From positions 62,001-126,000 of the IMG/VR virus record IMGVR_UViG_3300042940_001453: a DNA stretch of 64,000 nucleotides. The stretch is one strand, 5' to 3'. Source of the DNA: an uncultured virus (IMG/VR IMGVR_UViG_3300042940_001453). Lineage: Duplodnaviria > Heunggongvirae > Uroviricota > Caudoviricetes. The notes beneath the pieces were generated by a model. That model was not told the DNA's origin and made no database searches. It saw only the letters and a list, made by a program, of their open reading frames with translations. This document shows, one piece after another, positions 1 through 64,000 of this stretch (the stretch's first letter is position 1; every line of letters starts with the position of its first letter). Position numbers and translations under genes: made by a program.

Positions 1-52
1 AATTGTTTTGGATTGTTAACAAATGTTATGTGTTAATAAACTAAAGACGATT

Positions 53-430
53 ATGGATACAAATACAGCACACGTAATATCTCAACAGGTACTAGAATCA
101 ACCGCACAAGATATGACAGGCAAATATGTCTGGATGTTCGTAGCGGGATTAGTAATTCTAATGTTTAAATCAAGCATTGAAAAACTTGCCGCGGCACTGT
201 TTATGTTTATTGGGTCCGATTACAAAGAAGATGATGTTGTATATATTGATGGCAAACCCGGCAGAATTGTTCGTGTGGGACTTACAAAAACTGTATTTTT
301 CATATATGACGTAGTAGATGGTAAGGTTGTAGGCGGAAGTAAATTAGTTATCCAAAATGAAAGACTAGCTGGTCTAAACATAGAAAAACCACTACCTCAA
401 TTGGATTTAAGCCGTTTCAAAAAAGACTAA
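53..430 (+). CDS. Small membrane protein resembling the MscS mechanosensitive-channel TM/middle-beta region
   Basis: Hydrophobic segment (YVWMFVAGLVILMF...LAAALFMFIG) followed by YKEDDVVYIDGKPGRIVRVGLTKT...GSKLVIQNERL, matching the MscS F/YxxGDxVxIxGxxGxVxxIxLxxT...GxxxxIxN pattern. ATG at 53 preferred to the track start at 23. Confidence 0.55.
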   Translation: MDTNTAHVISQQVLESTAQDMTGKYVWMFVAGLVILMFKSSIEKLAAALFMFIGSDYKEDDVVYIDGKPGRIVRVGLTKTVFFIYDVVDGKVVGGSKLVIQNERLAGLNIEKPLPQLDLSRFKKD

Positions 431-445
431 TTTACTAATTAAACT

Positions 446-2221
446 ATGGCTATTAACATTTTTACCCACATCAAACGTGGGTTATACGATAACGTCTACA
501 ACTGTATCGAAAAAGAAAAAGTAGATGTCAATCAAAGAGACGATGATACAGGCAATCCACCATTGGTTGTTGCTGTAGAAGAAAATCAAGTGGAAATCGT
601 AAAACTACTGTTAAATCACGGTGCAGATCCCAACTGTAAAGATTGGACCAGTAAAAATACAGCACTGGATGTAGCTGAACAAAAAGGTTTTAAAAATATC
701 GCAGAAATACTACAACAAAGAGGTGCAAAATACAGTAGCGGTAGTAGTTTCCATTTAGCCGCAAAAAATGGTGATATCGTTTCTATTGAAGAAATGTTAG
801 ACAAGGGATTTGATATCAATGAAGTTGACGCTGGCAAAGGTTGGACCGCACTACATTATGCAGTAAATTACGGACAAAAACACTTGGTTGAATATCTAAT
901 TGTAAGAGGAGCTGATGTTAACAAGAAAGATTTCTTGGGTAAAAATAATCCTATTGACGTACTATCCAATACCAATAGAGGTGACATTGTTAAGTTATTG
1001 AATAAGTACGGTGCTAAATCCGCAGGAGGTGTTAGTATTCATTTCTGCGCAGAAACAGGAGATTTTGAAGGTGTACAATCGTTCTTTGATAAAGATGGTA
1101 AAATCAATGGCAGAGATGAAAAGAATGGATGGATGCCACTACATTATGCCGTTAACGCTAACGATGTTGATATGGTGGAATTTTTGGTACATTTGGGTGC
1201 GAATGTTAACGGTGCAGATTTCAAAGGTGAAATTGCTCCGTTGGATTTGGCATTTAAGACGGGTAATGTAGAAATGCAAACATATCTGCAATCCAAAGGT
1301 GCTCAAAGAAAAAAGAAACACGATATTGGTGGTGGTGGAAAAGATGTAAACATATACATCACAGATGAAGTTAAAAAGCAAATTGCATTGTTTGTTGAAA
1401 AACGTAATCGTGAAGAAGCTGCAATAAAGAAACACGAAGAAGAACAAGCATCAAAAGAACCAAAGAAAAAAGATGCACCAGCTAAGAAAATTAACTGGAA
1501 AGATTTCTTGAAACTTAAAGATATTCCAGTGGTAGAAAAGAAAGAAGAAAAGAAGGTAGAAGTTGTTAAACCCGTCAAACAAGTTGTCAAGAAAGTTGAA
1601 CAAGTTGATGTAGAAGTCAAATCTGGTAGATTGCAATTGGACGTAGAACAAGAAGGTTATATATTCTTTATGGATATTGTTGCTTATAGTAAGAAAACAA
1701 CAGATGAACAAAAGAAGGCTTGTAAAGATTTGGGTGCATTGGTTAAGTCTACAATGCAATACAAAACAGCTAATGCGCTTGAAAAGTTAATTATATTACC
1801 TACTGGTGACGGTATGGTATTGGGATTCTTTACTTATTTGGAAGATGCAATGAATTGTGCAGTTACTATAGCTAAAGCAGTAAAGGATAGACCGGATTTA
1901 CAAATGAGAATGGGTGTACATTGTGGACCTGTAATACCAATGGAAGATATTAATGGCAATCTCAATATCAGTGGTGATGGTATCAACTATGCTCAAAGAG
2001 TAATGGATGCAGGTGAAAGCAATCATTTGTTGGTTAGTTCAGCAGTAATGTTAAAATATGATAGACCACCATATGTATTAGTAAATGACTTGGGGGATGT
2101 GGTTGTAAAACACGGTGTAGTTATGCATTTGTATAGTTTACACGGTAGTGATTTTGGTAACAAATCATTTCCATCTAGTAGAGTAAAGAAAGCAGAACCA
2201 ACAACAAATAAACCAGTATGA
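446..2221 (+). CDS. Ankyrin-repeat protein fused to a C-terminal class III nucleotidyl (adenylate/guanylate-type) cyclase domain
   Basis: About 9 ankyrin repeats (e.g. GWTALHYAVNYGQKHLVEYLIVRGADVN, GWMPLHYAVNANDVDMVEFLVHLGANVN), a Lys/Glu-rich linker, then cyclase motifs FFMDIVAYS, PTGDG, MRMGVHCGPV, GDGINYAQR. Confidence 0.9.
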   Translation: MAINIFTHIKRGLYDNVYNCIEKEKVDVNQRDDDTGNPPLVVAVEENQVEIVKLLLNHGADPNCKDWTSKNTALDVAEQKGFKNIAEILQQRGAKYSSGSSFHLAAKNGDIVSIEEMLDKGFDINEVDAGKGWTALHYAVNYGQKHLVEYLIVRGADVNKKDFLGKNNPIDVLSNTNRGDIVKLLNKYGAKSAGGVSIHFCAETGDFEGVQSFFDKDGKINGRDEKNGWMPLHYAVNANDVDMVEFLVHLGANVNGADFKGEIAPLDLAFKTGNVEMQTYLQSKGAQRKKKHDIGGGGKDVNIYITDEVKKQIALFVEKRNREEAAIKKHEEEQASKEPKKKDAPAKKINWKDFLKLKDIPVVEKKEEKKVEVVKPVKQVVKKVEQVDVEVKSGRLQLDVEQEGYIFFMDIVAYSKKTTDEQKKACKDLGALVKSTMQYKTANALEKLIILPTGDGMVLGFFTYLEDAMNCAVTIAKAVKDRPDLQMRMGVHCGPVIPMEDINGNLNISGDGINYAQRVMDAGESNHLLVSSAVMLKYDRPPYVLVNDLGDVVVKHGVVMHLYSLHGSDFGNKSFPSSRVKKAEPTTNKPV

Positions 2222-2430
2222 GAACAATGCCTTTAGTAAGACAATATCATCCAAGTATTGTTAATACAGACTTGGATGTATACAAAATAAAGGATAGAGT
2301 TATGGCAGCTCCTATAAATAATCACCCTGATCCATTTCAAGTAATAGATAGACTTGGTATCAATAAGATTAATGCTACCAAAATTAGAACTGTAGTATAT
2401 AATTCCAAAGGTCTTTTTTATATAATATAA
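2218..2430 (+). CDS. Hypothetical small protein
   Basis: 70-aa ORF with an ATGA overlap on the cyclase stop codon, suggesting translational coupling. Confidence 0.55.
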   Translation: MRTMPLVRQYHPSIVNTDLDVYKIKDRVMAAPINNHPDPFQVIDRLGINKINATKIRTVVYNSKGLFYII

Positions 2431-2433
2431 ATC

Positions 2434-2461
2434 TTGACAGTTAGAGTTATATGGTTATACT
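2434..2461 (+). promoter_or_regulatory. Sigma70-type early promoter, probably giving a leaderless mom-like mRNA
   Basis: TTGACA (2434-2439), 16-nt spacer, TATACT (2456-2461); ATG follows 6 nt later. Confidence 0.7.
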
Positions 2462-2467
2462 GAAATA

Positions 2468-3241
2468 ATGTCGGAGTATTTTGACCCCACATTAATTTAC
2501 ATCAAAAGCATCAATAAGAATGTTGCAAAAACTCTTATTGAAAAGAATCATTATACACACAAGTGGTCTCTTTGTACTGTAGCTTATGGAGTATACTATA
2601 AAGAATATGTAGAGAGTACATTCTTTGGTGGTTTTAACGAACGATTAATAGGTGTATTAGTATATGGAAACGCCGTGGGTAGAAATGCTAGTACCAGTAT
2701 CTCTTCACTACTTACTAATAACAATGTGTTAGAATTAACACGACTGTGGATTGCAGATGGTTATGGTAAAAATATAGAAAGTTATTGTATAGCTGAAAGC
2801 TTTAGATTATTAAATACTGAATATCCCCACATCAAATGTATTCTCAGTTATGCGGATAGTGAAGCTGGACACGCAGGCACAATCTATCAAGCAACTGGCT
2901 TTCTATATCAAGGCGATAACTATGTAGATATCGCTATAATGCCTAACTATAGTGTTAGTTTAGTTGGTCCTCCTAACTATGATTGGATACACAGCAGAAG
3001 TGTATATTCAAGATGGAAAACACACAGCGTAGATAAACTAAAAGAACGTATTGGTAGAACATTCTGGCGCAAACGAGAAAGTGGTAAACATCGTTATATC
3101 AAGTTTATCAGTAACAAAATAGAAAATAAAAAGTTGACTAAATCTCTTAAACATAAAGTTCTACCTTACCCCAAAGATACTTCGTTCAAAGAAGAAGTAC
3201 AAGAAATCGTTGTAACATCTACCAACGAATTTTTTGAATAA
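2468..3241 (+). CDS. mom: Mom-like (GNAT-fold) DNA adenine modification protein
   Basis: Motifs KNHYTH, LELTRLW, ILSYADSEAGHAGTIYQATGFLYQG and a C-terminal KHRY...LPYPK, typical of Mu Mom-family proteins. Confidence 0.8.
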   Translation: MSEYFDPTLIYIKSINKNVAKTLIEKNHYTHKWSLCTVAYGVYYKEYVESTFFGGFNERLIGVLVYGNAVGRNASTSISSLLTNNNVLELTRLWIADGYGKNIESYCIAESFRLLNTEYPHIKCILSYADSEAGHAGTIYQATGFLYQGDNYVDIAIMPNYSVSLVGPPNYDWIHSRSVYSRWKTHSVDKLKERIGRTFWRKRESGKHRYIKFISNKIENKKLTKSLKHKVLPYPKDTSFKEEVQEIVVTSTNEFFE

Positions 3242-3494
3242 AAATATGAAAGACTATATTACATTAAAGGATGTAAAATCCAGATACAAAGAAGATTTAT
3301 TATTCGTAAAAACAAACCCGAAACTGTTTATTATTAATTTATTTACGCAAAATAAACAATTTAGACATTGGGAATATATGTGGATCAAAGTAATAATTGG
3401 ACTTATAAGATTATACTTTGTAAGTTTTATATGTAGATGTAAATTTTGGATTGTTTGTATTTTAAGTGGACATTTTCCTTGGGAAATAAAATAA
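3234..3494 (+). CDS. Hypothetical protein with hydrophobic C-terminal half
   Basis: 86-aa ORF overlapping the mom-like stop; no recognised motif. Confidence 0.4.
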   Translation: MNKNMKDYITLKDVKSRYKEDLLFVKTNPKLFIINLFTQNKQFRHWEYMWIKVIIGLIRLYFVSFICRCKFWIVCILSGHFPWEIK

Positions 3495-3496
3495 AA

Positions 3497-4240
3497 CTAA
3501 TATTTTCTTTTATGTAATTTGATCGTGGTTAATGATACTCCATACTTCTCACTTAATGCATTGTTAGTAAAACTACCACTCTTTAAATCATCAACAAATT
3601 CATTCTTTCTAAGCGCAAAATTTCTCTTTTGTTCACTAATCTTACGTTTCATTTCATCACTCATAGCACCACGCTTTTTGCCTTTTAATCCATTATCATA
3701 ACTGTAATTAATATTACGATTAGCCAATTTGTCATTTCTCTCCTTGTACTTAAGTGTACCACTGTCAATACCATACTTGTCAACAAACCACTCCAAAGTA
3801 TAACGTCCTACAGCACGATCACGTTGCCTTTCTTTAGCCTCATCACTATGCTTTTTACCGTGCATAGGATTTTTAGCTCCTAGATTAATATCAGATAGTA
3901 ACTGACGAGTTTCTTCTTTATCAGGATTATGTGTAAAATTATCGCCTCCACTTGCGGTTGGGGTAATATTATAACCTATATCACGCATATAGGGTTTAAA
4001 CATATCTAAATAAAATTGTTCTCGTTTAAACAATTCACATTCTATTACATTTTCTAATATAATAAATTCAAAACTGTTTTCCCCGTAAAAATCCCAAGCG
4101 TGTTGTAATTTAGGATTCTTATGTTTATTCTTTTTTAAATCATTTTTATGTTCCCACCAACGACGATCAATATCTTTAGCAGAACCAATATAAAACTTGC
4201 CATTCTTAACATTTGTAATTTTGTATATACCACTTTTCAT
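3497..4240 (-). CDS. Free-standing GIY-YIG homing endonuclease (Seg/I-TevI-like) with NUMOD3-like motif
   Basis: N-terminal SGIYKITNVKNGKFYIGSA...RW..H, REQFYL, GYN; NUMOD3-like NPMHGKKHSDEAK; possible C-terminal HTH. Confidence 0.9.
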   Translation of the reverse strand: MKSGIYKITNVKNGKFYIGSAKDIDRRWWEHKNDLKKNKHKNPKLQHAWDFYGENSFEFIILENVIECELFKREQFYLDMFKPYMRDIGYNITPTASGGDNFTHNPDKEETRQLLSDINLGAKNPMHGKKHSDEAKERQRDRAVGRYTLEWFVDKYGIDSGTLKYKERNDKLANRNINYSYDNGLKGKKRGAMSDEMKRKISEQKRNFALRKNEFVDDLKSGSFTNNALSEKYGVSLTTIKLHKRKY

Positions 4241-4244
4241 ATAA

Positions 4245-4277
4245 TATAAGTATATACAAGTTCTATGGTAATGTCAA
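4245..4277 (-). promoter_or_regulatory. Sigma70-type promoter overlapping a late-type motif, upstream of the GIY-YIG gene
   Basis: Minus strand TTGACA (4277-4272), 17 nt, TATACT (4254-4249); overlapping TACTTATA (4252-4245); ATG at 4240. Confidence 0.7.
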
Positions 4278-4297
4278 TTATTTTTTATTAGTGCAAG

Positions 4298-4326
4298 AAA
4301 AAACCCCAACTTTCGTTGGGGTTTTT
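4298..4326 (-). terminator. Rho-independent terminator after the major capsid gene
   Basis: Minus strand AAAAACCCCAAC-GAAA-GTTGGGGTTTTTT: perfect stem, GNRA loop, U tract. Confidence 0.9.
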
Positions 4327-4350
4327 GAGTTATTTTATTTCTACTAAGTA

Positions 4351-6177
4351 TTATACGGTATCGAGATCGCCGATAATAACTTTTCCATAGAACTCTGGGC
4401 GCACTACCTTCTTAGCGTAGCGGGTCATTACGCCTCTACGTGGAGTGAAGTTCACTGGATCATAGACCAATGGAGTTTGGATTAGTGGGATATATGGAGC
4501 ATATACAGCACCGGTTTCTAGGAAGTTGTTTCCACGGAAACCAACCAATACTACGTTATCGGTCATGTATGGGTTCTTGTAAACTTGGAAGCGAGAAGCA
4601 AAGCTACCAACGCGGCTTACGCCCATTGCGAACTTAGCTTGATCACCATCAGTGTTTACTACATATCCTGGGATTGATTCTAGGATAGTTGCAACGTCTG
4701 GACTTACGACCAAGAAGTTTGCACCACCACGTAGGGTCAATTTTTGGATTGTGTTAGATACCTTTTGGATCTTGTTTCCAAGAGTTTGGAACCAAGTGCT
4801 CTTTACGTAAGCAGTACGGTTTGGTGAACTGTTTGCATTACGTGTGAAGATTGCTTCACCAGTAGTTGCATTCAATCCCTTGCTGAATTCAACACCGATT
4901 TGGGCGGACCAAGCTTCGGTTGTTATGCCTTGAACGGCTTCGTTCAACATGTCTAGGATTTCAAGATCGATTTCCATAGATACATATTCACTCAATAGAG
5001 CAGTAAGTTCTGCTTCTGCGTCGATGGAGTGATATGCGTTCAAGTCTTGAGCCAATTCTGGGGTCCAGACTGCTTTCAACTTACGGGTCTTAGCAACGAT
5101 TGGTTCGCTGTTTAGTACCAAGTTTACTTCTGGGATACTGATATCAGTATCGATGCTTTGTGTAGGAACGTTACCAGCGGTACCGGAACCTTCACCTGGG
5201 GTCTTACCAGCTTCGAAGTCACCACGTAGGTTATCGGTAGGTTGTAGACTATAGATCAACTTAACGTTGCTTGCTGCACCACCGAATGCGCTATTAGAAG
5301 CGGATACGATATATACGGATTGATAGAATGGATTGCTCAAACTACCAGTGTTAATTGCTTTTGAATAGGTGTTCAATACCAAACCATTGCTTCTTAGAGA
5401 AGTTGGTGCAACTGAACCTGAAATCAAGTTGAATGAACGTACTGCGTTCAAGTCAACGTTGTACATATATCCTTGACCAGCAACACCAGTGGTGTTGTCG
5501 TCGTGGTTCAAGATAACCTTGAACAACTTCTTAGCTACGACAGATGCGCTTAATTCAGCAGCAAATTGAACGTCGTTCCAAGAAGCGGTTTGGATGGTGT
5601 TACCAGTTGCGGTTGCAGTTGCACTCTTAGCTAGGGTAATAGCAGAGCTACTTACTGGACGAACTGAATAAGCAAAAGCACCTTGACCGTATAGACCACG
5701 TACTGCGTCATCAGTTGAACCCAACTTCTTACCTGTACCACCAAACAAACTGTCGTTCAATTGCTTACCTGCACGGGTAGTTACGGAACTACCGTTGTTC
5801 AAGTTACGCAAATCACTACCAGGAGCGGTTGTACCATACTTGAAGTCTAGATAGAAAATTAGACCAGATGGTAGATTCATTGGTTGTACGCTGACGAATT
5901 CCTTAGCGGCGATTTCAGCGAATACACGACGTACCAATGGTAGAGCTACACCAGCCCATTGTTCTGAACTGGTAGAGGTACCGGTGGTGGTTGCTTCGTC
6001 AAGCAATTGTTTTGCTTGGTTTTCCAATAGGATTGACATATGTGCTTTTTCAACACCTTGGCAACCTTCTAGGAGGCCTGTCTTTTCCCACTTGGATTGT
6101 AGTCCACGTGTTTCAGCCATCAATTTGGCTTGTGGATTCATATTTCCTGTCAATAGACTTTTTACATCCATACTCAT
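4351..6177 (-). CDS. Major capsid protein (T4 gp23-like)
   Basis: KWEKTGLLEG, LENQ, LPLVRRVF, VSVQPMNLPSGLIFYLDF, AKTRKLKAVWTPELAQDLNAYHSIDAEAEL, YAPYIPL, FTPRRGVMTRY are gp23-family hallmarks. Confidence 0.95.
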   Translation of the reverse strand: MSMDVKSLLTGNMNPQAKLMAETRGLQSKWEKTGLLEGCQGVEKAHMSILLENQAKQLLDEATTTGTSTSSEQWAGVALPLVRRVFAEIAAKEFVSVQPMNLPSGLIFYLDFKYGTTAPGSDLRNLNNGSSVTTRAGKQLNDSLFGGTGKKLGSTDDAVRGLYGQGAFAYSVRPVSSSAITLAKSATATATGNTIQTASWNDVQFAAELSASVVAKKLFKVILNHDDNTTGVAGQGYMYNVDLNAVRSFNLISGSVAPTSLRSNGLVLNTYSKAINTGSLSNPFYQSVYIVSASNSAFGGAASNVKLIYSLQPTDNLRGDFEAGKTPGEGSGTAGNVPTQSIDTDISIPEVNLVLNSEPIVAKTRKLKAVWTPELAQDLNAYHSIDAEAELTALLSEYVSMEIDLEILDMLNEAVQGITTEAWSAQIGVEFSKGLNATTGEAIFTRNANSSPNRTAYVKSTWFQTLGNKIQKVSNTIQKLTLRGGANFLVVSPDVATILESIPGYVVNTDGDQAKFAMGVSRVGSFASRFQVYKNPYMTDNVVLVGFRGNNFLETGAVYAPYIPLIQTPLVYDPVNFTPRRGVMTRYAKKVVRPEFYGKVIIGDLDTV

Positions 6178-6229
6178 ATTTTTGTTTCTTTCTATATTAA
6201 TTACTGTTAGGTTTTTACTCGCAAACTAA

Positions 6230-7306
6230 TTACTTCTTGATTCCTGCGAGTTTTTGGAATCTTGAAGCCATTACTTCAGCTTGAGGTTCTACAATGGTAG
6301 AATCAGGCTTTGTACTGGATACTGGTTTGCTTGCCAAACCTTCGGTGATAGTTTGAGCAGTTGTATTGGTCTTTTTCTTGACAACTGATGCACCGGAATT
6401 AAGTGATTCGGCTAAAACTGTATATGCCAACTTGACTTCACGAATATTCTTGGTCAAGTCGAAAGTGTTGATGATCTTCAACTTTTGATCTTCGGTAAGA
6501 GCTTTACCTTTGAACAATTTGTTGGTGTAGAGCAACTTAGCATTCAATAGATTTGTTTCAGATAGAACACTCTTCAAATACTTTACAGTCTTGATGTGTT
6601 CGCTCAATTGAGACTTTAGTTGTTCGTTTTCTTCGTTGATAGCTACTAGAGCTTCTGCCATTTCTTCAGCGGATACTTCTTCTGAGTATTCACCTTCTGA
6701 AGGAGATGGAACTTGAGCTGGGGCTGGAGCTGGTACTTCAGCAGCTGGAGCGGCTGGAGCAACAGGAGCTTCTGGAGCTGGAGCAGGTGCTGGTGCAGCT
6801 GCTGGATCTTCGCCTTCTAGTTCTGCTAGAAGTTCGTCTAGATTAATTTCTTCTTCCATTGAATCATCAGATTCACCGGCATCGTCGGAATCTCCTTCGG
6901 ATACTACTTCACCTTCTAGTTCTGCTAGAATTTCGTCTAGTTCTTCACTAGTTACTTCAGCACCTTCTTCAACGGCAGCTTCTTCTTCAAGCTTTACGTC
7001 GAATTCTTGCTTACCTGCTGGAGTTGTGTTTTTATTTGAAGCTGGTGATGGTTTGGTTGGGTGTTGTTTTGTAGCAACATTGCTGTCATCCTTACCAATG
7101 TTAGAAGATGCAAGTTTTTCTTCAATCTTGCCTTCTTCACCTTCTGGTGCTTCGGTTTCTTCTGCCATTTCTTCCTTGAGTTTATCTGCAAACATTTCTT
7201 TCATACTGTTTGCAAAACTTTCTTCGAGGAAGGTCTTTGCATTTGCCAATGCTGTTTCACGTACAGCCTTTGCATCCGCAATGCTTTCTTTTAATAGATC
7301 GCTCAT
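6230..7306 (-). CDS. Prohead scaffolding/core protein
   Basis: Acidic coiled-coil protein directly upstream of the MCP, with an Ala/Pro linker and C-terminal RFQKLAGI. Start at 7306 (MSDLLKE) follows an AGAAAGG RBS; the track's longer start is unlikely. Confidence 0.8.
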   Translation of the reverse strand: MSDLLKESIADAKAVRETALANAKTFLEESFANSMKEMFADKLKEEMAEETEAPEGEEGKIEEKLASSNIGKDDSNVATKQHPTKPSPASNKNTTPAGKQEFDVKLEEEAAVEEGAEVTSEELDEILAELEGEVVSEGDSDDAGESDDSMEEEINLDELLAELEGEDPAAAPAPAPAPEAPVAPAAPAAEVPAPAPAQVPSPSEGEYSEEVSAEEMAEALVAINEENEQLKSQLSEHIKTVKYLKSVLSETNLLNAKLLYTNKLFKGKALTEDQKLKIINTFDLTKNIREVKLAYTVLAESLNSGASVVKKKTNTTAQTITEGLASKPVSSTKPDSTIVEPQAEVMASRFQKLAGIKK

Positions 7307-7407
7307 AATTATATTTCTGCCTTTCTTATTGTTATTTGTTGGTGAAGCTATTGAAGAACTCCAAAGAAGATAAATGTATGTGACATCAAAGAATGATGTA
7401 TTTGAAT

Positions 7408-7456
7408 AATAAATATAATTTAAAATTGAAACAAATGAAAATATTTTATATTTATT
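7408..7456. promoter_or_regulatory. Back-to-back divergent late-type promoter motifs
   Basis: TATTTATT on the minus strand (7415-7408) toward scaffold/MCP and TATTTATT on the plus strand (7449-7456), 5 nt before the ATG at 7462. Confidence 0.6.
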
Positions 7457-7461
7457 GATAT

Positions 7462-8055
7462 ATGCCTGCAAAAAGCGAAAAACAAGCCAGACTATTTAGA
7501 TTGGTAAGAGCACTACAAAAAGGTGGAATCAAATCAAAAGAAGTTTCACCACAAGTTCGTAAGATGGCACGTACCATCAAACCAAGTAGTGTAAAACACT
7601 TTGTTAAATTGAAAGAAATATTGAAAAGTCTTAATGAAGCAGAATATTCATTAAGTGATTTTGATATCATTAAAGGCAAATCATTTAACCAAGTGCTAAA
7701 AGAAAATGAAGGTATTGCGTTTACTAAAAAAGAAATGTTAACTTTTCAAAGTAAACAAGCGGGATTTAGTGGATTTGGAAAAACAAATTTTATTCCTAAC
7801 CCACCAGAAAATACAAAAATAGAAACTGAAATATTTAGTAATGGTAGTACCAAGAAATATGTGTTTAAAAAGCTCATAGATCAAAAAAATGAAAATTTAA
7901 TTGTATATGCTTGTTTTATTCAAAGATCTTATCCTGATAAACCAGACAAAGAAATATTCAGTATGTTAAGTACTGCTTTGGATAAGAATAAAGATTCTGA
8001 ACAAACAAAAACCCTATCTGACTTTATAGATAGAATTAACTCTTATGGCCTATAA
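7462..8055 (+). CDS. Hypothetical protein, possibly head-associated
   Basis: 197-aa ORF with basic N-terminus MPAKSEKQARLF, internal LKEILKSLNE segment and a late-type motif upstream. Confidence 0.7.
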   Translation: MPAKSEKQARLFRLVRALQKGGIKSKEVSPQVRKMARTIKPSSVKHFVKLKEILKSLNEAEYSLSDFDIIKGKSFNQVLKENEGIAFTKKEMLTFQSKQAGFSGFGKTNFIPNPPENTKIETEIFSNGSTKKYVFKKLIDQKNENLIVYACFIQRSYPDKPDKEIFSMLSTALDKNKDSEQTKTLSDFIDRINSYGL

Positions 8056-8503
8056 TTTCAATCCAAATCTAGCTAAACATATGAATTCCACAAAAGACAA
8101 TTATAAGTTTATAAAAAGAACTGGGGACGAAACTCCATATTCCAACCCAGATGTGCGTTCTATGAATAATAGCTACAACAATTATAAGTCTCCAAAATTA
8201 ATTAACTTTATAAACAATGATAATTTTGAAGAAGAAAAAATGTTTAAGTTAGAAGATATAGATAATCCAAACGGATGGGATTTTACGGAAATTGATATAT
8301 TGGGTGAAATGAATTTTCGTATAGATGATGAATACAGAATGTTTTCTGAAATAGAAGTTCCATCTTTAGATATGGTCAACGAGAAAAGAAAAACCTTCGT
8401 CTATAAAACAGACGAAGGTTATGTGATAGAAGCAAATAGAAGATACGTTTTTGAATCGTTCGATAAAATGTTGGAATTTATTGATTCGATACCGATGAGT
8501 TAA
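8045..8503 (+). CDS. Hypothetical protein
   Basis: 152-aa ORF overlapping the previous gene's end; its 3' end overlaps the convergent minus-strand gene. Confidence 0.65.
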   Translation: MAYNFNPNLAKHMNSTKDNYKFIKRTGDETPYSNPDVRSMNNSYNNYKSPKLINFINNDNFEEEKMFKLEDIDNPNGWDFTEIDILGEMNFRIDDEYRMFSEIEVPSLDMVNEKRKTFVYKTDEGYVIEANRRYVFESFDKMLEFIDSIPMS

Positions 8504-8909
8504 TAGTGCCTTCTTGTGGTTTTGGATCAGTGTGTACTTGGTCGGCAATTTCAAAATAACGTTCCAATCTCATACCAACTTGTTCATACAACATTTCAAG
8601 TTGTTTTTCAATTTCTTTCATTTTGTTGGCTTCTTCATACATTTTGGCAGCGTCTCTTTTGATTTCTTTCATATCACGTTCAACCATTTTGGCTTGCATC
8701 CAGTCGCCACATTCTTTAATTGCGTAGCGTTCTGCTAGATTAACAGCCTCCATAATTTTTTGTGCAGTTTCATATACACAATCGGCTTTTAATCCCTTGC
8801 GATATTCATTATAGGATCTAATAGCACCAACCATTTTTGACTTTTCTTCTTTGGTAAGTGGACTATAAGCTACTTCAGTGGAATTTTCTAGTAAATGTTT
8901 TAATTTCAT
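8478..8909 (-). CDS. Hypothetical helical head-cluster protein
   Basis: 143-aa coiled-coil ORF starting MKLKHLLE; TATTTATA 4 nt upstream; adjacent to the protease gene. Confidence 0.75.
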   Translation of the reverse strand: MKLKHLLENSTEVAYSPLTKEEKSKMVGAIRSYNEYRKGLKADCVYETAQKIMEAVNLAERYAIKECGDWMQAKMVERDMKEIKRDAAKMYEEANKMKEIEKQLEMLYEQVGMRLERYFEIADQVHTDPKPQEGTINSSVSNQ

Positions 8910-8921
8910 ACTTTATAAATA

Positions 8922-9524
8922 TTATAATTCTGATAGAATGTTGTGAATAATTCTTTCTACATTACCGTATGGGTTGACAATTGTTCTTTGTTCTACACTT
9001 TCATTGATTTTGCCTTGAGGATACATAAAGGCACCTTGTGTACTAGGATTGCTTACAAAGTCAAATGCGATCAAATCAAAATCGTCTTGTACAATGTCGG
9101 CACCTTCTCTCATATCTTTTTTAACACTGCCTAATCCTCTGCTGCTAATACCTAATAAAATTCCAGATTGCAATAAATCTCTAAGAATATTACCACTTGG
9201 TGTGGGCAGTATTTCAACTGTTCCAACCAAATCTTTGTCTTCCCAACCCATATCAACAATGTTGTGACTAACGTTCTTTAAGTTAACCACGCTGCTTTCT
9301 GGATGATCCAACTCACCCATAGCACGACGTTGTTTTACGAAGTTTTGCATATACTTTTCAGCTTCACGCTTTAGTACATCTTCTGGGTACACTCTTCCAT
9401 TTTGATTCTTTGCATCCGCACGTTGTAATACGCCGGTTACGTATAGTTTTCCATCTTTAAGAGATTCATTTAAAGATGTCTTTTTAAATTCAAATGGTAA
9501 TATGTCTATCAATACTTGTTTCAT
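8922..9524 (-). CDS. Prohead maturation protease (T4 gp21-like)
   Basis: NQNGRVYP, GELDHP (His), TPSG, GISSRGLGS (Ser), FDFVSNPST. Start refined to ATG 9524 (MKQVLID). Confidence 0.93.
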   Translation of the reverse strand: MKQVLIDILPFEFKKTSLNESLKDGKLYVTGVLQRADAKNQNGRVYPEDVLKREAEKYMQNFVKQRRAMGELDHPESSVVNLKNVSHNIVDMGWEDKDLVGTVEILPTPSGNILRDLLQSGILLGISSRGLGSVKKDMREGADIVQDDFDLIAFDFVSNPSTQGAFMYPQGKINESVEQRTIVNPYGNVERIIHNILSEL

Positions 9525-9531
9525 ATATGTG

Positions 9532-10524
9532 TTAAGCTTTAGGTTGTGTTGTTCCTGGTTGTTTTGATTGATCTGGTTGATTTGCAACAGTTGCGTCTTG
9601 CTTATCTGCGGTTATTGTGTTTTGTGGAACAACATTTTGTTGACTTTGAGGGTCAACCAATGCTTTTGATTTAGCAACTTGATATTGATCTTTTGGTTTC
9701 AAATTATCAGCATTACCTAAAATTTTAAGTTTAAATCCTGGCTTGATGAAAAATTTAGCTACTTTTTGTTTATTTTCTTCACGACCAATTATTATAATAA
9801 CGTATCTGTCGTAGTAATAATCAATAGCAACACCAGTTACATTTATAGTATAATCTGTCTCAGGTTGTTTATATCCTTTACTGGCTCTAACTACGATTTT
9901 CTTACCTAAAATTTTGTCTTGGATTGTTTTTTGTAGATTGTTCTTTAATGCCTCGGTTGAACCTTTTAACTTGGTATCAAATGCTGTAAAATCAGGCAAT
10001 ACATCATATGTTTTTAAATCTACAGATGGTGAAGGTTCGGCTTGCTTTGGTTGTTGAGTTGGAGGTTGAGCAGGTGACGGTTGTGGAACAGAAGCTTTCT
10101 GACCTTCTTGTTCATATTTTAAACCATTAAAACCTTCAGTAAATGGTAAACTTCCTTGTTTATAACCAATCAAATTTGGATCTAAATTTGGATCATTATG
10201 TTGAACCAATCCATTTTTATCTGTATATGTATCTCCCAATTCAATTGATTGAGCAGGAGTACTATATGCTGGTTCACTATACATTTGATTTTCCAACTTA
10301 TAATTAGGACTTCTTTTAATTGGCTTAGCTAATTTATATCCCAATTGTGTGTATGTATCTGGTCTTGCTCCTCTTTTGGAAAAAGCAAATGGAGTTCTTG
10401 CAGCGTCACCACCAACAGCAACTGGACCAGAAGCAACAGGTGCGGTACCTGTTGTACTAGCTTCATTTTTAACCTTTAGGTTGGTTAAAATCTTTTTAAT
10501 CTTTTGTTTAAGATTTTGCTTCAT
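9532..10524 (-). CDS. Hypothetical head-cluster protein
   Basis: About 330-aa ORF between portal-linked gene and protease; NEASTTG...TPFAFSK N-terminal segment and Pro/Gln-rich linkers. Start uncertain (10524 or 10533). Confidence 0.7.
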   Translation of the reverse strand: MKQNLKQKIKKILTNLKVKNEASTTGTAPVASGPVAVGGDAARTPFAFSKRGARPDTYTQLGYKLAKPIKRSPNYKLENQMYSEPAYSTPAQSIELGDTYTDKNGLVQHNDPNLDPNLIGYKQGSLPFTEGFNGLKYEQEGQKASVPQPSPAQPPTQQPKQAEPSPSVDLKTYDVLPDFTAFDTKLKGSTEALKNNLQKTIQDKILGKKIVVRASKGYKQPETDYTINVTGVAIDYYYDRYVIIIIGREENKQKVAKFFIKPGFKLKILGNADNLKPKDQYQVAKSKALVDPQSQQNVVPQNTITADKQDATVANQPDQSKQPGTTQPKA

Positions 10525-11386
10525 TTTTGACATCAATCTTTTTAATTTCTTCTATCAATTCGTATACATTTAACAATGAAGTCAATTGATTTTCTTTAAT
10601 TACGCCAACACAAGATTTTGTTGAAAACTGACTAATAACTTCATTTATTTTAATTTTAACCACTTCAGAGGTAACATTCTTCACTTGATCTTTTAATACT
10701 CCACTTATTCTCTTGTACTCTTCGTTGACGTATTTTGTAAATTTACTGGAGTTGGAAACATTAGTAATATATTCTTTTAGAAGTTTCTTTTGATCTGGCA
10801 AAAGATTGTTGTATTTGGTATTGAAGTTTTCAATCAAGAATTTATAGGCCAACAATCTAACTTCAGCACTTTGATTTCCATAAACATCCATCATTTCTTG
10901 TTCTGACTTCTTTTCTTTTGTTAAGCTCTCAACAATATATTCTCTTGATTCTAACAATTCAGATACATCAAACTTGACTTCACTTTTATCTTGATCTTCA
11001 AATAATTTGTATATAGAGGCGTATAACTTATAATTTGGAATTTTATTTTTCAAAAATTCGTCTATATTATACTTCTCTTTTATTTCTTTAATTATGTTGT
11101 ACTTTTGCTTGTTCAATTCGCGTTCATCTAGTTTGGAACGTGTTTGCAAAACAACATTCAAAAGACGTTCAGCGGAAGAAGCATCTTTGCTTTTTTGTTG
11201 TAGGATGAAATTGTAAAGTTGCACTTCTTTTCCTAGTTCTTTGCTTTCGTGAAAATACTTGAACATCAGATTTTTGGTAAATGATTCATCTCTCCCCGCT
11301 AGAATGTCGGCTGTTATTTGTCTAGTGAGTAGTTCAAACAATATTCCAGCATTCTTGAATTTCGAATGTTTTGCTTTCTTGTGCAT
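10508..11386 (-). CDS. Hypothetical helical protein downstream of portal
   Basis: 292-aa ORF (KHSKFKNAGILFELLTRQITAD...); TATTTATA at 11410-11403. Confidence 0.8.
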   Translation of the reverse strand: MHKKAKHSKFKNAGILFELLTRQITADILAGRDESFTKNLMFKYFHESKELGKEVQLYNFILQQKSKDASSAERLLNVVLQTRSKLDERELNKQKYNIIKEIKEKYNIDEFLKNKIPNYKLYASIYKLFEDQDKSEVKFDVSELLESREYIVESLTKEKKSEQEMMDVYGNQSAEVRLLAYKFLIENFNTKYNNLLPDQKKLLKEYITNVSNSSKFTKYVNEEYKRISGVLKDQVKNVTSEVVKIKINEVISQFSTKSCVGVIKENQLTSLLNVYELIEEIKKIDVKNEAKS

Positions 11387-11442
11387 ATTATTTATTATTA
11401 TTTATAAATATAATCAATGTGGTTAAATATGTAGGAATTATA

Positions 11443-13344
11443 CTATTCTTTTATATTTTGTTCATCCATAAAAGATTTTTTACTTCCCTCTCGTAATATT
11501 TCTTTTTCTTGGTCTAAAGTTTTTAGTACATCGGTCAATCCTTTAATAGATTCTAGTGATAGCGGAGACTTGTTTTTATACTTGTGCGTCACAGACAAAT
11601 CACTACGTCTATTGTTTTCTAATGTACCCAATGGATCTTCGCCAAATCGATAATCACGTGCATCTTTTCTACCAGTTTGATCACGTTCTGCTAATTTTGG
11701 GGGTGTTGATTTTTCCCCACCAGTTTCACCACCTTTTGGTTCGCCTCCACCTGGCGGTTCTCCGCCTGGCTCACCGCCAGCTGGCTCGGCGCCGCCTGGT
11801 TCACCACCTGGCCCACCACCGGATCCACCGGCTCCTTCTTTATCGTCCTTGTTTAAGAATGATAATGCTGGATCATTGCCTTCTTCTTCGATTTGTTTAA
11901 ATCTATATGTACCTTTAGCATCATCGATAAGTTGTTTTTGCAACTCAATCATATCTTGATCTGATAAACCAAAAATATTTTCATAGATCCACTTCTTAGA
12001 AAATACTTTTTGTTCTTGCATATCTTTGGAGAGCTCGACTTTGCTTTTATATACGTCGATCTTTTCTTTTTCAAAGATAGTAGATGGATTGGTCAATTCC
12101 AATGTAAAATCGACCAACGATTCATCTCTATATCCTTGTGAATATAAATGAATAACCGCAATCTTATTTAACTCACTTACAATAATACGTTGAATACGTT
12201 GAACAGTTCTAGCAAAACGTATATCTTCAGCTGCCAATGTAGCTTTACCGCTTAGACTTTCATCATAACCTAAAAATGCTTTGGGAATCTTAAGCGCTGC
12301 CATCATTTTGTTACGCAGATATTCAATATCATCAGTACCTGTCCATTCTAGACCAGACAAGTTTTCGATACTTGTACCACTATCACTACCACGAACTGGC
12401 AAGAAAAAGTCTTCTACCATGTTCTGCAAATTGAATCTTAAATTGTAGTCGCCTGTTTGTTGATCCAAATATGGTACTTTTTTCATTTGATCCATAATGC
12501 GTTGCATATGGTTATCAACTTCATTTGGAGGAATATTACCGATGTCAACCTTGAAAATACGTTTTTCAGGAGCACGCATAATACGATGAATTAACATTGC
12601 GTCTTCCATCAAACTCAATTGTTTCCATACGCGACGAGCACCTTCTAAAGAACTTTTTCCGTATGGCAAAAAGTTACTATCACTCAACAAACGAAAATGT
12701 GCAATTTGATAATTTTCCAGATCTTCTAGTTTATTACCATATGGAAGGTTGACTTGGAACTTAACAAAATTCTTATTTGATAAATGTGCGTTTTCTACAC
12801 GGGTTACATAATAAGTGCTCAATGGTTCTACCAAATAAACACCATATTCAGGGCTAATATGTAAACGTAGATAAAAATCTCCGTATTTGACCATACAACG
12901 AGTCCAACTCCAAAGATTGAATTCGATGTTTAAAATGTCATAAAACAAATTGTGTAGAATTTGCTTGATTTCATCGTTGGATGATTTGATATGAATTACT
13001 TCACCCATTTCATTTCTAGTTGTACATTCATCTGCATAGATATCCAATGCAGATGCTAGAATTGGATCCATATCCATTGTATCATAATCACGAAATAGTT
13101 CTACACGACTACTTTGATATGATAAATTGAAATCTCTTGTGTATTGATTATATGAAGTGGTGCGTAATCTATTAAAACGATCTCTTAAACTATTACGATC
13201 TGTAGCATACTGAATTTCGTCAGTATCAATTACTTTTAATTTTTTACCACCGATATTACGAACAATTACATCATTTGAAAACAAACGTTTCAAACGTGCA
13301 AATAATGAACGATTGCGTAATTCTTGAAAAGATTTATCTGCCAT
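11443..13344 (-). CDS. Portal protein (T4 gp20-like)
   Basis: YGKSSLE, LMEDAMLIHRIMRAPEKRIFKVDIGN, EDFFLPVRG, DIEYLRNKMMAALKIP, EDIRFARTVQRIQ; Gly/Pro/Glu-rich C-terminal linker. Confidence 0.95.
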   Translation of the reverse strand: MADKSFQELRNRSLFARLKRLFSNDVIVRNIGGKKLKVIDTDEIQYATDRNSLRDRFNRLRTTSYNQYTRDFNLSYQSSRVELFRDYDTMDMDPILASALDIYADECTTRNEMGEVIHIKSSNDEIKQILHNLFYDILNIEFNLWSWTRCMVKYGDFYLRLHISPEYGVYLVEPLSTYYVTRVENAHLSNKNFVKFQVNLPYGNKLEDLENYQIAHFRLLSDSNFLPYGKSSLEGARRVWKQLSLMEDAMLIHRIMRAPEKRIFKVDIGNIPPNEVDNHMQRIMDQMKKVPYLDQQTGDYNLRFNLQNMVEDFFLPVRGSDSGTSIENLSGLEWTGTDDIEYLRNKMMAALKIPKAFLGYDESLSGKATLAAEDIRFARTVQRIQRIIVSELNKIAVIHLYSQGYRDESLVDFTLELTNPSTIFEKEKIDVYKSKVELSKDMQEQKVFSKKWIYENIFGLSDQDMIELQKQLIDDAKGTYRFKQIEEEGNDPALSFLNKDDKEGAGGSGGGPGGEPGGAEPAGGEPGGEPPGGGEPKGGETGGEKSTPPKLAERDQTGRKDARDYRFGEDPLGTLENNRRSDLSVTHKYKNKSPLSLESIKGLTDVLKTLDQEKEILREGSKKSFMDEQNIKE

Positions 13345-13365
13345 ATTATTCTAGTATATAAGTAT

Positions 13366-14955
13366 TTACAACAACCAAGTTAAACTTTCTTTTTTGTCAT
13401 TTACAGTAAATTCCATCGTCTTTTGATGATCAGGTACAGTGCTTACTTGTTTTGGCACAGTTATTTGACTTGTTACTTTTGATATTTTAGAAACCATTGC
13501 TTTATTATAAGCTATTTGTTCGTTTCTAAGTTTTAAAGCTGTTTCACGAATCCACAATCCAATGCCTAGTGACATAACTAAATCATCATTATATCCCTTC
13601 ATAGCCTCAGCTTTAGCTCCATTCCATATAAACACATTCAATTCCTCATAAAGTCTTTTAGACTTGATTATAACACCTTTTTCTCTAAAAAAGTTTTCTA
13701 GTTTACTAATGATTAATGGTCTATTTTTACTAGTGGTTGTAAATCCGGCCACTAATTTTTTGTCCGCCGAATTTAATTTATTAGTATATGTTTTTTCCAC
13801 ATCTATAACAGTTAAATCAGCTGCACTATAAAATGTATTTTGATAATCTCTATCTATAATTTGTTGAAGTGTAGCCCAACCCACGTTATTGTTTTCCACG
13901 ACTAATAACGCATTATTATATTCAGTTGCAACACTTACCAACAAGTTTCCATAATCCTTGGTAGTTAATTGTCCTTTATATTCCGCAACTTGTTCCAATG
14001 TTTCTATGTCAAAGATATGAAATGCGCTATAATCTGCTCCATCTCCTCTCGCACAGTCGGCCGTTAATATGTAATTTTTACTATAATTTGGATAATCCCA
14101 TATCCAAAAATCTTGATTATTACCACGTTTTTCAATTGGATCTTTAATATAAGTTTGTTTATAAAACTCTAAAATATCAATACTCACAACTTGATTACCA
14201 GATGTACTAAAATCACAATCACATTCTTGCGCTGCACCTTTTACACCTGACAATTCTGTTTGTTTATCTCTCCAAGCTTGATCTCTTTCTGGATGTAGAT
14301 GCCATGGTAATCGTATTGTTTTAAAGTTGTTCTTACCTTCTTCAGCTTCTACCCACGTTTTATGAAAGAAATTACCAACACCATTTGGCGTACTTAATAT
14401 AATAGCTCTACCACCAGTAGACAGTGTATATTGTGATGACAACCAAATTTCTTCAATACCGTCAATAAATGCAGCTTCGTCAATGATTAGTAAAGATAGT
14501 GCGGATGATCGACCAGCGGTACCAGCAGATGATACTGCTTTGATTTGCGATCCATTTTTTAGACGTAATGAAAGACGATTGTCTTCTACACAGGGAACTT
14601 TTAACCAAGACGGCAAGTTATCATTAGCAAATCTAACTTTGGTAACGATTTCTTTTGCGGTTTCTTGAGTAATACTAATACAAAGAATATTCTTATCGTT
14701 ATGGAATGTCATTAACCACAAACTATAAGCTGCTGTAAGAGTACTAATACCCATCTGACGACTTTTTAATACAATATTAAGACTATTATCTACGAAGTCT
14801 GATAGAGTTGTCTCTTGAAAAGGAAACAATTCAAAGTTACAAGTACCACGAATAGGATGTTGGATCTTAACATACTTTTTCATAAAGTATATTGGATCCT
14901 CAATACACTTCTTATACTCTTGCTTTATTATTTCTCTTAGATTTGGCTGACTCAT
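13366..14955 (-). CDS. terL: Terminase large subunit (T4 gp17-like)
   Basis: Walker A KSRQMGIST, Walker B LLIIDEAAF, STPNG, nuclease domain with ADCARGDG and DDLVMS. Confidence 0.95.
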   Translation of the reverse strand: MSQPNLREIIKQEYKKCIEDPIYFMKKYVKIQHPIRGTCNFELFPFQETTLSDFVDNSLNIVLKSRQMGISTLTAAYSLWLMTFHNDKNILCISITQETAKEIVTKVRFANDNLPSWLKVPCVEDNRLSLRLKNGSQIKAVSSAGTAGRSSALSLLIIDEAAFIDGIEEIWLSSQYTLSTGGRAIILSTPNGVGNFFHKTWVEAEEGKNNFKTIRLPWHLHPERDQAWRDKQTELSGVKGAAQECDCDFSTSGNQVVSIDILEFYKQTYIKDPIEKRGNNQDFWIWDYPNYSKNYILTADCARGDGADYSAFHIFDIETLEQVAEYKGQLTTKDYGNLLVSVATEYNNALLVVENNNVGWATLQQIIDRDYQNTFYSAADLTVIDVEKTYTNKLNSADKKLVAGFTTTSKNRPLIISKLENFFREKGVIIKSKRLYEELNVFIWNGAKAEAMKGYNDDLVMSLGIGLWIRETALKLRNEQIAYNKAMVSKISKVTSQITVPKQVSTVPDHQKTMEFTVNDKKESLTWLL

Positions 14956-15559
14956 ACTTTTCTTCGTAATCTTTTATCTTAGCGTTTAGTTCTTCTAAAC
15001 GTTTATAGAGTAGTTCTAAATCTTTATTTAGATCCTCTAGTATTTTATTATAATCTTGAATGCCTTCCCATCTTTCAAATGAACCATCTTCTTCTAAGAA
15101 TTCAACTGGTTTTCCTTGATTTTCTTCGCAGAACTTTTTACTTTCTTCAAACTTTTTCTTATAATCTTCCAAAATACTACGTTCATTTTTTAAATCCTGA
15201 AGTTCGTTATATACGTCGAACATTCCGATTAATTTAAGATTTGTTTGGAAATCAATAAAACAATCGTAGCAATATCCTGTTTTGGGCCAAACACGATCAT
15301 CTAAATAATTGCCCCAACGAACATCCATCTTACAACATTTACAACGTTGTTCATTGATAATCGTAGCGCGTTTTTGAACTCTACGTTTACTACCATTTTT
15401 CCAAACCCATTTACGTCCTTGACCATCCTCCCACTCTTCACCTTCTTTACGGGTTGAATTTTCCAAATTAGAATCATATCCTACTTGGACGAATGGACGA
15501 ACGCCATCAACATAATCTTTAACAATATCAAGATTGCTTTTACCTAATGCTCTTTTCAT
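14912..15559 (-). CDS. Hypothetical Zn-finger/coiled-coil protein upstream of terminase
   Basis: CKCC and CYDC Cys pairs, RKEGEEWEDGQGRKW segment, C-terminal coiled coil. Confidence 0.75.
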   Translation of the reverse strand: MKRALGKSNLDIVKDYVDGVRPFVQVGYDSNLENSTRKEGEEWEDGQGRKWVWKNGSKRRVQKRATIINEQRCKCCKMDVRWGNYLDDRVWPKTGYCYDCFIDFQTNLKLIGMFDVYNELQDLKNERSILEDYKKKFEESKKFCEENQGKPVEFLEEDGSFERWEGIQDYNKILEDLNKDLELLYKRLEELNAKIKDYEEKYESAKSKRNNKARV

Positions 15560-15577
15560 AACAAATATGTATTTATT

Positions 15578-16612
15578 TTATTTCTTAAACTTACTTTCCA
15601 AACCTTTTATAATAAAACTTCCTGTAATTTTGAAAGGATTGTTATAAATATTTGGATCTCTAACCACGATTCCTTCATGTTTATCTAAGTCACCAATCTC
15701 ACTAGTAGCATTCTTTAATACTTCATCTCCTAATTTGATAGTGGTTAAATAAACAATGGTATCATTTATAATCTTTTGAACGTCTTGACCGGCAAAATCT
15801 TGCGTAATATTTTTGCTGTTTGAAGCATTAATAAATTGTTCACGGGTGATAAGTGGAAGATCGATTTTTACATTTTTTAACCAGTCTTTTAATGACTTGG
15901 TTTCAGCAACTTCTGTAGGATATAATGTTACTGGTTCTCTCAATACTTTGGCCAAATTTGGATCCGATTTAAATGATGTACCAACGCTGCCTAGTACTTT
16001 GAATCCATACTTCATTGCAACCTTATTTAATTTATTGATGTAGGACTGCATTGCCGCTTTATCATACGGTATTTCAACAGCAACACGGGATTTTACACTA
16101 CCATCCTTACCAAATGTCTTTGGTTTGATCTCTTTTAAGCCATGAATTGCTAAAAAGTTTCCAATATCACCATAACCAACTACGTTTGTTGTACCTTCTA
16201 CATATTCAATATTAAACAATATATTTGGATTGTTCAACAAGCCCAACTTTTTTAATTCGGATTTGGTACTTGGAATCGCTTCATCGAAAATATTGATTAC
16301 TTTAGTTCCAATATTAATAAATCCATGACCTGGTTCAAATCTATTTGGCAAATCTTCGGGTCTCATGCCCTTAATATCAAGTGGTTTTGCTGATCCACGA
16401 TCCATTACAAATTGGCTGTTTATCATACGGATACTTGCATTAACACCGTCAATCTTTACACTACCGGCGCCTTGCTTCAGAGACTTTACTGCTTTCGCAA
16501 ATACACCTACCAATTTAGCGCCAGTATTTACAAAATCAAATGGATGTGCCATATGTCCACCTGCGCCGCCTTCTTGTATTACCTCACTTAAAATGTTATT
16601 TAGTCTTATCAT
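15578..16612 (-). CDS. Putative ATP-dependent ligase/nucleotidyltransferase-fold protein
   Basis: Motif I-like KIDGVN, motif IV-like HEGIVVRD and motif V-like FKITG; N-terminal EGGAGGHMAHPFD. Confidence 0.55.
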   Translation of the reverse strand: MIRLNNILSEVIQEGGAGGHMAHPFDFVNTGAKLVGVFAKAVKSLKQGAGSVKIDGVNASIRMINSQFVMDRGSAKPLDIKGMRPEDLPNRFEPGHGFINIGTKVINIFDEAIPSTKSELKKLGLLNNPNILFNIEYVEGTTNVVGYGDIGNFLAIHGLKEIKPKTFGKDGSVKSRVAVEIPYDKAAMQSYINKLNKVAMKYGFKVLGSVGTSFKSDPNLAKVLREPVTLYPTEVAETKSLKDWLKNVKIDLPLITREQFINASNSKNITQDFAGQDVQKIINDTIVYLTTIKLGDEVLKNATSEIGDLDKHEGIVVRDPNIYNNPFKITGSFIIKGLESKFKK

Positions 16613-17369
16613 ATGGTTTTAAAAATGTTTTATCAAATACAGTAATTGCTTTTTTGTAAGAACTCTTAGTTTCGTCTAAACTATTATTAGTAAATTGCCA
16701 ATTCCAAAATAATTGGTCTGGTGTTTTGAATCCAAAAAACTGAAGTACTTCTTTTTGTGTTTGTGTAACATCTTTGCCATTCCAATTTTGTCCAGTTGCA
16801 ATGAATCCTGAATCAATATTTTTAACAATATTACTTTCTCCCAACGTAGAATGTCTGTTTTCAATCCAAGTCAATCTTTCGATCAATTTTTGATAAAAAC
16901 CATTGGCTTGACCCCATCTCACACTAGCAAAAAATAAAACGGTATCACTTTCAAATAGCTCTTTACTTACTTTCCATAATTCATCGTTCTTATTATTAAT
17001 ACTAGCCCAACAACGATGTTCTCCTGTTGGGTTTTTTTCTTTATCTTTTAAAGATGAATCTTTTGTACCACAATGATTTCCCCATTTTGACGATACATTG
17101 CCCTCACACGGAACTATATTTAATTTGGTAGTATCTATCAATGATACTTTTTCTTTACCTAATAATTCTTGCATTTTAATTGCTAATTGTGTACTCTTAG
17201 CAATATCGTCTTTGTGACCACTCCATCTATTACTGGTAGTTAACAATAGTACTTTGTTCTTGGTACGTAAATAATCTATAGTCTTCTTGTATTTACGAGC
17301 ATAAAGATCCATATCTTGCTCGCTTTGAGGAAGTTTGGCTTCTAATAATAAATCGTTTAAACTAATCAT
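16596..17369 (-). CDS. Flavodoxin-fold protein (NAD(P)H-dependent FMN reductase/iron-sulfur flavoprotein-like)
   Basis: KVLLLTTSNR, LNIVPCEG, CWAS..DEL, SDTVLFFASVRWGQANGFYQKLIERL. Start refined to 17369 (MISLNDLLLE). Confidence 0.7.
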   Translation of the reverse strand: MISLNDLLLEAKLPQSEQDMDLYARKYKKTIDYLRTKNKVLLLTTSNRWSGHKDDIAKSTQLAIKMQELLGKEKVSLIDTTKLNIVPCEGNVSSKWGNHCGTKDSSLKDKEKNPTGEHRCWASINNKNDELWKVSKELFESDTVLFFASVRWGQANGFYQKLIERLTWIENRHSTLGESNIVKNIDSGFIATGQNWNGKDVTQTQKEVLQFFGFKTPDQLFWNWQFTNNSLDETKSSYKKAITVFDKTFLKPYDKTK

Positions 17370-17388
17370 TTTGATAATTGGTATAAAA

Positions 17389-17910
17389 TTATTTGTTTGT
17401 TTTTTTAACGCAGTTGGGATATTTTTTACCAAACAATGTTTTCATACCTTTTTGCGTATATCCCTTCCAACATTTCTCTTCTATATTATTTTCAACCACT
17501 CCATATCCAGAACCATATGGAGATGATTTACCAGATTCTGGATTGGATGTTTCTTTATTTAATTTTATTGTTTTTGCTTTTGAGGCCTCTTTACGTTGTA
17601 TAGCATAGTCTAAAGCACTTTTCAATCTGCTTTTAACATTTGGATCTTTAGCATTTTGATAAGCTGCTCTAACTCTCTGATGTATAAGATTTATAATTTG
17701 AGATTGTCTTTTGTGACTTTTTGATTTAAAACCACTACTAGCTAGTGTATCTTTAATGTCTTGGGATGTTTTAAATTTTACTCTAACCGTATCCTTCGGA
17801 TTTTCATCGGTATATAATCGTCTATCAGATCCTTTTGGCTTTTTACCAGTTCCAACTTTTGGATCAGACTCAGATAAAACTTCATTTAAAATGTCAGTTA
17901 AACTAATCAT
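17389..17910 (-). CDS. Hypothetical basic protein with repeated short modules
   Basis: MISLTDILNE leader; modules DPKVGTGKKPKGSDRRLYTDENP, ESGKSSPYGSGY and CWKGYTQKGMKTLFGKKYPNCVK separated by Glu-ending segments. Confidence 0.75.
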   Translation of the reverse strand: MISLTDILNEVLSESDPKVGTGKKPKGSDRRLYTDENPKDTVRVKFKTSQDIKDTLASSGFKSKSHKRQSQIINLIHQRVRAAYQNAKDPNVKSRLKSALDYAIQRKEASKAKTIKLNKETSNPESGKSSPYGSGYGVVENNIEEKCWKGYTQKGMKTLFGKKYPNCVKKTNK

Positions 17911-18197
17911 TTTGCTAACTCGTCTAGTTTATTTTGCATTGTCATACCACGAATGACTTCAGGTGTGCCGCCATTGTCTCTATTAAAATAACGTTTATAA
18001 TTGCTTAGTGCAACGTCTAATCTAGCCTTATCAATTGGTTCTTTTGATAAAATATCCTTTACCATTTTTAAGTTATTAACTACCAAAACATTTGTGTCAT
18101 CGATTACCTTGTCAATTAACTTTAAAAGAGATGGATCTACGGCGTTTTTAACTTGTGGGTTAGTTAAATCCTCAACGATTCGTGTTAATAGTATCAT
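17907..18197 (-). CDS. Hypothetical protein
   Basis: Start refined to 18197 (MILLTRIVED), 3 nt after TATTTATA (18208-18201). Confidence 0.7.
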   Translation of the reverse strand: MILLTRIVEDLTNPQVKNAVDPSLLKLIDKVIDDTNVLVVNNLKMVKDILSKEPIDKARLDVALSNYKRYFNRDNGGTPEVIRGMTMQNKLDELAK

Positions 18198-18220
18198 AAA
18201 TATAAATATACAGATCAAAC

Positions 18221-18250
18221 AAAAAACCCCGCTTATTTCTAAGCGGGGTT
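18221..18250 (-). terminator. Rho-independent terminator after tail sheath gene
   Basis: Minus strand AACCCCGCTTA-GAAA-TAAGCGGGGTT followed by TTTT. Confidence 0.9.
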
Positions 18251-18274
18251 CTGTTTAATTTTCTTTATCCTAGA

Positions 18275-21200
18275 TTAGGCAGAAAATTGAGCGCCCGTTG
18301 GGAGTATATTAAAATCGAGTATAATAAACTCAGCGGTTCTAGTTGGTTGGATATAGATTTGTCCGTAGAGGATGTTACGATCAATCAAGTCAGGAGTATT
18401 GTTTTCAGCATCCATCTTGACTTGGAATGCGTAGATACCGTTACGTTGTTGTACTGATTCCAAGTATGGTGTTACGATACTCAAGAATCGGTTACGTGTA
18501 GAAGCAACATTTTGTTCAAACACCAAGTAGTTGCTTGAACTTGCGATAAACTTCTTCAAGTTGATCAACAAGCGGCGAACATTGATGCGATCCAAAGCGC
18601 TTGGAGCAATTTGTAGAGTCTTTTGACCCCATACACAAATGCCTTGGCCTGGGAATGCTGCGATTGGATTTACACGACCTTCATATAGTTCATCACGTTC
18701 ACTGTGAGTTACTCTGTCGAGTACTTGTACAGCGGTTGGAATACCACCACGGTTTAGACCGGCTGGAGCATACCATTCAGCAGCAGCATTATCGTTAGCA
18801 GCATAAACTGCTGGTAACACTACTGAAGGTGGAACACTAATAATCTTGTTGGTATTAGTATCTAGGATCTTAACCCAAGGATAATAAGTACCTACATAGT
18901 TACTATCAATTGTAGCTACAGTGTTAATTGCGGCATCAATCAATCCTACAGTTTGGTTACTTGCTGGGAACACTACGTTATCCATAATGTAGAAACAGTC
19001 TTGACGAGTTTCGCACATATCGATTACTAGTTCAGTTACGTAACTGTGTTGTTCACGGAAGATACCTGGAGTTACGATCAAGTTGATATCAAATTCATCT
19101 GGATTACCGATTGCAGCAATTGCTTGCTTATAAGCGATACTACCTGGACTATTGATATTTGTACAATCTAGACCTTGTGTATTACCAGCGGTAATGTCAC
19201 TGCCTACATTGATTGGAATTGCTGGCCATTGACCTTCAAATCCACCTTGGAAACCTACGATAAACTTACGTAGTTTAACGTATGTAGATTCATTTACAGC
19301 ATCATATGTACTTGGGATACTACCACTCAATGTTGGTGATAGTAGTGAACCAGTACTTACATATGTACCTTGAGCATAGAATTTACTGTTTGTAGTACCC
19401 CAAACTTTATCTTCTAGATCGAAGTCAATGTTTGTACCATTGCTATCTGAAGCACCATAATATGGTAGTGGCTTGAAGTATTGTTTAGTGTTATTTTCTA
19501 CACCAACACCAAATGAAGATGTTGGATATAGTGCTTGGATTTCAGTATCAGTTCCTGGAACACTACCGAATACTGTACCAGATGGATACTTACCAGGTCC
19601 GAGACCATAGATACTTGCTTTACTGTATTGTACAGCAGGTACATAGTTGCTTGCGGTACTATCAATTGGAGTACTATATGATTCAAATCCGTATGGTACG
19701 CAACTTACTGGGTAAGAAACGTCACTGGCTTCGATTCTGATATACTTACTCAAATTATTGAAATCGCCAAATTGAATTAACTTACCAGCATAAGTGATAT
19801 ATGCGTATCTGTTACCAATTCTACGAGCAACATAATTTGCGGATTCTGGATCCAAATTCAAGTTTTGGAAGATTTCCAAATACTTTGGCTTCTTATCAGT
19901 ATCGCTATAAGCACGTACTGCTAGTGTGAAACTACCCCATTCACTACCTGGAACTGTTCCTGCCAACTTAACATTACTAATTTCAATCTTGAACTTAGTG
20001 TTGCTCAATGTACCGTCACTCAAAGTGTGAACCTTGAACAACTGGAACTTGGTTGGAAAAGCAGCTACATCGGCGCTACCTTTAAATGGAGCAATCTTTT
20101 GACTGTAGATCCAAGGAGTAGAAGCATTGGTGATACTGAATTGACTATCACCGTTATTCAAATCAGTGCTATATTGATCAACAAACTTTAGAGGTTCGCC
20201 AACAATTGAACTTCCTGATAGGTTACTTGTACCAACTTGTAGTCTCCAACCATAAGCGCTGGTCTTTTCAGCTACGAACTTCTTGATGCTATCTTCGAAT
20301 AGTACGTAGTTGTAAGCAGCTTCAACTTTTTGACCAGCAATTTGTTTGTTAGGATTACCAACAGTTGGGTCTACGCCAAATACATCTTTGATGTAATTAT
20401 TGTCGTTTTCATTCAAACTGAAGTCGTAGTAACCGTATGTACCAGCACTTGTACCACCGGCTGGATTTGTGTAACTATACTTCAATGCCAAGTTGTAAAC
20501 ATTTTCATTAGGATTAATTACACCCTTGTATGGGAATGTGCTACTTGTTAGTTGAGTCAATGTTGAGGTATTGAAACCAAATACTTGATAATCACTGGTG
20601 AATTGTGATGAAGCATTTTGGGTGTTTGCCAATACTGACAAGATCATCTTTTGACGACCTGTTAATACTGGATTACATTGATCTGCGCTTGGATTATCTT
20701 GATTTGTGAATCCGCCATTATATTTACCAAAGGAACCACTTACCACACCTCTTACTTGTAGACCAGCTACACAAGTTCCAACACCACGTAGTGAATGGAA
20801 ACTACCACTTTCAAGTGTCAATGGTGTGCCTGCTTGAACATTGAAGTTGGTTAGGTTATAAGCGATAGTACTATTGAAATAAGATGAACTTACTAGATCA
20901 ACGGTTGTTGTACTTTCGTCGAATGCGGTAGCTACAGCGGTTTCATTATCAATATTTGTACCTTGTAAACTTGATGTTAACAAGAAGAATGAAGTTCCAA
21001 CTGGTTTTGCATTGCCGTTTGCCAATGTACTGGTTGTAAACTTACGTACTAATATTCCTGATGAAACTGTACCAATGTCTACTACTTTACCAGCATACAA
21101 GATGCTACCACTCAATGATCCAACTCCATCAACGTCTGTTGCGGTAACAGTACTAGTTGCTGCAGCAGATCCAAACTTAACGTTTAATGATCCACTAATA

Positions 21201-22189
21201 ATCATTCTGGAGATATCAATGCGTTGTACCAATTGAATCGAAGAACTTAATCCAGCACCACTCAAACTTGCAGTTGCAAATGAGAAGGATGAATTTGCGT
21301 CATAATTGGCAAAAACCAAACCAAATGTATTTGGTGCGGTAAATGAGGCGGTTAAGTAACTATTATTTGAACTATCAAATGTTAGTTTGTACTTACTTGA
21401 ACCACCGCCACCGACAGTAACGCTACCGCTTATACGTGATTTTTCAAAATCAAATGCGGCTAAAGCGTGATCTACTGAAGATCCTGCTTTTGCAACTTTA
21501 CCGTTTCTAGCTACAACTGAGCTACTAAATAGTTCATAGTGTCTAGTAGAAGTTACTTTGAATACTTTACCCAAACTGGATGAAGTTGACAAAGAAGCAG
21601 ATAGTGCATTTACACCTGTCAAACTACCCAAACTTGCTAAGAAAGAAGCAATTTCTGATGTAGTTACTCTAGAAAATGTAGCTGAACCGGTTATTGTACT
21701 TCCAGTTGAACCCTTGATTTCAGCTGATCCTGTAATGTTGATTGCGGAACTGCTTTGTTGATACTTAACGTTTGATACATAGTTAGTAGTATCAATGTAC
21801 ATAAATGAAGCTGTTGTGATAGCACCTTTATCAGCATTTCTGTTCCAGATACCTGGTTGAGCATATACAATCAATGGATTCTTCTGCCAGTAACCAGTAA
21901 GACCACCTACACGAACTACGGTAACGATGCCTTGTTGTAGTAGATATTCTTTGGCGGTGTATGGTCCATAATACACACCGTCAGCGACACCAAATCTTGT
22001 TTCCAAGTCGGCTACGTCGGTTATTGTATTTGGAAAAAACGCTGGTCCATCAGCGAATGGAGCTACTATTGCTCCTCCAATGTTTGCTACTCCTTGAGCC
22101 AGACCGGAGAGGTCGTTTTCACGTGTGAATACACCTGGGCTTACTATATTTTGTGTTGGGGCGAATCTACCGCCTTCTTGTATTGGCAT
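18275..22189 (-). CDS. Contractile tail sheath protein (gp18-like) with a large Ser/Thr/Gly-rich insertion
   Basis: N-terminal SPGVFTRENDLS; C-terminal YYPWV, VPPS, WYAPAGLNRG, RVNPI, WGQKTL, RINVRRL, FEQN, IQPTRTAEFI; GAAAGGA RBS. Confidence 0.95.
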   Translation of the reverse strand: MPIQEGGRFAPTQNIVSPGVFTRENDLSGLAQGVANIGGAIVAPFADGPAFFPNTITDVADLETRFGVADGVYYGPYTAKEYLLQQGIVTVVRVGGLTGYWQKNPLIVYAQPGIWNRNADKGAITTASFMYIDTTNYVSNVKYQQSSSAINITGSAEIKGSTGSTITGSATFSRVTTSEIASFLASLGSLTGVNALSASLSTSSSLGKVFKVTSTRHYELFSSSVVARNGKVAKAGSSVDHALAAFDFEKSRISGSVTVGGGGSSKYKLTFDSSNNSYLTASFTAPNTFGLVFANYDANSSFSFATASLSGAGLSSSIQLVQRIDISRMIISGSLNVKFGSAAATSTVTATDVDGVGSLSGSILYAGKVVDIGTVSSGILVRKFTTSTLANGNAKPVGTSFFLLTSSLQGTNIDNETAVATAFDESTTTVDLVSSSYFNSTIAYNLTNFNVQAGTPLTLESGSFHSLRGVGTCVAGLQVRGVVSGSFGKYNGGFTNQDNPSADQCNPVLTGRQKMILSVLANTQNASSQFTSDYQVFGFNTSTLTQLTSSTFPYKGVINPNENVYNLALKYSYTNPAGGTSAGTYGYYDFSLNENDNNYIKDVFGVDPTVGNPNKQIAGQKVEAAYNYVLFEDSIKKFVAEKTSAYGWRLQVGTSNLSGSSIVGEPLKFVDQYSTDLNNGDSQFSITNASTPWIYSQKIAPFKGSADVAAFPTKFQLFKVHTLSDGTLSNTKFKIEISNVKLAGTVPGSEWGSFTLAVRAYSDTDKKPKYLEIFQNLNLDPESANYVARRIGNRYAYITYAGKLIQFGDFNNLSKYIRIEASDVSYPVSCVPYGFESYSTPIDSTASNYVPAVQYSKASIYGLGPGKYPSGTVFGSVPGTDTEIQALYPTSSFGVGVENNTKQYFKPLPYYGASDSNGTNIDFDLEDKVWGTTNSKFYAQGTYVSTGSLLSPTLSGSIPSTYDAVNESTYVKLRKFIVGFQGGFEGQWPAIPINVGSDITAGNTQGLDCTNINSPGSIAYKQAIAAIGNPDEFDINLIVTPGIFREQHSYVTELVIDMCETRQDCFYIMDNVVFPASNQTVGLIDAAINTVATIDSNYVGTYYPWVKILDTNTNKIISVPPSVVLPAVYAANDNAAAEWYAPAGLNRGGIPTAVQVLDRVTHSERDELYEGRVNPIAAFPGQGICVWGQKTLQIAPSALDRINVRRLLINLKKFIASSSNYLVFEQNVASTRNRFLSIVTPYLESVQQRNGIYAFQVKMDAENNTPDLIDRNILYGQIYIQPTRTAEFIILDFNILPTGAQFSA

Positions 22190-22268
22190 AATATTAATAT
22201 CCTTTCGAAGTTATATTTAAAATATAAATATAACCGAAAAATCGAAGAACTAACTATTTATTATAACT

Positions 22269-24413
22269 TTAAATTTTTTGTTCTATTAATAGTTGATCTA
22301 TGGTATCCATAACCATTTTTGGAGTTATTTGTTTGGTACATTCAAACTCTTCTCTCTTATCAGATTTTGGACACCACTTCCAATTTCCCTTGTCAAATAG
22401 CGAATCATTCCAACATCCTGTACACACCGAGTGGTTTTGTACTCTATAAGGAGTATCAAATTCAGTATATGGATATGAGAACCCGCTAATTAATACTACT
22501 GGTTTTTTAACTGCCCAAGCTAACCAAGACAATCCTGATGGTAAACCTATAAAAAACTCACTGTGATATATTTGATTCATACGATCAACCAGTGGTTTAT
22601 CTCCTGTAAAATCTAAAGCATTGGATGGCATACTATTCATATAATCCGATCCATTTCCGAATGTTTTGTGTTTATCTATGCATATTACTTCAAATCCCTT
22701 TGATTTTATATATTCAACAACACGTTCCCATCCGCCTTTATTGTTCCAATATTTGGCTTGACACGTACTTTGTGTTGCAATTGTGACGTATCTCTTTTTT
22801 AGAGGTCTTTCTTTGATTTCAAAGTCAAGCAATGGTAATTCTGGTTCATATGGTAACCCTAAATAGTCACTTGCTATTTTTTGTAGAGGTTGTTTTCTGG
22901 GATCTGTTTTGCATCTATCATTGTTAGATCCATTTTCGTCTACATAATATCCCAGTTTATAAGTTGCAAATGCATCTGAAATAGGTTTGTTATTGTGAAC
23001 AAACTTAATTGAAGGGTATTTGTTTTCAAAAATATTTTTCAAAGGTAACTTGACATAAAGATCACATTCGTGTTTTTTTCTAAACTGTTCAATTATAGGC
23101 ATCCAAGCCAATTGATCGCCTAAAGAGTAACTTTCATATTCAATTACTACTTTCTTATTCTTTAAATTTAACTTATATGTTTCGACCAATTCATTAGTCT
23201 TATTATCTTTAATGTGAATTTCATAGGGAATGTAATATGTAAAATTACAACTTCCCCACCAATTATGTTTTAAATCAGTTTCATATTTAATACTATTATC
23301 GTCACCATTATAGAATGTTATGTGGAAACTTTGATCTACGTCTACTGGGTTATCCACTTCAATCTTGGCATTATCATTGAATGAATATTTAAATACCGCA
23401 TTTGTTTTAATACTCTTTTCATTCTTTTTAAGATTTTCATAAACATCGATGTGTTTAATAGCAAACAATCGTTCAGTATATTGATCATATAAATCGATTA
23501 ACTGGTCTACTCGGTTGGAATAGGAATTTTCCTTAGCACACTCCAAAGCTTTGGTTTGATATCGACTATAATCAGATGTGATTTGTTGTATTGCGGATTT
23601 TATTTGTTCTACATTTCGTTCAACAACAACCATACCTTTATATGATTTTTCCTCAAACGTACCTACCACAGGTAAACCACAACTCATTGCTTCTAAAAGC
23701 GTTAGATTTGGATGTCCTGCTTCCAATTCAGATGGGTGTATGAATATAGAATGGTCATTATATAAATCGATCAACGATTCTTCATTTAAATCAAATACTT
23801 TTGTCAATTTATCATACTGATTTAATTCTTCATCTAATATATCAAAGAACTTTTTATTATTAGATGGTCCAGCAATAGTAATTGGATATCCTAATTCTTT
23901 AGCCACTTTAATCGCATATGTGAATCCTTTTCTATCATATGATTGATTATTGGCATAACCATTATTTGCAACACACAACAGTTTATTTACTGGAATTTTG
24001 TTATTTTTATGTTTAAACACATCGGTATTTACCGCGTGGGAAAAATAACGTAATTTTTTACTTCCGAAATAATCAACCAAATATTTGGCAGGACAAGTGG
24101 ATATTACACTATTTTCAATTGCTTGTAAATTCTCTTTATATACAGATGAATCTTTGCCATACAAATAAGCGTGATGATCGTGTAAACTAAAGATATAAGG
24201 TATGCCTCTTTTATGACATTCATTTGCCAGATTTGCTACGTGTATATGTACGATTATATCGTCTGAATATTTAATTTCATTCAAATACTTTATCTGACAT
24301 TCTAATCCCTTTTTGTTTAACAGTTGATGATAATCCCAAATGATTTTTTCAACTGCACCCCATCCATTAGGCGGAATAGGCAATAACCCTAAATTAACTT
24401 GTATAATTTTCAT
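22269..24413 (-). CDS. Bifunctional glycosyltransferase: GT4-like domain plus Aah/TibC-type (autotransporter O-heptosyltransferase-like) domain
   Basis: N-terminal IPPNGWGAVEK...EAGHPNLTLLEAMSCGLPVV (GT-B); C-terminal SLGDQLAW, QSTCQAKYWNNKGGW, FFIGLPSGLSWLAWA, VVLISGFS, CTGCWN...WCP...FECTKQIT. Confidence 0.85.
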   Translation of the reverse strand: MKIIQVNLGLLPIPPNGWGAVEKIIWDYHQLLNKKGLECQIKYLNEIKYSDDIIVHIHVANLANECHKRGIPYIFSLHDHHAYLYGKDSSVYKENLQAIENSVISTCPAKYLVDYFGSKKLRYFSHAVNTDVFKHKNNKIPVNKLLCVANNGYANNQSYDRKGFTYAIKVAKELGYPITIAGPSNNKKFFDILDEELNQYDKLTKVFDLNEESLIDLYNDHSIFIHPSELEAGHPNLTLLEAMSCGLPVVGTFEEKSYKGMVVVERNVEQIKSAIQQITSDYSRYQTKALECAKENSYSNRVDQLIDLYDQYTERLFAIKHIDVYENLKKNEKSIKTNAVFKYSFNDNAKIEVDNPVDVDQSFHITFYNGDDNSIKYETDLKHNWWGSCNFTYYIPYEIHIKDNKTNELVETYKLNLKNKKVVIEYESYSLGDQLAWMPIIEQFRKKHECDLYVKLPLKNIFENKYPSIKFVHNNKPISDAFATYKLGYYVDENGSNNDRCKTDPRKQPLQKIASDYLGLPYEPELPLLDFEIKERPLKKRYVTIATQSTCQAKYWNNKGGWERVVEYIKSKGFEVICIDKHKTFGNGSDYMNSMPSNALDFTGDKPLVDRMNQIYHSEFFIGLPSGLSWLAWAVKKPVVLISGFSYPYTEFDTPYRVQNHSVCTGCWNDSLFDKGNWKWCPKSDKREEFECTKQITPKMVMDTIDQLLIEQKI

Positions 24414-26422
24414 TGTGTAATATCAATAGAACCGTTAATATCTATGTCTTCCAATCTTCTAAATGACTTTTTATAACTTCTCAATAAAATTTTATTTTGA
24501 TCATATAGATTATTTTCAATTTCATAGAAATTATTGTTTTCAAACTCGTTTGCTAAATAAAAACAAACCTTTTCTGATACCGTGTAAGAATAATTGTTAA
24601 CTACCTCTCCGTTCTTTTTTATTATTATCTCATTTATACGACCATCTAATTTATTATTGATGTATGTTAATACTCCAAACTTATTTATATTCTTCATCCT
24701 CAGAACCGATAGATATTCTACCATTGAGAATAAATTATTTTTACTATTGCTTAAATAAGATTCTTCGTTGTTTGTATAATCTATATGAAGATCGCTCTTA
24801 TTAGATATTAGTTTATTATAATAGAATTGTTCCAATCCATTTGATATATTTTTCTTGGTAACAAATTCCATATATTCTTCTGGCGTATAGTAATCAAAAT
24901 TATCCAAGAAAAATTGAGTATTAATTCCGTGAAATACTGTTTTGAATGTGTCACCTTCTAAGGCCTTATCATAAAAGAAAAATGCTTTCTTATTAATTAG
25001 AATTTCATCTACATCGTATAACTTTGAAAAATCTGATTCTGAAATGACCATATCATAATTGAAGCAAATTGCATTTTTGTATCCGATTTTATTTGCCAAT
25101 GATATGCCATTGTAATAGTTTAATAATACAGCAAGACCGTGATAATTATCACAATCGGAAGGTGGAAAAAATAAATTGATCTTGGTATTATCTGTGTTGT
25201 ATGTCCATCTATTATAGAAATTATGTTTTAAAATTGGATTGTTTGAGTCATATACATAATGATCAGCCGCTTTTTGCAAATCAACACTAGCAGGATAATG
25301 AGATGACAACAACACTTTATAACCAGCTTTTTTAGCTTGATTAATTGATTCCAAAGTTGTGTCTTCTACAGCTTTAAAATTGGGATGTGTTGATATGATA
25401 ACCACCGTGTTTTTATTTGCAGTTTTCTTTATATTAACAATCTCTATTTCAGAATCTGAAATCATCCCCAATTGATTCTTTATGAGTTTAACATTACGAT
25501 TAAAATTGGTTTCGTCTAGATACTTGATATTTTCAAATACCTTGTATCTATCAAGGTAAACAGGCAAATTGTACAATAGAGATGGTATATTATAAGATAT
25601 AGCCTCTTTAATTACAATAGGTGCTGTCTCTTTATCAGTTGCGTGACCTCTGCTAGTGAACAAAAACAAATCCATACAACTGTAGAAGTTTTCTACATCT
25701 TTGCGTTCACCCCAAACTTTTACATTACTCGGTAAATTATCCAACAGAGGTTGCCAATAATTTTTGAAGTTATCAGCCATATTACCCAGACAATGAAATT
25801 GAATATGTTCTTTTTCCATTGCACGAGCATATTCTATAAATTCTTTTTGGTTTTTTCTAGGAGTAAACAATCCAACGTGTAATACGTGTTTTTTACTTTC
25901 ATCCAATCCCAAAAATTTCAATCCTTCAGATCTATCTTTTCTACACTTCACAGAAATTGGATATTCAATAACTGTAGTATTTATGCCTAAAGATTCGACG
26001 TTTTGTTTCTGATAATTACTTACGAATGTAAATTTATCTGGAAAAACACGCTTTCTTCTTGGATCAAAACTACTATCGTGCGAAGTTTCCACAATTAGAT
26101 ATTCTCGGTCTTTATTATAGAGTTTAGTAGCCAAGTTAACATCCATAAAGTATTCTGGCATTTCCTCCAAATGAATAATGTCAGGTTTTATATTGTCAAC
26201 TAACTTTAGTAACTCAAATTTATTTGATGATAATGTGTAAAACCTCTTACCGCAAATTTTCTGAAGCTGCTTTCTTTGAACAACTAAAACTCCACCAGTA
26301 ATATCATCATATTCTACACAATATATTTCATAATCATTAATTAACGATTGTATTTTTTTCAATAAAAATTGAGGTAGTCCTCCAGTAGAAAGATGTGGAG
26401 CTATAAACAATATTTTTTTCAT
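24410..26422 (-). CDS. Glycosyltransferase (GT4/GT-B N-terminal domain) with additional C-terminal domain
   Basis: PHLSTGGLPQ, HVGLFTPRKNQ, DLFLFTS...ETAPIVIKEAISY; second half has an NYD motif suggesting another GT-like domain. Confidence 0.8.
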   Translation of the reverse strand: MKKILFIAPHLSTGGLPQFLLKKIQSLINDYEIYCVEYDDITGGVLVVQRKQLQKICGKRFYTLSSNKFELLKLVDNIKPDIIHLEEMPEYFMDVNLATKLYNKDREYLIVETSHDSSFDPRRKRVFPDKFTFVSNYQKQNVESLGINTTVIEYPISVKCRKDRSEGLKFLGLDESKKHVLHVGLFTPRKNQKEFIEYARAMEKEHIQFHCLGNMADNFKNYWQPLLDNLPSNVKVWGERKDVENFYSCMDLFLFTSRGHATDKETAPIVIKEAISYNIPSLLYNLPVYLDRYKVFENIKYLDETNFNRNVKLIKNQLGMISDSEIEIVNIKKTANKNTVVIISTHPNFKAVEDTTLESINQAKKAGYKVLLSSHYPASVDLQKAADHYVYDSNNPILKHNFYNRWTYNTDNTKINLFFPPSDCDNYHGLAVLLNYYNGISLANKIGYKNAICFNYDMVISESDFSKLYDVDEILINKKAFFFYDKALEGDTFKTVFHGINTQFFLDNFDYYTPEEYMEFVTKKNISNGLEQFYYNKLISNKSDLHIDYTNNEESYLSNSKNNLFSMVEYLSVLRMKNINKFGVLTYINNKLDGRINEIIIKKNGEVVNNYSYTVSEKVCFYLANEFENNNFYEIENNLYDQNKILLRSYKKSFRRLEDIDINGSIDITQ

Positions 26423-26425
26423 AAT

Positions 26426-27385
26426 TTACTTATTTAAGTATACGGTGTTCATATGTGATAGATTATGATCCAAGGCATTATCTTTGTGACTTAACTTGTA
26501 TCCTAAATTCTTAAATCTATCAATTATTTTAAGTAGATTTACGCCGTCATTGCAATGAAATTCAAAGAATATACTTCTAACATTTTTGAAGAAATTGTCA
26601 CTTGTATTTTCAAAAAACTCATATTCAGCTCCTTCTATATCAATTTTTAAATAAGTTGGCAATTCCAAATTATTATCTATTACAAACTTTTCTAAATTAA
26701 TAGCATCAACTTCAAATTCACCTTCGTTTCTAATTCTGGAAGCAACTGTAGATTCTGTGGTACCAAATCTTACTTTTTTAAATTCACTTGAAATCGCATT
26801 ATTAAACACTTTTGTGTTTTTACCATATCTGTTCAAATTATCGTTAAGATACTGTGAGAGTTCTGGATGTGGTTCAAATGCATATATTTGTTTGATATCA
26901 AAATTAGAACACGCAATAGAAAACGCACCAATATTAGCTCCCAGATCATAAACAACATCTCCATCTTTGATATTAAAATTTGATGTAAAATAATCATCGT
27001 AGAAAAATGTATGGTAAGATGGATAGGTTGTATCACCTTGTTTAGATTTTAAATCCAAACATCTAAATTTTTTAGTACCGTGATAATTTTTACTGAATAA
27101 TAATGTATTGTCTACATCGTGTATTTCTATGCAAATGCCAGGATGATTTTTATTTAAAATTTCTTTTATATAAAAAATGTTATAATTATAGGTCCACATA
27201 TCATGCCCCACTGTACAGTGGTGATACATAATATGTGAAATAAGATTGGAATCTAAACTTCGTATTGTTATTATAAACTCATAATTAACCGATGAATCAT
27301 TGATGGTTTTAAACACACCTTCATCCGTAATAATAATTGTTAATTTTCCAAACTTTTCCAAATAGATATCGTCGATAATAGGCAT
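26426..27385 (-). CDS. FkbM-family SAM-dependent methyltransferase
   Basis: VVYDLGANIGAFS, YAFEP, YLKIDIEGAEY, FFEFH. Confidence 0.9.
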   Translation of the reverse strand: MPIIDDIYLEKFGKLTIIITDEGVFKTINDSSVNYEFIITIRSLDSNLISHIMYHHCTVGHDMWTYNYNIFYIKEILNKNHPGICIEIHDVDNTLLFSKNYHGTKKFRCLDLKSKQGDTTYPSYHTFFYDDYFTSNFNIKDGDVVYDLGANIGAFSIACSNFDIKQIYAFEPHPELSQYLNDNLNRYGKNTKVFNNAISSEFKKVRFGTTESTVASRIRNEGEFEVDAINLEKFVIDNNLELPTYLKIDIEGAEYEFFENTSDNFFKNVRSIFFEFHCNDGVNLLKIIDRFKNLGYKLSHKDNALDHNLSHMNTVYLNK

Positions 27386-27386
27386 A

Positions 27387-30300
27387 TTAAATATATACTA
27401 CCTTACTAAAGCCATTCTCTTTTTTTATTTCCACTTGGTTATCAACCATATCACGCATTTGATCCAAATGACTGATCACCCAGATAAAATCAAATTGATG
27501 TTTCAAATAATTAAACAAAGCTCCCATTTGACCCAAATGATCACTATCAGCACAACCAAATCCTTCATCAATACAAATAATATTTGGTCTTGGTAGATTA
27601 CTAATATTAATCAACGAAACTCTGATAGCAAGTCCACTTACGAATTTTTCCATTCCACTTGCCATTTCAAGTGGCCAACGTTTGTCTTCGTAAACGATAT
27701 TGGTCATAATGTTTTTTCCATCAGTTTGAAGAGTAACTGTAAAATCTACTAACTGTTGAAGAATATTATTAACTTCCTTTTCAATCTCAGGAAGAGTCTT
27801 GGTTATAATTTCATATGGAATTCCATCACGGCTAACTACATTTGTATAATGTTTGTAAGCTTCATAACTCGACTCTAATTCTTTTACCTTTTGCAATTGT
27901 TCAGTAACAGTTTTATACTGAACTTCTAACTTTCCTTTTTCAGTTAATGAGGAAAAAAGCTTGGAATTAATAGATTTAATATTAACGTCGATAGATTTAA
28001 TCAAATCTTTCTGAGTGTTGATGTCAGACATCAACTTGTTATTATTCTCAATAATATCTTTATTTGTATAAAAAGTTGAAATGTTATCTGTTACAGTCTT
28101 AAGTTTGGTTTGAATCTTAATAAGATCATTTTCCAACTTAAGAATGGTATTTGAAATAACACTCTTGCTTTTTTCAAAAGCAACTTTATCGTTATTTACT
28201 TTTTGACAACGTTTGAATTTTGTTTCAATGTCGCCATAACTCTCCAAAGATGACTTTATTGTATTATACTCATCTACAATAACCTTGCTTTTGATTTTAT
28301 CATTCTCCAATTCAGCTTTGACTTTTATTGCATCTTTTACGAATACATTGTTTACGCAATATGAACAGTTAGGATCATATTTGTGATCTTCCAACTTTTT
28401 CAATTTGTCCATTTTATTTTTCACAACAAGCTTAAGATTATTTAATTCATTGGTCTTGTTATCAAAATTTTGTTTGGCAACTTTATAAAGATCATAATCA
28501 CGATCAATATTTTCGCAGTCTGATATGGATGAAGACAGATTGGTAATATTTGTTTCTACATCAATTAGTTTATCTTTTTGAAGTTTAATATTAAGATTGG
28601 TTTCATTAATCTGACCTTCAAGTTCAATTTTGTTACTTTCCAATTTAACAATATCAAAATCAAAACTTACAGTCTTAGTAATTTTATTGGATAATTCTAA
28701 TAAGAGATTGTTATAAGAATCCTTTAACAATTCTTGATTTTTTACTTCTTCGTTAAACTCTTGAATCTTGGAATTAGTATAGTCTATACTGCCAGATACA
28801 GTTTCCAACTCTTGAATAAGTTGATCTTTACTTATATTCTTTAATAAAGTATTTGTTTCTTTAAACTTATCATTTGCGATAGTATATAATTGATCAAATA
28901 CATCCAATCCCATAAACTGACACAATAAATCTTTTCTCTCAGTCTGTCCAAGATCAATAAAAGACCCAGCTTTACTGTTTTGTACACTTAAAACAGTAAG
29001 AATAAAATCTTCATATGTACCAACGTAGTCGCGAATAATATCGTTTGTGCTTCTACGAGCTTCTCCGTTCAATGGAACTTCTTTGTCATTTTCTTTTTTG
29101 TAGAATTTGACTTCAACTTTGACATTGCCTTTCTTGTCTGCTTTACCTTCACGCTCAATAAAATAATCAACTCCATTTACCTCAAAATTAAACTTACAAC
29201 GAAAGCTCATTTTTTGAGTATTAAGCACGTGTGATGCTTTGTAACCCTTACTGAACTTATCAAAAACACAGAATGCAAGCGCATCCATAATGCTTGATTT
29301 ACCACTAGCATTTGGTGCAAAAAGTCCGATAGTGCCGTTTAGTTTAGCAAAATCTATTATATTGCCTTCGCCATAACTAAACATATTGTCGAATTCAAAT
29401 TTCTTTGGTTTCCAACGAATATTCTTTGGAGCTTTATCTTTTGGTATTTCTTTATTAATGGTCTTATTTAGATCCTTGACCATTTCTATTAGATTCTTAT
29501 CTACATTTTTTGATAACAATGTGTCTTCTACCAATTTGTTTTGGTAGTCAACATCAAAAATGTTATGTACATCAAACACTTTTCCAGAGTTCAAAATTGT
29601 ATCTTTTGATACATCGTCGGCACGAACATAGGTGGTTTCGATTAACGTAGATTTGGTTTTGATGTCATTTAAAATCTCCTTTACTTGTGAAGGAATGGAC
29701 TCACGACAGATAACACGTAGTGTGGATTTCTTTGGGATGTTAGAAATATCCGTAATCAACTGACCCTTGTCAACTTCCACCGTATAATACCCATATTCAT
29801 TTACTAGTTCGTAGTGTTTGAATAATTTACGTTTCAAGTCCCACATAATGAAACCGTGGCCTTTAAGCTCCTCACCGTGGTTTTGTTGAATCATCGATCC
29901 CGCATATACAACAACTGGCAAAGATTCATTGTCATCATATTCTTGTAGAATTTGATGTTTGTGAATATCACCAAGCATAGCAATGTGATGTCCATCAAAA
30001 GTTTCATTGGTTACAGATCGGCTACTAACAGTGTACCCAACATCAGTAACAGCATTATATACTGGTCCGTGAAACAAAGCAATGTGATGGTCTGTTTCAT
30101 CACGATATTTCGATGGGATATTTTCGTACTTAATGTATTTTTCAGGGACATCCCAATCAAAAACACTAAAGTTATTAAACAAAATATTTTCATATCTATA
30201 AACATCTGTATTTCTGAGATAAAATAGATTAGGGTGATTCAAAGCATCCACAATTGGTGTAATACAATCTAATCTAGATTTATTAGCCAATGTAGCATCG

Positions 30301-30578
30301 TGATTGCCAGCCGTTAAAATAACAGGAACTCTATCTGCGCAATTTTTTAGAAAATCACTTCCAATTTTAACACATTCAGGACTTAAATCGGATTTATTAT
30401 GAAACAAATCACCGGCTATAACCAAGATAGCATCCAGTGTTTTTGCTTTATCAAGGGCTTTATAAAGCTTTTCAAAAACCAAAGTATATTCGTCATGACG
30501 TTTTGTTAAACGAATATGAATATCCGCAATATGCACCACCGAATTAATTTTTTTATCTGTATTTTTTAATACAATCAT
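27387..30578 (-). CDS. Fused Mre11/SbcD nuclease-Rad50/SbcC ATPase (gp47-gp46-like fusion)
   Basis: Phosphoesterase motifs ADIH, AGDLFH, GNHD, GDIH; Walker A APNASGKS; coiled coil with zinc hook CSYC; signature ASGMEK; Walker B CIDEGFG; ISH. Confidence 0.92.
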   Translation of the reverse strand: MIVLKNTDKKINSVVHIADIHIRLTKRHDEYTLVFEKLYKALDKAKTLDAILVIAGDLFHNKSDLSPECVKIGSDFLKNCADRVPVILTAGNHDATLANKSRLDCITPIVDALNHPNLFYLRNTDVYRYENILFNNFSVFDWDVPEKYIKYENIPSKYRDETDHHIALFHGPVYNAVTDVGYTVSSRSVTNETFDGHHIAMLGDIHKHQILQEYDDNESLPVVVYAGSMIQQNHGEELKGHGFIMWDLKRKLFKHYELVNEYGYYTVEVDKGQLITDISNIPKKSTLRVICRESIPSQVKEILNDIKTKSTLIETTYVRADDVSKDTILNSGKVFDVHNIFDVDYQNKLVEDTLLSKNVDKNLIEMVKDLNKTINKEIPKDKAPKNIRWKPKKFEFDNMFSYGEGNIIDFAKLNGTIGLFAPNASGKSSIMDALAFCVFDKFSKGYKASHVLNTQKMSFRCKFNFEVNGVDYFIEREGKADKKGNVKVEVKFYKKENDKEVPLNGEARRSTNDIIRDYVGTYEDFILTVLSVQNSKAGSFIDLGQTERKDLLCQFMGLDVFDQLYTIANDKFKETNTLLKNISKDQLIQELETVSGSIDYTNSKIQEFNEEVKNQELLKDSYNNLLLELSNKITKTVSFDFDIVKLESNKIELEGQINETNLNIKLQKDKLIDVETNITNLSSSISDCENIDRDYDLYKVAKQNFDNKTNELNNLKLVVKNKMDKLKKLEDHKYDPNCSYCVNNVFVKDAIKVKAELENDKIKSKVIVDEYNTIKSSLESYGDIETKFKRCQKVNNDKVAFEKSKSVISNTILKLENDLIKIQTKLKTVTDNISTFYTNKDIIENNNKLMSDINTQKDLIKSIDVNIKSINSKLFSSLTEKGKLEVQYKTVTEQLQKVKELESSYEAYKHYTNVVSRDGIPYEIITKTLPEIEKEVNNILQQLVDFTVTLQTDGKNIMTNIVYEDKRWPLEMASGMEKFVSGLAIRVSLINISNLPRPNIICIDEGFGCADSDHLGQMGALFNYLKHQFDFIWVISHLDQMRDMVDNQVEIKKENGFSKVVYI

Positions 30579-31486
30579 AATTTAACTGTTAATTTTAACT
30601 TATACAACAAGCTTTCATCCATTCTAACACAACTATCTATGGTTTGCCAAGTTTTTTTATGACCCAATTCATTTGGATCTTTGCCGTCAAGTCTTACCAA
30701 ATATGTAGTTATATCATTTGCAATTAAAAATTCACAAATTTTCAAACTTGATGCCAATGCATCGTTGTCCAACAAAACATTTACTCTGGGTGGTTTGTTT
30801 TCTACCAATTTTAGTTTGAGTGATTTAGATAAAGTTTTGCCAAACAAAGGAATAACATTATACTTTACAGACATAGCATCAAACACACCTTCTACCAAAG
30901 TTACTGGTTGATTAAAATCTGTATATAGTTCAAATCCTATAATATCTTTGCTACCATCACACAATCTATATTTAAGATATCCGTCGTAAAACGATCTACC
31001 ACAGTAAAAGTTGAGCTTTCCTTGACAATCATATGACGGCACAATGATTCTATTGATAAAATTTCCACTGGTACAATACCCAATGTTATATCTAACTATA
31101 TCTAAAGTAGATATATTACGGTTTAAACAGTAACTCAATGCGTGTTTATACTCAATATCATTATTTGGTTTACACAAAGGTTTAAACTCTTCAGGCAAAC
31201 TTAATATCTTTTTTTCTTCTTTTACTACAACATTGGTTCGTTTGGGTCCATCTTTACACAGAATGTCATAATATTCTTTAGGAGCCTTTATCTTTTTTAA
31301 TAGACTATGAAAACTTTTGCCACTAAACCCACATACCCAACATTGGTAAAATCCAGTTTTTGTATTGATGTTTAACTTACGTTTGTGATGACTGCAACTG
31401 GGACAAAAAACAAGAATTTCTTCACCGCCTTTTTGGATGTGAATTTTTTGCTTAAATAATCTTGATAATGTGTCAACTACAGTCAT
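30575..31486 (-). CDS. DNA primase (Zn finger + TOPRIM)
   Basis: CPSC...CWVC Zn finger, RIIVP, TOPRIM LVEGVFDA and LLDND, KDPNE. Confidence 0.88.
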   Translation of the reverse strand: MTVVDTLSRLFKQKIHIQKGGEEILVFCPSCSHHKRKLNINTKTGFYQCWVCGFSGKSFHSLLKKIKAPKEYYDILCKDGPKRTNVVVKEEKKILSLPEEFKPLCKPNNDIEYKHALSYCLNRNISTLDIVRYNIGYCTSGNFINRIIVPSYDCQGKLNFYCGRSFYDGYLKYRLCDGSKDIIGFELYTDFNQPVTLVEGVFDAMSVKYNVIPLFGKTLSKSLKLKLVENKPPRVNVLLDNDALASSLKICEFLIANDITTYLVRLDGKDPNELGHKKTWQTIDSCVRMDESLLYKLKLTVKL

Positions 31487-31493
31487 TTAGATT

Positions 31494-31502
31494 AGTATAA
31501 CA
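31494..31502 (-). promoter_or_regulatory. Extended -10 promoter for primase
   Basis: Minus strand TGT-TATACT ending 7 nt before the ATG at 31486; weak TTGTGA -35 upstream. Confidence 0.55.
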
Positions 31503-31515
31503 CCTAAATTTGAAA

Positions 31516-32028
31516 TCACAACTTTTTATATAATGAGCAGACTATACCATCGTACATATCACCGTTTCTTTCGTCCCAATTACCTTTTTTATTAAGAACC
31601 GCAAACTTAACTACATCTGGACAAAGTGATTCTAATTCTGATTTTACAAAATCTTTGGATTTTACACCTTTAATTCTACATTTGCCAAACAACTGTTTGC
31701 GCATAGTGTTAACTGATAATAACTCTACCTTGACCTTGAAGTGTTCTTCAATAATATATGCAAAGACAGCATTATGTCTGGCTAATGTAATGATGACTTG
31801 TTGACTGGTAAATCCACCCGCAAATCCGCTTAAAGCGGCTTCTAAGTTAATAGTAGCGACATCTTTGATTAAAGGATTTTTTTCCAATTCTGATATAACA
31901 AAAAAGGTTTTTTCTTTAGTAGTTTCGAGTTTTTTTGTGTCAATATAACCAGCGTCCAAGACTTTTCCGTCTCTACTAAACGCCCAACCTGTAACTGATG
32001 TGGATGAATCTAAACCTAATATAACCAT
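31516..32028 (-). CDS. ruvC: RuvC-like Holliday junction resolvase
   Basis: ILGLDSSTSVTGWA, INLEAAL and C-terminal DMYDGI acidic residues of the RNase H/RuvC fold. Confidence 0.75.
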   Translation of the reverse strand: MVILGLDSSTSVTGWAFSRDGKVLDAGYIDTKKLETTKEKTFFVISELEKNPLIKDVATINLEAALSGFAGGFTSQQVIITLARHNAVFAYIIEEHFKVKVELLSVNTMRKQLFGKCRIKGVKSKDFVKSELESLCPDVVKFAVLNKKGNWDERNGDMYDGIVCSLYKKL

Positions 32029-32040
32029 TTAAAATACATA

Positions 32041-32349
32041 TCAACGAAAATATCGTTTCGTATTAAATCCTGGCAAAGTGTCGGAGTAATTCAACGCTTC
32101 TGTATTAAAATTTGCTTCTTGATTGTCGATTGATGTAAGAAATCCTGGATTAACTGTATATTTGCGAGATTTTTGTGAATAACCCATTTCTCCTTGTAGT
32201 CCATCTAACATAGTACCTCCAGGTATAAATCTTGTAGCTTTATATGCATTAAACGCACCGCCAGCTTTTTGTTTGGCTAGAAATCTAGCTTCTAAGCTTG
32301 TCTTTAATGATTCACGGTCTATTACTTTTGCGTCTGGTGATGTTGCCAT
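32041..32349 (-). CDS. Hypothetical protein
   Basis: 102-aa ORF with TATTTATT at 32375-32368 upstream. Confidence 0.7.
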   Translation of the reverse strand: MATSPDAKVIDRESLKTSLEARFLAKQKAGGAFNAYKATRFIPGGTMLDGLQGEMGYSQKSRKYTVNPGFLTSIDNQEANFNTEALNYSDTLPGFNTKRYFR

Positions 32350-32378
32350 ATGTTTGTTCTATTTTATAATAAATATAA

Positions 32379-34955
32379 TTAAGTGTCCCATTTAACAGAA
32401 ATATTTATTGGAATTTCCCCAGTATTTTTAATTGGTTGTGCCAATTTAGCAACCGCAACCAAATCACATCCACTATACAATCCCACAGTTGTTATGTACG
32501 GTGCCAAATAAGATCCAGTTGGATCTATAGAAGAACTATATTGATACTTGAAAAAGTCTTGTTTTACGTAATTTTTAATTGACTTGCCTGTTTGATTATC
32601 TAAAAATCTAATAATGTCGTCGTAATTATTACGATTGCTTAGTGTATTCAAAAAAGACTTGTAGTTTGTGAAATTCAACTTATTGATGAAATATTTCCAC
32701 ATCATTTTACCATCGTAAATGTCTACTTTTCCATCGTTATCAACGTCTAGATTTTTCTCAGCCAATATGTTTTTCAATTCAGGAGTTAACAAATTGGTAT
32801 TATAGTTTAAATATGATGATGTATAAAATCCAAAAATATTTTGTTCAACGTCATTTGAAATCATATTTAAATACCATTTTTCAGAACCTGGTGACACATT
32901 TTTGTAGTTTATATATCTTAAAATTATATCCAAATTTTCAAAGTTAAAATTGCTCTTATTAATTACACAATAATTTATAAGCGATGAAGTTGTAGCAGTT
33001 GGATTCGTTGATATATTAAACTCTCCTGGCAATATAGTACACACATATTGTTTTTCGTAAGTGGTTATGAGTGTCTTATAATCCATATACAACGATGAAT
33101 AATCTGGATCTATAGGATCTCTTGTCAACAAATTCAAAACGCTACCTGTATTGTTAATTACCAAACTATTATTGTTATAAAATATATTGCCTACAGGATA
33201 ATTTGTTTTCAAATCTAAGCTGTCATAAATATAAGCTTTACCAACGATGTCTGAATATGAATCAGATTCCATTTGTAGTGCAATTTTTGTAACGACACTG
33301 CCACTTCCATATACTGTATCCTCTATTTGAAAATATACAACATCGGATGTTTCAGTGCAATTTTCTGGGCTGAATGAAGATGTATTTACATAACTAGGAT
33401 CATCATAACTTCCAGACTCAGTTATTAAAGGAACACTTAAATACAAATCTTCATTTAGTGGAATAGGAGACCCCACCACTAAATTAGGATCTGATAAAGC
33501 AACGGAGTATCCAAAAGCACTAAATGGTTTATTGTACTCTTTTCTTTTAGCAATTGGATCTGTAGTAATTTGAGTTACGATTGAATTACTTACATTATAA
33601 TACAAACATTGTCCACAATAACTTGATTCACCGTAATCATTTACATCATAAAACTTATCATAGTATTTGATTGAGCTAGATATATAAAGAGAACTGAATG
33701 GAAAATATGGTTTGGGAGATCCAATCAATACTTTATTATTGTGTGTAGAAACTGAATAACCCATCATATTATCTTTGAAGGTTATTTCATCACCATAAAT
33801 CTTTTTAATAAACAAATATTGATTTGATCCTGTTGGACACAAACCATTTTCGTAAATATAAGTTGCACCTCTTTGTCTTAAAACATTAGATCCTGAATAT
33901 TCGTAGTATAAAAGATCATTTGGTGATCCTATTGCTAATACGTTTTTATGTAAAGATACAGAATATCCGAATCTGTTATTTTTCTGTGCAGCAGATAAAC
34001 TTCCTGAAGGATATAAATCAAATTCAAATCCTTCCAACTTTAAGTATTCAGATCCTGTTATGTTTTGAAACCTTTGTGAAATTCTCCATCCACCTGATCC
34101 AGATGTGAATAAAAACACTTTACTAGCTGACACTTGATTACATCCGACCACCAATTTATCTTCAGCATATTTGTCTATACAAACACTAAATCCAAATGAA
34201 GATTGATATGGATCAGATACAACACTGCTGCTTAGTTTTTGTACCAAATTATAACTGTTGTTTACATTCTTAAAAACATAAACACATCCTCGGCCGTTAT
34301 TATAACCTGGAGCACCAACCGCTAAATAATTATTTGATATACTGACTGATTTACCAAACTGTATATTGCTTGACGATGTTAAATAAGCGATAGGCGTTGA
34401 ACTTATTTCGTATGTACTTGTAGATTCTTTTGTATATTCTGTGGATTTTGACTGGATGCTTCCACTTTCATATACATAGTTGGGATCTATTTCGTATATG
34501 TTTACTTGGTTTTGAGTAAAAAAGTTTCTGTTGTCTATACTCTGTGTAAAAGAAACATCGCTTGCTGCTAGAAAATAATCACATACATCAAGTGCTTCGC
34601 CGTATTTGCTTTGATAAACAAACTTTGTGGAGTTTTCAATTGTTAAATAACTACAAGATGCATCTGTATTTGGCAAACTACCACTATTAGCAATTAAAGA
34701 ACTTGTATTAACTGTACTGCTACTTTGTTCGGTGTAATATGGTGTTAGTAAATTTTCATTTTCATTAAACAAAGTTTTTATTACTTCATAATTTGATTGA
34801 AACTGATTTTTACGAATCAAAAATATTTGTCCTCTACGAGAAAATCCTTCCGCATATTGCCAATTTTTAGTTGGTGGATTTCCTATTGCTATTATGTTAC
34901 CATTCGTAGCAACAGAGGTACCATATCTTTCGTTATATATGTTAATTAAACTCAT
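32379..34955 (-). CDS. Virion/baseplate protein with FG-GAP-like beta-propeller, EF-hand/dockerin-like loop and tail-collar-like C-terminus
   Basis: Repeats such as FGKSVSISNNYLAVGAPG, FGYSVSLHKNVLAIGSP, FGYSVALSDPNLVVGSP; DVDNDGKVDIYD; C-terminal PYITTVGLY...LVAVAKLAQPI. Confidence 0.75.
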   Translation of the reverse strand: MSLINIYNERYGTSVATNGNIIAIGNPPTKNWQYAEGFSRRGQIFLIRKNQFQSNYEVIKTLFNENENLLTPYYTEQSSSTVNTSSLIANSGSLPNTDASCSYLTIENSTKFVYQSKYGEALDVCDYFLAASDVSFTQSIDNRNFFTQNQVNIYEIDPNYVYESGSIQSKSTEYTKESTSTYEISSTPIAYLTSSSNIQFGKSVSISNNYLAVGAPGYNNGRGCVYVFKNVNNSYNLVQKLSSSVVSDPYQSSFGFSVCIDKYAEDKLVVGCNQVSASKVFLFTSGSGGWRISQRFQNITGSEYLKLEGFEFDLYPSGSLSAAQKNNRFGYSVSLHKNVLAIGSPNDLLYYEYSGSNVLRQRGATYIYENGLCPTGSNQYLFIKKIYGDEITFKDNMMGYSVSTHNNKVLIGSPKPYFPFSSLYISSSIKYYDKFYDVNDYGESSYCGQCLYYNVSNSIVTQITTDPIAKRKEYNKPFSAFGYSVALSDPNLVVGSPIPLNEDLYLSVPLITESGSYDDPSYVNTSSFSPENCTETSDVVYFQIEDTVYGSGSVVTKIALQMESDSYSDIVGKAYIYDSLDLKTNYPVGNIFYNNNSLVINNTGSVLNLLTRDPIDPDYSSLYMDYKTLITTYEKQYVCTILPGEFNISTNPTATTSSLINYCVINKSNFNFENLDIILRYINYKNVSPGSEKWYLNMISNDVEQNIFGFYTSSYLNYNTNLLTPELKNILAEKNLDVDNDGKVDIYDGKMMWKYFINKLNFTNYKSFLNTLSNRNNYDDIIRFLDNQTGKSIKNYVKQDFFKYQYSSSIDPTGSYLAPYITTVGLYSGCDLVAVAKLAQPIKNTGEIPINISVKWDT

Positions 34956-34956
34956 A

Positions 34957-35655
34957 CTATGTATTCAATAAATAATAACCCAAACCATAAGTACCACGGT
35001 TTTCTACAGTATCTTTACTCCCAGTCGTAAATTCATAACTATTAATGTAATAAGTACCGCCTAGTATTAAGTTGTGATTTCCGTCATCTTCTATATTTGA
35101 AACTATATCGCCGGATTGATTGTATATTACCACAGAATTTCTTTTTATGCCATCGCCTGTCTGAGAAACAGACAATTTATATAAAGAAAAATCATTTGTC
35201 AAATCTAGTTTAGTTCTTTGATTGTCGTAATCATCAAATCCAAAGATATTATAACTGTTATTATAGTCGTTATAATACATCTTATCTACGGTATTATAAA
35301 CCTGACCTTTATACGTACCATTAACATTTACAGGATTGACAACAGGATTCCATTTAGCATTTGAAGATGGATAGAAAACAGAACTGGAATTTACATATTT
35401 ACCCACTGAAAAATCTATCTGGGAAGCTTCTTCAAATTGAGTCATCGCTAAATATATATCATCAAAATAAACACCTTCACAACTTCCAGATTTATTATTG
35501 TCACAAGAAAAATAGGATAGTTGTATTGGAAATACACTATCATCTGTGTCGTCTGTACCAGATAAAAGATTATTTAAAACGTTATTAAACGTCTTTTCTT
35601 TAGAAACAGTAAATCTAGTAACTAATACGTCTTGAGTTTTAAAAAATTTGATCAT
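34957..35655 (-). CDS. Putative virion structural protein
   Basis: In baseplate cluster, TATTTATA 5 nt upstream; contains GDGIKRNSV...IEDDGNHNL. Confidence 0.65.
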   Translation of the reverse strand: MIKFFKTQDVLVTRFTVSKEKTFNNVLNNLLSGTDDTDDSVFPIQLSYFSCDNNKSGSCEGVYFDDIYLAMTQFEEASQIDFSVGKYVNSSSVFYPSSNAKWNPVVNPVNVNGTYKGQVYNTVDKMYYNDYNNSYNIFGFDDYDNQRTKLDLTNDFSLYKLSVSQTGDGIKRNSVVIYNQSGDIVSNIEDDGNHNLILGGTYYINSYEFTTGSKDTVENRGTYGLGYYLLNT

Positions 35656-35691
35656 TCTATTATAAATAGAATAAAAACAAACTATTATAGA

Positions 35692-36810
35692 TTAGAAATC
35701 TATTCTCACCTTAATTAGTAACTCATTATCAAATGATTTCATCGTTGGTTGACTAATTTTACCAATTGCTAACAGTTCATTATTATCATTATACAAACCA
35801 ACTGAAGTAATATAGGTTCGTGGATTATTAATTAAATCTTGATAGATAATAGTTCCTTTAGTCAAGCCATCTTTACCATCTGAAACAAAAGTTGGATTGT
35901 TACTATAGTTAAACTCTTTGTTCTTCACACGAACGAAATAATTTGTAGATGGCACAAATTCAGACTTTCTCACGCCCATCGTTAAATTAGATCTTCTGAT
36001 TGCGTTATAAAAATCTCTGGTCCATACTTTCCAATATCCACTTCGATTTGTAGAAGTTACACTATTGGAATAGTTAGCGCGATTCAAAATCTGTTGTCCT
36101 GCGGTAATACCCACGTATTTATCTAGATTTATAGCATTAAACACTATAACTCCATTTGATGGATAAACCAATCCTATTCCGGCATATACTGGAGATCCAT
36201 TCTTTAAATAAGGAGTAGCAATACCATTTACAATTGATCCAGAGATCAAATTGTATGAGTTCTGTTGTTTATTCACTACTTGAGAATCATCAATAAAGGT
36301 AAATTTCTTAGGTGCGATTGAGCCACTAAATGTAATTTGTATTTGGCCTGGGTCAATTTGATCCTTGAATTTATCAGCGGCATAGCTAATTACATAAATT
36401 GCTTGGCTTTCAACAGTTTTATCGACGCTTCCAGATGCGAAGGTAAACAAATTGTCGCCTGGTTGTAAAAGTGTGTTTTTGTATTGAGAGTAAATGACCT
36501 TAGTTTCATTGGTCAATACAGGAGTTGAGTAAGTCGTAACGTCAAAACGAGAACTTCCACTATTAGCATAGTCACCATATGCAACATCAAAGTATAAGTC
36601 TCCGCCAGAATAAATATCTAAATAATACTGACCGTTTCTTACATCGTATGGACTGGAGCCAGTGAGTTGATTAGCTTGACCAGTAACACCTGATTGTGTC
36701 ACAAACGTAGATTGACTAACAAATAAACTACCAGTTCCGAATAAACCAGAAGATACTTGATTAATTCTACCTACTACGATGTCATCGTTATTAAATTTAC
36801 TAAATATCAT
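35692..36810 (-). CDS. Putative baseplate/tail structural protein
   Basis: C-terminal EFNYSNNPTF...TYITSVGLYNDNNELLAIGKISQP, paralogous to the end of 32379..34955. Confidence 0.7.
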   Translation of the reverse strand: MIFSKFNNDDIVVGRINQVSSGLFGTGSLFVSQSTFVTQSGVTGQANQLTGSSPYDVRNGQYYLDIYSGGDLYFDVAYGDYANSGSSRFDVTTYSTPVLTNETKVIYSQYKNTLLQPGDNLFTFASGSVDKTVESQAIYVISYAADKFKDQIDPGQIQITFSGSIAPKKFTFIDDSQVVNKQQNSYNLISGSIVNGIATPYLKNGSPVYAGIGLVYPSNGVIVFNAINLDKYVGITAGQQILNRANYSNSVTSTNRSGYWKVWTRDFYNAIRRSNLTMGVRKSEFVPSTNYFVRVKNKEFNYSNNPTFVSDGKDGLTKGTIIYQDLINNPRTYITSVGLYNDNNELLAIGKISQPTMKSFDNELLIKVRIDF

Positions 36811-36812
36811 AA

Positions 36813-37454
36813 TTATGTTGTTGTTGGAACTTTAACTGTCACTGTAATTGATGTATTACCGCCACTTTCATTTCCAATAATTGTAATATTAGTGGTTGTT
36901 AGTTTAGACAAACCAGCGTTTGGTACAAATCTGAATTTATTACCAACAACTACTTGTGATGTTTGTGAAGTTAGATCTCCTGAGAAAGTAGGAATTGTGG
37001 CACTTGTTGAATTTAAACTATTTGTTTCGGTCACAATCAAAGTTCCAACGTTCTTATTGGCCAAAATGGCTGTATATCCAAGTGTAACATTATAAGTTGG
37101 ATTTGTACTTGGACTAATTAAACTTTCCCCAGTATAGTCTCTTGGAACAGTGATTTCTGAGATATTCAAGATAATAGTAGGTACAGATGTTACACCATCG
37201 TTTAGAGTTACCAACTTATACTTCATTGACTGTGATTCATCAGTAATAGGTTCTTGAATTGGAGTGTTACGAATTGCAATGTCGTAATATGCACTGCCTA
37301 GTGGATGATTTGGATTGAATTGAGTATAGTCAATTTCATCATCCGCCAAAGCAAAGGCTGTGATATTCAAACCGCCTGTTTTTGCGAGTATTTCTCTTCC
37401 CTTTTTAGTCAATACAGCATTCACTGTAAGAATGTTGTTATTTAAATATGCCAT
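36813..37454 (-). CDS. Putative tail/baseplate structural protein (tail-collar fibre-like N-terminus)
   Basis: AVLTKKGREILA...ITAFALADDEIDY; beta-rich C-terminus. Confidence 0.7.
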   Translation of the reverse strand: MAYLNNNILTVNAVLTKKGREILAKTGGLNITAFALADDEIDYTQFNPNHPLGSAYYDIAIRNTPIQEPITDESQSMKYKLVTLNDGVTSVPTIILNISEITVPRDYTGESLISPSTNPTYNVTLGYTAILANKNVGTLIVTETNSLNSTSATIPTFSGDLTSQTSQVVVGNKFRFVPNAGLSKLTTTNITIIGNESGGNTSITVTVKVPTTT

Positions 37455-37500
37455 ATATAATAATTATTGATAAGTTTTAAATTTTACTCAAAAATATGAA

Positions 37501-40500
37501 TTATAAATTCATTATGTATCTTTCCAAACTTGCGCTGGTCTGTAAAGAAGCTGTTAGTGGTAGTTGTGTAAACAATGAATCTGGACTTCCTATAGAACCA
37601 GTTGTATCACCATAAGCAGGTGCATTGTTGGTTTCTATATTCAAACTTAAAAATCCAGGTACTGTTATAACTGGTTCACTTCCGTTTGTAATACCGCTTC
37701 TGTCTACGGTAGTATTTTTATCATTTTTACCCTTTGTATAAGTATAATATGTGATATTACCGCCATTATTTAATTTTAGTCCGTTTACCAGTTGTGTTTT
37801 AGAACCGCTCAAGGCTTGATACTGTGTTCTACTACCGACAAATGAGAACTTACTCAAGTGTCTATTGGAATATCCACTATTAAAAGCAGCGCCTTTATAG
37901 TAATTTTTTAAGTATTTACTTCCCGTGACAGACCCAGATCCAATAACTTGAACTTCATTGAACGAAGAGGTAAATGTTACCACAAATCCAGTGTTATTAA
38001 CAGATTGATAATAATCTTTTTTGCCTACATTAACTGTATCACGTACATTATATCCATTTGAATCAACATATACGTACTTTCCATATTTTGCGTAAATAAA
38101 ATCACGACTATCTATTACGTCTTTTATTTCAAGACGGGAATAATTATAAGTATTTTGATCTTGGGTAATATCGTTAACACGTGAACTGGTTATTATAGTA
38201 AAGCTAGATGTATTGTTTGTGTTTAACAAGGAAGATGTAAATGATGCTTTATTGTTAAAGTATAAATCAAATTCGTTGTTTGTTACAAATTCTACATCTC
38301 TGTAGTTAAATTTTTTACGTTCAAATAAACTTGGTTCCAATAGAACACCTGTTAATAAATTAGATCTTGCTGGTTTTAACTTACTTACGACATCAAATAT
38401 TGAAAAGTCGATATAAAATTTGTACGTACTGTAAAATTCTTGAGGGTATATGTATTTCTCATTTATTTTACCAAACTCACGTTGTAATGTGTCCAACCCA
38501 ACATAATTTTGTTTAGTTAAGTTTTCTGGCTCACCAATGATATCAGCTATACCATCCAACCCTATGAAATTCTCTATTTTTTGATTTAAATAATTATATG
38601 GACTTATGAAAAATCCAGAGAGTATTGAATCATCACCCAAACTATCTTGAATTCTGGTGGAATAATCATAAGGGGTAAGATTAGATAAAGCGGTCTCTGT
38701 TATTTTATTTATCTTGCTATTAATCTTGTAGTTAGGGCCGAAGTTGTTAGTATTAACGGTTTGTTTTACGTTAATCTTATCAAATTGATATGGAAATTCA
38801 TCTATCAATACATTTGAACAAGTTGGATAACTAAAATACTTTTCTTTTTGTCCAAAATTATATGCATTGAATTGGGTTTGATAATAAATGTTTTGATTAT
38901 CTACTGTTTTACTAATAGAACTAGGTGAATATAAATTCACAGGAGTATCAAAACTCCACAAATAAAACAAATTGGAATAAACATTTTCTTTATCTGGAAT
39001 TGATATTGAATCCAAGTTATATGAATGTTCATCAAAATATTGATTATCAAGTGGATCTCTTAAAACTTTTATTTTATCTAGATTTCCTATAAATGATACA
39101 GATGATGAATAATTGCCAATATAATAACTTCCCGAAGAAAAGTTTTTATTTACAGTATGACTTATAACTTTACGTTTTGTTGCTGAAAAGTTTTTGGTAC
39201 TTCCATCATATTGATTTGTAGACAAACTATAAATATATGGAATCAATTCTTTGGTCGAGTTAACGTAGTATGATGAAGTTAGTGTTGTTTTCTGTGAAGC
39301 TAATGTTACAAAATCTCCGTCATCTTCTATTACAAAGTCACCATCATCTTCTATAATAAACGGTGTAACTTGATTTGTAATCTTGCTTGAACTTACATTT
39401 AATTTGTCAAAATCTCCTGGCACAGGCTCACGCTTTAACATCACTGTAAAAATTTCCCCGTTTAATAGAGGTAACTCATTTAATGTTAAACTTGAAGTTG
39501 TATTTCCCAATTCGTATGGGTGAATTTCAAATACCAACTGACCTGAATTAACTTGCTTTGATTTTTTAATGTATAAATCCCAATCAGATTTTTTATTTCT
39601 GTATTTGGACATCAATTTGATCTTATCTCCAAAGTCATAGTTTGTAGATTTGAATCTAAAAGAAAATTCAATTGTAGATATACCATTAAATCGGGAAGTA
39701 TATTCAGTGCTACTAGTAAAAGTATTGATATTAGATCCCGAAGCATAATAACTACTGGTTGTGTAAACAAAGTCACTGCTTGTATGTTCAAAATTCAAGA
39801 AATTGTTTTCCTTGAAATCAGTCATATAGATTATGTCATCGTAAACAAAGTAATTATCACGGTTTGAAAAAGCATCCGCACTTCCATATTCTCTGGTAGT
39901 TATTATTCCAGCTGGAATTCCAAACATAGTTCGGATCATTTCAAATGAATTTACAGTTCCTTTGGATTTATAAACAGAAGAAATGTTATTGGCAAATCTG
40001 TTTAATATAGATTTCGCATAATCAAAATAAGAAGAAGAACTATACCCAGCAATATCTTGATTATTAAAATATAATTGATTCAAATCACTTTGAGTAAACT
40101 TATCAATATCAATATTCCAACTAAAACTATTGAGTAGTTCGTCTATGTAATTTTTTGGGTAATAATTTGAATCGTTATTTGAAATTGGATATGACTTAGG
40201 AAACTTCTTTATAAACACCAAGATGTTATCAAAAAAATGTCCCACCATTGCTGTAAATTTAATATAATCAGCGGAATCGGAATCTTCCTTTACATATGCC
40301 GGAAGTTGATACACCAAGCTATTATAGTTGTCTGAATCATATACAATAGCTTCTTCAATTTTATCATCTATACTAGATGAGTTAAAAAACAAATAAGACT
40401 CATATTCATCAAATGTATCCAACAAAGCAATTTGTTGAGCAGTTTTTTGGCTAACTAGCTCTCCATATGAAGAAGAAATTATACCACTTGTATTTAAAGA

Positions 40501-42015
40501 TGATGTAATCGTAGACTTTTTAACATAGTCAAGTTGATTATAATCTTTAATCTTATTCTTAGCTATTTTAGTGCGTAGTTCGGCAGAAGAATAATTGATG
40601 AAATTATTAAAATCTGTATAATCGATGTATAAATCATTATACTTTTCTTTCAATCTTATTTTGGATTTATCTAGTGTGAAAGAATCGTTGCCATCATATT
40701 TTTCTGTAGAAGGACTGACTTTAGATATTTGTACATCAAAGTTTATGTCATTTAAAAATACCTTTCTTGATATCTTTGAAGAAAACAAGTTAACTTTAAA
40801 ATAAAGAGGAGCAATTGAAATATTTGATATCCAACAAGTGGTTTTTACATTATATTGTAAAGGTAAAGGCGCATCTAGTTTTACTTGTACATTGACCGCA
40901 CCATCAGTTGGATTTAAATAATTTGTATGAGTTAAAATCTTGATCAAATTGCCATTATCAAAATTTAAAGCATTTTTATAAAGACCGTAGTATTTGATTC
41001 GGTAATTTTCTAACAATTTAGTTACATTGGGCAATATCCAATCTGTATAAATTGTTTGTTCAAATAAACCAAGTATGTTTTGTAGATCAATATCATTTAT
41101 AGAACTCTTTTGTAATATTCTATCTTGAGATACCTTTAATGTGATAATTCTAAATGACTCCAATACTTCAGCTTCTGTAAACTCTGTATTGTTGTAAGTG
41201 TAAATAAAATTGTTGATTTGTTCTTGAACACCTGTAAATTTGTTTGTTTGTAAAATTGTTGAATCTGTATCACCGTTCAACTTAATAATACTATTATATC
41301 CAACATATGTTGAATTAACAAACTCTTGTAGTTCTGCTTCACTTTTTAGACCCAACTTCAAACAGATGTCTGTGTAGTTGTATTTGTCTTTGTTAGATAG
41401 AAAATCTTTTTCAATTGGATTATTATTAATGATTGCAGTTAAGTCTTGATAAATTCTCAACAACAAATATTTTTTATCCGCAAATGTTGAAATTTTAATC
41501 GCGTCTAATCTAGATGTTTCATTCTTATTTACATCAAATGCGTAAGATAAACGTATCTCAGTTCTACTAGGAGATATTTCTTTTATAACCAATCTATTTG
41601 TTGGATTACCGGCTATATTTCTAACTGGGTTATACAACAAATAATATAAACCAGGACCAACTCCATTTGCATTTAAGTCGAATTGTGGATGTAATAGAAT
41701 ATCGTTTTTGTACGATACCACATTCGTAAATGGATTTGCAAATCTATATGATCTTAATACGTTATTAATGTCTCTGTAACTACCTTGCAATACAGAATAT
41801 GTTACAGATGGAACTACTCTGTTGAAATTTATAAGTTGTTGGTTATTATTATACAGTGTAAATTCAAACAAATCATCATCGGATTCGCCGTAAAATATAT
41901 CCTCACTGATTAGTTGTTGTTCGTATAAAGCCTGTAAATCAGTGGAAAAATAAGATGCACTTGTAAGACCCTTATTTAAATCGTTATCATTTATTGTTAA
42001 ATAGTCGTAAGGCAT
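37501..42015 (-). CDS. Large baseplate wedge-type structural protein
   Basis: 1504 aa in baseplate cluster; MVGHFFD and YKSKGT...FGIP...REYG segments resemble gp7/P2-I-type wedge proteins; possible LamG-like middle region. Confidence 0.65.
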   Translation of the reverse strand: MPYDYLTINDNDLNKGLTSASYFSTDLQALYEQQLISEDIFYGESDDDLFEFTLYNNNQQLINFNRVVPSVTYSVLQGSYRDINNVLRSYRFANPFTNVVSYKNDILLHPQFDLNANGVGPGLYYLLYNPVRNIAGNPTNRLVIKEISPSRTEIRLSYAFDVNKNETSRLDAIKISTFADKKYLLLRIYQDLTAIINNNPIEKDFLSNKDKYNYTDICLKLGLKSEAELQEFVNSTYVGYNSIIKLNGDTDSTILQTNKFTGVQEQINNFIYTYNNTEFTEAEVLESFRIITLKVSQDRILQKSSINDIDLQNILGLFEQTIYTDWILPNVTKLLENYRIKYYGLYKNALNFDNGNLIKILTHTNYLNPTDGAVNVQVKLDAPLPLQYNVKTTCWISNISIAPLYFKVNLFSSKISRKVFLNDINFDVQISKVSPSTEKYDGNDSFTLDKSKIRLKEKYNDLYIDYTDFNNFINYSSAELRTKIAKNKIKDYNQLDYVKKSTITSSLNTSGIISSSYGELVSQKTAQQIALLDTFDEYESYLFFNSSSIDDKIEEAIVYDSDNYNSLVYQLPAYVKEDSDSADYIKFTAMVGHFFDNILVFIKKFPKSYPISNNDSNYYPKNYIDELLNSFSWNIDIDKFTQSDLNQLYFNNQDIAGYSSSSYFDYAKSILNRFANNISSVYKSKGTVNSFEMIRTMFGIPAGIITTREYGSADAFSNRDNYFVYDDIIYMTDFKENNFLNFEHTSSDFVYTTSSYYASGSNINTFTSSTEYTSRFNGISTIEFSFRFKSTNYDFGDKIKLMSKYRNKKSDWDLYIKKSKQVNSGQLVFEIHPYELGNTTSSLTLNELPLLNGEIFTVMLKREPVPGDFDKLNVSSSKITNQVTPFIIEDDGDFVIEDDGDFVTLASQKTTLTSSYYVNSTKELIPYIYSLSTNQYDGSTKNFSATKRKVISHTVNKNFSSGSYYIGNYSSSVSFIGNLDKIKVLRDPLDNQYFDEHSYNLDSISIPDKENVYSNLFYLWSFDTPVNLYSPSSISKTVDNQNIYYQTQFNAYNFGQKEKYFSYPTCSNVLIDEFPYQFDKINVKQTVNTNNFGPNYKINSKINKITETALSNLTPYDYSTRIQDSLGDDSILSGFFISPYNYLNQKIENFIGLDGIADIIGEPENLTKQNYVGLDTLQREFGKINEKYIYPQEFYSTYKFYIDFSIFDVVSKLKPARSNLLTGVLLEPSLFERKKFNYRDVEFVTNNEFDLYFNNKASFTSSLLNTNNTSSFTIITSSRVNDITQDQNTYNYSRLEIKDVIDSRDFIYAKYGKYVYVDSNGYNVRDTVNVGKKDYYQSVNNTGFVVTFTSSFNEVQVIGSGSVTGSKYLKNYYKGAAFNSGYSNRHLSKFSFVGSRTQYQALSGSKTQLVNGLKLNNGGNITYYTYTKGKNDKNTTVDRSGITNGSEPVITVPGFLSLNIETNNAPAYGDTTGSIGSPDSLFTQLPLTASLQTSASLERYIMNL

Positions 42016-42016
42016 A

Positions 42017-42493
42017 TCAAGAAGTTAATGGTAAAAATGGGTAATCATCATCGAAATCCGAAGCAACTTTTCCTTGTCCCAATTGGATTCGTAAACCAAT
42101 AATTTGGTTTTTCATAGCTGCAATAACTTGTTTATCGTCATTGTTTTCGTATTTTTCTACTAATTCATTTACCGTTTGATTTAAAATTCTGTTCTCGACC
42201 AGCACGTTATTATATTGTGTTATAACATCTGTTAAATTTCTCTTTTCTTCGACCGCAGTTGTTTGTAATTCAGTAAAATCCGATTGTGAAGTATCAACGA
42301 TTTTGTTTTCATTATATAAAAAACTTTTTATTGGTACTTTTATATAGTTGTATTTACCTTCAAGCGACTGTGATATGTTATAAACCAATTGATCATTTCC
42401 AAAATCATCAAAATTGTTTTGGAAAGTACCAAAGTCTTTAAATGTTTGTACATCACTTAAAGATACATTATATACTAATGGTATATTTGCCAT
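42017..42493 (-). CDS. Hypothetical protein with coiled coil
   Basis: 158-aa ORF tightly packed in the baseplate operon. Confidence 0.7.
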   Translation of the reverse strand: MANIPLVYNVSLSDVQTFKDFGTFQNNFDDFGNDQLVYNISQSLEGKYNYIKVPIKSFLYNENKIVDTSQSDFTELQTTAVEEKRNLTDVITQYNNVLVENRILNQTVNELVEKYENNDDKQVIAAMKNQIIGLRIQLGQGKVASDFDDDYPFLPLTS

Positions 42494-42494
42494 A

Positions 42495-44162
42495 CTAACG
42501 CGTTATTTTAAATATTTTTCCGGTATCAACGATGTCAACTGTCCCATCTTTGTACTCTACCTTAATAAATACTGTTAAATATCGTTCTTGAGGCAATCCA
42601 TTTGTATTTAATTTAAAATAATTACCATACGTAGCATCGCAACTTAACTTGGTATAGTTATCGAAATTAATCAAAACTTCCTCAGACTCAGCATCTTTAA
42701 CCATATAATATGAAGATGTTGGCAGATACTTAGGAGTAACCATAGCTGGTTGTTGATATGATTTATTAAATGTTTTAAGAGGATATTTATCTCTGGCGAA
42801 CACAAATATTTTAGCAACACTACCAGCTTTATATGTACTATTTAACTGTTGCAATGTAACCAAGTTTTGTATGGAAGAAGATACTGGTTTTAAACTACCT
42901 GTATTAAATACAGTATCATCCCAACCCATATCAATATATGGACTGTAAATTGTATTGGTATCCTTGCTGAAAAATTGTAACAACCCGTTGGTTGGTTGAA
43001 GAGGAGGTGTACTTATTTCAAATGAAGTCAATAACATTAGTCCGTTATTTGGAACACACCCACACAACCAAGAACGAACGATAGTAGTGATGTCCATCGA
43101 TATATCACTTTGTTGTCCGTAACTAAATGATTGACTGCAAATTAATCCGTTATTTACCAACGAAGGAAAAGCCACGGAATTACAAATCCACTTTGGTTTG
43201 TTTGTATATGATGCTGGTACTTTGTAATACCAAGTTCCGCCTTGATTTTGAAAACTAGCACTGGAATATGATGCGGTTAATAAATAATTTACTTGTTGAT
43301 AACTATTTGTTATTTTACTGCCGTACCACAAATTGCTTCCTGAGTAAGCTCTATTGTTCCAAGTAGCTCCCAATTGAGAACCATCATCGGCATATCTACC
43401 ATTTCCATTTTCCCAACTCTGACTTATAGGATAAGCATAAATGGAGTAGTTTAGTGGTAGATTTCTCATACCACAGGCTTTTAAATTCAACGTAAATTTT
43501 AATTTTGAACTACTAATTTCATTTTTAGAAATTGATTGACTTAATGTGGTTAAGTCAAACTTGATCATAGTTCTACTAAACTCTGGATAATTAAGATATG
43601 TGGCTGTTGATGGACGAGTAAAAGATCCACTATATTGTCCTTTAAAATATCCAGCGAAATTTACCACATCAACATAATAAGATACACTTGAGGTATTTGT
43701 GTTAATAATTGATTTAAAACTTGAACTGGAGAAACTACCACTGAAAGATCTGCTTACACAGTTTGATCCTGTAATACTTCCTACAAATCTGCCAGATGCG
43801 GATATAGCTGATCCAGAAATATAAAGAGATTTTCTAGGAGCAGTAGTAACATTTGATAATCTGCCTGTGAAATTAGCAATAAATGACGTATTTGGTATTA
43901 CAGATGAAGTAAGACTATATGCATACCATTTACTACCAGAGTAGATAAATAGTGAAGATGTAGTATAAGCTAACCATCCATTATTGCCATATGAAGAGGC
44001 AGTAAGAGGAGGCGTGTGCCAATTTGGATCTGTATAAACCGTTGTTTTGCCTGAGTTAGAGGCGTATATCTCTAACACTTCGTCCAACCCAAAATTTTTG
44101 TTTTGGTATTTGTCAGAATTGTTAATATAAGTGTCTTGAGATGGATAAATAAAAATATGCAT
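42495..44162 (-). CDS. Putative virion structural protein
   Basis: YPSQDTYI...NFGLDEVLEI, SRTMIKFDL, SQSWENGNG, FFSKDTNTIYSP; Ser/Gly-rich insert. Confidence 0.65.
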   Translation of the reverse strand: MHIFIYPSQDTYINNSDKYQNKNFGLDEVLEIYASNSGKTTVYTDPNWHTPPLTASSYGNNGWLAYTTSSLFIYSGSKWYAYSLTSSVIPNTSFIANFTGRLSNVTTAPRKSLYISGSAISASGRFVGSITGSNCVSRSFSGSFSSSSFKSIINTNTSSVSYYVDVVNFAGYFKGQYSGSFTRPSTATYLNYPEFSRTMIKFDLTTLSQSISKNEISSSKLKFTLNLKACGMRNLPLNYSIYAYPISQSWENGNGRYADDGSQLGATWNNRAYSGSNLWYGSKITNSYQQVNYLLTASYSSASFQNQGGTWYYKVPASYTNKPKWICNSVAFPSLVNNGLICSQSFSYGQQSDISMDITTIVRSWLCGCVPNNGLMLLTSFEISTPPLQPTNGLLQFFSKDTNTIYSPYIDMGWDDTVFNTGSLKPVSSSIQNLVTLQQLNSTYKAGSVAKIFVFARDKYPLKTFNKSYQQPAMVTPKYLPTSSYYMVKDAESEEVLINFDNYTKLSCDATYGNYFKLNTNGLPQERYLTVFIKVEYKDGTVDIVDTGKIFKITR

Positions 44163-44163
44163 A

Positions 44164-46149
44164 TTATACTACCAATCCTTTAATGTCATTGTCTGGATAT
44201 TTTATTTCAAATACAGATGGGTCTTTTGATGGATAAAGAATATTGTTTTGTGTAGCAATACTTACATTATATGCTACGGGAGAATAATCACCATCATCAA
44301 TTGTCAAATTCTTGATCTTCAATTCAATAACAGATTGAACGCCTTCGTTTTTCATTATTTCAAAGTTAAGTTGACTGAGATTTATTGGTTGATTAAAACT
44401 CATATTATCAATGCTCAAAAAGCTTTTAACGGATTGAATACAATTATTTAAAACATCTCGTTTATTGAAACCATTGAAAACAGTAATCTTAAACTCCAAT
44501 CCCAAATTAATAATATATCCGTCTATAATGTTAATTTTATCTGTTAATATTTTGAAATTATTCAGATAACTTATTAAGTTCTGTAATGTAGCAGGATTTA
44601 GTTTGGTTAAATTTTTATTAACATCATATCCCAACAAATAAAGATTGTTGGTAAATGGATTACTTGCTTCTAAAAACTTTCTTCTATCCAATGGATTTAG
44701 TGGATTTAGATCCAATGTTTCATTTCCATTTTCATTCACTATACCTTTAATTAGTTGGTTATATTGAATGCGTCTATTTGAATTGCTTTCAACATATGCT
44801 TTAGAGATATTGCCTAAATACGTTGGCAACGAATACACTCTGAGTAAAATGTCCTCCGATGTAACCATTCTGTTTTGAGCAGAAAAATTCAATATTGCAC
44901 TTTGACGTATTTCTTCATCTGTTTCAGCATTGTTACCACCTGTAGATGACTGTGGATTATTTACTCTCAATGAGTTTTTTATGTTATTTAATAAAATAAC
45001 TTCACTGTCAGTCAAACTAGTGACATCATTTAAATAATCGGTACTAGCAATCTTATTTATTTCGTCGGAATTTACATTTGAATCCAAACCACCACCTACA
45101 ACATAAGTAACTGTTAATGTTGTGTTTGATGGAGATACACCATAAGAATTTGCTTTCAATACGTTTGTTCCATCCAAAGATATATTGAGATTTTTTAAAT
45201 TGGATAGAGCTACACCAACATTGGTTGGATTTGGTATAATAACAGTATTTTCGTAATTTTCTGTATTTGCTCCAAATTGGATGTAAGTGAAGTTATTTTG
45301 ATCTATTGTTGTTATAAATCTGCGTTCAGTTCTTAAATACTTTAAAATCTTAGGTGTTTCATTTCTATATGGTGACAGTGTTTGATTATTAAGCGGAACG
45401 TTATCAACCAAAATAGGAATGGTATCTTGCGCCAAGTATTGGGTTTCATAATAGTTAATACCATTTGAATCAACCACACTTATTATTTTGACAACATTTG
45501 TTTCATCCAACTTAATTTTTAAGAAAGATTGCGGGTCACCAATACTAAAAGTCTTTGATGTAATTCTGCCTGAATAACACTGCGCTGTTTTCTTTATCAA
45601 ATAAAACAATGGAGCACCTGTATTGTCACGATTGTAAACACTTATTTCTCTTGGTGAGAATAGTGTGTCTTGACTAAAATCTACACTTTCTTCAACGATA
45701 AATGATACACCAGATACACTGGATAGTTGTGTATATGGTTTCAAAATCAAACAATATCTTTCGTCTGGTATATATTCGCCATTAACTCCTGATGTACGAG
45801 TTGCTGGTAATAATTGAAATAATTCTACGTATGTAGACGATACTGAAGACACTTTTGGTTTATAACCCAAAAATTGTGCTTGATTTATAATGTTCTTACG
45901 TTCACCCGCAAATTGAATAAAACTTTCTTTGAATTGATAATCAGTGTAGTAAGATAGTACATCACCAACAAAGCTAGCTTGTTCAATAAAAATTTGTCCT
46001 GGCGAACTTTCACTGAAGTCCTTGTAACTTTGTGGGTAATACTGTTTGGTAAAATCGATCAGTTGTTGCTTTAACGAAGTAAAATCACGATTTAAATACA
46101 AAACGTCTTTTGTATTAGCTTTGAATGTTTTGTTAATTAGTTGTTGCAT
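44164..46149 (-). CDS. Baseplate wedge subunit (T4 gp6 / baseplate J-like)
   Basis: YLNRDFTSLKQQL, DFSESSPG, VGDVLSYY, IQFG, YVVGGG, STGGNNAET.EEIR, QNRMVTSED. Confidence 0.88.
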   Translation of the reverse strand: MQQLINKTFKANTKDVLYLNRDFTSLKQQLIDFTKQYYPQSYKDFSESSPGQIFIEQASFVGDVLSYYTDYQFKESFIQFAGERKNIINQAQFLGYKPKVSSVSSTYVELFQLLPATRTSGVNGEYIPDERYCLILKPYTQLSSVSGVSFIVEESVDFSQDTLFSPREISVYNRDNTGAPLFYLIKKTAQCYSGRITSKTFSIGDPQSFLKIKLDETNVVKIISVVDSNGINYYETQYLAQDTIPILVDNVPLNNQTLSPYRNETPKILKYLRTERRFITTIDQNNFTYIQFGANTENYENTVIIPNPTNVGVALSNLKNLNISLDGTNVLKANSYGVSPSNTTLTVTYVVGGGLDSNVNSDEINKIASTDYLNDVTSLTDSEVILLNNIKNSLRVNNPQSSTGGNNAETDEEIRQSAILNFSAQNRMVTSEDILLRVYSLPTYLGNISKAYVESNSNRRIQYNQLIKGIVNENGNETLDLNPLNPLDRRKFLEASNPFTNNLYLLGYDVNKNLTKLNPATLQNLISYLNNFKILTDKINIIDGYIINLGLEFKITVFNGFNKRDVLNNCIQSVKSFLSIDNMSFNQPINLSQLNFEIMKNEGVQSVIELKIKNLTIDDGDYSPVAYNVSIATQNNILYPSKDPSVFEIKYPDNDIKGLVV

Positions 46150-46550
46150 TATATATTATTGTTTGTGATAATTACTTCGGTTGTAGACTTCAGTTCTTTA
46201 TAACTAAAGGCTACTTTTATAAATATTTTATTGTAATCATTATTTACAACATCATTTTCTACTAATTGAACTTTAACATCTTCTACTATTACCCCATTCA
46301 TAAATCTATTTACGTCATTTTGAATAAGATTTACCAACATAGGCAACATTTCTTGTAATTCATTCTGTTCAAACAATACTTTATATAAAGAAGACCCAAA
46401 CGCATTGTTAAATCTACGTTCGCCAGGTCGTGTTAATAAAAGATTCTTTATATTACTCGAAACTTGGGAAATAGTATCCACATTGGTTTCAAAATAACCA
46501 TTTTGACCCAATCTGAAAGGTATTTTAAGTCCTAGTGCTTTTTTAGACAT
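46149..46550 (-). CDS. Baseplate gp25/GPW-like sheath initiator
   Basis: NIKNLLLTRPGERRFNNAFGS, directly upstream of the gp6-like gene. Confidence 0.88.
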   Translation of the reverse strand: MSKKALGLKIPFRLGQNGYFETNVDTISQVSSNIKNLLLTRPGERRFNNAFGSSLYKVLFEQNELQEMLPMLVNLIQNDVNRFMNGVIVEDVKVQLVENDVVNNDYNKIFIKVAFSYKELKSTTEVIITNNNI

Positions 46551-46552
46551 AA

Positions 46553-47026
46553 TTAAATCTTAGATTTCTTCTTCTCTATAGCACTCATCAACTTAGAATA
46601 ATCTCTGGTCATAGCTGAATATACAGATTTAACTGGTTCAGGAGCATTCTCGGGAGCTTTTGTTTCTGTAATTACTTGAGAGGAAGTTGATCCATACCCA
46701 CCCATCATACTAACCATACCACCTTCTTGTGGTACTCCTCCTGTAGTCTGATTTAATATGTCATTCAACATTGGATTGTTTGTATATTTAACATATTTCT
46801 TCGTAGGCTTAGTTTCAACTTCTGCTACTGATTCATTCATAGATTCAAGTTCATTCAAAATTTTAGCTTCTAGATCAGAATCTGCAGATTTTGTCTTTTT
46901 TTGAGGCTTTGATGAATTATTCGCAAATATTTCTGATAATTGACTTTTCAACTCAGTCTTTAATACGTTGCGAACTTCTTGTTGTACTGTTTTTTTAATA
47001 AACTCTTTAAGCACTTCTATTTTCAT
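46553..47026 (-). CDS. Hypothetical protein
   Basis: 157 aa; LKEFIKKTVQQEV N-terminus, NPMLNDILNQT, C-terminal TRDYSKLM; late-type motif upstream. Confidence 0.75.
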   Translation of the reverse strand: MKIEVLKEFIKKTVQQEVRNVLKTELKSQLSEIFANNSSKPQKKTKSADSDLEAKILNELESMNESVAEVETKPTKKYVKYTNNPMLNDILNQTTGGVPQEGGMVSMMGGYGSTSSQVITETKAPENAPEPVKSVYSAMTRDYSKLMSAIEKKKSKI

Positions 47027-47048
47027 ATTGTTTATATATATATAATTA

Positions 47049-48611
47049 TTAACCCAGAGGAGATTTAGGTAAATTTAATAAATCTGTTGCGCCTTTTGGA
47101 TATGATGGTCTTGGTATTTTAATCGTTTTAATACGTGGCGTACTAGGTGGTTTTGGTATATTTGGCTTAGGCATTCCTTTTTGAACACTAGCTAATTTAG
47201 CTGCAGCTGCACCAACAGCTCCTCCAGAAACTGCTCCAATTACAGCACCTTTTCCGCCTCCAACTATTCCTCCTATTCCAGCTCCCAATCCACCACCGGC
47301 TAAAGCTCCTCCTGTTACACCTCCAACGGATAATCCAGCACCAAGTGCAGTACCACTTAATCCACCTATTAATGCACCTTTACCACCACCAGCTAATGCA
47401 CCTACACCGGCTCCAAGAGCACCACCTAACAATCCACCTTTTAATCCTTTAGCTAATTCAGAAGTAGATTCAACCACGCCTGTTTTAGCATTTACAAATT
47501 TAGTATTTCCAGCTATAGATTCAGGGCTATATTTATCAGGAGACCAATCTTTGCCTAGTCCATCTGGTTTTATTCCTTTAGGATTTAGTTTGTCAAAGAC
47601 TTTGCCAGCTATACCACCCGCAACCAATCCGGCACCAGCTCCAATCAATGCACCTTTTCCTCCGCCTGCTAATGCACCTATACCGGCTCCTAAAGCACCT
47701 CCTCCAATTGCACCTTTAACCCCAGATGATAAATTACTAAGTACGCCACCGGCAGATTCTTGAGCGCCGCCAATTACACCTTGTGCCTGACCAGTCGCAC
47801 CTTCTAATGCACCTTGAGCTTGACCAGCTGCTCCCTGTACTTGACCAGCTGCACCTTCTAATGCACCTTGTGCCTGGCCGGCCGCACCTTGAACTTGTGA
47901 TGTTAACCCTCCAGCTGCACTTTGTACTTGAGATGTCGCATTGCTTGTTACGTCTTGGGCTTTTGAAGCTGCTTGTTGCGCTGCATTTGCATCTAACCCT
48001 TTTACTTCTTGGGTAGGAAGTTTTATATTTGGATTATCTACTACGGGAGCTTTATTTGCTACACCATTAATTGTTTGTGTAGGTGGTCCTACTAAAGCGG
48101 GATCTGGATCGGTAAATGCATCTTGTCGTTCCACTTTAATTCCCTTGCCAGAAATACCAACTTGATCAGCTAAAGTTTGTAACAAAGATTCTCTTAGTTG
48201 TTTAAAAGCATTATTGAAAGCTTCACCTGGAGTCTTTCCAATACCACGTGTAGTCTTAAAATCGGATGCTATAATAGATTTCAGTGTTTTTCCACTAGAT
48301 GTTTGTCTTGGAACTTTAACGTCTCCACTTAAAGTAACATTTGCTAAGTAATTTCCGGTTAATTCATCACGTTTCGATGTTGAAAATTTCCCACTTAAAC
48401 TAAAATTCCATTCATTAGGAAAATTTGCGTCTGGAGACAAATTTTTTACAGAAATACTTGGGGTTGTCGCACCATCTTCCACTATTGCATTTGGTTTTAC
48501 GAGATCAACTTTTGAATAGAATGAGTTTATAGCTCTTCTATATTCATTCGCATTAAAAATGCTACCATTCCAAGGTACAGTTTCTTCATAGGATATATAA
48601 TAATCACTCAT
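47049..48611 (-). CDS. Glycine-zipper, Gln/Ala/Gly-repeat protein adjacent to the spike gene
   Basis: QVQGAAGQAQGALEGAAG repeats and several GxxxGxxxG segments (GALGAGIGALAGGGKGALIG). Confidence 0.75.
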   Translation of the reverse strand: MSDYYISYEETVPWNGSIFNANEYRRAINSFYSKVDLVKPNAIVEDGATTPSISVKNLSPDANFPNEWNFSLSGKFSTSKRDELTGNYLANVTLSGDVKVPRQTSSGKTLKSIIASDFKTTRGIGKTPGEAFNNAFKQLRESLLQTLADQVGISGKGIKVERQDAFTDPDPALVGPPTQTINGVANKAPVVDNPNIKLPTQEVKGLDANAAQQAASKAQDVTSNATSQVQSAAGGLTSQVQGAAGQAQGALEGAAGQVQGAAGQAQGALEGATGQAQGVIGGAQESAGGVLSNLSSGVKGAIGGGALGAGIGALAGGGKGALIGAGAGLVAGGIAGKVFDKLNPKGIKPDGLGKDWSPDKYSPESIAGNTKFVNAKTGVVESTSELAKGLKGGLLGGALGAGVGALAGGGKGALIGGLSGTALGAGLSVGGVTGGALAGGGLGAGIGGIVGGGKGAVIGAVSGGAVGAAAAKLASVQKGMPKPNIPKPPSTPRIKTIKIPRPSYPKGATDLLNLPKSPLG

Positions 48612-48613
48612 AA

Positions 48614-50290
48614 TTAATCCTCAAATTCAAATTCAACTTGTACTGGACCTTCACGGCGATTTCTACCTTTGAAATCACCCACAACTCCAGTTCCTGTAAC
48701 CGTATTAATTTCTACTGGATCTTTACATTCACCACCACTTCCAGGTGGTTTGACTCCATTACTACCAGGCGCATATCCGCCACCTGTAACAAATACTCTT
48801 CTACTTAGTGTTTTGTGTAGATTATCTCTCAACAGTTTAAGCTTGATTTGTTGTACTGGTATTTGCGTTTGATCTGGATTAGCATCCTTTGTATTTTCAG
48901 GCGTTGCATCTCCTGATCTAGGATGTGTATGTGGATGTGGGTGTACGTGGTGATGCCAGTGTACGTGGTCTAATAACCAATTACACAAATCGTACATCCA
49001 ATCTACAGTTGTTTGACCTAGTAATACTGGTTCATTTGTTTCGCCATATTGACCCAAAAATATTTGTGGTGCATTTATACAAGCGGTATTATTTGTAGTT
49101 ATAACTACATTATCATTAGCATCTACTGTGTATTCACTGTCAGTGGTCACAGCATAACGTTTTTTACTAAAGTGTAGTGTTTCTGCAAATCTACTACTCA
49201 ATACCAATCTATCGGTATTTATTACGATTTGATCGCCATTTAAAGTTGGTAATACAAATGGAGTGGAATTTTTCGGATTGAATCTTACTTGTTCTTCAGT
49301 TGGTTCTCCGTTTGACGTTTTGCCAAATATACTTTTATAAACTGTAGTTTTCCAATCGCTTTCTGTTTTTCCACTTGTTATTTGTATTGTACTGCCATCA
49401 TTGTTAATATCTTCATCTATTTGTCCACCAAAATTTTTCTCAGATGGAGTTATTTTTGGAATAGGTGGTAACTTGGGATGTAATTGTTGTGGTTCGTCTA
49501 AAGAGATATTTCTCTGTCTATTTCTAATAGTAATCTTTGGATTTCCATATCCACCACCACTAGATTCTTTTAATAAATTGCTGTTTAATGTATAGGATGG
49601 ATATGATCCTTTATCATTAAGTCTATTATTATCATAAGCACTAAAACGAATTGATTGACCAAATCTACTTTCTATTGCTGTATCTCCTTCGTTTTTTCTA
49701 ATCAGTCTTATAAATGGATTGGAAATGAAATATTCCCCAACATACCCAATGTTATTGTATTTTGAATAAATTGGAGCTGATGTATAAGTAGCTCTATTTC
49801 CGTCAAAGTAAAAAGGCACAGCAGGCTTTCCATTTTCACTATATACTGTTTCTACAGTGTAATCTATATTGGTTGGAAAGTTGAATTTATTTAAAGGTTT
49901 GCTGTAATAGTAGTTATTGCCTACTTTTTGAACCAATACAAGTTCATTGACCAATGGATATTGCGTAATAGTTTGATCCAAAGGTATAGCCCAAGGCAAT
50001 TTTTCCACCGATGACTTTTTTTCTTGTGATAAGATTCTTACTTTGGCCCGTCCTATGTACGAAAAATCCACATCGTTTTCTTTGGCTGGTTCATTCTTAT
50101 AGTTAAGAGGAACTGTTTGTGGATTTATTTTTTGTTTATATTCGTCCTGCAATTTTACGTGATTTTCATTGAAAATCACATCAACTACAACGGCGAGTTG
50201 TATAGGTGAACGAATATCAACCAAATCTTTTATTTGTTGATCGTTTAACTGTGGAGATTTATTTGATTTGGATACATCCGTAACTACCAT
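48614..50290 (-). CDS. Baseplate hub/central spike protein (gp5/VgrG/gpV-like)
   Basis: OB-fold-like N-terminus (GRAKVR...LPWAIPL...YPLVNELV), EGDTAIESRFGQSIRF, GDQIVINTDRLVL, EPVLLG and a C-terminal His cluster. Confidence 0.7.
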   Translation of the reverse strand: MVVTDVSKSNKSPQLNDQQIKDLVDIRSPIQLAVVVDVIFNENHVKLQDEYKQKINPQTVPLNYKNEPAKENDVDFSYIGRAKVRILSQEKKSSVEKLPWAIPLDQTITQYPLVNELVLVQKVGNNYYYSKPLNKFNFPTNIDYTVETVYSENGKPAVPFYFDGNRATYTSAPIYSKYNNIGYVGEYFISNPFIRLIRKNEGDTAIESRFGQSIRFSAYDNNRLNDKGSYPSYTLNSNLLKESSGGGYGNPKITIRNRQRNISLDEPQQLHPKLPPIPKITPSEKNFGGQIDEDINNDGSTIQITSGKTESDWKTTVYKSIFGKTSNGEPTEEQVRFNPKNSTPFVLPTLNGDQIVINTDRLVLSSRFAETLHFSKKRYAVTTDSEYTVDANDNVVITTNNTACINAPQIFLGQYGETNEPVLLGQTTVDWMYDLCNWLLDHVHWHHHVHPHPHTHPRSGDATPENTKDANPDQTQIPVQQIKLKLLRDNLHKTLSRRVFVTGGGYAPGSNGVKPPGSGGECKDPVEINTVTGTGVVGDFKGRNRREGPVQVEFEFED

Positions 50291-50291
50291 A

Positions 50292-50633
50292 TTATTCGCC
50301 TTTACTAATTGTTATAACTTCATCCATTAACTGTTTACGTTCGTCTTCACTTAATACCATTGAATTGCCTTCGCCAGTAGCTTCACCTTTTGCTACCAAT
50401 CTTTGTATAACTGCGGCTAATTTGACCAATTGTTCATCGTTTTTAACGCCTACATCATAATAGTCTTTTATCATAGGCACTACGATAGTAGCGTCGTTAA
50501 CAGTTTTAATTAAACTTCTTAACTCAGATATTAAAATATCAATTTGATCTTTCTTGCTCTCTGAATTTTTCACTATGTCTTTACAAAGACCAGAAAAATT
50601 CTTTCCTTTATAAATTTCAAAATTTAAGTCCAT
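50292..50633 (-). CDS. Hypothetical helical protein
   Basis: 113 aa (VPMIKDYYDVGVKNDEQLVKLAAVIQR); TATTTATA 5 nt upstream. Confidence 0.75.
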   Translation of the reverse strand: MDLNFEIYKGKNFSGLCKDIVKNSESKKDQIDILISELRSLIKTVNDATIVVPMIKDYYDVGVKNDEQLVKLAAVIQRLVAKGEATGEGNSMVLSEDERKQLMDEVITISKGE

Positions 50634-50647
50634 ATATCTATAAATAG

Positions 50648-50672
50648 AAAAACCACTCTATTTGAGTGGTTT
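50648..50672 (-). terminator. Rho-independent terminator after sigma factor gene
   Basis: Minus strand AAACCACTC-AAATA-GAGTGGTTTTT. Confidence 0.75.
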
Positions 50673-50684
50673 ATTTGTTTTGTA

Positions 50685-51689
50685 TTATATTTTTCCGTTA
50701 TCAATGTAATTTTTTATAACTATATTTTGATATGATTTCATTTTATTGATAATTTTAGTAATTTGTTGTGTTTTACAATTACTTAGTTCTCTGATGTAAA
50801 GATATAGTGTTTTTTTATTGAAATTTTCAATTCTTTCGCTGTTTCTAAATAATTCTATAACCGCATATGCTATATTGAGATCTTTTTGTTTGGTGAATAT
50901 TTTTGTTATATTTCTTTCCCAATAGTTAATTAACAATTTCATAAACTCTTGTGTCTGAATAGTCTTATGATGTGCATCTTCTGTTTGCAAACAAACACTA
51001 TCTTCACCTGGAGTTTCACTAATATCTACGTGTTGATTAAATCTTTTATAATTGTTATTGTTATGGAATATCAAGTAATTTTTAGCTACAATACTAAAAT
51101 AACTAAATGCCTTACCTTTACCAGCTTCAAATTTGTGAATATTTGAAACCAAGTGTGCTACGGTTTCTTTTTGAATCTCTAATGGACTGTTGTCAAAATA
51201 AGTAAATTTAAATGTATTAAAAATATTTTCTACCAATTTATCAAAGCTGTATTTTATACGAGTTTCGTAAATTTCATTTCTTTTTACGTTGTCGGTTTCG
51301 GAATTGTATTCGATGATAGCTTCTTCGGTTTTTTTAGAAAAGTAAATTTTTTCTTTTTTATTACGACCTCTACGTTTTTTTCTTACTTCTGTAAGTTCTT
51401 CAACTTCTTTATTAATCGCGTCCAATTCATTAATTACTATTACATCTTTGCTTGTTATGGTGCGGGGTACATTGATCTCAGATAAATTTTTAGATTCATA
51501 TGTAATGTCTAATTTTAATTTATTTACCTTTTTGGGTTTTTTAACTATCTTTTTTACAGATGTTATTTTTGTTGGCTTCTTTATTTTTTTATTAACACTT
51601 TTTACCATAGCAGATACTTTACGTTTTTTAGGATTTACTACTTTAGTCACTTTCTTGGTAATGACTTTACTTTTTTTTATTTTTTTCAT
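50685..51689 (-). CDS. Phage sigma factor for late transcription (gp55-like) with Lys-rich N-terminal extension
   Basis: Region 2-like HKFEAGKGKAFSYFSIVAKNYLI, preceded by YFSKKTEEAIIEY...KLVENI; first about 60 aa extremely Lys-rich. Confidence 0.7.
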   Translation of the reverse strand: MKKIKKSKVITKKVTKVVNPKKRKVSAMVKSVNKKIKKPTKITSVKKIVKKPKKVNKLKLDITYESKNLSEINVPRTITSKDVIVINELDAINKEVEELTEVRKKRRGRNKKEKIYFSKKTEEAIIEYNSETDNVKRNEIYETRIKYSFDKLVENIFNTFKFTYFDNSPLEIQKETVAHLVSNIHKFEAGKGKAFSYFSIVAKNYLIFHNNNNYKRFNQHVDISETPGEDSVCLQTEDAHHKTIQTQEFMKLLINYWERNITKIFTKQKDLNIAYAVIELFRNSERIENFNKKTLYLYIRELSNCKTQQITKIINKMKSYQNIVIKNYIDNGKI

Positions 51690-51702
51690 TCAAGTAATAA
51701 TG

Positions 51703-51984
51703 TCAAACGTTGTCGGTTTCTTCTTCTTTTACTTTTTTATTCAAAGATTCAATGATTTGTTTCAAATCCGTGAAAAGAAAACCAACATCGTCATCTTTTT
51801 CAAATATACCACGGTTATCAACATCTTTCAATTTATTAAAAGTACTTTCTACAGAATTTTTAAAGTTTATAATCCAGTCTTCAAGTATATCTATTTGATT
51901 AAATGATTTTTTTAATGTGATTAATAAAAACACATTAGCTGATACGGATACCAATAACAGTATTAATAATAAAATTTCAATCAT
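51703..51984 (-). CDS. Small membrane-anchored protein
   Basis: N-terminal TM helix (ILLLILLLVSVSANVFLLI) followed by a helical segment with FEKDDDVGFLF. Confidence 0.7.
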   Translation of the reverse strand: MIEILLLILLLVSVSANVFLLITLKKSFNQIDILEDWIINFKNSVESTFNKLKDVDNRGIFEKDDDVGFLFTDLKQIIESLNKKVKEEETDNV

Positions 51985-52120
51985 TGTCTATAGGAGATTC
52001 ATCATCTACTTCAACGAATTCAGATATGTAATCTAAAGCGTCATTTAAGGTTTTCCAACACGATTCATCGTATGATCTTTTGATCAATTTGTACAATTCT
52101 TTAAGCTCAGTTTCATCCAT
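51977..52120 (-). CDS. Small acidic hypothetical protein (47 aa, absent from ORF track)
   Basis: Hand translation MDETELKELYKLIKRSYDESCWKTLNDALDYISEFVEVDDESPIDND; TAGTTATA 3 nt upstream; overlaps the next gene's start. Confidence 0.6.
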   Translation of the reverse strand: MDETELKELYKLIKRSYDESCWKTLNDALDYISEFVEVDDESPIDND

Positions 52121-52184
52121 ACTTATAACTACATATATATGGATGATCTACAAAACGAATAAAAAATTATTTTAATTGTAATTG

Positions 52185-53240
52185 TTAAAAACTAAACATA
52201 CCTCTCGTACCAGTTTTGCCTTTTCGTTCAACAACCTTCTCTACTATCTTTTCAACCTCTATTGGCTTCTCTATTATTTTTTCCACTATCTTTTCCACTT
52301 CCACTGGTTTTTCCACAATTTTTTCCACTATCTTTTCAACCTCTACTGGCTTCTCTACTATCTTTTCAACAACAGATGGAGTAGCGGATATGTTTTTATC
52401 ATTAGAGTCAGCCGTATTTTTTTCTTGTTTCTTATATAGTTCGTAATTTTTGTCTTCCTCTACGTAGGTTTTATTGCTACTTATATTGTATGCCAATAAC
52501 AATATAACTGCAAGTGGATCAAATACTGTAATAAGCACTACTATGAACCATTTAACTACTGTTTGAATTGTAGTGTTGAATTGATCCGCAACAAATTTAA
52601 ATGTGGTAATATCCTTCTTTTGACTATTATCCACTTTTAATTTGTAAATGTTATCATCTATAGAACTTACTTTGGTACTATAAGTTTTAATCTTTTCATT
52701 TTCCCCCTCCAATTGTTTGTTTAAATCCCCAATCTGATCATTAATCTGATTTTGAATATTTTGTAATTGTATTGGATTTCTCGCAATTAATACATTTGTA
52801 AGTACTTCGTTCAATCTGACCTCTTGACTACTTCTCAAACTATAAAGTTTTTCAATTGTCTTTTTAGTAGACTCCATCTTACTAAGTTCTTCTTTTTTCT
52901 GAGACTCAAGTGTGACAATCTTATTCATAGATAACTCGGTCTCCAATGAAGATTTTTGAAACGCAGCTGTTAAAAATCCAAATACACCTAGAGATGTAAT
53001 TGCCATTAAAGCAAATACAGCAATTATCATATAGGTTCTCATTAATATATTGGCTTTATTCCAATATCTGAATAACCACGATGTTGTCACAAGTTTACCT
53101 AGTTCCAATGAACCAGCCATAATCATTGCAGCAATAGTTGCTCCTGAAAATAACAATCCAATACCATATACACTAAAATAGGCAGCACACCCGGCGATTA
53201 AAAGTGACGTTGCCATTACCAAATGATGAAATTTTATCAT
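52185..53240 (-). CDS. Multi-pass membrane protein with long coiled coil and EKIVEKPVEV repeats
   Basis: Three N-terminal TM segments (SVYGIGLLFSGA, LELGKLV, ITSLGVFGFL), coiled coil, fourth TM (IVVLITVFDPLAVILLLA). Confidence 0.8.
   Translation of the reverse strand: MIKFHHLVMATSLLIAGCAAYFSVYGIGLLFSGATIAAMIMAGSLELGKLVTTSWLFRYWNKANILMRTYMIIAVFALMAITSLGVFGFLTAAFQKSSLETELSMNKIVTLESQKKEELSKMESTKKTIEKLYSLRSSQEVRLNEVLTNVLIARNPIQLQNIQNQINDQIGDLNKQLEGENEKIKTYSTKVSSIDDNIYKLKVDNSQKKDITTFKFVADQFNTTIQTVVKWFIVVLITVFDPLAVILLLAYNISSNKTYVEEDKNYELYKKQEKNTADSNDKNISATPSVVEKIVEKPVEVEKIVEKIVEKPVEVEKIVEKIIEKPIEVEKIVEKVVERKGKTGTRGMFSF
52228..52372 (-). repeat. Tandem coding repeat (VEKIVEKPVE-type)
   Basis: Protein VVEKIVEKPVEVEKIVEKIVEKPVEVEKIVEKIIEKPIEVEKIVEKVVE; degenerate DNA repeats such as ctactatcttttcaacctcta. 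Confidence 0.8.
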
Positions 53241-53260
53241 ATCTATAAATATATAAAAAT

Positions 53261-53290
53261 AAAAAACCCCGTTAATTTAATAACGGGGTT
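53261..53290 (-). terminator. Rho-independent terminator after hsp20
   Basis: Minus strand AACCCCGTTA-TTAAAT-TAACGGGGTT followed by TTTT. Confidence 0.88.
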
Positions 53291-53310
53291 AATATAACCT
53301 TGATTGAATA

Positions 53311-53793
53311 TTAATCAATCTTTACTTTTTTCGTGACAGGAATCGTTGGTTTCACCTTTAATAATGTAACCTTTAACAATCCATTTTCAAACTTTGCGGT
53401 GGGATTCGCTCGATCAATTTGATCTCCTAAAGTAAAACTACGTTTGAAACTACTGTGCTTTAGTTCTCTACGAATGTATTTTCCTGTAGACTCCTTATCA
53501 TCCACGTTTTTGATCTTTTGACCACTGATAGTAAGTACGTTTTCTTGTACATCTACAGATACTTCGTCTTTAGACAAACCTGGAATTTCAGCTAAAATTT
53601 CCACACGGTCATTATAATCAATAACATCTACGCGGGGATAACTTTGTTTTTCAAAAAAACCAACACCTAATTCTTTGTTTAATTCTGGGAAGTGAGCCGC
53701 AAATACTTCATCAAATACGCGGTCAAATGGTGTTAAAAATTCATCACGATCAATGTGTCGCAATGCAAACGGACTATATTTTACTACTGACAT
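53311..53793 (-). CDS. hsp20: Small heat-shock protein (Hsp20/alpha-crystallin)
   Basis: YPRVDVI, AEIPGLSKDEV, VLTISG, RELKHSSFKRSFTL, AKFENGLLKVTL; AGAAAGGT RBS. Confidence 0.95.
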   Translation of the reverse strand: MSVVKYSPFALRHIDRDEFLTPFDRVFDEVFAAHFPELNKELGVGFFEKQSYPRVDVIDYNDRVEILAEIPGLSKDEVSVDVQENVLTISGQKIKNVDDKESTGKYIRRELKHSSFKRSFTLGDQIDRANPTAKFENGLLKVTLLKVKPTIPVTKKVKID

Positions 53794-53889
53794 ATATTTA
53801 CCTTTCTTTTTAATAATTCTATCGAACTTATTAACCTAATAGCCTCATTCGAGCACTATAGTGAATAACACATCCGTGTCATTCAACAA

Positions 53890-53919
53890 TATATATAACC
53901 AAATTTTGAAAAATGTCAA
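53890..53919 (-). promoter_or_regulatory. Sigma70-type promoter for hsp20
   Basis: Perfect TTGACA (53919-53914) with TATATA 16-18 nt downstream; -10 imperfect. Confidence 0.5.
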
Positions 53920-53925
53920 TATTTT

Positions 53926-56808
53926 TTATCCTACAGACGAAACTCCACCTGTTTGACACAAATTAATATAGTTTTCGATAGACACAATATTATTGTTTCT
54001 TCTCAAGAACAATATGTAAAAGCTTGCACTACCCAATATTGAATTTGTTGTTACAACTGTATAAGTACCTGAAAATTGTCCCGATGCACCAGTGGTACAC
54101 GCATAGTCTTGACCTCCGGCTGGATCTAATGTCCACGAAATATTAATAGTATATCCGTCTTGAGTTATAGTAGAAGGTAATGTACAGCCTGAATTTGGCA
54201 AAGCATTAACAACCGCTTTAGCAAAAGTTTTATCTGCAGATGTACCTGTTTTGTAGGCAATTGTTACTACTGTTCTGGTTTTTATCTGTGTCCAACTCTC
54301 CAACATACTTGGATTATAACTAATACACCCAAGATTACTTGTTACAGGTGTAACCACTGGAGGTATCACTGGAGTAACAACTTCTTTTTTACATTTATTT
54401 TTATCGGATAAAAATCTAATTGTTATATTTTTAGATGTCTCGCTGTATCCTGATGGTAGAGTGGCCACAGCTTCATTTTTTATATCAATGCTTGTTGGTT
54501 GATTTGAATTTGAATAATTTGCAATCCCGACTCCTATACTTATTTTTTTATATTTATATGGTTCAATAGAAATGGGAGATTGTGGATCAATTGTAACAGG
54601 CGATAACAACGAATTTAATACGCTGCCATCGTTATTGGTCCAATTTTGATTCAAAGTAATTGTCATTGAATCGGGGTTGTTATTTAGAATAACAAAACTT
54701 CCTGTATGTTTTATTTGTGTTAAAAGTGTAGGATCGCATATTTGCGGAGATGTAGATGTACCACAATTACAATTTATAGAATTTGCCCCACCCGATATAC
54801 CAATATCTTGTGGCCAATTTGGAGTTTTTAGCGTGGTGACAACGCAACTGTTTTTATCAGATGAAAAATAAAACGTATTTTGAGAAATTGGATTTATATA
54901 ATAATTTGAATCTGTAGTTGCGGTAAATGGACAATTTAAATACACACTAACTGGTTGACTTGGATTATTATAATTGTTTTTTCCAAATGACACTGATATT
55001 TTTTTACTTTCGTTTGGTTGTAGTATGATAGGTGAATCAGGATTCATCTCGACCGGAGTAAGTAAAGAATCGATAACGGTACCATTTTGATTTTTCCAAT
55101 TATTTTTATCAAACGTAATTGTAATTGGTGTAACAGACGAATTGTTCGTTATTATAAAACTACCACTATGTCTCACTTGAATTGTAGAAGATGGATTTGA
55201 TACAATCTGAGCGGAATTTGGATTTGAATTGCATGATAATTCATCTACTCCCATATCTTGCCAAAAACTTGGAGTGATCCATACTTGTTTCAGAGGCAAA
55301 CTTATATTACATGAATTTTTATCAAAACTAGCTATAATCTCACAATTTTGAGATTGCGGAGAATATCCTAATGGTAAAGTCAAATTTACAGAACCTTTAG
55401 CCGTAAAAGTTTTTGGTTGAAGTGTGTTTTGATAATTAGATAAACCAAAACCAATGCTAATTTTACGTGTACTATTAGCAGAAATAGAAAACATTCCTGA
55501 TGGACTAACATCAACAGTGTTAATTAATGCATTTAATGGTGTTCCATCTAAATTAGTCCAAGTGGGACTAATAGTTGCCAACATTTCCGCATTGTTGTTA
55601 TTCGTGATTATGAAGCTACCACTGTGTTTTATTTGAGTAGTAGAAGTTGGATTACATACTGGTTGAGTATAACCATCACCACAATCTAAATAACCACATC
55701 TCGGACCTGTAAATGATATATTTGTTGGAAAATTTCCAACAGTTGCTGGTGGAGACGTACAAGAGGATGCATTTGAATCTTGTGTACCCAAAATATAAAG
55801 TGTTATTTGACCAAATGTAGATGTGTTTTCAAATGCATATTCATAATTAACATTTGTTCCACCCAAACTAGTTGCTGTAACCAAACCTGTATAAAAATAT
55901 CCAAGTGATCCGTCAGGTGTATTTGATTTTTGCAAAATCAATCCGTCAAATGTCAAAGTTCTATTGTATCCTAAGTTATCTCTGTAAGATATAATAGGCA
56001 AAAGTTGTCCACTCGATTTGTATGTTGTTATATTGGGATTTTGTAACAAACTATTTAAGTTATTTAATATGTTTGATAAATCAGTTATTTTGGTGTTTGT
56101 ATATCCATTTGCAGTTTTATCACCGTTGATTTTTTGAAACAGTAGTGAACTTGCAGTAGGTAAATCTGCAGCGGTTATTGTGTATGTATAAGTTGTATTA
56201 TCCGTTACGGCACTGGCACAAGTGCCTATAAACATACTGGACGTAAATGCATTCGATAAACAATCTTTTGATACCAATTTATAAGCTTTCGTATCTACCA
56301 AATTATAAAACAATTCGATGTTATCTCCTGATTTAGCATAAGAAAAAACTTTATTCCATCCAGAATCAACAATTGGAGTAGTAACATCAGATTTAGAATA
56401 CAATGTATATTGATAAACTTTATCTTGTATGTTGTTGGTTAAAAAGTTGTTGTTTTGTATAACGCTTGGTGAATAAATTTTAACAGTTGCTACTCCTGTA
56501 GACGCAGCTACTTTAAAAGAACTGCTTATATAAGATGCGCCATAAAACTCACTAAATTTTATTGGTCTTCTATTGTCTTTGTTTATAAACCCAACTCCCA
56601 AAGCTTTTGTGATATTAATCGTACTTGAATCAGTATTGGAATTACCGATTCTATTTTCCATCTGGTAATAACTCTGTGATATAGAAAAATTACTTGATCC
56701 TGGATTATAAAAGTTACTTAATAAACTATTGATAGATAAATTTTCACTATTGTTGGTTTCACTTTTAAAACTAATCGGTCCAAATCTATTTAATATATTG
56801 ACAGGCAT
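53926..56808 (-). CDS. Large putative virion surface protein with three internal repeats (Ig-like?)
   Basis: Three ~150-aa repeats, each with QI/V(K/R)H(S/T)GSFxIxNN...W.N.DG...L.PV...KIS...DKN.C; Ser/Thr/Asn-rich; in fibre cluster. Confidence 0.7.
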   Translation of the reverse strand: MPVNILNRFGPISFKSETNNSENLSINSLLSNFYNPGSSNFSISQSYYQMENRIGNSNTDSSTINITKALGVGFINKDNRRPIKFSEFYGASYISSSFKVAASTGVATVKIYSPSVIQNNNFLTNNIQDKVYQYTLYSKSDVTTPIVDSGWNKVFSYAKSGDNIELFYNLVDTKAYKLVSKDCLSNAFTSSMFIGTCASAVTDNTTYTYTITAADLPTASSLLFQKINGDKTANGYTNTKITDLSNILNNLNSLLQNPNITTYKSSGQLLPIISYRDNLGYNRTLTFDGLILQKSNTPDGSLGYFYTGLVTATSLGGTNVNYEYAFENTSTFGQITLYILGTQDSNASSCTSPPATVGNFPTNISFTGPRCGYLDCGDGYTQPVCNPTSTTQIKHSGSFIITNNNNAEMLATISPTWTNLDGTPLNALINTVDVSPSGMFSISANSTRKISIGFGLSNYQNTLQPKTFTAKGSVNLTLPLGYSPQSQNCEIIASFDKNSCNISLPLKQVWITPSFWQDMGVDELSCNSNPNSAQIVSNPSSTIQVRHSGSFIITNNSSVTPITITFDKNNWKNQNGTVIDSLLTPVEMNPDSPIILQPNESKKISVSFGKNNYNNPSQPVSVYLNCPFTATTDSNYYINPISQNTFYFSSDKNSCVVTTLKTPNWPQDIGISGGANSINCNCGTSTSPQICDPTLLTQIKHTGSFVILNNNPDSMTITLNQNWTNNDGSVLNSLLSPVTIDPQSPISIEPYKYKKISIGVGIANYSNSNQPTSIDIKNEAVATLPSGYSETSKNITIRFLSDKNKCKKEVVTPVIPPVVTPVTSNLGCISYNPSMLESWTQIKTRTVVTIAYKTGTSADKTFAKAVVNALPNSGCTLPSTITQDGYTINISWTLDPAGGQDYACTTGASGQFSGTYTVVTTNSILGSASFYILFLRRNNNIVSIENYINLCQTGGVSSVG

Positions 56809-56822
56809 ATATCCTATATATA

Positions 56823-58313
56823 TTAAGATTTAATCTTATTTTTTAGTTCTTGAACTTCTTTGTTAAGTTCTTGAATAGATTTTAATAATAGTGCTATCAA
56901 TGGATTATATTTTACAACTTTGTATCCCTCAAGATTTTCCATTACCAAGTCAGGATACAATTGTTCAATTTGTTGAGCAATAACTCCGAAATCTTGTTTG
57001 CCATTAGACTTCCAATTGAATTCAATTGCATTGATTTGTTCCACTTTTTTCAGTGCATTTTCAATTGGTCTAATATTATCTTTAAGTCTGATATCAGATG
57101 TAGCAAATGTAGAAAGTGCAACTATATCACCTCTAACATCCAACTGTCCGCTTCCACTAACACGTAATAATTTGGTTTGTGAACTACCAGATGTAATTAA
57201 AAATACATTTGAATTTGGATTGTATCCAGATGGCCATCCAGTAGACCCACTTAAATGCAAATGTAATTGAGCATTTACGTTGTCGGAACTCACTATATTT
57301 CCAACACTTAATAATCTTTGTCTGATTCCCAAAACTCCCCAACCAGATTTTCCTGATTGCCAAGTTACATCTTTGCCTGGTAAAGCTGATGTATTTACGT
57401 GAGATCCAGAATAATAAAATGCAAAATTAGCAGATGTTCTTAAATAATTGTTTGAGGTTTGTAATCCTATACCATATATGGATTGACCCGATGAAGAATT
57501 TTGAATCAAATGTTCACCTACAGCGGAAAATTGTAATGGGTTGTTTACAGTAACTCTACCTGAACCCATACTTCCCAAATTATTAATACTACTATTTCTC
57601 ACCAGATAATTAGTAGATCCTATAGCAGTGCCTGCTGTCCAGTATGTAAATTGATTTGCAGTACCAGTGCCTGTTATGTTTCCTCCTGAATTCAAAGCAT
57701 AAGAAGCGGTTTTAGCGCAACTAGCCGTACCATAAAATGCAACTTTTCTATTTGCGTTGTAATGATTTGATGCACTAATGTAACCCTTGATGCTAGCAGA
57801 AACACTTCCTGAGAAACGTCCTCTTGAAACACCACTAAAACTACCAGTTAATTTAGAGTTTTTACTAATCAATGAACCATATAAACTTCCACTGAAACTT
57901 CCACTAGCACTTGCTTTCTTAGTCAATATATAACCATAAAAACTACCACTCAATGATCCTGAAGTATTGGATTTTCCCGTTGTTAGTCCGTTAAAACTGC
58001 CTGTAAAACTACCTGTATTGGTACCGTTGAAGTTTCCACTAAAACTACCGGAGTGATCACCTTGAAAACTACCAGTAAAACTTCCTGTAAAAGTACCACT
58101 TAATGTTTTTGCAGATCCAGAAAAACTTCCGGTATAAGATCCTGTTACAGATGATAAAAATGTTACAACGTCCCCAAATGTGCTTTTTCTGGAGTATAAA
58201 TCGTTGGAAGAACCAGATTCAATTGTTAAAATTAAATCTTTAGACGTTAACGTGCTGTATCGTACCAGATCGCTAACTTTTACTTGTTGTATTAAATTAC
58301 AGGTAGTTGACAT
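56823..58313 (-). CDS. Tail fibre/spike protein with C-terminal intramolecular chaperone (peptidase S74-like)
   Basis: SDIRLKDNI...FNWK...GVIAQQIEQLYPDLV...VKYNPLIALLLKSIQEL; N-terminal (T/S)GS(F/L) tetrapeptide repeats. Confidence 0.85.
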   Translation of the reverse strand: MSTTCNLIQQVKVSDLVRYSTLTSKDLILTIESGSSNDLYSRKSTFGDVVTFLSSVTGSYTGSFSGSAKTLSGTFTGSFTGSFQGDHSGSFSGNFNGTNTGSFTGSFNGLTTGKSNTSGSLSGSFYGYILTKKASASGSFSGSLYGSLISKNSKLTGSFSGVSRGRFSGSVSASIKGYISASNHYNANRKVAFYGTASCAKTASYALNSGGNITGTGTANQFTYWTAGTAIGSTNYLVRNSSINNLGSMGSGRVTVNNPLQFSAVGEHLIQNSSSGQSIYGIGLQTSNNYLRTSANFAFYYSGSHVNTSALPGKDVTWQSGKSGWGVLGIRQRLLSVGNIVSSDNVNAQLHLHLSGSTGWPSGYNPNSNVFLITSGSSQTKLLRVSGSGQLDVRGDIVALSTFATSDIRLKDNIRPIENALKKVEQINAIEFNWKSNGKQDFGVIAQQIEQLYPDLVMENLEGYKVVKYNPLIALLLKSIQELNKEVQELKNKIKS

Positions 58314-58315
58314 AA

Positions 58316-58858
58316 TTACTTCCAGGCGTAAATTTTAAGATACCATTTGGTTGTATCGATATTATATTGACTTATTACACTGGTGCTACTGTTATAGTCG
58401 TAAACAGTAATGCTGGTATAAGTTGGGACAATTAGTAACACAGTACTAGAACTCGAAACGATACTGCAAATTGGTTTTGTTTGGTTATTGAAAAAAGATG
58501 TTACGTCAACTTCTTGGTTAATAACAAATCTTCCATCATTACTATTACATTTTAAAACTACTCGGACCAAAGAAGGTACAGCAGAAAATCCGTGGGAAAA
58601 TGAAAGAACATTTCCAGATGAATAATATGATATACTATTACTATCAGTTGTGGTATTAAATAAAGAAGTGGTATATCCAGATATACCATCTGAGTTAGCA
58701 TAATCTTTTAAATCAGATAAAGTGGATTTTCTAGAATATTTTGAACCACCTGTATTTTCAATAACCATCAGTTGATCTGCATCTTTGATACTAGAATAAG
58801 TTGCTAGATCGCTGACCTTTATTAGTTGTACATTTAAACTGTTACACGGAGTTGACAT
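58316..58858 (-). CDS. Short fibre-associated protein
   Basis: N-terminal module KVSDL...YSRKSTLSDL shared with 56823..58313; C-terminal HGFSAVPSLVRV...W beta domain. Confidence 0.7.
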   Translation of the reverse strand: MSTPCNSLNVQLIKVSDLATYSSIKDADQLMVIENTGGSKYSRKSTLSDLKDYANSDGISGYTTSLFNTTTDSNSISYYSSGNVLSFSHGFSAVPSLVRVVLKCNSNDGRFVINQEVDVTSFFNNQTKPICSIVSSSSTVLLIVPTYTSITVYDYNSSTSVISQYNIDTTKWYLKIYAWK

Positions 58859-58877
58859 ATTTTATAAATATAAAGTA

Positions 58878-61250
58878 TTAAGAGTAAGAAGCTCCTATTC
58901 GATTAATAAGAATTTCACTGCCCATCAATACAATTGAATACAAGTCTCTAGACCCATTTGATGGATTTGATGCCGAACCACCTGGCCACTTTAAAGAATT
59001 AGGTGTACCGGTGCTCCACGTAAATGAAGTGCCACCGCTATTGTTATAAAAATACAAATAACACACCTTCTTTTGAGTCAGATTTACATTAAAAGTTTGA
59101 GATGCTGTAGCCGTTACATAGATCATATCATAATCATCAAAACTCAAATTGGTAGTTGCAGCTGCAACAGTAGCACTTACAGTTGTATAATCTTTTTGGT
59201 AATTACCCTTGAAAGATCCTGTGATAATAGCCGCATCTGTCTTGGAAATAATTGAACCATTGTCAACTTTAATATTTCCATAAGAATACATTTTACTACC
59301 ACTGATAGATCCATAAGCACGCATATCACCGCTACTGGATACATAAAATGTATTGGCAAAACTACTTGATCCATATTGTACTAATATAGCGGTTTGTTTG
59401 TTTTCTACTCCAACTGGAGCACCTCCCACGAATTTACCAGCTAATACCGATCCAGCAACGTTTGCGGCTTCATTGCTACCACTAAACATTCTGATTTGCA
59501 ACTTAGCACGTAGATACTTATTTATAGAACCACTTGGCTCTGCTGGAGGAGTTACACCTATACCAACTGAACCATCTCTAGCAGCTGAATCCGTATTAAT
59601 ATATGGCCAGAAATAAAAACCATTACGTATTTGTTTCAATGCGGCCATTGTACCAGATGAATCCGAAGTTCTCGATGTAATGGTACTATTTTTAAGATGA
59701 TATGATCCTGTGGTAATACTCAATGTCAAACTGCCACTGGAAACGGATTGTATAAACCACTGATCTTGATTTGGATATCCAGTTGATCTGTTTTTATTTT
59801 GCAATACAAAACCAGCTGAACTTAATGTACCAGATCCTCTATTTACTACAAAAAGATTTGATTGAGCGTATTTAGCAGACGCAGATACATAAAAATTTAT
59901 TTGACCAAACTCATTTTTATAAAATAGAGGAGATGTTGTTAATCTGTTGCCATCAAAATATGGTACAGCGCTTGAACTATTCAAAGATCCTTTTAACAAA
60001 TAAGAGGATGTTAATGACGTAGTTGAAGAATCAGCGGTTATAGAATGTAAAGCATTATCTACAGTTCCAAGTACAGTTGAAGCTCTCAATGCGTATGAAG
60101 CACTGGTAGTTCTTGTAGAATAACTACTGCTTATAGCTTTACTTGAAGTAAGTGCATAACTACTCGAAAAAGATGAATATTTTTGATTGCCATTATAAGA
60201 ATAACTAGATGTACCATTTACTCTTAGGTTTGACCAAACTAAATACGAAGCGGTATCTGCGGTAGTTGACATACACATACTTGAGGTTTGTGCGTAACTA
60301 CTGGATAAAGATGATAGTGCTCCATTTCCATTGTAAGAATAACTAGCTGTGCCTATAAATGATGGTGACTCAATATATACACTTGAATATACACTAGCTG
60401 CAGTAATATTGTTAAATACACTTGTACCAGTGGTAGCAGTAACATTACCTGTTAACTTACCTTTTAAACTACCTGTGAGTGAGATATTACCACTACCAGA
60501 AAATACTCCTGAAAATCCATTTGCAGAATAAATCTTTGAACCAGATATGACATTTGGCACAGTAGTTCCAATCGGACTATTATTAATAGTTACCCCACCA
60601 ATAGAACCGCCATTTATAGCTGCGTTGTCTATTTCACCATTTACAGCATATAAATTGTTATTTACATCTACATTGTTAAATGAACTTTTACCTATACCAA
60701 CCGTTACATTGCCTAGTAAACGTCCTTTTAAACTGCCTGTTATACCAACACTAGCTGTGAGTTGTTCTATATTAAATGGAGTATTTTCAAGAGTTAGACC
60801 GTTAGGGTAATCTAAAACTGTTATTTGACTATTTATAGAATTTCCAGTAAACGTAATATTGCCACCGCCGCCAAGTGATTGATTAACATCTATTGTTTTT
60901 GCATAGATTCCCAAAAACGTTGGCGCCGATGGATTGTATCCGATAGTAAGATAATCACTTACTATGGCTCTTTTAAATATATTTGGTACCTTTTGACTTA
61001 TGACAGAATAGTTGTCACCTTCAAAACTTCTAAATGAACCCGTGTATGTATTATTTGGTCCTACAAAATTCAAGTTGTTGAATGTTGTTAGAAGATTTGC
61101 TGTTTTTTGTACAAAACTACTAACAGTAGACTTTTTTGTAGAGTTGCTACTTACATTTTGTATGATTAAATAATCATTATTACCGATAGTACCAGCTGTT
61201 AGTGTTGGTAATTCGGGAACAGTTCTACCTTGATTGGATACTATCGCCAT
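58878..61250 (-). CDS. Tail fibre protein
   Basis: (T/S)(A/S)SY repeats, GSLKG.L.GNV repeats, VGIGVT, C-terminal KWPGGSASNPS...D domain typical of fibre tips. Confidence 0.75.
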   Translation of the reverse strand: MAIVSNQGRTVPELPTLTAGTIGNNDYLIIQNVSSNSTKKSTVSSFVQKTANLLTTFNNLNFVGPNNTYTGSFRSFEGDNYSVISQKVPNIFKRAIVSDYLTIGYNPSAPTFLGIYAKTIDVNQSLGGGGNITFTGNSINSQITVLDYPNGLTLENTPFNIEQLTASVGITGSLKGRLLGNVTVGIGKSSFNNVDVNNNLYAVNGEIDNAAINGGSIGGVTINNSPIGTTVPNVISGSKIYSANGFSGVFSGSGNISLTGSLKGKLTGNVTATTGTSVFNNITAASVYSSVYIESPSFIGTASYSYNGNGALSSLSSSYAQTSSMCMSTTADTASYLVWSNLRVNGTSSYSYNGNQKYSSFSSSYALTSSKAISSSYSTRTTSASYALRASTVLGTVDNALHSITADSSTTSLTSSYLLKGSLNSSSAVPYFDGNRLTTSPLFYKNEFGQINFYVSASAKYAQSNLFVVNRGSGTLSSAGFVLQNKNRSTGYPNQDQWFIQSVSSGSLTLSITTGSYHLKNSTITSRTSDSSGTMAALKQIRNGFYFWPYINTDSAARDGSVGIGVTPPAEPSGSINKYLRAKLQIRMFSGSNEAANVAGSVLAGKFVGGAPVGVENKQTAILVQYGSSSFANTFYVSSSGDMRAYGSISGSKMYSYGNIKVDNGSIISKTDAAIITGSFKGNYQKDYTTVSATVAAATTNLSFDDYDMIYVTATASQTFNVNLTQKKVCYLYFYNNSGGTSFTWSTGTPNSLKWPGGSASNPSNGSRDLYSIVLMGSEILINRIGASYS

Positions 61251-61270
61251 AATATATTAATAATTATTAA

Positions 61271-61981
61271 TCACCCAACATTTTTTAGTTTTTTTAATAT
61301 AAATTTTACTAAACCGCTTCTAACAATATCATCTTCATCGAATTTAAATACATAAATTCCGTTATTTCTACTTTCTTCATCGTCAAAGATGTTCATCATT
61401 GGCACAAATCCACTTTTACCATTGATATCACTTTGATCGGGATCACCACATATAAACAACTTACTAAATTCTCCAACACGGGTAATTAATGTGGTCAATT
61501 CTTTCTTACTCATATTCTGAGCTTCATCAGCTACAATACATTTAGCGTTCCAACTCAAACCACGTAAGAAATTTATTGGAAAACCGTGAATACGTTCTTC
61601 TTTTTTTAACTTATCAATATCGTGTTTTGGCAATAATTCTTCTAATTTATCTATTAGTGGTTGAATGTAAGGACTCATCTTTTCATCCATTTCACCTGGT
61701 AAAAATCCCAATTTACTATCACTACTTTCTACAATACTTCTGACATATACGATTTCACTTACTCTTTTTTGGTTTATCAAATTTAAACCGGCTAATACAG
61801 ATGTATATGTTTTTGAAGTTCCAGCTGGACCTGAAATGAAGACTAGTTTAGTTGTTTTATTTTGTAGTAAATTTAATAATTCAATTTGTTTTGGCGTAAG
61901 AGTTCGGTCATCAATTTTTATTGTTTCTCTAATTTTTTCGTTTTGATGAACCTTTGGGCTTGTGTCTTTTTTCTTGCTCAT
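61271..61981 (-). CDS. phoH: PhoH-family ATPase
   Basis: GPAGTSKT, GFLPG, FLRGLS, ADEAQN, TRVGE, GDPDQSD, DIVRSGLVK. Confidence 0.95.
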   Translation of the reverse strand: MSKKKDTSPKVHQNEKIRETIKIDDRTLTPKQIELLNLLQNKTTKLVFISGPAGTSKTYTSVLAGLNLINQKRVSEIVYVRSIVESSDSKLGFLPGEMDEKMSPYIQPLIDKLEELLPKHDIDKLKKEERIHGFPINFLRGLSWNAKCIVADEAQNMSKKELTTLITRVGEFSKLFICGDPDQSDINGKSGFVPMMNIFDDEESRNNGIYVFKFDEDDIVRSGLVKFILKKLKNVG

Positions 61982-62279
61982 TTTTGTTGGTTAGTTGTTG
62001 TTTAATGTTTAAAACACGACCACAATGTTCATATTTCTCAGACAAAATATAATATTCGTAAATATTATTTAGATTATCTTCAAATGAATTGCGGTCTAAT
62101 ACTACTATGAAATCAGAATCTTTAAAGTTAAAGACCTCTATCGCATTCAAATTATTGTCTACCGCATAACATATTGATGAAACAATTTGTTCCATCAATT
62201 TAATTTTATTAGATTTAATTAAACTCTCCATCTGATCATAATCAGATGGCAAAGTTAATGAAGAGTACTTATCTGTCAT
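61929..62279 (-). CDS. Hypothetical protein
   Basis: About 116 aa, ends with EKYEHC segment; TACTTATA 4 nt upstream of ATG 62279. Confidence 0.7.
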   Translation of the reverse strand: MTDKYSSLTLPSDYDQMESLIKSNKIKLMEQIVSSICYAVDNNLNAIEVFNFKDSDFIVVLDRNSFEDNLNNIYEYYILSEKYEHCGRVLNIKQQLTNKNEQEKRHKPKGSSKRKN

Positions 62280-62297
62280 CATATATAAGTATATAAC

Positions 62298-62330
62298 AAA
62301 AAATAAAGACGTTACCGAAGTAACGTCTTT
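62298..62330 (-). terminator. Rho-independent terminator
   Basis: Minus strand AAAGACGTTAC-TTCG-GTAACGTCTTT followed by ATTTTTT; C(UUCG)G tetraloop. Confidence 0.85.
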
Positions 62331-62353
62331 TCATAACCAATTTATCTAACCTT

Positions 62354-62587
62354 TTACTTTTTCTTCTTCTTTTTAACAGGTTTGTCACTATCGTTTTCGA
62401 CCGTTTCTGTTTGTGTCACGGTTGAATTTAATTGTTGTAACCTTCTGTTAGAAGCGTTTTTCCAAGAACGAATTGTTTCTTGAGAAGCATCTGTGTAAGT
62501 TTTGCCAAGTTGCAACAAATCCAACACTTCTTTCTCAGAACCAGCTGCTACAATTCTTTGTTTTAACCCAAATGTAGTACCACTCAT
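62354..62587 (-). CDS. Small hypothetical protein with poly-Lys tail
   Basis: 77 aa, GAAAGGT RBS, ends PVKKKKKK. Confidence 0.7.
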   Translation of the reverse strand: MSGTTFGLKQRIVAAGSEKEVLDLLQLGKTYTDASQETIRSWKNASNRRLQQLNSTVTQTETVENDSDKPVKKKKKK

Positions 62588-62778
62588 TATTTACCTTTCG
62601 TTTCTACAATTTCAATTTTAGAACCATCCGGCCATCGTTTAATAATTGATGACCAATGTTCATACTCCGTTCTAGCCTCATCCTTGGAAGTATATTCCAA
62701 ATCGGAAACTCTTCTACCGTCTCGTAGAATTACGTACTTAATATTATTATCTGTCAAACTGTCGCTTTTCGCTGTCAT
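62587..62778 (-). CDS. Small hypothetical protein
   Basis: 63 aa, TAATG coupling to the next gene, downstream of a sigma70-type promoter. Confidence 0.65.
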   Translation of the reverse strand: MTAKSDSLTDNNIKYVILRDGRRVSDLEYTSKDEARTEYEHWSSIIKRWPDGSKIEIVETKGK

Positions 62779-62855
62779 ACTAATTTATAATTTAATATTT
62801 GAATGTGGTAATATAACTACGGATTCTAAGATTACCAGCCTTAGAACATAACGTA

Positions 62856-62884
62856 ATAATATATACAAAACGCATATACGTCAA
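62856..62884 (-). promoter_or_regulatory. Sigma70-type early promoter
   Basis: Minus strand TTGACG (62884-62879), 17 nt, TATTAT (62861-62856). Confidence 0.6.
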
Positions 62885-62930
62885 GTTTATTTTAATCAGT
62901 TTTTATTCACGTATACATATTTATATAAAT

Positions 62931-64000
62931 ATGATAGCTTTATTGGAAGAAAATCAACTGTTAAATCCAAAATTATCTAAGCAAGAGATTTACAATTTAA
63001 AAAAATTAGAATTCACATTCAATCGAATGTTGAAGGAATTAGCAATTCTTCAAGAATGCATAGAAACTAACAATTTACATTTAGCAGAATTTAAATTGAG
63101 TGTTGGTACACGTAAAGTATTAAAAGAAATACGTGAAAACAATCAACAAATTTCTGATATATCATTGTTAGTAGAAGCTTCCACAGATCCAGTATCAACA
63201 GCAGATACTTCAAAAAATATACTATCACTAATCAATAAATTTCACACAGATAATAAACAATACTTAGATAACGTTGATTCTGATGAAAGATTAAAAGACA
63301 CATCTGTACCAAAAAATATTGGTGCCGAACCAAGTATTATTCAAAAGGCAGCATTAAAAACAAAAGAATTGGGTGGTAAAGCAGGTCAGATTGCAATGAC
63401 TTTATTTCAATCAATTGTGGTAAATGCACTCAATCGATTTGTAAATTGGTCATCTGCATTAAAATCAGATATTTTAGACGCTAAAAAACAAGGATCGGCT
63501 TGGCAAATGATAATGACCAAATTGGGTCCAAGTATGAAGATTGCAAAAAGAGCAGCTGATGGCACCATAACATATGAAAGTGATTCTTCAGGAACATCGA
63601 TGCTCAATAAATTACAAGATTTTACAAAGTTGAATCCAAAATGGACTAATACCATAATTGGTCTATTAATTAACATTACAAAAATGTTATCAATATCATT
63701 AACAGGTGCTACTGTAGGCACATCTTTGGTAATCGGTGTGTTAACTGGATTATTAGTAAGAACAATTGTTGGTCACTATCTCAAAAAAGAATCTTGGAAA
63801 GATGCATTAAAAAATGCATTATTAGTTACAGGTTTATCTTTAGTTGGTGGCGCACTTACAAAAGGACTATTTAGCTACTTCAAAGGTGGTGGATTTATTG
63901 ACGGCGCTAAGTCTTATTTTACAGGAGTTCCAGGCGCTGACATATCAGATCAAAATATTACCAGTGGAAATATTAAAGTATCTGAGGCTGATATAACAAA
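62931..64000 (+). CDS. Partial (3'-truncated) protein with membrane-like helices, absent from ORF track
   Basis: Open from ATG 62931 to the window end (MIALLEENQLLNPKLSKQ...); hydrophobic segments such as SLTGATVGTSLVIGVLTGLLVRTIVG and ALLVTGLSLVGGAL; TATTTATA at 62918-62925. Confidence 0.8.
   Translation, partial: MIALLEENQLLNPKLSKQEIYNLKKLEFTFNRMLKELAILQECIETNNLHLAEFKLSVGTRKVLKEIRENNQQISDISLLVEASTDPVSTADTSKNILSLINKFHTDNKQYLDNVDSDERLKDTSVPKNIGAEPSIIQKAALKTKELGGKAGQIAMTLFQSIVVNALNRFVNWSSALKSDILDAKKQGSAWQMIMTKLGPSMKIAKRAADGTITYESDSSGTSMLNKLQDFTKLNPKWTNTIIGLLINITKMLSISLTGATVGTSLVIGVLTGLLVRTIVGHYLKKESWKDALKNALLVTGLSLVGGALTKGLFSYFKGGGFIDGAKSYFTGVPGADISDQNITSGNIKVSEADIT

Follow-up and report, generated by a model that had tools for sequence, protein, structure and literature searches.

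An ankyrin-repeat protein with a predicted class III nucleotidyl cyclase domain in an uncultured aquatic phage

Described cyclases and phage ankyrin proteins

Bacterial immunity and physiology depend heavily on cyclic nucleotides. Phages that destroy or sponge such signals are known, for example by means of anti-CBASS and anti-Pycsar nucleases (available text of PMC9117128). A phage that synthesises a cyclic nucleotide would follow the opposite strategy, and no paper describing phage-encoded cyclic-nucleotide synthesis was found in a literature search. In the available text of a jumbo-phage review (PMC7824862) ankyrin is absent and the passages on cyclases concern other enzymes.

The soluble class IIIc-type adenylate cyclases share their fold with the cyclase homology domain (CHD) of the phage protein described here. 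The structures compared were 3mr7 of Ruegeria (Silicibacter) pomeroyi, Rv1900c/LipJ (1ybt/1ybu) and Rv1264 (1y10/1y11) of M. tuberculosis and Ma1120 of M. avium (4wp9). All have the metal-binding Asp pair, the Arg and the Asn/Arg at the same positions as the phage CHD, but identity to the latter is only 20-24%. The base pocket is Leu/Asn/Gln in the phage CHD and Lys/Asp/Ala in these enzymes, the base-contact residues of Ma1120 being given as K101 and D157 in the available text of PMC4215837. Unlike them, the phage protein has an N-terminal ankyrin module and is encoded by a phage. Rv1900c likewise departs from Lys at the first base position, where the alignment has Asn. M. tuberculosis Rv0386 has Gln and Asn at the two specificity positions and is an adenylate cyclase with guanylate side activity, so a class III cyclase can function without Lys/Asp. 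It shares with the phage CHD the Asn at the Asp position, and its further modules are an ATPase and LuxR, with no ankyrin repeats.

Pycsar PycC and the cGMP-making Pucsar cyclases resemble the phage CHD: fold and catalytic chemistry are of class III type, the base pocket is not the Lys/Asp one, and the setting is a phage-bacterium conflict. PycC, in contrast, comes from bacteria and has a partner effector, a TIR or transmembrane protein that binds cNMPs, which the phage records searched do not contain. The original prediction had linked the gene to Pycsar signalling, and this link is reduced to an analogy. When the cyclase domain was searched by itself, the PADLOC profile PDLC00734 (PycC) aligned with 30 residues at 11 bits and E 0.042, and the PycC profiles gave no match to the whole protein at E <= 1. 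The cNMP-binding domain PF00027 was found in none of three phage records (G000, 45% complete; G001 and G002, both rated 100%), in a search where 11 of 14 control genomes were positive. The specificity residues of PycC are also other ones, namely Y50/D94/R97 or F100/R142/Q144 in the available text of PMC11224242.

Phage ankyrin proteins that act on eukaryotes are described for a sponge "ankyphage" (ANKp) and for Wolbachia phage WO (10.1101/608950, PMC5062602). These repeats are encoded by tailed phages, as are those of the ankyrin-cyclase protein. As far as the available text of these sources goes, they are directed at eukaryotes and apparently lack such an enzyme domain, whereas the ankyrin-cyclase protein shows no sign of export.

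The same pocket and catalytic residues as in the phage CHD are found in an unnamed subfamily with the motifs LPTGDG, N-[VI]-[AS]-G and AQR. The literature search found no biochemically characterised member of it, and activity is therefore deduced from residue conservation alone. The motif LPTGDG was not found in article text, while supplementary material (Table S1 with the Pucsar preprint, for instance) might position the subfamily in the tree of that preprint.

Domain layout and active site

The window, which is the whole stretch of 64,000 nucleotides that was analysed, is part of a T4-like viral record in IMG/VR that is 132,463 b long and has a CheckV completeness of 45%. The record carries genes for the major head protein, protease, portal, large terminase and tail sheath. 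The gene thus resides in an uncultured, large, water-dwelling phage, and terminase identity to the nearest cultured phages is just 51-56%. A giant eukaryotic virus was considered as the source and rejected, the head, portal, terminase and sheath genes being of tailed-phage type. The features of the locus are as follows.

23..430, + strand: h135, upstream neighbour, 135 aa, small MscS-beta-domain-like (a lead only)
446..2221, + strand: ankyrin-cyclase gene, 591 aa, stop TGA at 2219-2221 (open reading frame and translation)
446..733, + strand: ankyrin triplet 1, residues 1-96 (Pfam ankyrin families; three-unit self-alignment)
734..1021, + strand: ankyrin triplet 2, residues 97-192 (Pfam; self-alignment)
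1022..1309, + strand: ankyrin triplet 3, residues 193-288 (Pfam; self-alignment)
1310..1645, + strand: Lys/Glu-rich linker, residues 289-400 (composition; full-length model)
1646..2203, + strand: class III CHD, residues 401-586 (PF00211; subfamily profile against PDB; model)
1673..1675, + strand: codon of D410, first metal-binding Asp in FMDIV (aligned with 3mr7 and Rv1900c; Asp in 156/156 subfamily domains)
1796..1798, + strand: codon of L451, at the adenine-specifying Lys position (3mr7 KTTGD against LPTGD; Leu in 136/156)
1808..1810, + strand: codon of D455, second metal-binding Asp in TGDG (aligned with 3mr7 and Rv1900c; 156/156)
1907..1909, + strand: codon of R488 in RMGVH, conserved cyclase-core Arg (aligned with 3mr7 and Rv1900c; 156/156)
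1964..1966, + strand: codon of N507, at the adenine-specifying Asp position (3mr7 DIFGD against NISGD; Rv1900c; Asn in 149/156)
1985..1999, + strand: N514-Y-A-Q517-R518, with transition-state Asn N514 and Arg R518 (N in 154/156, R in 156/156)
2218..2430, + strand: h70, downstream neighbour, 70 aa, start ATG overlapping the cyclase stop (ATGA)

About nine ankyrin repeats in three similar triplets, joined by a charged linker to a class III cyclase, had been read from the sequence, and this layout was confirmed by Pfam, self-alignment, composition and fold. The Pfam ankyrin matches of the open reading frame are strong (Ank_2 2.6e-38, Ank 4.7e-37). The repeats are nine units of 32 residues that group as three similar triplets of 96 residues. 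The pairwise local scores of the triplets lie 15-31 sd over shuffles, with identities of 25/69, 28/92 and 35/95, the last being units 2 and 3 (z 30.6), and the full-length model has helix pairs all along residues 5-283. NCBIfam matches of the whole protein are confined to the ankyrin repeats and include Legionella Ank effectors, and at E <= 0.01 none of the cyclase models in NCBIfam is matched. PADLOC PDC-M72A, a bacterial defence-related ankyrin protein, matches with 2.5e-30. The N-terminus (MAINIFTH...) has no secretion signal.

The linker contains 27 K, 14 E and 8 D in its 112 residues and is predicted to be largely disordered. The full-length model has one long helix at residues 307-337 (nt 1364-1456) in addition to low-confidence stretches, with pLDDT below 50 at residues 291-304, 342-345 and 364-390. 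Identity to the six-repeat families is 10-19% in the linker, against 44-57% in the cyclase domain.

The PF00211 match of the CHD is marginal (23.2 bits against a gathering cut-off of 21.9) and covers residues 478-566 alone, corresponding to the second half of the family. The AlphaFold2 model of residues 395-591 has a pLDDT of 94.4 and matches solved class III cyclases with a Foldseek E of 3.3e-11 and, in VIA, with Z 18-20.3 and rmsd 2.2-2.6 A over 156-167 residues. Rv1264 gives a VIA Z of 20.3 (rmsd 2.5 A, 156 residues); Ma1120, Rv1900c and one eukaryotic guanylate cyclase also reach Z 19-20. The subfamily profile gave 2.9e-12 with 3mr7 and 9.4e-10 with Rv1900c, its best PDB matches spanning 2.9e-12 to 2e-08. 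Structure prediction and comparison with cyclases, one way in which the original prediction could be checked, thus placed the domain with class III cyclases by both methods. PycC chains were not among the Foldseek rows or the 50 VIA-align entries listed, which is no evidence of different folds.

The catalytic positions were assigned through HMMER alignments to 3mr7 and Rv1900c. The two metal-binding Asp and the transition-state Asn and Arg seen in the original prediction are indeed present, as D410, D455, N514 and R518, and its hand alignment of Leu and Asn at the Lys and Asp positions was right (L451 and N507 against 3mr7). The codons of D410, L451 and D455 were confirmed in the nucleotide sequence. 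All five catalytic positions are present, R488 presumably having a phosphate-binding role, and each is kept in 154-156 of the 156 subfamily domains. With L451 and N507, the phage CHD has neither the canonical adenylate cyclase signature (Lys in KxxGD with Asp/Thr) nor the canonical guanylate cyclase signature (Glu with Cys/Gly). The titles of the structure entries for the Ma1120 KDA-to-EGY mutant agree with the latter signature. Q517 is at the position of the third change in that triple mutant, the AqR of the subfamily profile aligning with AAR of wild-type Ma1120 and AYR of the mutant, and Gln is at least 90% conserved there in the subfamily alignment (A1). A homodimer prediction with two cyclase domains from the same alignment gave a score of 0.07 (mark 0.42), which speaks neither for nor against pairing.

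Subfamily, distribution and neighbouring genes

The Leu/Asn pair is not a peculiarity of the phage. It is part of the signature of a very large, mostly bacterial CHD subfamily with 4742 representatives at E <= 1e-3 in the protein library. In the LPT motif, L was found in 136, P in 150 and T in 147 of 156 domains, and the Asp position is Asn in 149. The phage CHD has LPT before the second metal Asp, the Asn, and Gln before the transition-state Arg, and is 40-51% identical to subfamily members. Verrucomicrobiota and Acidobacteriota account for most of the cellular members. Domains of the subfamily are fused to TPR, Ser/Thr kinase, FHA, PD40 or nuclease modules, and stand-alone forms such as P0199 also occur; one member, P0166, has a predicted pPIWI-associated nuclease domain. 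The NCBIfam models TIGR03903 ("TOMM system kinase/cyclase fusion") and TIGR04510 cover the subfamily in part. Ankyrin repeats were found in 0/28 of the scanned representatives outside the ankyrin group, and among all those scanned only in P0124 and P0126, both of the six-repeat group. The phylogenetic tree against cellular homologues shows that the phage ankyrin-linked CHDs branch within the bacterial subfamily. All 19 that were sampled fall in one set with an SH-aLRT of 99, which also contains one long-branch row flagged by the tool.

A search of 5.8 billion proteins gave 199 relatives, and the JGI pipeline already labels the fusion "ankyrin repeat protein/class 3 adenylate cyclase". In IMG/VR 87 related viral stretches were found, of which 76 loci were kept (72-100% identity), and a sister family with six repeats accounts for 40 further viral stretches. 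No match to the ankyrin-cyclase was found among 50,697 deposited phage genomes, megablast of window positions 1-8000 against deposited phages gave no match, and the cyclase domain alone has no PHROG family (0 at E <= 1). That the domain combination is unusual for a phage is thus true of deposited genomes but not of uncultured contigs, where it is common. A near-identical cellular homologue, which would have spoken for a recent passenger, was sought and not found. In a search with one genome per species (185,579 species), the best of 557 genomic relatives, mostly from metagenome-assembled genomes (MAGs) of Verrucomicrobiota and Acidobacteriota, reach 40-47% identity and have no ankyrin part. 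One close homologue, P0080, is filed under a Verrucomicrobiota MAG.

The gene is long resident in phages, as the 87 and 40 stretches and the single set in the tree show. It is also autonomous of its context, since a 95% identical copy lies in different genomic surroundings within a complete relative of 295,831 b. Strong purifying selection is observed, with dN/dS of 0.02-0.05 in the folded domains. Compared with the copies in two related loci (L020 and L025), dN/dS is 0.03-0.05 for the ankyrin part and 0.02-0.04 for the cyclase domain; that of the linker is 0.12 against L020 and 0.05 against L025. The dS is 0.5-0.8 in these comparisons and rises to saturation across the phage family.

The usual gene order is a lipoprotein gene, the small MscS-like gene and then the ankyrin-cyclase gene. 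h135 immediately precedes the cyclase gene in 69 of the 76 viral loci, and a relative with 30-39% identity lies inside the locus in 20/38 of the six-repeat family. h135 may be a small MscS-like protein, a lead that comes from its nearest Atlas cluster, which is viral and in which 33% of the members carry PF00924. h135 itself matched neither Pfam nor PHROGs, and a Kyte-Doolittle scan gave no 19-residue window above 1.6. h70 is retained downstream in most related loci (67-100% identity) and has no Pfam or PHROG family match. Neither h135 nor h70 has a cNMP-binding domain, and PHROGs and Pfam gave nothing usable for h86 and the lipoprotein-like upstream protein of 321 aa.

The slot after h135 is occupied by the ankyrin-cyclase gene in 63 of 69 assessable loci. 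In six of these 63, three further genes come next: one barrel-like, one for a canonical membrane cyclase and one phosphohydrolase-like. The same trio without the ankyrin-cyclase is found in 4/69 loci and the phosphohydrolase-like gene alone in 2/69. These counts are of contigs, many of them near-identical, and not of independent lineages. In one related phage locus (L200) the canonical membrane cyclase has 479 aa and lies at 4399-5838. Some phages therefore have the ankyrin-cyclase together with a canonical Lys/Thr cyclase, and the two should not be redundant, which could mean that their products differ.

Proposed function and competing explanations

The reading that we favour, and hold to be reasonably probable, is that the gene is a phage accessory gene for an active cytoplasmic class III nucleotidyl cyclase that is tethered to a protein partner by its ankyrin repeats. 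In the infected cell, a second messenger is probably produced by the phage itself, to judge from the residues retained. Two C-terminal CHDs would pair head-to-tail, with D410 and D455 holding two divalent metals and R488, N514 and R518 handling the phosphates and the transition state, and the putative reaction would convert an NTP to a 3',5'-cyclic NMP and pyrophosphate. The base pocket would be formed by Leu451, Asn507 and Gln517. Because this pocket replaces Lys/Asp, the product cannot be inferred from sequence, and because L451 removes the base contact of canonical adenylate cyclases, even cAMP is a prior expectation only. As priors, cAMP has slightly less than an even chance, cGMP or a mixture of purines is possible but clearly less so, absence of any cyclase activity is unlikely and a pyrimidine or other nucleotide somewhat more unlikely still. 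Since the phage records searched lack a cNMP-binding domain, the messenger would act on host receptors, with a possible role in host takeover.

The nine ankyrin repeats would be a protein-binding module on a long, flexible and poorly conserved linker. They may tether the cyclase to a protein of the host or the phage, or raise its concentration there, and could also favour the pairing of two catalytic domains. The original prediction had proposed a sensor-gated enzyme, a view that finds no support in a linker that is predicted to be disordered, poorly conserved and less constrained. A tether fits better than a rigid allosteric coupler, and gating through a rigid signalling helix would not be expected.

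A narrower version of the favoured reading is a plain, constitutive adenylate cyclase that floods the cell with cAMP and reprogrammes CRP-type regulation, the ankyrin repeats being incidental. The closest solved relatives (3mr7, Rv1900c and Ma1120) are all adenylate cyclases, and a canonical adenylate-type cyclase lies in the same island of related phages, so that manipulation of cAMP seems to be part of their biology. We nevertheless find this version doubtful, as the change from Lys/Asp to Leu/Asn is conserved throughout the subfamily, the presence of a Lys/Thr cyclase beside it in a single phage argues against redundancy, and the ankyrin domain is constrained as strongly as the enzyme and is thus not incidental. 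It is unlikely that the Leu/Asn/Gln messenger is something other than cAMP and one arm of a self-contained envelope module that controls permeability, lysis timing or phage exclusion. Such a module would consist of the variable island (ankyrin-cyclase, canonical membrane cyclase and phosphohydrolase-like gene) behind the lipoprotein and the mini-MscS-like protein. If true, this would be a phage-borne second-messenger circuit and give a first assigned function to a subfamily whose bacterial members number in the thousands. A non-canonical messenger (cCMP, cUMP, cGMP or other) could instead jam or pre-empt host cyclic-nucleotide immunity or exclude competing phages, and we rate this as slightly less likely again. 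The pocket with two carboxamides (N507 and Q517) and a Leu would suit it, as would the pPIWI-associated nuclease fusion of P0166. Asn reads uracil in a cUMP receptor and some CD-NTases (available text of PMC11224242), and enzymes related to the Pycsar cyclases are able to change over to cGMP, as shown in the available part of a preprint (10.64898/2026.08.12.744502). The likeness to PycC profiles and to the published PycC specificity residues is however absent, as is a cNMP-binding effector from the three phage records. A phage that made the alarm signal of its host would normally damage its own prospects, and most subfamily members belong to signalling proteins of soil bacteria with kinase or TPR modules, a setting that resembles housekeeping signalling.

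The weak PF00211 match and the deduction of activity in the subfamily from conserved residues leave some room for a nucleotide-binding or scaffold pseudo-enzyme that works through protein binding only. Pseudo-cyclases usually lose the metal Asp, Arg and Asn/Arg residues. Here these are kept in 154-156 of 156 domains and the dN/dS of the cyclase domain is 0.02-0.04, which makes a pseudo-enzyme improbable. The probability is smaller still for an effector aimed at a eukaryote, either a grazer or the animal host of the bacterium, as in the sponge-symbiont phage and phage WO. Bacterial effectors directed at eukaryotes typically have ankyrin repeats, the two sources given above (as far as available) describe phage ankyrins that act in this way, and the Legionella Ank matches point in the same direction, over the repeats only. 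Against this, the protein has no secretion signal, the phages come from open-water type samples, a lytic T4-like phage leaves little time for export, and ankyrins are also found in bacterial defence-related proteins such as PDC-M72A. Least probable of all is a recent passenger gene taken from the bacterial host. The filing of P0080 under a bacterial MAG would agree with it, but it is contradicted by the distance of the best cellular relatives and their lack of the ankyrin part, by the divergence within the phage family (72-100% identity, dS up to saturation) and by the existence, in viral contigs, of a deeply separated sister family with six repeats.

Uncultured aquatic phages carry the gene in abundance, and its domains are cleanly separable. 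The protein thereby offers an easy entry to the chemistry of the Leu/Asn/Gln subfamily, and the phages that have it beside a canonical adenylate cyclase provide a natural comparison of two products.

A scan of window positions 1-4400 gave 17 promoter-like sites against 21.6 expected, with no excess over chance, and 3 terminator-like sites against 1.8 expected, which is the chance level. RNA-library contigs from four studies lie on the gene with a likeness of 90-99%, for example one of 426 nt with 6 differences. They are a weak hint of transcription, since they carry neither strand information nor a DNA control and DNA carry-over is possible. The RNA runs each contain 0.05-0.07 of the sampled words, and window positions 1-4300 are covered in part, with gaps such as 2449-2880 (four runs), from which nothing follows. 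The RNA libraries that contain the gene are labelled aquatic, freshwater and riverine.

The ankyrin-cyclase protein and its active site

The ankyrin-cyclase gene (window 446-2221, +) is a single open frame of 591 codons. Ankyrin repeats are matched over residues ~24-293 (Pfam, Ank_2 2.6e-38) and form three similar 96-residue units (residues 1-96, 97-192 and 193-288), with three 32-residue repeats in each. Alignment of the units to one another gave local scores of 15-31 sd over shuffles, which bears out the nine repeats in three triplets of the original prediction.

The cyclase domain is matched only marginally by Pfam (PF00211, adenylate/guanylate cyclase; 23.2 bits, cut-off 21.9, residues 478-566 only). 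A phmmer search with residues 395-591 against 1.84 billion cluster representatives returned 4742 proteins at E<=1e-3, of which 550 reached E<=1e-30. The A1 profile, built from the query domain and 29 short relatives, matched the solved class III cyclases 3mr7 (2.9e-12), Rv1900c (9.4e-10) and Ma1120 (~2e-08). The AlphaFold2 model of the domain made from A1 has a mean pLDDT of 94.4. Its structural matches are adenylate and guanylate cyclases of class III, with a Foldseek E of 3e-11 and a VIA-align Z of 18-20 (rmsd 2.2-2.9 A across 152-178 residues). This is a genuine cyclase domain. In the HMMER alignments, with codons confirmed, D410 and D455 align with the metal Asp pair, R488 with the core Arg and N514/R518 with the transition-state pair; L451 is at the Lys and N507 at the Asp of 3mr7. 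Profile, fold and alignments thereby support the enzyme and the residues claimed for it, and the sequence features described for the fusion gene are confirmed.

The linker between the two domains (residues 289-400) has 27 Lys, 14 Glu and 8 Asp in 112 residues. A full-length model (pLDDT 80, pTM 0.74), built on the A2 alignment of 28 family members, shows helix pairs over residues 5-283, then one long (307-337) and one short helix (351-357), and a cyclase domain starting at ~residue 400, with pLDDT <50 at residues 291-304, 342-345 and 364-390. Across the family no part is less conserved than the linker: its identity is 42-61% against 65-87% for the domains, and falls to 10-19% against 44-57% for the cyclase domain. 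Its dN/dS is 0.05-0.21 and exceeds that of other parts in most comparisons that gave a value. Because the linker combines low pLDDT, poor conservation and higher dN/dS, the ankyrin module would tether the enzyme to a partner protein, or concentrate it there, rather than act as a rigidly coupled sensor.

Pocket residues and comparison with Pycsar

The residues at the base-specifying positions were compared in an alignment of 156 domains: the query, six ankyrin-linked members (P0116-P0121) and 149 listed representatives (P0122-P0270). Proteins P0002-P0115 are close copies (at least 74% identity) that would be counted many times and were excluded. None of the 156 departs from Asp410, Asp455, Arg488 or Arg518, and 154 have Asn514. 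At the Lys position 136 domains have Leu, 15 Ile, 3 Val and 2 Arg; at the Asp position 149 have Asn, 4 Asp, 2 Ser and 1 Thr. The third pocket position, Gln517, is at least 90% conserved in A1; it directly precedes the transition-state Arg and coincides with the third changed site of the Ma1120 KDA-to-EGY mutant (AAR vs AYR). On this alignment the Leu and Asn residues are a subfamily hallmark and not an oddity, and their phage-specific interpretation was an over-reading.

Among 30 representatives scanned with Pfam, the domain occurs alone or fused to TPR arrays, a Ser/Thr kinase (with or without TPR or FHA), PD40 repeats or a predicted pPIWI-associated nuclease; PF00211 is weak in all 30 (23-38 bits), the two-domain P0135 excepted. 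A scan of one genome per species gave 557 relatives, the best 80 of which have 40-47% identity and are nearly all from Verrucomicrobiota (Chthoniobacterales, Udaeobacter) and Acidobacteriota MAGs. Motif and phrase searches of the literature found no biochemical work on the Leu/Asn/Gln subfamily.

An analogy with Pycsar had also been drawn. The PADLOC profile of PycC scored E 0.042 and 11 bits against the cyclase domain, and the whole protein matched ankyrin models only. The cNMP-binding domain PF00027 was found in none of three phage records (the window's record and two related records rated complete), against hits in 11 of 14 control genomes. On these sequence comparisons the Pycsar-like reading goes too far and the ankyrin-cyclase is not Pycsar-like. 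The available passages on PycC specificity give Y50/D94/R97 in BcPycC and F100/R142/Q144 in EaPycC, with metal Asp D102/D146 (PMC11224242). Mapped by metal-Asp offset, that is by numbering only, these positions correspond to F408/L451/T453 of the phage protein, which would be the counterparts of the PycC specificity residues. The available passages of the Pucsar preprint (2026; 10.64898/2026.08.12.744502) describe two immunity-linked cyclase clades, and no mention of ankyrin, kinase or viral forms was found in them.

The mechanism favoured as most likely is that of an active, dimeric class III cyclase, tethered by its ankyrin repeats, which would make a cyclic mononucleotide inside the infected cell. 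The leading prior for the product is cAMP, although this is far from certain.

Phage residence, selection and expression

The parent IMG/VR record (132,463 b, 45% complete by CheckV) encodes major head, protease, portal, large terminase and sheath proteins. Among cultured phages, Microcystis phage Mel-JY01 (56%) and Flavobacterium phages (51%) have the closest terminases. A search of 5.8 billion proteins gave 199 relatives out of 619 candidates, nearly all full-length fusions with a cyclase part 55-99% identical. The JGI annotation of relatives reads 'ankyrin repeat protein/class 3 adenylate cyclase'; the ankyrin-cyclase is already auto-annotated in metagenomes, and a literature search found no published description of a phage ankyrin-cyclase. 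IMG/VR contained 87 related stretches, of which 76 loci were retained (72-100% identity), and a six-repeat sister family (P0117 type, found in Tara samples too) added 40 stretches, which lie in 38 loci. Neither the deposited phage genomes (50,697 records; tblastn, E<=1e-3) nor PHROGs gave a match to the cyclase domain.

In a quick maximum-likelihood tree of 166 domains, nine nine-repeat and ten six-repeat or other ankyrin-linked domains form one set (SH-aLRT 99). This set also includes the long-branch P0136, flagged as a possible long-branch artefact. Compared with the copies in loci L020 and L025, dN/dS is 0.03-0.05 for the ankyrin part and 0.02-0.04 for the cyclase part, at dS 0.5-0.8; comparison with copies further away gives a saturated dS for most parts. 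The ankyrin-cyclase is a phage gene of long standing.

The L020 copy (6001-7776) and the window copy encode proteins that are 95% identical, yet dS is 0.47-0.67. Their genomic contexts differ, and the head proteins of the two phages are 71% identical. Judged from these sequences, the gene has moved or been rearranged while the protein sequence stayed nearly fixed.

Runs indexed as RNA contain 5-7% of the sampled words of the gene. Short contigs from four such runs (four studies with aquatic, freshwater and riverine labels) match it at 90-99% likeness, among them one of 426 nt (6 differences) and one of 180 nt (3 differences). Transcription of the gene or of close relatives would be compatible with such contigs, which carry no strand and may stem from DNA in the libraries.

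Gene neighbourhood and a second cyclase

The gene lies within a short plus-strand block that faces the minus-strand structural genes. Its neighbours in the block are:

L078 (related locus) 11012-11977, +, 321-aa lipoprotein-like protein, N-terminus lipobox-like (ILTGC), immediately before window position 1
23-430, +, h135, directly 5' of the cyclase gene
2218-2430, +, h70, 70 aa, its ATG overlapping the cyclase stop (ATGA)
2468-3241, +, Mom-family DNA-modification gene (PF25680, 1.2e-44)
after the Mom-family gene, 86-aa ORF, last of the block

In the 321-aa protein a long polar stretch is probably coiled, and a segment at ~residues 190-225 is strongly hydrophobic; its gene is upstream of h135 in most loci. 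The h70 gene, which has no family match, is conserved downstream of the cyclase gene in most loci; this and the overlap of its ATG with the cyclase stop suggest translational coupling. Of the promoter-like sites in this region, the best one (TTGACA-16-TATACT, 2434-2461) precedes the Mom-family gene, which may therefore be a separate transcription unit. A GIY-YIG homing endonuclease gene (3497-4240, -) separates the accessory block from the major head gene. Some related loci have it, and others lack it and have the head gene immediately after Mom, a pattern expected of a mobile endonuclease. The 15-nt cyclase leader (431-445) is AT-rich without a Shine-Dalgarno-like purine run, which may point to a host that dispenses with such runs, as Bacteroidota do; Flavobacterium phages are among those with the closest cultured terminases.

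The h135 gene is directly upstream of the cyclase gene in 69 of the 76 related loci; four of the remaining seven are cut at the gene, and in three (L020, L049, L059) the cyclase gene is elsewhere. In G001, a complete relative of 295,831 b (major head protein 71% and cyclase gene 95% identical), the cyclase gene is ~16 kb away from h135, and thus does not need fixed neighbours to work. Of the 38 six-repeat loci, 20 contain a distant relative of h135 (30-39% identity), whose distance and strand vary. The h135 gene is more conserved than the cyclase gene (82-87% identity where the latter has 72-75%). It has no Pfam or PHROG match, and no 19-residue window is above the standard hydropathy threshold. 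Its nearest Atlas cluster is viral, and 33% of the members carry PF00924, the MscS beta-domain family; an MscS-like nature is a lead only.

G001 also carries, in stretch L200 (G001:C1:269001-279000):

1847-2368, +, 2H phosphoesterase (2'-5' RNA ligase superfamily; PF13563, 3.4e-10)
4399-5838, +, second cyclase, 479 aa (PF00211, 94.9 bits)

The order in G001 is 2H phosphoesterase, lipoprotein-like, h135, 213-aa signal-peptide protein, membrane cyclase and 258-aa protein. The second cyclase has two hydrophobic segments either side of ~150 residues, and its pocket is of the canonical Lys/Thr type (KFIGDAVM, YTVTGD); among solved structures it comes closest to a phytochrome-cyclase chimera (7.8e-31) and to P. 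aeruginosa CyaB (2.4e-29). The presence of both in a single phage argues that the canonical and Leu/Asn cyclases are not redundant. The 2H phosphoesterase, found just upstream of the lipoprotein-like gene in G001 and 3 h135 loci, scores 19.3 bits against the Acb1 family, below the cut-off, and could be a cyclic-nucleotide-cleaving counter-defence enzyme. By Atlas features, the 258-aa protein has as neighbours clusters named 'metal-dependent phosphohydrolase' (PF28239, score 0.96) and viral clusters in which 15-23% of the members have PDEase_I, a lead towards a phosphohydrolase-like protein.

Of 80 loci anchored on h135, 11 were too short and were dropped, leaving 69 assessable (at least 2.5 kb downstream); the contigs behind them come from many samples, are in many cases near-identical and largely coincide with those of the 76 IMG/VR loci, and their counts describe a pattern and not independent events. 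The genes behind h135 form a variable, probable cyclic-nucleotide island. In 63 of the 69 the ankyrin-cyclase comes after h135, and six of these then carry the trio of 213-aa gene, membrane cyclase and 258-aa gene. The trio comes directly after h135 in 4/69 and the 258-aa gene alone in 2/69, so that the trio replaces or follows the ankyrin-cyclase in 10/69.
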